From Eledone cirrhosa (Eukaryota): a DNA stretch of 64,000 nucleotides. The stretch is from positions 7,812,001 to 7,876,000 of the forward strand of contig OZ024761.1 in assembly GCA_964016885.1 (NCBI GenBank), given 5' to 3'. Below, in pieces: positions 1-64,000 of the stretch. The notes beneath the pieces are model-generated. The model had not been told where the DNA came from, ran no database searches, and was given only the letters and a program-made list of their open reading frames with translations. Position numbers and translations under genes: made by a program. Each line of letters opens with the position of its first letter. Position 1 is the first letter of the stretch.

Positions 1-3000
1 GTTCCAGTGTGTGTGCCAGTGTGTGTGCCAGTGTGTGTGCTAGTGTGTGTGCCAGTGTGTGTGCCAGTGTGTGTGCTAGTGTGTGTGCCAATGTGTGTTC
101 CAGTGTGTGTGCTAGTGTGTGTGCCAGTGTGTGTGCCAGTGTGTGTGCCAGTGTGTGTGCTAGTGTGTGTGCCAGTGTGTGTTCCAGTGTATGTGCTAGT
201 GTGTGTGCCAGTGTGTGTGCCAGTGTGTGTGCTAGTGTGTGTGCCAGTGTGTGTGCTAGTGTGTTCCAGTGTGTGTGCCAGTGTGTGTGCCAGTGTGTGT
301 ACTATTGTGTGTGCTAGTGTGTGTGCCAGTGTGTGTGCCAGTGTGTGTGCTAGTGTGAGTGTGCCACTGTGTGTGCGAGTGTGTGTGCCAGTGTGTGTGC
401 TAGTGTGTGTGTGCCAGTGTGTGTTCCAGTGTGTGTGCTAGTGTGTGTGCCAGTGTGTGTGCTAGTGTGTGTGCTAGTGTGTGTTCCAGTGTGTGTGCCA
501 GTGTGTGTGCCAGTGTGTGTGCCAGTGTGTGTGCCAGTGTGTGTGGTAGTGTGTGTGCCAGTGTGTGTGCTAGTGTGTGTGCTAGTGTGTGCTAGTGTGT
601 GTGCCAGTGTGTGTGCCAGTGTGTGTTCCAGTGTGTGTGCTAGTGTGTGTGCCAATGTGTGTGCCAGTGTGTGTGGTAGTGTGTGTGCCAGTGTGTGTGC
701 TAGTGTGTGTGCCAGTGTGTGTGCTAGTGTGTGTGCCAGTGTGTGTCAGTGTGTGTGCCAGTGTGTGTGCTAGTGTGTGTGTGCCAGTGTGTGTGCCAGT
801 GTGTGTGCCAGTGTGTGTGCCAGTGTGTGTGCTAGTGTGTGTGCCAGTGTGTGTGCTAGTGTGTGTGCCAGTGTGTGTGCTAGTGTGTGTGCCAGTGTGT
901 GTGCCAGTGTGTGCTAGTGTGTGTGCCAGTGTGTGTGCCAGTGTGTGTGCTAGTGTGTGTGCTAGTGTGTGTGCTAGTGTGTGTGCCAGTGTGTGCTAGT
1001 GTGTGTGCCAGTGTGTGTGCCAGTGTGTGTGCTAGTGTGTGTGCTAGTGTGTGTGCCAGTGTGTGTGCCAGTGTGTGTGCCACTGTGTGTGCCAGTGTGT
1101 GTGCCAGTGTGTGTGCCAGTGTGTGTGCTAGTGTGTGTGCCAGTGTGTGTGCTAGTGTGTGTGCCAGTGTGTGTGCCAGTGTGTGTGCTAGTGTGTGTGC
1201 CAGTGTGTGTGCCAGTGTGTGTGCTAGTGTGTGTGCCAGTGTGTGTGCCAGTGTGTGTGCCAGTGTGTGTGCCAGTGTGTGTGCCAGTGTGTGTGCTAGT
1301 GTGTGTGCTAGTGTGTGTGCCAGTGTGTGTGCCAGTGTGTGTGCTAGTGTGTGTGCCAGTGTGTGTGCCAGTGTGTGTGCCAGTGTGTGTGCCAGTGTGT
1401 GTGCTAGTGTGTGTGCCAGTGTGTGTGCTAGTGTGTGTGCCAGTGTGTGTGCCAGTGTATGTGCCAGTGTGTGCTAGTGTGTGTGCCAGTGTGTGTGCCA
1501 GTGTGTGTGCTAGTGTGTGTGCTAGTGTGTGTGCCAGTGTGTGTGCCAGTGTGTGTGCCAGTGTGTGTGCTAGTGTCTGTGCCACTGTGTGTGCCAGTGT
1601 GTGTGCCAGTGTGTGTGCCAGTGTGTGTGCTAGTGTGTGTGCCAGTGTGTGTGCTAGTGTGTGTGCCAGTGTGTGTGCTAGTGTGTGTGCCAGTGTGTGT
1701 GCCAGTGTGTGTGCCAGTGTGTGTACTATTGTGTGTGCTAGTGTGTGTGCCAGTGTGTGTGCTAGTGTGTGTGCTAGTGTGTGTGCCAGTGTGTGTGCCA
1801 GTGTGTGTACTATTGTGTGTGCCAGTGTGTGTGCTAGTGTGTGTGCTAGTGTGTGTGCCAGTGTGTGTGCCAGTGTGTGTACTATTGTGTGTGCTAGTGT
1901 GTGTGCCAGTGTGTGTGCCAGTGTGTGTACTATTGTGTGTGCTAGTGTGTGTGCCAGTGTGTGTGCCAGTGTGTGTACTATTGTGTGTGCTAGTGTGTGT
2001 GCTAGTGTCTGTGCCAGTGTGTGTGCCAGTGTGTGTGCTAATGTGTGTGCCAGTGTGTGTGCCACTGTGTGTGCCAGTGTGTGTGCTAGTGTGTGTGCCA
2101 GTGTGTGTGCTAGTGTGTGTACTAGTGTGTGTGCTAGTGTGTGTGCCAGTGTGTGTGCTAGTGTGTGTGTGCCAGTGTGTGTTCCAGTGTGTGTGCTAGT
2201 GTGTGTGTGCCAGTGTGTGTTCCAGTGTGTGTGCCAGTGTGTGTGCTAGTGAGTGTGCCAGTGTGTGTGCTAGTGTGTGTGCCAGTGTGTGTGCTAGTGT
2301 GTGTGCCAGTGTGTGTGCTAGTGTGTGTACCAGTGTGTGTGCCAGTGTGTGTGCCAGTGTGTGTGCCAGTGTGTGTGCTAGTGAGTGTGCCAGTGTGTGT
2401 GCTAGTGAGTGTGCCAGTGTGTGTGCTAGTGTATGTGCCAGTGTGTGTGCCAGTGTGTGTGCTAGTGAGTGTGCCAGTGTGTGTGCTAGTGTGTGTGCTA
2501 GTGTGTGTGCTAGTGTGTGTACCAGTGTGTGTGCCAGTGTGTGTTCCAGTGTGTGTGCCAGTGTGTGTGCCAGTGTGTGTGCTAGTGTGTGTGCCAGTGT
2601 GTGTGCCAGTGTGTGTGCTAGTGTGTGTGCCAATGTGTGTTCCAGTGTGTGTGCTAGTGTGTGTGCCAGTGTGTGTGCCAGTGTGTGTGCCAGTGTGTGT
2701 GCTAGTGTGTGTGCCAGTGTGTGTTCCAGTGTATGTGCTAGTGTGTGTGCCAGTGTGTGTGCCAGTGTGTGTGCTAGTGTGTGTGCCAGTGTGTGTGCTA
2801 GTGTGTTCCAGTGTGTGTGCCAGTGTGTGTGCCAGTGTGTGTACTATTGTGTGTGCTAGTGTGTGTGCCAGTGTGTGTGCCAGTGTGTGTGCTAGTGTGA
2901 GTGTGCCACTGTGTGTGCGAGTGTGTGTGCCAGTGTGTGTGCTAGTGTGTGTGTGCCAGTGTGTGTTCCAGTGTGTGTGCTAGTGTGTGTGCCAGTGTGT

Positions 3001-6000
3001 GTGCTAGTGTGTGTGCTAGTGTGTGTTCCAGTGTGTGTGCCAGTGTGTGTGCCAGTGTGTGTGCCAGTGTGTGTGCCAGTGTGTGTGCCAGTGTGTGTGC
3101 TAGTGTGTGTGCTAGTGTGTGCTAGTGTGTGTGCCAGTGTGTGTGCCAGTGTGTGTTCCAGTGTGTGTGCTAGTGTGTGTGCCAATGTGTGTGCCAGTGT
3201 GTGTGGTAGTGTGTGTGCCAGTGTGTGTGCTAGTGTGTGTGCTAGTGTGTGCTAGTGTGTGTTCCAGTGTGTGTGCCAGTGTGTGTGCTAGTGTGTGTGC
3301 TAGTGTGTGTGCCAGTGTGTGTCAGTGTGTGTGCCAGTGTGTGTGCTAGTGTGTGTGTGCCAGTGTGTGTTCCAGTGTGTGTGCTAGTGTGTGTGCCAGT
3401 GTGTGTGTCAGTGTGTGTGCCAGTGTGTGTGCCAGTGTGTGTGCCAGTGTGTGTGCCAGTGTGTGTGCCAGTGTGTGTGCCAGTGTGTGTGCCAGTGTGT
3501 GTGCCAGTGTGTGTACTATTGTGTGTGCTAGTGTGTGTGCCAGTGTGTGCCAGTGTGTGTGCTAGTGTGTGTGCTAGTGTGTGTGCCAGTGTGTGTGCCA
3601 GTGTGTGTGCCAGTGTGTGTGTCAGTGTGTGTGCTAGTGTGTGTGCCAGTGTGTGCCAGTGTGTGTGCCAGTGTGTGTGCTAGTGTGTGTGTGCCAGTGT
3701 GTGTTCCAGTGTGTGTGCTAGTGTGTGTGCCAGTGTGTGTGTCAGTGTGTGTGCTAGTGTGTGTGCCAGTGTGTGTGCCAGTGTGTGTGCTAGTGTGTGT
3801 GCCAGTGTGTGTGCCAGTGTGTGTGCCAGTGTGTGTGCCAGTGTGTGCTAGTGTGTGTGTGTGCCAGTGTGTGTTGCAGTGTGTGTGCTAGTGTGTGTGC
3901 CAGTGTGTGTGCCAGTGTGTGTGCTAGTGTGTGTGCCAGTGTGTGTGCTAGTGTGTGTGCCAGTGTGTGTGCCAGTGTGTGCTAGTGTGTGTGCCAGTGT
4001 GTGTGCTAGTGTGTGTGCCAGTGTGTGTGCCAGTGTGTGTGCTAGTGTGTGTGCCAGTGTGTGTGCTAGTGTGTGTGCCAGTGTGTGTGCCAGTGTGTGT
4101 GTCAGTGTGTGTGCTAGTGTGTGTGCCAGTGTGTGTGCCAGTGTGTGTGCCAGTGTGTGTGCCAGTGTGTGTGCCAGTGTGTGTGCTAGTGTGTGTGCCA
4201 GTGTGTGTGCTAGTGTGTGTGCCAGTGTGTGTGTCAGTGTGTGTGCCAGTGTGTGTGCCAGTGTGTGTGCCAGTGTGTGTGCGCCAGTGTGTGTGCCAGT
4301 GTGTGTGCTAGTGTGTGTACCAGTGTGTGTGCTAGTGTGTGTGCCAGTGTGTGTACTATTGTGTGTGCCAGTGTGTGTGCCAGTGTGTGTGCTAGTGTGT
4401 GTGCTAGTGTGTGTGCCAGTGTGTGTGCTAGTGTATGTGCCAGTGTGTGTGCCAGTGTGTGTGCCAGTGTGTGTGCCAGTGTGTGTGCTAGTGTGTGTGC
4501 CAGTGTGTGTGCCAGTGTGTGTGCTAGTGTGTGTGCCAGTGTGTGTGCTAGTGTGTGTGCCAGTGTGTGTACTAGTGTGTGTGCCAGTGTGTGTACTATT
4601 GTGTGTGCTAGTGTGTGTGCTAGTGTGTGTGCCAGTGTGTGTGCCAGTGTGTGTGCCAGTGTGTGTGCCAGTGTGTGTGCCAGTGTGTGTGCCAGTGTGT
4701 GTGCCAGTGTGTGTGCTAGTGTGTGTGCCAGTGTGTGTGCCAGTGTGTGTGCTAGTGTGTGTGCCAGTGTGTGTGCTAGTGTGTGTGCCAGTGTGTGTAC
4801 TATTGTGTGTGCTAGTGTGTGTGCCAGTGTGTGTGCTAGTGTGTGTGCTAGTGTGTGTGCCAGTGTATGTGCCAGTGTGTGCTAGTGTGTGTGCCAGTGT
4901 GTGTGCCAGTGTGTGTGCCAGTGTGTGTGCCAGTGTGTGTGCCAGTGTGTGTGCCAGTGTGTGTGCCAGTGTATGTGCTAGTGTGTGTGCCAGTGTGTGT
5001 GCTAGTGTGTGTGCCAGTGTATGTGCTAGTGTGTGTGCCAGTGTGTGTGCCAGTGTGTGTACTATTGTGTGTGCCAGTGTGTGTGCTAGTGTGTGTGCCA
5101 GTGTGTGTGCTAGTGTGTGTGCTAGTGTGTGCCAGTGTGTGTGCCAGTGTGTGTGCTAGTGTGTGTGTTCCAGTGTATGTGCTAGTGTGTGTGCCAGTGT
5201 GTGTGCCAGTGTGTGTGCCAGTGTGTGTGCCAGTGTGTGTGCCAGTGTGTGTGCCATTGTGTGTACTATTGTGTGTGCTAGTGTGTGTGCCAGTGTGTGT
5301 GCTAGTGTGTGTGCCAGTGTGTGTGCCAGTGTGTGTGTGCCAGTGTGTGTGCCAGTGTGTGTGCTAGTGTGTGTGTGCCAGTGTGTGTTCCAGTGTGTGT
5401 GCTAGTGTGTGTGCCAGTGTGTGTGCTAGTGTGTGTGCCAGTGTGTATGCTAGTGTGTGCTAGTGTGTGTGCTAGTGTGTGTGCTAGTGTGTGTGCCAGT
5501 GTGTGTGCCAGTGTGTGTGCCAGTGTGTGTGCTAGTGTGTGTGCCAGTGTGTGTGTGCTAGTGTGTGTGCCAGTGTGTGTGCTAGTGTGTGTGCTAGTGT
5601 GTGTGCCAGTGTGTGTGCCAGTGTGTGTGCTAGTGTCTGTGCCAGTGTGTGTGCTAGTGTGTGTGCCAGTGTGTGTGCCACTGTGTGTGCTAGTGTGTGT
5701 GTGCCAGTGTGTGTTCCAGTGTGTGTGCTAGTGTGTGTGCCAGTGTGTGCCAGTGTGTGTGCCAGTGTGTGTGCCAGTGTGTGTGCTAGTGTGTGTGCCA
5801 GTGTGTGTGTGCCAGTGTGTGTGTGCTAGTGTGTGTGCTAGTGTGTGTGCCAGTGTGTGTGCCAGTGTGTGTGCTAGTGTGTGTGCCAGTGTGTGTGTGC
5901 CAGTGTGTGTGCCAGTGTGTGCTAGTGTGTGTGCCAGTGTGTGTGCCAGTGTGTGTGCTAGTGTGTGTGCTAGTGTGTGTGCCAGTGTGTGCTAGTGTGT

Positions 6001-6760
6001 GTGCCAGTGTGTGTGCTAGTGTGTGTGCCAGTGTGTGTGTGCCAGTGTGTGTGCCAGTGTGTGTGCTAGTGTGTGTGCTAGTGTGTGTGCCAGTGTGTGT
6101 GTGCCAGTGTGTGTGCCAGTGTGTGTGTGCCAGTGTGTGTGCTAGTGTGTGTGCCAGTGTGTGTGTGCCAGTGTGTGTGTGCCAGTGTGTGTGCCAGTGT
6201 GTGTGCCAGTGTGTGTGCCAGTGTGTGTGCTAGTGTGTGTGCCAGTGTGTGTGTGCCAGTGTGTGTGCCAGTGTGTGTGCCAGTGTGTGTGTGCCAGTGT
6301 GTGTGCCAGTGTGTGTGCTAGTGTATGTGCCAGTGTGTGCTAGTGTGTGTGCTAGTGTGTGTACCAGTGTGTGCTAGTGTGTGTGTGCCAGTGTGTGTGC
6401 TAGTGTATGTGCTAGTGTGTGTGCCAGTGTGTGTGCCAGTGTGTGTGCCAGTGTGTGTGCTAGTGTATGTGCTAGTGTGTGTGCCAGTGTGTGTGCCAGT
6501 GTGTGTGCCAGTGTGTGTGCTAGTGTATGTGCTAGTGTGTGTGCCAGTGTGTGTGCTAGTGTATGTGCCATTGTGTGCCAGTGTGTGTGCCAGTGTGTGT
6601 GCCAGTGTGAGTGCTAGTGTATGTGCCAGTGTGTGCTAGTGTGTGTACCAGTGTGTGTACTATTGTGTGTACCAGTGTGTGTGCTAGTGTGTGTGTGCCA
6701 GTGTGTGTGCTAGTGTGTGTGTGCCAGTGTGTGTGCTAGTGTGTGTGCCAGTGTGTGTGT
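1..6760. repeat. 12-bp satellite (GTGTGTGTGCCA / GTGTGTGTGCTA)n, truncated by the window start
   Basis: Continuous 12-bp periodicity. The CVPV/CASV/HTLA ORFs are its translations. Confidence 0.98.
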
Positions 6761-6925
6761 CTCTCTGTCTGTGTGCCTGTCTGTCGGTCTGTCTGTCTGT
6801 CTGCATGTCTGTCTGTGTGGCTGAGTGTGTGTCTGTCTGCGTGTCTGTCTGTCTGCATGTCTGTCTGTGTGGCTGAGTGTGTGTGCTTAAATGAATACAT
6901 AAAGAGTATGTACATATATATATAT

Positions 6926-7879
6926 ACTAGACATGAAAAATGCGCAAGCTCAAAAGTGCCACAGAATGTTATAATAAACCTTCAAAAGTGTGGGACTAGA
7001 GTTGTTGCTAAAAAATATTGTAATCATTATATATCGTACATTCTGTGTCATCCTTTATAAAAATAGCTTAAACCAACGAAGCCTTTATTTTTACGCTATT
7101 TCACTTCGTTAATTCTTAGAGTGTAACATATAAAAATATTATTTACAACTATAAAATAAATTAATTAATATAATAACAGAGCTGCGGAGCTGAAATTTAG
7201 GAAATAATGGAATATCGGATCCTGAGTTGGAGCCAGTCAATTTTTGGCCGACTCCGCAGCCCTGTATAATACATTTCATATTAAAGTTATTAATAAACCT
7301 ATTTTACACTGCATGCAAATTACCATGAGATATTGATATTAGATATAAGATACAGCGCAATATCTACAGCTGTAAAAGTACGAAAGCGAAGTAATAATAA
7401 GTGGCTTAAGGTAATTCCAATATGAAAGTTTGTAGTGATAAAAATTTGATAATGCAATACGATTGTTAATATTATAGTTCTATGAAAATGTAACAATAGA
7501 TAACTAAATTATTTTACTATTAGTATATTTAAGAAATTATCATTATAGATTTGATCGTTCATATAAGCATCATATTAATTTTCAACACAATTATTTTGTT
7601 ACTATGAGTATATAATAATATTACGTAATTATTTATAGCTGTTATTACATTAAACATAGATGTATTTATTTTTATATGTTACACTCTAAGAATTAACTAA
7701 GTGAAATAGCGTAAAAATAAAGGCTTCGTTGGTTTAAGCTATTTTTATAAAGGATGACACAGAATGTACGATATATAATGATTACAATATTTTTTAGCAA
7801 CAACTCTAGTCCCACACTTTTGAAGGTTTATTATAACATTCTGTGGCACTTTTGAGCTTGCGCATTTTTCATGTCTAGT
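6926..7879. repeat. Long inverted repeat with ~213-bp arms and a ~530-bp spacer
   Basis: 6926-7138 (actagacatgaaaaatgcgc...) is the near-perfect reverse complement of 7667-7879. Confidence 0.95.
7177..7264. mobile_element. Small hAT-type MITE
   Basis: TIRs cagagctgcggag / ctccgcagccctg, flanked by tataataa / tataatac (7/8 match, 8-bp TSD-like). Confidence 0.65.
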
Positions 7880-8435
7880 TTAATATTTTTTTAAGGCAAC
7901 GCTTGTAATAACTCTAGTTAAACAGGATATATATTAATAATAAATTATCGTTGTAATGTAATTAGATTATGTAATTGTTATTATAAATTATCTTATAAAT
8001 ATTAGTGTAAGATGTATAAAAATATTTTCAGACTTTTAATATAAACAACTACAAAAAACAATCAATATTAAATCAATATATTATACATAATAGAAAACAT
8101 AAAATAAACAATACAAAAACAAAATATTTACATACAATTGCAATTATCAGTGTATATACATTTTCTTTATATTCCCTGAGCAAATTAATAAGATTTGTTT
8201 TTATTGTACATAATTTGATGACTTGTTGGAGTGTATTAAAAGATAGCAACAATTTGTGATTAAATTGTTATCTTAAGCAACTCACTTTTTAATAGTTGTT
8301 GGCTGAGCGAAATTGTAAAAGCCTATGAGCAAATATAAAAAAAAATACACAAACAACATTTCCTTGTGTTATTACAACATTAGATAAAATAATTGAGCAA
8401 TGTCGTTATATTTTGCTCTTATTGCACATTAATAG

Positions 8436-8600
8436 TGTTTCTATTTTTCGGCACAAATCCATTACGGCAGTCCATTACTGGTACTTTATTTTATCGAATT
8501 AGTAAGTATGAAAGTCGAAGTTAACCTCGGCAGGATTTGAACTTAGAATGCAAAGGACCATAACAATACTGCAAAGCATGGTGTCTGACGCTCTACCAAT
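8436..8600 (-). mobile_element. tRNA-derived SINE family B, decayed copy
   Basis: Shares cattactggtactttattttatcga...aacctcggcaggatttgaact with the copies at 9.9, 13.7, 30.4 and 44.1 kb. Confidence 0.75.
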
Positions 8601-9064
8601 ACTTGTGTTGAGCTGGTCATTAATTTATGGTGGTCGTGCGTGGAGTAGAGCAATCGCTAGTTGAAATATTATGAACAAAACATTTTTATTTGCCGAAGAA
8701 CATATTTTCAATACTGTTTGTGAATGTGACGAAGGAAATACATTCTGATATGGAACAGTGTACAAAGTGTGTCTGTGAATAACATAATGTTACCTCATGT
8801 TGTTGTCAAGACATAATGGATTTCGTATATCCAGTTAGAAGATGAAACCTAGCCATCTCGGATTAGTTATATTTCATGCCATGTGTAAACGTGTTTGAGG
8901 ATAGCAAAATATGCGTGTTTCTTGTCTGGAAACTTTCTGCTAAACTGATTGGTTTCGTTTTTGGCACTATACAATACTCATCCAACAGATTGGATCCTTG
9001 ATTGGTTAATATTTAGGTGAGGGTGCTTGATGCAGAGTTAGTGCAAAATGGATCAATGAGTGTA

Positions 9065-9715
9065 ATAATAATAATGATAATAATAATGAAAATATTGTGT
9101 ACAATGCTGAGGTGCACTACAACTCATCAAAAGTGCATATATAATACATAGGGTAATATAAAAACGTCAGGAAAAAAGAACAGTGCATGAGTCATGATAT
9201 ACACATATGTGCATGTGTATGGAAGGGGGACATCAGGTGTAGTTTTGGTGTATTTCGGAATGTATGATGGTTTTAAAGGATGCAGTGTGTCATCAGCTAA
9301 CAACTGATGCAGGAAGTTTGTTCCATCCTTCAGCAACTCTGAGCATGAAGAAATATTTCCTAAAGTCATGGGAGCTGTGTTGTTTTCTGACTTTGTAGGC
9401 ATGTCCACGTGTTAGACACATGGAGATCAAAAAGGTGTTCGGGGTTGTTGTTGGTCGGATGGTTAATAACTTTGTGGGTGTTTACCAAGTCCATTGCCAG
9501 AGGGAAGCAAAATATTCAGAGTATGGTAGGTGTCTGATGGAGGGTATGCGCTTGGTTGCATGTCTCTGAACAGTTTCCAGGAGGTCAATGTTCTGAGCAA
9601 GATAGGGGTTCCAGACTGATGACGCGAACTCCAAGTGTATTCGTACCATAGATGTATACAGCTTTAAATAGATGGCTGGAGAGCAGCTAATGAAGGTCTT
9701 GGTCATTGATGCCAA
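9065..9715 (-). mobile_element. CR1/L2-group LINE 3' fragment
   Basis: Translates to KLYTSMVRIHLEFASSVWNPYLAQNIDLLETVQRHATKRIP, a typical CR1 ORF2 C-terminus. It has a (TTA)n tail and is homologous to 23362-24634. Confidence 0.9.
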
Positions 9716-9902
9716 GTCAATCTTAATAAATTGACTGATTTATCTGTTCACTACTGCTAATCCACCGCTGTTTGTACAATTTTTTAGATAATGTCAATTT
9801 GAGCTTGAATCATTGGCGTAATGAAATTTGAAAAGATTATAAGCAAATCTTTTTTAAAATACACAGACAACATTTAACTGTATCGTTGCAACATTAGATC
9901 TA

Positions 9903-10082
9903 ATAATTGTTTCTACTTTAGGCACAAGGCCAGCAATTACCCAGTGCATTACTGGTACTTTATTTTATCTACCCCGTAAGGATGAAAGGCAAAGTCAACC
10001 TCGGCAGGATTTGAACTCAGATCGTAAAGGGACGTAACTATGCTGGAAAGCATGGCATCCGACCCTCTACCAATACTGCCAA
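9903..10082 (-). mobile_element. tRNA-derived SINE family B
   Basis: Minus strand has A-box-like TGGCAGTATTGG, B-box GAGTTCAAATCC and the conserved body gactttgcctttcatccttacgggg. Confidence 0.85.
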
Positions 10083-10108
10083 AATAATGGAGCAACATTT
10101 GTGCAGAA

Positions 10109-10573
10109 TTATTGTTTGTGCAATAAGATATTTGTAGATCTGTACTTGGTCTGCTCTTTAGCCAACTCGGTACGTTTAGAAGCTCTACGCTCGGCTTGCT
10201 TTTGAGATATAATAACTGAATTTGCAGATCTATACTTGGCCTGCTTGTTTGCCAACTCATACCGTTTTGAACATCTATACTTGGCCTGTTTTTGTGTTAA
10301 TTTAGCAAAATTCACAGCTCTATAATCGGCCTGTTTTTGTCTCAACTTCTCCCGATTCCGCATCCGGTAAGCTGCTTTCACATCCAATTTAATACGCCCA
10401 TCTAGATTATTAGCACAGGAATGTGAACAAGCTTGTGGGACCGCATCATTGTAAGTATATGAACTGCCTGCAACATCAAGACCCAATTCACAAGTACAGC
10501 GTTGCTCATTCACATCGGCAGTGGGGACACCAAAATCAGTGACAGGTCTCGATTCACTCGCGAGATACATCAC
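10109..10573 (-). pseudogene. ORF remnant with 14-aa basic repeats (KQAKYR), possibly a Helitron RepHel N-terminal region
   Basis: LRQKQADYR/LTQKQAKYR/LANKQAKYR/ISQKQAERR/LAKEQTKYR at 14-aa spacing. The Helitron assignment is only a resemblance. Confidence 0.35.
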
Positions 10574-10601
10574 AGCTACACTATATATTTAAACATATAT
10601 A

Positions 10602-10662
10602 CAGTGATACCTCGCTACTTGGCGGTTCAACTATCGTGGATTCACGATTTCGCGCATTTTTA
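10602..10662 (+). mobile_element. Tc1/mariner (pogo/Tigger-like) terminal repeat remnant
   Basis: TA|CAGTGATACCTCGCTACTTGGCGGTTCAACTATCGTGGATTCACGATTTCGCG. The partner TIR was not found. Confidence 0.45.
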
Positions 10663-10849
10663 GAATATATATATGAACACCTAAAATTTTTCATTAAATC
10701 CATTAAAATATTAATAATAAACACAGTTCTAATCATACGCTATATATATATATATATAAATATAAGTAATTAATACCGTATAAATGGTACAAAGACTGTT
10801 TATGTAAAATGTATTTCTCAACAGAGTATTGAATACTTAGGAGAAATTC

Positions 10850-11064
10850 AAAACGAAGAGTGATAAAATTTCAAGCAAAGAGTTTAATTAGGTAATGACT
10901 TACAAATTTGTTTCAGTATATAGACAAAGCCTGAAGCGCTAATTATAATAATTAGTTAATAATATTACAAAATATATTAATATTATATTAAATATATACT
11001 GAAACAAATTTGTAAGTCATTACCTAATTAAACTCTTTGCTTGAAATGTTATCATTCTTCGTTT
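10850..11064. repeat. Inverted repeat with ~70-bp arms
   Basis: aaacgaagagtgataaaatttcaagcaaagag...tttcagtatat pairs with atatactgaaa...ctctttgcttgaaatgttatcattcttcgttt. Confidence 0.9.
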
Positions 11065-11171
11065 ATATATATATATATATATATGTAAAGTTATATTTAA
11101 AATTGTTGGGTTACAACTAGTAAATATTTATAACTGATATAAAAGCACTCGACAAATACTTGGAGTATATT

Positions 11172-11531
11172 TACAATATTAAATAAATGGAAAACTATAT
11201 TTATAAAACCATATTTATTTCATTATATATATTTCGGGGATATCATATTAACAATATGCTATGCCTTCATCAGACAAAATACAATATAAACAGTTTTATA
11301 GATAAATATATTCGACATACCGTAATAAACATCAACTTCATTTGACTGTTAGAGTGAACCTCTTCAAATGAAGTTGATGTTTATTACGGTATGTCGAATA
11401 TATTTATCTATAAAACTGTTTATATTGTATTTTGTCTGATGAAGGCATAGCATATTGTTAATACGATATCCCCGAAATATATATAATGAAATAAATATGG
11501 TTTTATAAATATAGTTTTCCATTTATTTAAT

Positions 11532-11537
<6 letters not shown>
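11172..11537. mobile_element. Palindromic element (~174-bp arms, 18-bp spacer) with a hammerhead in each arm
   Basis: 11172-11345 is the reverse complement of 11364-11537, followed by (TA)n. Confidence 0.9.
11429..11492 (+). ncRNA. Minimal type-I hammerhead ribozyme (mirror copy at 11217-11280, minus strand)
   Basis: attttgt-CTGATGA-[imperfect stem II]-GAAA-t(atat)a-TA^-atgaaat. Stem I is 7 bp and AATAAA follows. Confidence 0.75.
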
Positions 11538-11623
<86 letters not shown>

Positions 11624-13153
11624 TTTATCTAGTCCTTCGCTCAAGATTAATCTATAAGTTTAGATGTCTGCCTTCGTTTAAGTAAATATTACAGTAAGAT
11701 TTTTAATATAAACAACTACAAAAAACAATTAATATTAAAACGAAAAAATTATCAATGATAAAAGAAGCGGATGCAACTTTCTTTTTTATAAAGTTATATT
11801 CCTGTTTCTTTAAAGAACATTTCATTTTTGTTCTATTGTAGGCGAAATAATGCAATGGTTTAATAGGGAAGATATAACTTACCAATTATGTCTCTAACCG
11901 TGTAACGCTTTTTAAGTAGATAACTACAATTGAAAATACTAAAGAAATGGAACCAACAATTCAATTTGAAAGTCGTCTACTTATAGTGACAGTGTATTAC
12001 TGGTACTTTATTTTATCGACCCCGTAACGATGAAAGGCAAAAATGCAAATGCTTAAAATTTAAATTGCCTTAATTCTATCGTCTGCTGTTTCATTAAAGG
12101 GAGATTCTCGTCTGTATTTAATTCTATCGTCTACTGTTCCACTAAACAGATATACCTCCACTATCGTCTCTATTTATACATTTTAACTTATAACTTATAC
12201 ACATTTGATTTGAAATATTTTATCTAGTCCCCCCTCTCAATATTATGATGATTTCTTTCGAATGAAACAGTTCTAGTCCTGTAGAAGCCATTTATATATA
12301 TAATTGAACTGAGTTAAAAATTCACAATATTTATAATTAAATAAGCTCATATATATATGTGTGTATTTATCTGTTTATTGTATTATATATAATGTGTGTA
12401 TATACAGGTTGTCCCCCCAAAATATATACACACTTCAACAGCATTCTAATAACTATTGCCTGTACAGGTAATCAAAGTGTCAATCGAATGTTAGTTTCGT
12501 GTTTTAACAGTACAAATTTACAATACACACATAAAACCAGTGTATATACATACATGAGTGTGTATACACATACATGAATGTGTATATACAATATATATGT
12601 ATATATATATAGACACATATATTCACGGTGCAACGGAACATTAAAATATAGATGCGGGAGGGGGGGGGGTGTATATATAGGGGCGCTGGGGATAAAGGAG
12701 TGTAAAGCGTGTGTAATTGATATATTGAAGGAGAGGAACGTGCAGCGATAGAGTAACAAATATATAGAGAGGGGGAGAGATGGTATTGAAGGGGAGGAGT
12801 GCAAAGCGAAAGAGTAAGAGAGATATATATAGAGACGGAACAGATAGAGAGAAACAGGCGTAAGTAACAGTGGAAGAGATATATAGAGAGGGGGAAATGT
12901 GTTATTGAAGGGGAGGAGTGTAAAGCGAAAGCGTAAGATATATATAGAGAGAGGGGGAATAGTATATATATATATATATATATATATATCAACACTTACT
13001 CTGATTGGTTGAAAATTAGCCAATGACATACGATCACCACCACCACGGCTATCCCCGAAAAATTTATGAAGAAGTTAGGCATATATGTTAGAACACGAAA
13101 AGTGAACATTCTGTTGTTTCACACTTTTCGTGTTCTAACAGATACATAAAGAG

Positions 13154-13183
<30 letters not shown>

Positions 13184-13191
<8 letters not shown>

Positions 13192-13506
13192 AATAAAATA
13201 ACAAGGAAGATTGGTTACTCCTTCATTACGTTTATTGGTTGGTGACGCACGTTTCGCAACTGATCAGCTCAAGGTTCGATCTGTATCGATCTTACCCGAC
13301 TCTGTAATCTGCGGCTTGTCAGACCCCTTGTAATGCTAGTAGAAAATTTTCTACTAGCATTACAAGGGGTCTGACAAGCCGCAGATTATTGAGTCGGATC
13401 AGAGCAACACAGATCGAACCTTGAGCTGATCAGTTGCGAAACGTGCGTCACCAACCAATAAACGTAATGAAGGAGTAACCAATCGTCCTTTTATCTTTTC
13501 ACTATA
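13184..13506. mobile_element. Spacerless palindrome centred at 13346/7 with a degenerate hammerhead in each arm
   Basis: Centre tagtagaaaa|ttttctacta. The arms match except for a short diverged patch, and the left flank is (TA)n. Confidence 0.9.
13368..13452 (+). ncRNA. Hammerhead-like motif with a long stem II and a G8>A core change (mirror at 13241-13325)
   Basis: ggt-CTGACAA-gc...60 nt...gc-GAAA-c(gtgc)g-TC^-acc, then AATAAA. Confidence 0.55.
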
Positions 13507-13711
13507 ATACACTCTGTCTAGCTCTACACCTCGACACTGAAGTGAACCTAAACATCGAGTGCTCACCTGGGTGAACCTACAGTAACTCCAAGATACACTC
13601 CCTGGATATATATATATCAATCTAAACTATAATAAAGTAAGAAACGTGGGTCTGCGTACGGTTTATAGTTTTTTATCCCCTTAGTAAAATAAGTTGGATT
13701 ACTTTGAATAA

Positions 13712-13903
13712 ATAATTGTTTCTACTTTAGGCACAAGGCCAGCAATTACCCAGTGCATTACTTGTACTTTATTTTATCGACCCCGTAAGGATGAAAGGCA
13801 AAGTCAACCTCGGCGGGATTTGAACTCAGATCGTAAAGGGACGTAACTATGCTGGAAAGCATGGCGTCCGACCCTCTACCGATACTGCCAATCCACCGCC
13901 CTT
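13712..13903 (-). mobile_element. tRNA-derived SINE family B, full length
   Basis: Head ggcggtggattggcagtatcgg, B-box gagttcaaatcc, and short aataataatt/aataatgaat flanks. Confidence 0.88.
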
Positions 13904-14488
13904 TGAATAAATAATGAATGAATATTACATAATTTATCCACTAAACTTCGTGGCTGTTCATTAAATATATTTTATTACTTATTTAAAGGTTCACTTCTTT
14001 AAAATTTTCAAATGTCAACTACTTCCGGTGGTGATCGCTTAAATAAAAATATTAATTTTCTGTCACTAATTTTCTCCTAATGTAGTTTATATATAATATC
14101 GTCTTTTTTTAATGTATCATGGATTACGTTACTGATTACATAAGACAGTGTAACACAGTCTCTCTTCAATTTCTGTGTCTATTGTCAATTACGATTTTAT
14201 TTGACGTATGATATCTACATGTATATATACTTGCATATAATATCAATATACACACTACACATGATAGCAGAAAATCACTCAAAGGGTGTTTTTTCTGCTA
14301 GTAATATTAATAAATGGAAGCTATCTTTATAAAACCATATTTATTTTATGATATATATTTCAAGGGTACCCTTCAAAACTTGATCATTTCATTTTTGTGT
14401 AAAGCGTTATTTTCAAATTAGAAATTCAAAGTTTAATTATTTATTTTTCAACATAATAAATATATGAAAATATATTTCAAACTTTGTC

Positions 14489-14842
14489 CTAATGAAGAAC
14501 TTCAGGGTAAACCACATTTCTTGTCTTTCTTTGATTGGCTAAAATCTAGAGATTTATTGTAGTTACAGTCCTTGAAACAGCTACATAAAACATGCCCTGA
14601 CTGAAACATGGGTTTGTCAGATCTATTCTAATAGTTTTGAAAGTTTGACCTTGACTCTTATTGATGCTCATGGCAAAGCATGGCCTCACTGGGAACTGCA
14701 GCCTCTTAAATGTAAAAGGCAACTCGCTATCACTTGGTATAAGTGGAATCCTCGGAATGAGAAGAGCTTGACCTTTGTAAGCCCCGAATATAATGGTTGC
14801 TTCAATCTTGTTACAACACATCTTGTTGGCCAAAATTTTCAC
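14489..14842 (-). pseudogene. Helitron Pif1-like helicase C-terminal fragment
   Basis: LIPRIPLIPSDSELPFTFKRLQFPVRPCFAMSINKSQGQTF...DLTNPCFSQGMFYVAVSR...TRNVVYPEVL. Confidence 0.92.
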
Positions 14843-15202
14843 CTATTAGGGTGTCTTAATATTATTAAAATTTGCTGAAATTTTTGAATAGGCATCATAT
14901 CTTGTCATTTACCTATGGTTTAAATTTCATATAAATCGAAGGGAAAAATTTTGCAGTGGGGGTTTTCAGCAGGAGTCTGTGCCCCCGGGGAACCCTTTGA
15001 TTAAAATGAAATATACTTATCCAAGTACCCTGGGCAATGTAGTTTCAGAATATATATGGTTATGGGGTCTATCTCCAAAACCATAGGAGTTCGTGAACAA
15101 ACAAACAACCAACCAAACAGACAGGAACTACAAGTTTATATATATATATATATAAGTTAAAACAATGAAATAAAAAATCAAGTCATTAGAGATATACTTC
15201 AC

Positions 15203-15257
15203 TGCTTTACGATCGTTTCTAGATGATGATAATACATTGTATCTATACTCAGTAATT
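15203..15257 (-). ncRNA. Degenerate minimal hammerhead
   Basis: Minus strand CTGAGTA-tagat...atcta-GAAA-c(gatc)g-TA. G8 is mutated and stem I is poor. Confidence 0.4.
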
Positions 15258-15867
15258 GATCTATGTAAGGTAAGTTACAAACTATCAGATAAAGAGATCA
15301 TTATAATTTTAATATACTATCTTTCCTAGCCATAACCTTAATTTATATTCACCTTAAAACTCAATACAACACTAATCACCATTTATTTTGACATTCCTTT
15401 TAAACTTTACTATACCAGATACATTCAACTATCAGTTTGACAATCCCTTTCCTCCTAATAGATTTTTATGCCAAATCTACTATTAACACCCTTCAACCAT
15501 TCCTTTCAAAGGGTCATGACCTCAACTAAAGTATATTACTTTTCATCTTAACACCATATGATTGGTTAGTTCTTCAAGAACCTCCAAATAAGGACATGAT
15601 ACTAACATACTACTAATTCTGAATAAAATCATTATTGAATAAAATTATTATTGCTTTTGAAAAGAGCTGGTGATATGCATGTAAGTAAATATTCTCTTTA
15701 TCTGATAGTTTGTAACTAACCTTAAACTGATGAGGAAAACTCCCCCCCCCCCCCCACTGTTCTTGCTTTCTTCTTATTCTCATTCCTAATTTTAAGCCTA
15801 CCTCAACTAGCAACTACACAGCCAACCCCATTCTCCATATATATATATTTACAAAGAATGATATATC

Positions 15868-16120
15868 GTCATCATCATTTTACATCCGTTTTTCCCTGCT
15901 TGCTAGGGTGGGATAGGGACCCCAGTCCCTATCATCTCATTTCTACAGCTGAGTAAACTGGAGCAATGTGAAATAAAGTGTCTTGCTCAAGGAAACAACA
16001 CATCACCCGGTCTGAGAATTGAACTCACAACCTTTCGATTGCAAGGCCAATGCTCTAACCACTAAGCCCAATGCTCTAACCACTAAGCCCAATGCTCTAA
16101 CCACTAAGCCATGTGCCTCC
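15868..16120 (-). mobile_element. tRNA-derived SINE family A with an RTE-like tail
   Basis: A-box TGGCTTAGTGG (22-bp segment triplicated), B-box GAGTTCAATTC, body ttccttgagcaagacactttatttcac, and a (TGA)n tail. Confidence 0.9.
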
Positions 16121-16550
16121 ACACACACACACACACACATATACATATAAATAAATAAAGGAAAACGATGACACACACACGTTCACAGACACACACAGAC
16201 AGGTATTTGCACACACATACACATATACAGACGGACATTTGCACATACACACACACACACACACAGATGGACATTTGCACACACAATTAATTTATGAGAC
16301 AGATACAGCGTGAACTTCATAAAAGATTCTAAAACCTACCGCCCTCACCCCCACACAATGAATGTATGAGACATATCCAACATAAATTTGATAAAAGTCT
16401 CCAAAGTCACCAACCCCCTCCCTCACACACATACACATAAAATTACAACATTTATACAAATACTTACACACACACACGTACACACACATAGACACGCATA
16501 GACACAATACATACGAGCACATACAACTCTTATAAACACACATACAGATA

Positions 16551-19262
16551 GAAGCACTCTACATCCAGACAGGGCTGGTGGTACCATATAGGCAGCTGTC
16601 TATATGGTACCACACAGGCCCTACATATAGAAGCACTCTACATCCAGACAGGGCTTGTGGTACCATATAGGCAGCTGTCTATATGGTACCACAGGCCCTA
16701 CATATAGAAGCACTCTACATCCAGACAGGGCTGGTTGTACTATATAGGCAGCTGTCTATATGGTACCACAGGGCCTACATATAGAAGCACTCTACACCCA
16801 GACAGGGCTGGTGGTACCATATAGGCAGCTGTCTATATGGTACCACAGGCCCTACATATATAAGCACTCTACATCCAGGGCTGGTGGTACTATATAGGCA
16901 GCTGTCTATATGGTACCACAGGCCCTACATATAAAAGCACTCTACATCCAGACAGGGCCTGTGGTACTATATAGGCAGCTGTCTATATGGTACCACAGGC
17001 CCTACATATAGAAGCACTCTACAGCCAGACAGGGCTGGTTGTACTATATAGGCAGCTGTCTATATGGTACCACAGGCCCTACATATAGAAGCACTCTACA
17101 TCCAGACAGGGCTGGTTGTACTATATAGGCAGCTGTCTATATGGTACCACAGGCCCTACATATAAAAGCACTCTACATCCAGACAGGGCTGGTTGTACTA
17201 TATAGGCAGCTGTCTATATGGTACCACAGGCTCTACATATAAAAGCACTCTACAGCCAGACAGGGCTGGTTGTACTATATAGGCAGCTGTCTATATGGTA
17301 CCACAGGCCCTACATATAAAAGCACTCTACATCCAGGGCCGGTGGTGCCATATAGGCAGCTGTCTATATGGTACCACAGGCCCTACATATAGAAGCACTC
17401 TACATCCAGACAGGGCTTGTGGTACCATATAGGCAGCTGTCTATATGGTACCACAGGCCCTACATATAGAAGCACTCTACACCCAGACAGGGCTGGTGGT
17501 ACTATATAGGCAGCTGTCTATATGGTACCACAGGGCCTACATATAGAAGCACTCTACACCCAGACAGGGCTGGTGGTACTATATAGGCAGCTGTCTATAT
17601 GGTACCACAGGCCCTGTCTGGCTGTAGAGTGCTTCTATATGTAGGGCCTATGGTACCATATAGGCAGCTGCCTATATGGTACCACAGGCCCTACATATAG
17701 AAGCACTCTACATCCAGACAGGGCTGGTGGTACTATATAGGCAGCTGTCTATATGGTACCACAGGCCCTACATATAGAAGCACTCTACAGCCAGACAGGG
17801 CCTGTGGTACTATATAGGCAGCTGTCTATATGGTACCACAGGCCCTACATATAGAAGCACTCTACAGCCAGACAGGGCCTGTGGTACTATATAGGCAGCT
17901 GTCTATATGGTACCACAGGCCCTACATATAGAAGCACTCTACAGCCAGACAGGGCTGGTTGTACTATATAGGCAGCTGTCTATATGGTACCACAGGCCCT
18001 ACATATATAAGCACTCTACATCCAGGGCTGGTGGTACTATATAGGCAGCTGTCTATATGGTACCACAGGCCCTACATATAAAAGCACTCTACATCCAGAC
18101 AGGGCTGGTGGTACTATATAGGCAGCTGTCTATATGGTACCACAGGCCCTACATATAGAAGCACTCTACAGCCAGACAGGGCTGGTGGTACTATATAGGC
18201 AGCTGCCTATATGGTACCACAGGCCCTACATATAGAAGCACTCTACAGCCAGACAGGGCTGGTTGTACTATATAGGCAGCTGTCTATATGGTACCACAGG
18301 CCCTACATATAAAAGCACTCTACAGCCAGACAGGGCCTGTGGTACTATATAGGCAGCTGTCTATATGGTACCACAGGCCCTACATATAGAAGCACTCTAC
18401 AGCCAGACAGGGCTGGTGGTACTATATAGGCAGCTGTCTATATGGTACCACAGGCCCTACATATAGAAGCACTCTACATCCAGACAGGGCTGGTTGTACT
18501 ATATAGGCAGCTGTCTATATGGTACCACAGGCCCTACATATAAAAGCACTCTACAGCCAGACAGGGCCTGTGGTACTATATAGGCAGCTGTCTATATGGT
18601 ACCACAGGCCCTACATATAGAAGCACTCTACAGCCAGACAGGGCTGGTTGTACTATATAGGCAGCTGTCTATATGGTACCACAGGCCCTACATATAGAAG
18701 CACTCTACATCCAGACAGGGCTGGTTGTACTATATAGGCAGCTGTCTATATGGTACCACAGGCCCTACATATAAAAGCACTCTACATCCAGGGCCGGTGG
18801 TGCCATATAGGCAGCTGTCTATATGGTACCACAGGCTCTACATATAGAAGCACTCTACAGCCAGACAGGGCTGGTTGTACTATATAGGCAGCTGTCTATA
18901 TAGTACCACTGGCTCTACATATAAAAGCACTCTACAGCCAGACAGGGCCGGTGGTACGATATAGGCTGCTGTCTATATGGTACCACAGGCCCTACATATA
19001 AAAGCACTCTACAGACAGGGCCAGTGGTGCCATATAGGCTGCTGTCTATATGGTACCACAGGCCCTACATATAAAAGCACTCTACAGACAGGGCCAGTGG
19101 TGCCATATAGGCTGCTGTCTATATGGTACCCCCGGCCCTACATATAAAAGCACTCTACAGACAGGGCCAGTGGTGCCATATAGGCTGCTGTCTATATGGT
19201 ACCACCGGCCCTACATATAAAAGCACTCTACAGACAGGGCCAGTGGTGCCATATAGGCTGCT
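16551..19262. repeat. ~77-bp minisatellite (~35 units), each a ~52-bp palindrome plus a constant spacer
   Basis: agggcctgtggtaccatatag-gcagctgt-ctatatggtaccacaggccct + acatatagaagcactctacatccagac. Confidence 0.97.
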
Positions 19263-19980
19263 GTGCTGATTTCGGGGGGGGGGGGGGGCACATCTCTCCA
19301 AATCAACAATTTTGGAAAATAAATAAATAAATTTCAGTTTTATTGAGGGTCGTTGGTTTATTTCATACAGGGTGTTGAGGAGGTCCAAAGGGGGAGCTTG
19401 GGCCTAAGGGGTAGTGGTGGTGGTGGTGGTGGTGGTAAAGAAAATGTTGCTATAACACTGAGGATCCTTCTCACATCTCCAGTATCAGTGGAAAGTGGTG
19501 AGCATAGTTTCTCAAAGCTCAAGCTTATAAAATCTTACATTCACTCTAGAATGTTGCAAGAGAGACTGGCTTGGCAACTATATCAATTGAATATTCTCAG
19601 GCTTCATCACTTGGTTTAGCTGAATTGGTTAAAAACTTTGCTGAGAAAAAGGGACACCAAGTGAGATTTTGAATTGTCTTTCTGTCTGCATTATCCCCTC
19701 AGCCAAATTTGGTTTCAGGTGTATTAGTATTGAGGGTTCAATTGTCTGTTATGTTGTTAGTTTATCACTAATGTCTATCTTTATGTTTGTTTACTCTTGT
19801 CTTAATTTTGCAAATAAAATAGTATCAAATGGTGCTTTTTTAGGGGCTGTCTGGACATTTGAGTTCAGAAAGGTAATCTTTTTAAAATTTATTGTTTATA
19901 AATTTTTAAATTTATAATTTCCTGTGGGGAGAGCTGTCAGAATCTAACCTGGGGTGCCAGATAATCTAGCACTGGCCCTG
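19235..19980 (+). mobile_element. Internally deleted hAT transposon with a C-terminal dimerisation-domain remnant
   Basis: NVAITLRILLTSPVSVESGEHSFSKLKLIKSYIHSRMLQERL at 19442-19567. TIRs are cagggccagtg / cactggccctg. Confidence 0.88.
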
Positions 19981-19999
19981 CACAGATACATACACAACT

Positions 20000-22140
20000 C
20001 TTATACACACACATATACAGCAATTATATATACATACAAATATATACAACAATTATATATACATACAAATATATACAACAATTATATATACATACAAACA
20101 TATACAACAATATATATACATACAAACATATACAACAATATATATACAACAATATATATACATACAAACATATACAACAATATATATACATACAAACATA
20201 TACAAAAATGATATATACATACAAATATATACAACAATATATATACAAACATATACAGCAATTATATATACATACAAATATATACAACAATTATATATAC
20301 ATACAAATATATACAACAATATATATACAACAATATATATACATACAAACATATACAACAATATATATACAACAATATATATACATACAAACATATACAA
20401 CAATATATATACATACAAACATATACAGCAATTATATATACATACAAATATATACAACAATATATATACATACAAACATATACAACAATTATATATACAT
20501 ACAAACATATACAACAATTATATATACATACAAACATATACAACAATTATATATACATACAAACATATACAAAAATTATATATACATACAAACATATACA
20601 ACAATTATATATACATACAAACATATACAACAATTATATATACATACAAACATATACAACAATTATATATACATACATACATACAAACATATACAACAAT
20701 ATATATACATACAAACATATACAACAATATATATACATACAAATATATACAACAATATATATACATACAAACATATACAACAATATATATACATACAAAC
20801 ATATACAACAATATATATACATACAAACATATACAAAAATTATATATACATACAAATATATACAACAATATATATACATACAAACATATACAACAATATA
20901 TATACATACAAACATATACAAAAATTATATATACATACAAATATATACAACAATATATATTCATACAAACATATACAACAATTATATATACATACAAACA
21001 TATACAAAAATTATATATACATACAAATATATACAACAATATATATACATACAAACATATACAAAAATTATATATACATACAAACATATACAAAAATTAT
21101 ATATACATACAAACATATACAAAAATTATATATACATACAAACATATACAACAATATATATACATACAAACATATACAACAATATATATACATACAAACA
21201 TATACAACAATATATATACATACAAACATATACAGCAATTATATATACATACAAATATATACAACAATATATATACATACAAACATATACAACAATATAT
21301 ATACATACAAACGTATACAACAATTATATATACATACAAATATATACAACAATATATATACATACAAACATATACAACAATATATATACATACAAACATA
21401 TACAAAAATGATATATACATACAAATATATACAACAATATATATACAAACATATACAACAATTATATATACATACAAATATATACAACAATATATATACA
21501 TACAAATATATACAACAATTATATATACATACAAATATATACAACAATATATACATACAAACATATACAACAATATATATACATACAAACATATACAACA
21601 ATATATATACATACAAACATATACAAAAATATATATACATACAAACATATACAACAATTATATATACATACATACAAACATATACAACAATATATATACA
21701 TACAAACATATACAACAATATATATACATACAAACGTATACAACAATTATATATACATACAAATATATACAACAATATATATACATACAAACATATACAA
21801 CAATATATATACATACAAACATATACAAAAATTATATATACATACAAATATATACAACAATATATATACATACAAATATATACAACAATTATATATACAT
21901 ACAAATATATACAACAATATATACATACAAACATATACAACAATATATATACATACAAACATATACAACAATATATATACATACAAACATATGCAACAAT
22001 ATATATACATACAAACATATACAACAATATATATACATACAAACATATACAACAATATATATACATACAAACATATACAACAATATATATACATACAAAT
22101 ATATACAACAATTATATATACATACAAACATATACAACAA
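20000..22140. repeat. 28-29-bp minisatellite (tatatatacatacaaacatatacaacaat)n
   Basis: Clear periodicity. The 60-mers at 20161 and 21361 are identical (offset 1200). Confidence 0.96.
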
Positions 22141-22305
22141 ATATATACAATTATATGCACACATATACAACACTTATAAACAGACATACATATACATACA
22201 TACATAACTCTTATACACACATGCAATACATACATACCCTCACATATACACACAACAATTGAGGCTTAAATAAGCTCCAATTCCAGTTTAAGAGACATAA
22301 GGTCT

Positions 22306-23135
22306 GTGGTGATGGTGATAGTGGTGGTGGTGGTGATAGTGGTGGTGGTGATAGTGGTGGTGGTGGTGATAGTGGTGTTGGTGGTGGTAGTGGTGGTGGT
22401 GGTGGTAGTGGTGGTGGTGATGGTGATAGTGGTGGTGGTGGTGGTGGTGGTGGTGGTAGTGGTGGCGGTGGTGATAGTGGTGGTGGTGGTAGTGCTGGTG
22501 ATAGTGGTGGTGGTGGTGGTGCTGGTGATAGTGGTGGTGGTGGTGGTGGTGATAGTGGTGGTGGTAGTGGTGGTGGTGATAGTGGTGGTGGTGGTGATAG
22601 TGGTGGTAGTGGTGGCAGTGGTGGTGGTGGTGGTGATAGTGGTGGTGGTGGTAGTGGTGGTGGTAGTGGTGGCGGTGGTGGTGATAGTAGTGGTGGTGGT
22701 GGTGATAGTGGTGGTGGTGGTGATGGTGGTGGTGATAGTGGTGGTGGTGGTGGTAGTGGTGGCGGTGGTGGTGATAGTGGTAGTGATAGTGGTGGTGGTG
22801 GTGGTGGTGGTGATAGTGGTGGTGGTGGTGGTAGTGGTGGCGGTGGTGGTGGTGGTGATAATGGTGGGGGTGATAGTGGTGGTGGTGATAGTAGTGGTGG
22901 TGGTAGTGCTGGTGATAGTGGTGGTGGTGGTGGTGGTGGTGATAGTGGTGGTGATAGTGGTGGTGCTGGTGGTGATACTGGTGGTGGTGGTAGTGGTGGT
23001 CATAGTGGAGGTGGTGATAGTGGTGGTGGTGGTGGTAGTGGTGGTAGTGATGGTGATAGTGGTGGTGCTGGTGGTGATAGTGGTGGTGGTGATAGTGGTG
23101 GTAGTGGTGGTGGTGATAGTGGTGGTAGTGGTGAG
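22306..23135. repeat. Degenerate (GTG)n trinucleotide repeat
   Basis: gtg runs interrupted by ata/gta/gcg, giving poly-V, poly-T and poly-H pseudo-ORFs. Confidence 0.97.
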
Positions 23136-23361
23136 GGAGCATTGAGTATGGATTATCTTTAGCCAATTAGCAATTAAACATACAATACAAGAAGTAATAA
23201 GTTCAAATGTATGTATGAGTGTATATATGTACATATACATATATGAGTGTATATATGTACATATACATATATATGAGTGTATATATGTACATATACATAT
23301 ATATGTGTATATATGTACATATATGAGTATATATATGTACATATACATATATTTGAGTGTA

Positions 23362-24634
23362 TATAATAATAATAATGAAATATTGTGTACAGTGCTCAGG
23401 TGCACTACAACTCATCAAAAGTGTATGTATAGTACATAGGGTAATGTACAAACATCAGGAAAATGAACAGTGCATGAGTCATGATATACACATGTGTGCA
23501 TGTGTATGGAAGGGGGACATCAGGTGTAGTTTTGGCGTATTTCGGGAAGCATGAGCGTTTTAAAGGATGCAGTGTCTCAGCAGCTAACAACTGACGCAGG
23601 GAGTTTGTTCCATGGAGGTTTTAAAGGATGCAGTGTCTCGGCAGCTAACAACTGATGCAGGGAGTTTGTTCCATGGAGGTTTTAAAAGATGCAGTGTCTC
23701 GGCAGCTAACAACTGACACAGGGAGTTTGTTCCATGGAGGTTTTAAAGGATGCAGTGTCTCGGCAGCTAACAACTGATGCATGCAGTTTGTTCCATGGAG
23801 GTTTTAAAGGATGCAGTGTCTCGACAGCTGAGAACTGACGCAGGCAGTTTGTTCCATGGAGGTTTTAAAGGATGCAGTGTCTCAGCAGCTAACAACTGAC
23901 ACAGGGAGTTTGTTCCATGGAGGTTTTAAAGGATGCAGTGTCTCGGCAGCTAACAACTGATGCATGCAGTTTGTTCCATGGAGGTTTTAAAGGATGCAGT
24001 GTCTCGACAGCTGAGAACTGACGCAGGCAGTTTGTTCCATGGAGGTTTTAAAGGATGCAGTGTCTCAGCAGCTAACAACTGACGCAGGTAGTTTGTTCCA
24101 TGGAGGTTTTAAAGGATGCAGTGCATCGGCAGCTAACAACTGACGCAGGCAGTTTGTTCCATGGAGGTTTTAAAGGATGCAGTGTCTCGACAGCTGAGAA
24201 CTGACGCAGGCAGTTTGTTCCATGGAGGTTTTAAAGGATGCAGTGTCTCAGCAGCTAACAACTGACGCAGGTAGTTTGTTCCATGGAGGTTTTAAAGGAT
24301 GCAGTGCATCGGCAGCTAACAACTGACGCAGGCAGTTTGTTCCATGGAGGTTTTAAAGGATGCAGTGTCTCGACAGCTGAGAACTGACGCAGGCAGTTTG
24401 TTCCATGGAGGTTTTAAAGGATGCAGTGTTTCGACAGCTAACAACTGATGCAGGTAGTTTGTTCCATGGAGGTTTTAAAGGATGCAGTGTCTCGACAGCT
24501 AACAACTGATGCAATCAGTTTGTTCCATGCTTCAGCAACTCTGAGCGTGAAAAAATGTTTACAAAAGTCATGGGAGCTGTGCTGTTTTCTGACTCTGTAG
24601 GCATGTCCACGTGTGTTAGACACATGGAGATCAA
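23362..24634 (-). mobile_element. CR1-group LINE 3' end containing an expanded 61-bp array (~16 units, 23558-24528)
   Basis: TRGHAYRVRKQHSSHDFCKHFFTLRVAEAWNKL is a CR1 C-terminus. The unit occurs once in the 9.3-kb copy. Confidence 0.92.
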
Positions 24635-24914
24635 ATATATCCAATTATATGCACACATATACAACACTTATAAACAGACATACATATACAATTCTTATAC
24701 ATACATACATACATACATAACTCTTATACACACATGCAATACATACATACACACACATATACACACAACATATACATAAATATGAGTGTATATATGTACA
24801 TATACATATATATGAGTGTGTAGTACTTATATTCCAACATTTCCACATATATGAGCAAAATACACTTACATATATTTGAACATATCACTTCTTCTACTGT
24901 GTGTTTAATTGCTT

Positions 24915-24971
<57 letters not shown>

Positions 24972-25765
24972 ATGTCTAAACCCATGCTAGCTTGGAAGAT
25001 AGACGTTAAACGATGATGATGATGATGTGTTATATATATGTATATGGATATATATATATATATATATATATATAACACATATCATCATCATCATCATCAT
25101 CATTAGAAAACCTGGCAGAAACAGTTCTGTACAAGCGAGACATGGTCTCTTGACAATTTTCAAGTGGGACAAAACCACCCAACCCATGTTAGCGTGGAAG
25201 ATGGACCTTAAACAATGATGATGATAATGATATCCCCCTATATAGTTGACGGCTGAAGTAGAGATTAGATATTCATTTCATTAAGGTTCAAAAGTGAGTC
25301 TTGTTACTCTGGAGTTTTGCCTGTTTGTCACAGAATAACAAGACTCAATAACAGGCCCTAATAAAATGAATATATAAAAGCTGAGAATTAGTCTTCATAC
25401 ATTGTTTGAATTAGGTATTAAAACTAAGGTAGCATAAAGATGAAGAAGAAAAATATGTTCAAGGAATCACGAAAACCAAGTTTTTTTCCGTTTTTTATTC
25501 TTTTCATTTCAGGATATTTTATTATAAAATGTGTTCAATTTTGAATGTGAAGAGATAGTTCATGTCAGATGTCATGGGTGAAAATCTGTAAAAAAAAACA
25601 AAAAAAAAAACAAAAAAAAAACAATCGTTAAGATATATGTCTATCTTTCTAACTAGATATATATATAAGTAGTATTCTAGTAATATTGATATATGTTATA
25701 ATGATGGTTATACATGGCCAGCTGCATATCCCAATGGTTGCATAACTGTACCTATGATTGCGTAA

Positions 25766-25816
25766 GAATCTGATGAAGTCACATGCATAACCATGTAACA
25801 GAAGTATATATCATGC
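25766..25816 (+). ncRNA. Degenerate minimal hammerhead
   Basis: gaat-CTGATGA-a-gtcacatg(cataac)catgtaac-a-GAAG-t(atat)a-TC^-atgc-AATAAA. Confidence 0.55.
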
Positions 25817-26176
25817 AATAAAGCAATTATGGTGAACTAATCCTGTCTTAGCTACTCTTATTTGATAAATGAATACTCCGTCACTCCTAATCACCAACTC
25901 TTAGCTGGGATAAACTACTGACGTGAAGTACTTTTGGATCACTAGGACTGGCTTGTCCTCAAGAAGTTACAATACAACAACTACATATAAGCAACTTATC
26001 TTCTGCAATATATATATTGAGAAAGAACGATATAGGGTTCTTTCTTTCTCTATATATACATATATCTTTTACATTTGATTTATTATTGCTCTGAATGATC
26101 TCTATTGAGCTTGTTTGAGAAGCACAAAATTCTAACATATTTGATGTTTCGATTCCTTACATTTGTATATATATAT

Positions 26177-26652
26177 CATCATCATCATCATCATCATTTC
26201 ATTTTACGTCCGCTTTTTCCCTGCTTGCAAGGGTGGGACGGGAACTGATACTGGCTTGATTTCTACAGCTGGATGCCCTTCCTAACACCAACCTCATTTA
26301 CAGTGAGTGCTGGGTGCTTTTTTGCCGTGTCACCTCCACGACCACTTTGCAGTGGAATGATAGGGACCCCAGTCCCTATCATCTCATTTCTACAGCTGGA
26401 TGCCCTTCCTAACGCCAACCTCATTTACAGTGAGTGCTGGGTGCTTTTTTGCCGTGGTACCTCCACGACCACTTTGCAGTGGAATGATAGGGACCCCAGT
26501 CCCTATCATCTCATTTCTACAGCTGAGTAAACTGGAGCAATGTGAAATAAAGTGTTTTGCTCAAGGAAACAACACATCACCCGGTCTGAGAATTGAACTC
26601 ACAACCTTTCGATTGCAAGGCCAATGCTCTAACCACTAAGCCACGTGCCTCC
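26177..26652 (-). mobile_element. SINE family A, full length with an internal ~127-bp duplication
   Basis: tRNA head at 26652. The ggatgcccttcctaac block is present twice. Confidence 0.9.
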
Positions 26653-26813
26653 AGTTTGTATATATAAATGAAGTATTTATAAATGTATATATAAATATAT
26701 ATATAAATGAAGTATTTCCGTAGGAAAGGTACAGGAAAAGAGAGTGCTCTATGTAGGCTACAGAGCTTATTAGTTATGTAATAAACAACAAAATAATTAT
26801 CTTATTTTGTTTA

Positions 26814-26843
26814 CTAGCAGCAATACCCAGCATTGCCTGGGTA
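26814..26843 (-). mobile_element. Helitron-type 3' terminus (hairpin + CTAG|T)
   Basis: Minus strand acccag-gcaatg-ctgggt-attgctg-CTAG-t. Confidence 0.6.
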
Positions 26844-27787
26844 GGTAAAATAATATCTGCTTTGATGAAAAGGTGTTGATCTTAGTGACTGCTTCTCGAT
26901 GACTCATCTATGGGGGGAGGGTGGTGATGACCTCTATCACTTAGAAACGTGGGTGACTGACAAAGGGGCATGCTGGGGGAGGGAGGTAATAACCTCTAAC
27001 ACTAAGCCAAATTTCCTCGCGCTACATGATTGGAAACCGATGAATTCTCAAATACACAACTAAAAGCTCAGACGACGTCAGTGGCCATCGTTTTGCCTTT
27101 GACCATCAACTGGATAATTGGATGGAATTATAGAATCGTACACATCATTTGCAGCAAATGGTGAAAAGTTAAGATGATTTGCTGCAAATGCTGAGAATTT
27201 AGAAGAAGTTGTATTAAAGATTGAAGTGGCTGCCACGCTGTTCCTGACCAACAAATACGAAATGTGAAGCAATTAGATGTGTAATAGAAAGTTCTATCTG
27301 AGGATTGAAGTTGACATATGGCAATGTTACAATGGTGAACACGATGGCAGGACGGATTGAAAGCAGGCACAGTGGGTGAAATAATCAGATCTAGCGTAGT
27401 GTAAAATTTGAACAAAGTAGGGGGGTAAATGGGGGGTAAATGGATTCAATGTTCAGAGTGTGGGACTAGCCATGTGGAACTAGCTTTCCTCACTTAAAAA
27501 AGCTTCAAGCACAGGCATTGCTTGATATGTGACATTTTTTGCAAGGCATAGCATTGCTGTCTGTAAGCAAGTTCCTAGTAAGACTAAAACGCCACATCCA
27601 TGATGCTCATACTTAAATATGAAGCTATGGCATATATTGTTATTAATAATTTAGTGTTAAAATAATATATATTGCCACGAAAAGAAGCCATAAAAAATCG
27701 TGGAAGACATTTATGATTCCATGAATATGCGGTGGTATCCAGGAACAATTATTAGTTAGGTTCTAAGGAAAATTCTGGGAATAATTA

Positions 27788-28397
27788 CAAGGGTGGGACG
27801 GGAACTGATTCTGGCTTGATTTCTACAGCTGGATGCCCTTCCTAACACCAACCACATTTACAGTGAGTGCTGGGTGCTTTTTTGCCGTGGCACCTCCACG
27901 ACCACTTTACAGTGTGGGCTGGGTGCTTTTTTGCCGTGGCACCTCCACGACCACTTTATAGTGTGGGGTGGGTGCTTTTTTGCCGTGGTGCCTCCACGTC
28001 CACTTTACAGTGTGGGCTGGGTGCTTTTTTTCCGTGGCGTCTACACGTCCACTTTACAGTGTGGGCTGGGTGCTTTTTTTTCCGTGGCGCCTACACGTCC
28101 ACTTTACAGTGTGGGCTGGGTGCTTTTTTGCCGTGGCACCTCCACGACCACTTTACAGTGTGGGCTGGGTGCTTTTTTGCCGTGGCACCTCCACGACCAC
28201 TCTACAGTGGAATGATATGGACCCCAGTCTATCATTCCACTGCAAAGTGGTCGTGGAGGTGCCACAGCAAAAAAGCACCCAGCACTCACTGTAAATGAGG
28301 TTGGTGTTAGGAAGGGCATCCAGCTGTAGAAATTAAGCCAGAATCAGTTCCCGTCCCACCCTTGCAAGCAGGGAAAAGAGGACGTAAAATGAAATGA
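27788..28397. mobile_element. Two inverted SINE-A 3' parts enclosing a ~49-bp tandem expansion
   Basis: 27788-27910 is complementary to ~28240-28365. There are about 7 units of cactttacagtgtgggctgggtgcttttttgccgtggcacctccacgac. Confidence 0.88.
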
Positions 28398-28441
28398 ATT
28401 CAAGAAGTTAAACTGTAAATGGATGAGATCTAGCTGCCAGT

Positions 28442-30240
28442 GTATTGTTATAGTTTTGTAGGGTCATACTACCAATAAAAAAACACACACCAGTTGAGTT
28501 TCACTTCAGTTTATTACGAATTGAGTAACTAATCCATTCATAGGTTAGTTTAGTAACGGGATGGTTGTATAATTGTTAATTTCAAAGGTCTGTCATCACA
28601 CATCCTGTGACCTTCTCAATCACTGTTTTCATTACACCGTGTCTTCTTTTGTTCTGTTTTATTCCATCTTCATGTAGCAGTTGACGGCCTTCATCTATTA
28701 CCTGTATGACATTGAAGATGGAGTAAAATAGAACAAAGAGGAGACAGTTATTGAGGTGACAGGATGTATGACAAGAGAGGAGACAGTTATTGACAAGGTG
28801 ACAGGATGTATGACAAGAGAGGAGACAGATATTGACAAGGTGACAGGATGTATGACAAGAGAGGAGACAGTTATTGACAAGGTGACAGGATGTATGACAA
28901 GAGAGGGGACAGTTATTGACAAGGTGACAGGATGTATGACAAGAGAGGAGACAGTTATTGACAAGGTGACAGGATGTATGACAAGAAAGGAGACAGTTAT
29001 TGACAAGGTGACAGGATGTATGACAAGAGAGGAGACAGTTATTGACAAGGTGACAGGATGTATGACAAGAGAGGGGACAGTTATTGACAAGGTGACAGGA
29101 TGTATGACAAGAGAGGAGACAGTTATTGACAAGGTGACAGGATGTATGACAAGAAAGGAGACAGTTATTGACAAGGTGACAGGATGTATGACAAGAGAGG
29201 GGACAGTTATTGACAAGGTGACAGGATGTATGACAAGAAAGGAGACAGTTATTGACAAGGTGACAGGATGTATGACAAGAGAGGAGACAGTTATTGACAA
29301 GGTGACAGGATGTATGACAAGAGAGGAGACAGTTATTGACAAGGTGACAGGATGTATAACAAGAGAGGAGACAGTTATTGACAAGGTGACAGGATGTATG
29401 ACAAAAGAGGAGACAGTTATTGACAAGGTGACAGGATGTATGACAAAAGAGGAGACAGTTATTGACAAGGTGACAGGATGTATGACAAAAGAGGAGACAG
29501 TTATTGACAAGGTGACAGGATGTATGACAAGAGAGGGGACAGTTATTGACAAGGTGACAGGATGTATGACAAGAAAGGAGACAGTTATTGACAAGGTGAC
29601 AGGATGTATGACAAGAAAGGAGACAGTTATTGACAAGGTGACAGGATGTATGACAAAAGAGGAGACAGTTATTGACAAGGTGACAGGATGTATGACAAGA
29701 AAGGAGACAGTTATTGACAAGGTGACAGGATGTATGACAAGAGAGGAGACAGTTATTGACAAGGTGACAGGATGTATGACAAGAGAGGAGACAGTTATTG
29801 ACAAGGTGACAGGATGTATGACAAGAAAGGAGACAGTTATTGACAAGGTGACAGGATGTATGACAAGAAAGGAGACAGTTATTGACAAGGTGACAGGATG
29901 TATGACAAAAGAGGAGACAGGATGTATGACAAGAAAGGAGACAGTTATTGACAAGGTGACAGGATGTATGACAAGAGAGGAGACAGTTATTGACAAGGTG
30001 ACAGGATGTATGACAAGAGAGGAGACAGTTATTGACAAGGTGACAGGATGTATGACAAAAGAGGAGACAGTTATTGACAAGGTGACACGATGTATGACAA
30101 AAGAGCTCTGACAATTAAACTGGAAATTAACAACCACCCCATGAATGGATTAGTCACTCAAGTAATAATAAACTGGAGTGAAACTAAACTAGTGCCTGTG
30201 TTTTTATTGGCAGCATGACCCTACCAAACTATAATAATAT
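28442..30240. mobile_element. Inverted-repeat-bounded Penelope-like terminal-repeat derivative enclosing a 42-bp array
   Basis: 28442-28541 is an imperfect reverse complement of 30142-30239. Both resemble 43819-43884 and 48345-48377 (atgaccct..caa.gtataacaatat). Confidence 0.7.
28737..30112 (+). repeat. 42-bp minisatellite (~32 units)
   Basis: Unit gaggagacagttattgacaaggtgacaggatgtatgacaaga. Confidence 0.98.
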
Positions 30241-30442
30241 CTATTTCAACACACTATTTCACATGAAGAATATTGCAAAACAAATAGAAAAATGAAGTAT
30301 ATCATCATCATTATCATCATCATTTAACGTCTTCCACGCTAGCATGGGTTAGACGGGAATTGTCCCACTTGAGGCAAGATTGATTGAGTGACCATTTCTT
30401 GCTCGTATAGGACTGTCTGGCAGGAAGTATATATATATATAT

Positions 30443-30545
30443 AATTGTTTCTACTTTTGGCACAAGGCCAGCAATTACCCAGTGTATTACTGGTACTTTA
30501 TTTTATCGACCCCGTAAGGATGAAAGGCAAAGTTAACCTCGGCGA
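30443..30545 (-). mobile_element. SINE family B, 3' part
   Basis: Same sequence as 13712-13815. Confidence 0.8.
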
Positions 30546-30549
30546 TATA

Positions 30550-31176
<627 letters not shown>

Positions 31177-31180
<4 letters not shown>

Positions 31181-31350
31181 GACACACTAGAAGAGGAAGA
31201 CCAAGGTTAATGTATGTTGATGCCCTAAAGACAGACACTGGTCTGTTGGAGATGCAGGACATGGCAGCGATAATGAGGGACAGAGACCGCTGGACAGAAC
31301 TCGTCCATGGATCTCGGGAATTTTACCCGCCTTAGATAGATAGATAGATA
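31177..31350 (+). mobile_element. 3' tip of the RTE-like LINE family seen at 40.1 kb, with a (TAGA)n tail
   Basis: [39 protein letters not shown] is near-identical to the C-terminus of ORF 40140-41072. Confidence 0.9.
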
Positions 31351-31362
31351 TGTGCACTTGTA

Positions 31363-31402
<40 letters not shown>

Positions 31403-31429
31403 TTGTAGTGTATATATATATACACACTA

Positions 31430-34400
31430 GACTACAGAGTTGGAGAATCTGAACACTTAATGGCGATGTCAAAGATAAAGATAAATTCACCTCCCGCTGC
31501 CGGACGAGAATACAAGGACTCGTCTTTATTTCAGACACGGATGGCTAACATAACCCCATCCCCCACACCCCTCCCTGCACCTCCAACCCATCCCTTCCAC
31601 CCACCCAACAAAACCCAAAACTTCAGAGTTGGTACCATGAATGTAGGCACTTTGAATGAGGTTGTAGAGATGCTTGAACGTAAGGAAGTTGGTGTTTGTT
31701 GTGTTCAAGAGACTAGGTGGAGGGGTGGGTCTGCTAGATTCATTGTGGGTAAAAAACGATGCTCTAAACTTTTCTGGGTGGGAAATGACAATGGGCTGGG
31801 TGGAGTAGGAATTATGTTAGCAGAAAAATGGGTAGGTAATTGCTGTAAATAGAGTGAATGATAGAATAATTAAAATAAGACTAGTCCTAAATAGAACTAC
31901 TGTGTCAATAATATCGGCTTATTCACCCCAATCTGGACTACCTGACGTTCTAAAAGACAGATTCTATGAGTCGCTAATGCTCACTACCTCCCAAATAACC
32001 GACAGTGATTACATAATTATTGCTGGCGACCTTAATGGTCATGTTGGACAACATTGTGATGGCTATGACGGAGTCCATGGAGGGTATGGGTTTGGTAATA
32101 GAAATGAGGAAGACTTCAGGATCCTGGAATTCTGTGACACTAATAACCTATCTGTAAAACAAACTTCAAAAAAATGAAATAATCACTTGATCACCTATAG
32201 ATCAGGGGAACACGCCAGCCAGATAGATTATATCCTTACTAGAAGACATGACAGAGTGTCTGTTGTAAATACCAAGCCCCCCCCCCCCCCCCCTGAACTG
32301 ATCGGCAGAAGAATACCTTGAGGAGAAGAATATGGAAGTTGAAGAACCCCACAGCCAGTAACAAATTTAAAAGCATATTACTTGATGTTTTTAACAGTAA
32401 GGAAGAGCAATTAGAGATGTACAATATAGAGGAACAGTGGGAATTCTTGAAAGTTAACCTGCTGAAGGCGACGGATGAAATCTGTGGCTGGAGGAGAGTA
32501 ATTTGGTGGTGGAACAGTAAGGTGGAGGAGACAATCAAGGCCAAAAAGCAAGCTTGGAAAGTATGGCGAGATGGGGGGGCGGGGGGAGTAGAGAACACTA
32601 TCAAGTGGCCAGGAGAGAAGCTAGGAGACAAGTGTACCTTGCAAGAAGGGAAGCAGAGGATAGAAAGTTCAAGCATGGTCTACAACGCGAGGACCAAAAA
32701 TGTGAGGTGTTCAGGATTGCAAGACAATGTGTCAAGGAAAACTGTGATATTGTCGGGGAGAAGTGTGTCCGTAATGATGATGGTATACTTGCCCTCATTG
32801 ATGCTGATAAAAAGGTAGCTTGGAAGTGTCACTACGAGAGACTACTAAATGAGGAGAATAAATGGGAAAAAGATAGTCTGCCCCAAATCGATCCAATAGT
32901 GATCCAATAGCGGTGCAAGTTAAAGGTAGTATAATAAGTAAGGCAATCAAAGATATGAAGACAAGCAAGGCAGCTGGGCCTCCGGAGATAGTTGCTGAGA
33001 TGTTGAAAGCATCTGGAATAGTGGGACATACTATGGTCACCCGGATAGTAAACCAAGTAATACAGAATTGAGTCATACCAAATGACTGGCATAGCAGCAT
33101 CATCATTAACTGCTGCAAGGGTAAAGGAGATGCTCTAGATAGAGGAAACTATAGGGGCATTAAGTTAGTTGACCAGGTCATGAAGATCACAGAAAGAGTT
33201 ATTGCACAACTAATCAGAGATCGAATTAATCTAGATGAAATGCAGTTTGGATTTGTGTCAGGTAAAAGTACCACAGATGCTCTTTTCCTTGTACAACAAC
33301 TACAGGAGAAGTACCTAGCTAAAAGTAAACCCCTCTACTTAACTTTTGTTGACTTGGAGAAACCCTTGACAGGGTCTCCTGCTCCATTATCTGGTGGGCT
33401 CTTAGAAAACTAGGTGTAGATGAATGGCCTGTGAGAGCTATACAAGCCATGTATAAAGAAACAGTCAGCAAAGTTAGAATTAACAATGAATATAGTGAAG
33501 AATTTTTGCATAAAAGTTGGTGTTCATCAAGGCTCTGTCCTTAGCCCCCCTCCTGTTTATTATTGCCCTTCAGGCTATAACAGAGGAGTTTAAGACGGGC
33601 TGCCCATGGAAACTTCTATACTCAGATGATCTAACTCTCATAGCTGAATCTATGGCCGAACTAGAGAAGAAATTCCAAACATGGAAGCATGGCCTAGAAT
33701 CAAAAGGCCTTAAAGTTAACTTGTCTAAGATTAAAGTTCTAGTATGTAGAAAGGAAAATAGGACACAGGTGCCCTCTGGGAAATGGCCATGCTCAGTGTG
33801 TAGGAAAGGAGTAGATAGAAATTCCATTTTATGTCACAAATGCAAACTATGGGTACATAAAAGATGTAGTTGGATCACAGGCAAGCTATCTAAGAACATA
33901 GATTTTATATGTGGCTGATGCTCAGGTGCATTAAGTAGCAAGTGCCCTCAGGATACTAGTTCCTTCTACTGCCCAGATGGTTCTATAGAAATAGTGGACA
34001 CTTTCCGTTACCTGGGTGACAAAATCAGCAGTGGCGGTGGGTGTTCTGAAAGTACAGTAGCCAGAGTTAGAATGGGATGGAAAAAGTTCAGAGAGCTTAT
34101 ACCGCTGTTGGCCACAAAAGGTTTCTCTCTGAAAATGAAAGGCAGATTGTATGATGCTTGTATATGAACAGCAATGTTACATGGCAGTGAGACATGGGCA
34201 TTGTGTGCAGAGGACCTGCGCAGACTGGAAAGGAACGAAGCATGCATGCTCCATTGGATATGTAATAGCAATATACACGAACGGCTAAACTTAAACAAAC
34301 TAAGTGAGAAATTAGGAATAAGCAGGATCAGATGCTGTTTACTTGAGAGAAGATTATGTTGGTATGGTCACGTGATGCGCATGAAAGACAACAGCTGTAT

Positions 34401-34700
34401 AAAAAAGTGCAGGGCGATCAAAATTGAAGGAAGTTATGACTTGATAAATTCTGATCTTGCACACTTGCACCTCACTAAGACAATGTCACTGGATCAAGAT
34501 CTTTGGCGCTACACAGTAATACAGAAGACCCGTGTTCCCTACGTGCAAAATTAACCTAAAGTCAGTAGGCCCCTCCAAACCAAACATACACCCCAACCCA
34601 CTATCCTTACTCCATCCTTCCATCCTGCCAACACCACCCTTTCCCTATAAAGTTATGTTGGTACCACAACATCCAGTCCAAACTAATGAGGTTGTGTAGG
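31430..34700 (+). mobile_element. Near full-length decayed RTE-clade LINE (APE endonuclease, RT, PHD-like finger)
   Basis: APE motifs VGTMNVGTL/CCVQETRW/IAGDLNGHVG. RT motifs NYRGIKL/QFGFVSGKSTTDA/VHQGSVL/LLYSDDL. It carries many stops and frameshifts. Confidence 0.96.
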
Positions 34701-34899
34701 TGTCACAAAAAAAAAAAAATACACAGTCCACGCTGTAATGTGGCCGTGTAGGTAACACGGTACAAAGCTCCCAGTCCACACTGTAAAACGTGGTTGGTGT
34801 TAGGAAGGGCATCCAGCCGTAGAAAACCTGCCAGATAGTCCTATACGAGCGAGTCACCCGACCAATCTTGCCTCAAGTGGGACAATTCCCGTCTAACCT

Positions 34900-36030
34900 A
34901 TGTAAGTGCCCACAAAATACTAACTCTTTCAATTGCGCAGAGGGTTCTATAGAAATAGTGGACAGCTTCTGTTACCTGGGTGACAAAATCAGCAGTGGGG
35001 GAGGGTGCTCTGAAAGTACAGTAGCTAGAGTCAGAACTGGATGGAAAAAGTTCAGAGAGCTTATACCACTATTAGCTGCTAAAGGGTTCTCCCTAAAAAT
35101 GAAAGGCAGGTGGTATGATGCCTGCATACGAACAGCAATGTTGCATGGCAGTGAGACCTGGGCATTGTGTGCAGAGGATATACGCAGACTAGAGAGGAAC
35201 GAAGCTTGCATGCTCCGCTGGATGTGTAATAGTAATATATGTGAACGGCAAAGCATAAATGAACTAAGGAAAAAATTAGAAATAAGAGGGATCAGATGTT
35301 GTTTACTCGAGAGAAGGCTATGTTGGTATGGTCACGTGATGCGCATGAAAGACGACAGCTGTATAACAAAGTGCAGGGCAATAAAGATAGATGGTAGCCA
35401 CGGAGTAGGCAGACCCAGGAAAACCTGGGACGAGCTGATAAATTCCGACCTCACACACTTACACCTCTCCAAGACAATGTCACTGGACCGAGACCTTTGG
35501 TGGTACTCAGTAACAGAGAAGACCCGCCTTACCTAAATACAAAGTAAAACCTACTAGTCAGTAGGCATCTCTAACAAAATACACCCCCGTCCCACCCCAT
35601 CCACACCGCCCCCTTCAATGCAAAGTTATGTTGGTGCCACAGCATCCAGGCCGAAACAAACGAGATCGTGTAGGTGTCACGACAAAAAAACACACAGTCC
35701 ACGCTGTAACGTGACCGTGTAGGCAACACGGTAAAAACCTCCCAGTCCCACACTGTAAATGTGGTTGGTGTTAGGAAGGGCATCCAGCTGTAGAAAACAC
35801 GCCAGACAGTCCACGCTGTAATGTGGCCGTGTAGGCAACACGGTAAAAACCTCCCAGCCCCACACTGTAAATTTGGTTGGTGTTAGGAAGGGCATCCAGC
35901 TGTAGAAAACCCGCCAGACAGTCCTATGCGAGCAAGACAACCACTCTTGCCTCAAGTGGGAAAACCCCCGTCCAAACCCATGTAAGCGTGGAACAGGGAC
36001 GTTAAACGATGATGATGATGATGATGATGA
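34900..36030 (+). mobile_element. Second, 5'-truncated RTE copy with 3' UTR and (GAT)n tail
   Basis: EIVDSFCYLGDKISSGGGCSES...MLHGSETW...WYGHVMRM...GRPRKTW. Confidence 0.94.
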
Positions 36031-36184
36031 CACACAGAAATATATATACATTTCTGTGTGTGTAATATATATATATATACACACACAGAAATATATATAT
36101 ATACACACAGAAATATATATACATTTCTGTGTGTGTAATATATATATATATACACACAGAAATATATATACATTTCTGTGTGTG

Positions 36185-36225
<41 letters not shown>

Positions 36226-36253
36226 GAAATATATATACATTTCTGTGTGTGTA

Positions 36254-36288
<35 letters not shown>

Positions 36289-36547
36289 GAAATATATGGG
36301 CATTTCTCTGTTTGTCTGTCTGTCCTTCCCTAAAACTCAAATGTAGGTGCTACAGAAATATTACCTTCCCCTTCCTTTCTCCACTTTGGTACTACCAAGA
36401 GAAACACTGTCGCTATAGTAACATTACCTTCCCTTCTCCACTGACTTTGGTCACTGAGGCCGAGGGAATTGCTGGTTGCTATAGAGACACCTTGCACAAG
36501 CCAGAAGTAACCAGTTCGAGGCGGTTCTGACTTGACACCATGCCAAG

Positions 36548-38448
36548 TCTACTTATAATATATAATGGGCATTTCTCTGTTTGTTTGTCTGTCTGTCCGT
36601 CTGTAAAAAATGCCAAGGAAACAAATAGACGCGGTTTGAAATCTCTATGCTTTTCAAATTCATTACATTAATCTTTATTCATACGTTTCGCTTTACGAGT
36701 GTTTCGACTTACGAGTGTTTCGGCTTACGAGTGTTGCGGCTTATCATTATATATAAATGTTTCTATTTCCATCGTTTTATCGTAAACGTTTATATATTTC
36801 CATCGTTATATCATAACGTTTATATTTCCGTCACTAATCTCTTTTTCTCCTTTTTCGTTTTAACATATATTTATTTCAAAGATTTCACCGTATAGATAAC
36901 ATATATATTTATACATGCATAAAAGACACACCGAGAGACGGTGAACATGTGGTGCCGAAAACATTTCTCATCCAAATCTCAACAATATCAGTATATACAC
37001 TAGATTTGCTAGCAGAAAACCGCCCACGAGTGGTTTTCTGCTAGTCTATATATCTAAAACAGAGAATGTCTGTCTGACTCCCTAAAACTTGAGAACCATC
37101 CAACCGATTTTTTTCAAACTTTACACATGTAATACTTATGGTCATGTGAGTGTTTTAAGCAAAACATATTTCAAATTTTCAATGCCCTAGGGACCGCATT
37201 AGGCGATTTAGTGATCTCTCTCTATCTTTCTTAGTTTGTCTTTTTAGATAGATACATAGCTATAATGTCGCGCCCTTATAATATGTCTGTATGTCTGGCT
37301 GTCTGCATTACGACATTATGACACTATCTGTGCATGTGTGTATATATGTATATATAGTGTGTGTGTATATATATATATAGTGTGTAACGTTTTTTCGAAA
37401 TATTTACTTCTGCGTTCACAGATTGAATTTTTTAGTTTCAGAAGATCCCGTTAAGGGTAAAAGCAGTGATTCTTTGCTTAAACTTTAATCTGTTATTTTA
37501 ATATATATATATTCGTGTACAGATATTTTTGCATGCACAAAAACAAAATATAAACAAACAAGGTCAGCGATTACATAGTCAACGGTTCGGAAATCACATG
37601 CATCACTGATGAGTTTACTCCTTACTCTACCAGTTAGTCTTAGTGTACTTCATCCTGCTTTTAGGAGGTGCTACAATCATTTTTTAGGTAGACGAGGTAG
37701 AAGGGCATATAAACGATTGGCTGAAGAAGGACAAGACTGTGTTAGTAGTATGACCAACGGCTGCTATCACACCAACAGCAGCAAAAACAACAACAAAAAA
37801 GAGAGGGAACGCAATTACATGCTTTTGAAAAATCTGAATGGAAAATTATTTGCCTATTCACCCAAAGTGACTTCCCTTTTTATTAGGACTTCTGCATCAA
37901 CTGGTGAACATATGACGAAACATTGAAAGGAGTAAGACAACACCACTCTCCACCACTGCAGTCCCACATGCTTACTGCTCTCTAACTATTGATTTCATTG
38001 TACCATAGCACAACAGTAAGACAACACCACCCTCCACCACTGCAGTCCCACATGCTTACTGCTCTGTAACTATTGATTTCATTGTACCATAGCACAACAG
38101 TAAGACAACACCACCCTCCACCACTGCAGTCCCACATGCTTACTGCTCTGTAACTATTGATTTCATTGTACCATAGCACAACAGTAAGACAACACCACTC
38201 TCCACCACTGCAGTCCCACATGCTTACTGCTCTGTAACTATTGATTTCATCTTAAACAAAGACATGTTCGGTTTGTCGAATGCCTTTTTACTTAACCCTA
38301 TCGTCTTGGCTTTCGTGGGTTGAACATTTTACTCTCAGGCACCCAATTAAGTTAAACCCCTGGTAATCTCTGTACTGTTTCAGAAAGGAGGGATAAACAT
38401 GCCAATCTATGTTTAGAATCCTGAGCAACGCCGGGCCATTCTGCTAGT
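36548..38448 (+). mobile_element. Two tandem non-autonomous Helitron-like elements (36548-37044; 37045-38447)
   Basis: Each starts TCTA..TATA followed by a (TCTG)n tract and ends in a hairpin + CTAG|T. A similar end occurs at 14265-14302. Confidence 0.6.
37931..38250. repeat. 84-bp tandem repeat, ~3.8 copies
   Basis: agtaagacaacaccac... starts at 37931, 38015, 38099 and 38183. Confidence 0.95.
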
Positions 38449-38716
38449 ATATATATAATTAGGATTTAACTTCATGCATAGCTGTATACAGATATGTATG
38501 GGAGTTTCGTATTTCTGAAGAAATACAGTATCTTTTAGAAATACAGTATCATTTAGAAAGCCATACCTATGCAAAATACTGGGGCTAATTCTATTCTATT
38601 ATAAGTTGTGCCAACTTATGCAGCTTCATATGCAAATGAGATTAATCACCTCATTTACACAAGAAAACCATATATTCTCACCTGTTTTCAAATCCAGCAG
38701 TTGCAAGACTGGGAGG

Positions 38717-38762
38717 AATCATCCTGATGAGAACCAGTTAAGTTCGAAATGCATTGACGATT
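38717..38762 (+). ncRNA. Compact minimal hammerhead with an intact core
   Basis: aatcatc-CTGATGA-gaac(cagttaa)gttc-GAAA-t(gc)a-TT^-gacgatt. Stem I is 6/7 bp and stem III lies in the palindrome ATGCAT. Confidence 0.7.
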
Positions 38763-38906
38763 GTCCCCCTTGCTTCTGCTGGACACCACCAGAGGGCAAT
38801 AGCCCCAGTGTTTTGCATAGCTATGGCTTTCTAAATGTTTATCTATAAACATACCATATTTCTTTAGAAATACAAAACTTCAATACACACACACATATAT
38901 ATATAT

Positions 38907-39950
38907 ACGTGGAGAACAGGAGAACAGACCGTTAAAACATGTTTATTTAAAATAGCACCTACGTACGTTTTGCCCGAATGGGCTTCTCAAGGGCATAATA
39001 ATTAAAAAGCGTTCCTTACATGACCCGGAATGTGGCCTCCTCATACCCCGGATATTCTTCGAAGCCTTAGAGAAGAACTTCCCACCCAACCTTAGGTATA
39101 TGCCGAGACAGGGGACGCTGCCCCCCTTAGGGGATACTGCTTGACTGATAGGGTTATATATAGGTGCACCGTAACTAGCCATAATAGCGTTAAACTTTAT
39201 ATAGGGGCTACCTCTGGCTCGTTCAAAATTAGATTTTGGACACATCTCCACTCTTTCGCAAATAAGAAATTGAGACACTCCACTTCACTCATGAACTACA
39301 TCACAGCATTAAAAGACTTAAACATCAACTTCTCCACACACTGGGAAATTGTCGGCAGGGCTGCACCGTACAACTTCAAGAGGAAGTGCGAGCTTTGCCT
39401 CATGGAGCTCTACCACATCATAACGGCACCCCATGAGCTCATCAACAGCAGAGCGGTACACACCGCTTAAAAATATCCTACTTCAGATGGAATAAGAACG
39501 AGGAGTGAAACCGTAAACAGGGTCTCCCTGCACCAAGCTTTAACACCCCGGCGGGTAGGCGCTGCTAAAAACATCCGGAAACTAACTATGCATCCCAGGC
39601 GGGAAGGCGCAGCAAACAAACGTCTCGAAACAAACGTTGCATACCTGACCCTGTGCATATCAGCAATGGTAAGGTAGTAACCACATGCTTGAATCGGATA
39701 AAAAATTTGTCCGGGAAAGACTGCCCTAACACCGGCCAGAGTTATCTCCCTTGACCTACTGCAAAATCAAAACATGTTTTTTTACGAAGAATGAACTCTG
39801 ACGTGAATTTATCTCTAAAAACCCATTCTGTAAGGAACGTTTTTTAGTTGTTATGCCCTTGAGAAGCCCATTTGGGCGAAACGTACGTAGGTGCTATTTT
39901 AAATAAACATGTATTAACGGTCTGTTCTCCTGTATTTTACTTCTCCACGT
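38907..39950 (+). mobile_element. 5'-truncated Penelope-like element (Neptune-like) with inverted terminal repeats
   Basis: GIY-YIG remnant YCLTDRVIYRCTV...LYIGATSGSFKIRFWTHLHSF...HWEIV...CELCLME (39135-39470). 38907-39020 is the inverted copy of 39829-39950. Confidence 0.92.
39853..39897 (+). ncRNA. Minimal hammerhead, U3-A8 core variant (mirror at ~38952-38997 has GAAA>AAAA)
   Basis: atgccc-TTGAGAA-gccc(attt)gggc-GAAA-c(gtac)g-TA^-ggtgctat, then AATAAA. Confidence 0.8.
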
Positions 39951-40124
39951 GCTTACGCTCTGCTAACTCTCTTGCCCACTAGATATTAACACTTCTAATA
40001 TTTAACACTGCTGGCACTAGTATTGAGTACCCTCGGCATACGCTATTTGGCAAATAACTACATGTATCACCTATCCCTCCTTTTCTCTCTCTCGATATGT
40101 AAATATTCTATATATATATATATA

Positions 40125-64000: not shown

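What the first reader, a model, noticed from the sequence alone, without database searches (positions are those of the whole stretch)
28442..30240. 42-bp minisatellite appears to be an amplified hammerhead fragment
Seen: the unit cagtta-TTGACAA-ggtgaca-ggatg-tatgac-aaga aligns with the 43690 hammerhead cagtca-CTGAAGA-ggtcaca-gagtg-tgtgac-GAAA. The last unit continues AAAA-gagc-TC-tgac, completing a degenerate ribozyme (30070-30112). A mirror copy (TTGAGAA-ggtcaca-ggatg-tgtgat-GACA-gacc-TT) lies on minus at 28580-28625, and the whole block is bounded by inverted repeats of the 43.8/48.3-kb family. Inference: the satellite arose from a ribozyme-bearing terminal repeat. The units lack GAAA and the cleavage site, so they are probably inactive.
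Basis: partly seen in the sequence, partly recalled or inferred. Interest (0 to 1): 0.7.

Follow-up and report, generated by a model that had tools for sequence, protein, structure and literature searches.

The report
Minisatellite born in dead Penelope ribozyme
A 42-base piece of the self-cutting RNA motif at the end of an old Penelope-type jumping gene is repeated 33 times in a row at one spot, likely by ordinary copying slippage after the motif had already been broken, so it is probably an ordinary transposon-derived repeat and not a working ribozyme system.

Summary
The array has 33 units (30 of exactly 42 bp) and sits in the right arm of a head-to-head pair of Penelope-like element (PLE) terminal repeats (pLTRs). 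The unit is homologous to that family's minimal hammerhead (0 of 2000 shuffles score as well). The same ribozyme has 18,285 exact genomic matches and lies just downstream of RT/GIY-YIG ORFs. Three corrections. TTGACAA is not decay: it keeps the U3-A8 core of an old subfamily, a variant already published for PLEs. The right arm runs on to 30301. The 48.3-kb copy is only a distant relative. All units carry G12A, and no 42-bp unit has more than 4 of 6 stem II pairs; inner units lack the cleavage site. The units differ by 2.6% and the arms by about 26%, so amplification likely came after the ribozyme died, starting at a flanking AAAGAG repeat. The array is single-locus; four junction searches found no other such tandem; a sister copy grew a minisatellite from a non-ribozyme part. 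It is not a retrozyme. The scan had noted retrozyme-type arrays elsewhere in this genome, but nothing like this stretch. Ordinary.

The parts
28442..28672 (-). Left (inverted, tail-less) pLTR arm of an old PLE subfamily
   Evidence: nhmmer E 7e-57 over 28653-28442 with a profile built from other loci; 74% identical to the right arm; inner end pairs with 28713-28737 at 92%
28581..28625 (-). Decayed minimal type I hammerhead of the left arm: U3-A8 core, stem II 6/6 pairs, GAAA changed to GACA, stem I broken
28673..28712 (.). 40-nt spacer between the head-to-head arms; origin not determined
   Evidence: inverted pair I1
28713..28739 (+). 5' start of the right arm; about 17 nt of the family sequence between GAGGAGACA and stem I are missing here, which sets the unit at 42 bp
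   Evidence: sequence against subfamily majority; deletion size read by eye
28735..28740 (+). 5' copy of the AAAGAG direct repeat that flanks the array
   Evidence: 1365 nt to the 3' copy = 39 + 30x42 + 24 + 42
28740..30105 (+). 42-bp minisatellite, 33 units: stem I 5' strand, core 1 (TTGACAA), broken stem II, core 2 as AAGA (24 of 30) or AAAA (6 of 30); mean pairwise difference 2.6%
29913..29936 (+). 24-nt unit: 18-nt deletion between two GACAG words
30068..30112 (+). Terminal unit completing the only full hammerhead of the arm: stem I 4 pairs, U3-A8, stem II 4/6, G12A, GAGC, UC cleavage position
   Evidence: does not fold as a hammerhead, z +0.8
30100..30105 (+). 3' copy of the AAAGAG direct repeat
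30113..30240 (+). Rest of the right pLTR, to the conserved ATGACCC...TATAACAAT-type end
   Evidence: nhmmer E 3e-62 for 30068-30301
30241..30301 (+).
   Evidence: one-ended tails are described for PLEs
43649..43885 (+). Solo pLTR of the younger sister subfamily with an intact C3-G8 minimal hammerhead at 43689-43733
   Evidence: nhmmer E 9e-38; folds stems I and II; 18,285 genomic pattern matches
48100..48377 (+). pLTR of a more distant PLE family, hammerhead with different but fully paired stem II; only its 3' end matches this subfamily
   Evidence: PLE ORF remnant upstream at 47383-47856, 59% identity, E 2e-54

Best explanation
This is a single-locus 42-bp minisatellite made of the 5' part of the hammerhead motif in the terminal repeat of an old Penelope-like retrotransposon copy, likely started by replication slippage or unequal repair at a short flanking AAAGAG repeat after the ribozyme had already been broken, and predicted to have no catalytic activity. 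Steps: (1) a PLE of an old U3-A8 subfamily left a head-to-head pair of truncated pLTRs with a tail on one arm (layout shown; insertion mechanism from the literature); (2) both arms decayed; the right arm lost about 17 nt upstream of stem I, two stem II pairs, and G12, which lies in a CpG and reads A in 11 of 32 sister copies (shown; deamination inferred); (3) the segment between two AAAGAG words 42 nt apart was duplicated (repeat shown; mechanism inferred); (4) the duplicate expanded locally and recently to 33 units, with small internal deletions (shown as a pattern; mechanism inferred). The ribozyme is the raw material, not the engine.
For: Homology: 0 of 2000 shuffles; a profile built without this locus finds the array's units at E 4e-4 to 2e-2 and both arms at E<1e-56. 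Host is a PLE: 25 of 119 loci have RT/linker/GIY-YIG motifs upstream of the same hammerhead on the same strand, 23 with the GIY-YIG motif 430-580 bp away; a 919-aa ORF at L158 with weak RVT_1 (E 9e-4) and GIY-YIG (E 2e-4) Pfam hits. Dead before amplification: first and last units and all 42-nt units share A12 and the stem II mismatches; units differ by 2.6%, arms by about 26%; G12A slows a hammerhead >500-fold to about 10^6-fold (PMC2553840). Local origin: AAAGAG at both boundaries; one candidate locus in 3.0 Gb. No pull towards the ribozyme: junction searches gave 0, 5 (control 4), 1 (control 0) and 6 off-array (control 3) hits, none a tandem hammerhead on inspection; a sister copy has a 41-bp x 6 array from the non-ribozyme 3' end (L025); three other arrays in this window derive from a dispersed repeat.
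Against: Concerted evolution could have swept the inactivating changes through an older array, so 'dead before the first duplication' is inferred from the edge units, not shown. A 6-nt repeat is short and such words are common in A/G-rich DNA; no chance control was run for it. The genome searches were exact patterns for four gap or junction layouts and a word-seeded DNA search, so arrays grown from other decayed copies would be missed. None of 45 downstream-anchored old-subfamily loci (6 duplicates) has an ORF hit within 1.5 kb; the link to an ORF rests on the sister subfamily and on 5 of 30 U3-A8-selected loci. Both Pfam hits are below the curated cut-offs. No empty or single-unit orthologue was seen.
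Confidence: 0.86

Rival explanations
1. A degenerate non-LTR retrozyme: a minimal hammerhead unit was multiplied through RNA (rolling circle or repeated reverse transcription by the PLE enzyme) and inserted as a multimer, then decayed.
For: Retrozymes are tandem hammerhead repeats linked to pLTRs, with family consensus lengths down to 51 bp (bioRxiv 10.64898/2026.07.22.740005). The array lies inside a two-armed PLE layout, and earlier scan notes describe retrozyme-type arrays in this genome (not checked here).
Against: Inner units lack the stem III 3' half, the cleavage site and the stem I 3' strand, so no unit could be cut out. All share the same killing changes and are far younger than the insertion. 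Single locus. The left arm has one copy only. No intact short tandem among 18,285 intact motifs.
Confidence: 0.05
2. The array is kept as a multivalent 'enzyme strand': each unit spans stem I arm, core 1, stem II, core 2 and stem III arm, the half of a trans-acting hammerhead, and could bind or slowly cut PLE transcripts, or feed small RNAs against them.
For: The unit boundaries match the enzyme half closely, and the U3-A8 pair and a 4-bp stem I arm are retained. PLE minimal hammerheads are proposed to work as dimers (PMC4209133).
Against: G12A in all units, A14G in 24 of 30, stem II 4/6 with folding energy 0. A unit dimer folds no better than shuffles, z -0.02. Pairing arms are only about 4 nt. 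The boundaries are explained by the AAAGAG repeat.
Confidence: 0.03
3. The array is partly an assembly artefact (an over-expanded or mis-joined repeat).
For: The unique flanks were not covered at 93% likeness in the four public runs laid.
Against: Seven distinct 42-nt variants occur in a non-random order. A 72-nt contig of the unit, one difference, stands at depth 35 and 107 in runs X1 and X2, where other listed contigs have about 3-16; both runs are one sample, which may be the assembly's source.
Confidence: 0.05

Closest known systems
Transposon-derived minisatellites (Ahmed and Liang 2012, PMC3389668: abstract and passages read; Jurka and Gentles 2006 as cited there, not read)
   Same: Short head-to-tail array grown locally from part of a TE, single locus, flanked by a short direct repeat; 23% of human minisatellites are TE-derived and most clusters are single-locus.
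   Different: The source segment is a ribozyme motif in a PLE terminal repeat; my searches listed no paper whose title or abstract start describes such a case.
Minimal hammerheads of metazoan Penelope-like elements (Cervera and de la Pena 2014, PMC4209133: parts 1-2 of 4 read)
   Same: Long helix II, 4-5-bp helix I, extra base between 9 and 10.1, palindromic 15.2-16.2, pairs on opposite strands 100-700 bp apart, U3-A8 variant.
   Different: Here one arm's motif is fragmentarily repeated 33 times and carries G12A; the paper concerns single or paired motifs, and the parts read name no cephalopod.
PLE insertion structure, Neptune/Nematis-type EN+ clades (Craig et al. 2021, PMC8557442: 12 passages read)
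   Same: Inverted 5'-truncated copy, one-ended tail, hammerhead in the pLTR, RT then GIY-YIG, C-X4-C-XX-C linker (CIDKKCITC in L158), (TA)n flanks in many copies.
   Different: Tail is about 60 nt against 30-40 described; the clade was not fixed by phylogeny.
Metazoan non-LTR retrozymes (PMC7229834: 12 passages; bioRxiv 10.64898/2026.07.22.740005: parts 1-2 of 5)
   Same: Tandem DNA repeat related to a type I hammerhead and to pLTRs.
   Different: Retrozyme units are mostly 150-450 bp, each with a complete ribozyme, dispersed and expressed as circles; this unit is 42 bp, incomplete, mutated and single-locus.

Membership tests
TE-derived minisatellite | Head-to-tail units of 10-100 bp at high identity | tested here: met
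   42 bp, 33 units, 2.6% mean difference
TE-derived minisatellite | Unit homologous to, and embedded in, a dispersed TE | tested here: met
   0 of 2000 shuffles; continuous with both pLTR flanks
TE-derived minisatellite | Short direct repeat at the array boundaries | tested here: met
   AAAGAG at 28735 and 30100; no chance control
TE-derived minisatellite | Length polymorphism or a single-unit ancestral allele | not testable with these tools
   No relatives held; collapsed contigs give no length
PLE pseudo-LTR (host element) | Terminal repeat directly downstream of an RT + GIY-YIG ORF | tested here: met
   25 of 119 loci, ORF L158; shown in the sister subfamily and in L095 and L101 (U3-A8), not at this locus
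PLE pseudo-LTR (host element) | Inverted truncated copy and one-ended tail | tested here: met
PLE pseudo-LTR (host element) | Clade (Neptune or Nematis) by RT phylogeny | not tested
   Only the C-X4-C-XX-C linker was seen
Minimal type I hammerhead (parent motif in the family) | Core boxes, 3-8 pair, paired stems I and II | tested here: met
   43689 copy folds stems I and II; 48151 copy has different but fully paired stem II; old subfamily majority U3-A8
Active hammerhead (array units) | G12, A13, A14 in register after a closed stem II | tested here: not met
   0 of 30 units; AAGA 24, AAAA 6; stem II 4/6
Active hammerhead (array units) | NUH cleavage site with stem I 3' strand | tested here: not met
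   Present only after the terminal unit
Non-LTR retrozyme | [quoted passage not shown] | tested here: not met
   criterion
Non-LTR retrozyme | Dispersed copies of the unit | tested here: not met
   One candidate locus; 18 of 24 junction hits are this array, the other 6 unrelated
Non-LTR retrozyme | Expression as linear and circular RNA | not testable with these tools
   No RNA holder listed

The most novel reading that the evidence does not exclude
The array is a natural multimer of the 'enzyme strand' of a U3-A8 hammerhead: a transcript would present 32 enzyme halves that bind Penelope RNAs as catalytically dead decoys (or cut them very slowly in trans), a host repeat made from a transposon's own ribozyme and turned against one of the genome's most abundant elements.
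Probability: 0.03. Interest if true: 0.75.

Novelty: new member of a known kind. Interest (0 to 1): 0.25.

Why it matters
Modestly. It is a clean, readable case of minisatellite birth: the source element, the flanking repeat, the order of decay and expansion, and sister copies for comparison are all visible. It also marks a boundary for retrozyme surveys: a tandem repeat with hammerhead homology need not be RNA-amplified. The larger by-product is the parent family, over 18,000 exact minimal hammerheads in one genome with an old U3-A8 / U3-G8 subfamily, which offers material to test core compensation in a natural series.

Tried and rejected
Rfam scan of the window: no hammerhead family among the 150 listed of 183 matches, nearly all microRNA models on AT repeats. 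Genome-wide 3-8 covariation count (U3-A8 51, U3-G8 296, C3-A8 192 of 18,285) is about 11 times the independence expectation, but I reject it as proof of selection because an old subfamily with fixed U3 confounds it. Independent tandem hammerheads: four junction patterns, all hits unrelated on inspection. An out-of-register hammerhead using the GAAA found in 8 of 30 units: rejected, it needs two extra bases after stem II, and the dimer does not fold. A 510-codon open frame on the minus strand through the array: a consequence of a stop-free 14-codon unit, no sign of a gene. Close kinship with 48100-48377: not above chance. Public runs: no RNA holder listed; DNA runs hold family copies but no piece spanning this locus. 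One search used a wrong frame for tblastn and two wrong offsets; one search corrected these, and its stem I column is off-register, so stem I pairs are taken or read by hand. A look-up of earlier findings by sequence found nothing.

Full report
Setting. The window is G000:C22:7812001-7876000 in a 3.0-Gb assembly. It looks octopus-like; that label is recalled from its repeat types and echoed by an earlier scan note, not tested. The window is crowded with tandem arrays (110 rows).

Observation. The array spans 28740-30105 and has 33 pieces: a 39-nt first unit, 30 units of 42 nt, a 24-nt unit at 29913 and a terminal unit that runs into the flank. The 30 full units fall into 7 variants with 5 variable columns and differ by 2.6% on average. 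The stretch 28443-28626 is inverted against 30067-30239 (74%, E 3e-31), and both match 43809-43885 at 84-85%. The arms' inner ends (28648-28672, 28713-28737) are 92% complementary around a 40-nt spacer. A two-unit stretch aligns with 43640-43885 better than 1998 of 2000 dinucleotide shuffles, and with the majority line of the element's own subfamily (31 segments from 28 other loci) better than all 2000. Against 48100-48377 it is at chance level. A profile built from those other loci finds the right arm at 30068-30301 (E 3e-62), the left arm (E 7e-57), the 43.7-kb copy (E 9e-38), only the 3' end of the 48.3-kb copy (E 2e-6), and the array units one by one (E 4e-4 to 2e-2).

The host element. 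A pattern for the hammerhead has 18,285 exact matches in the genome and 0 in the reversed control. In 25 of 119 fetched loci, RT, linker or GIY-YIG motifs lie upstream on the same strand; 23 have the GIY-YIG motif 430-580 bp before the ribozyme. L158 holds a 919-aa open frame with weak RVT_1 and GIY-YIG Pfam hits, both under the curated cut-offs, and a C-X4-C-XX-C linker of the kind Craig et al. tie to Neptune PLEs (PMC8557442, passages). That paper describes the inverted truncated copy and the one-ended tail seen here; the tail extends the right arm to 30301. tblastn found ORF remnants in 17 of 30 loci of the young set, 13 of 29 of the U3-G8 set, 5 of 30 of the U3-A8 set, and 0 of 45 downstream-anchored old-subfamily loci (6 of them duplicates). 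So this copy is an ORF-less remnant of an old subfamily. In a tree of 84 pLTRs built without the first core box, one well-supported branch (100/99) separates 27 long-branched rows, including both window arms and no C3-G8 row, from 57 rows holding all 35 C3-G8 rows. The sample was enriched for U3 rows by design and the bootstrap had not settled.

The ribozyme. The motif fits the minimal type I hammerhead of metazoan PLEs: long helix II, short helix I, an extra base between 9 and 10.1, a short palindromic helix III, and pairs on opposite strands (PMC4209133, parts 1-2 of 4). Among 32 copies collected by the downstream sequence only (several poorly aligned rows were left in), 24 have U3, 19 have A8 and 10 have G8; U3-A8 is the commonest pair (14), C3-G8 occurs once. 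The same paper reports U3-A8 in Schistosoma PLEs. So TTGACAA in the unit is an inherited, valid core. The units are dead for other reasons. Position 12 is A in all units; it lies in a CpG and reads A in 11 of 32 sister copies. G12A slows hammerheads from >500-fold to about 10^6-fold (PMC2553840, passages). Position 14 is G in 24 of 30 units, stem II keeps 4 of 6 pairs with folding energy 0, and only the terminal unit is followed by a cleavage site and the stem I partner. The 43.7-kb copy folds stems I and II; the terminal unit and a unit dimer do not (z +0.8 and -0.02). The left arm has GACA for GAAA and a broken stem I.

Mechanism. AAAGAG stands at both boundaries (28735-28740, 30100-30105), 1365 nt apart, exactly the sum of the units. 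The family majority already has this word upstream and downstream of the ribozyme, and a deletion of about 17 nt in this copy brought the two to 42 nt. The first and last units share the killing changes with the inner units, and unit divergence (2.6%) is a tenth of arm divergence (about 26%). The likely order is insertion, decay, duplication at the short repeat, local expansion. The order is inferred; homogenisation of an older array is not excluded. Short flanking repeats and single-locus growth are described for TE-derived minisatellites, 23% of human ones (PMC3389668, abstract and passages).

Is the ribozyme special? The unit has one candidate locus in the genome (a word-seeded search, so a lower bound). 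Four junction patterns for other tandem hammerheads gave 0 hits, 5 against a control of 4, 1 against 0 and 6 off-array against 3; none was a tandem hammerhead on inspection. Among 226 pLTR hits in 139 fetched loci, the one array of five or more copies (L025, 41 bp x 6) comes from the 3' end and tail, not the ribozyme. The 49-, 112- and 127-bp arrays of this window match a dispersed repeat in 29-37 fetched loci. Minisatellite birth inside old repeats is thus common here.

Reality of the array. A 72-nt contig of the unit stands at depth 35 and 107 in two runs of one sample, against about 3-16 for other listed contigs; it is absent from the other two runs laid, and the unique flanks were not covered. 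That sample may be the assembly's source.

Comparison. It works like any TE-derived minisatellite and meets the three features I could test. It fails three retrozyme features (complete ribozyme per unit, two consecutive complete units, dispersal; criteria from bioRxiv 10.64898/2026.07.22.740005, parts 1-2 of 5, and PMC7229834, passages). Searches for hammerhead + minisatellite + Penelope and for Penelope-derived satellites listed nothing whose title or abstract start describes a hammerhead-fragment minisatellite; subscription journals are largely missing from that library, and I read no supplements, where lists of short arrays could stand. Earlier scan notes on retrozyme-type arrays in this genome were not checked; a look-up by this sequence found nothing.

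Verdict. Observation confirmed, interpretation supported with corrections, biology ordinary. New member of a known kind; interest 0.25.

Noticed in passing
G000 old pLTR subfamily (L002-L030, L141-L157): U3 is near-fixed while position 8 is A (19 of 32) or G (10 of 32); no C3-G8 row lies in the old clade of the tree. May record a C3-G8, U3-G8, U3-A8 series among master copies; direction and selection not shown.
   Followed up: partly
L025:1278-1529 (G000:C19): Independent 41/46-bp x 6 minisatellite grown from the 3' end and tail of the same pLTR subfamily.
   Followed up: yes
L158:857-3613 (-): 919-aa open PLE frame (RT, C-X4-C-XX-C linker, GIY-YIG) preceded by a 369-aa frame and by partial tandem or inverted copies; a young, possibly intact element.
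   Followed up: partly
window 11166-11543 and 42228-43071: Near-perfect palindromes (99% and 100%) with a CTGATGA...GAAA hammerhead-like motif in each arm; a similar motif at 51389 (-). Probably young head-to-head pLTR pairs of other PLE families.
   Followed up: no
window 47383-47856 (+): Broken PLE ORF remnant, 59% identical to the L053 protein, upstream of the 48.1-kb pLTR.
   Followed up: partly
window 46680 (-), 159-codon frame: Reads like another PLE protein fragment (resemblance recalled, no call tested it).
   Followed up: no
window 26259-26525, 27851-28209, 35694-35924, 63829-63934: 127-, 49-, 112- and 48-bp arrays; the first three were shown to match one dispersed repeat found in 29-37 fetched loci.
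   Followed up: partly
window 38724, 44642, 49087 (+), 9296 (-): Further CTGATGA...GAAA core matches; stems not examined.
   Followed up: no
window 4-6759, 54949-60597, 16543-19264, 23557-24529: Large 12-, 10-, 77- and 61-bp satellites; the region is unusually rich in arrays.
   Followed up: no
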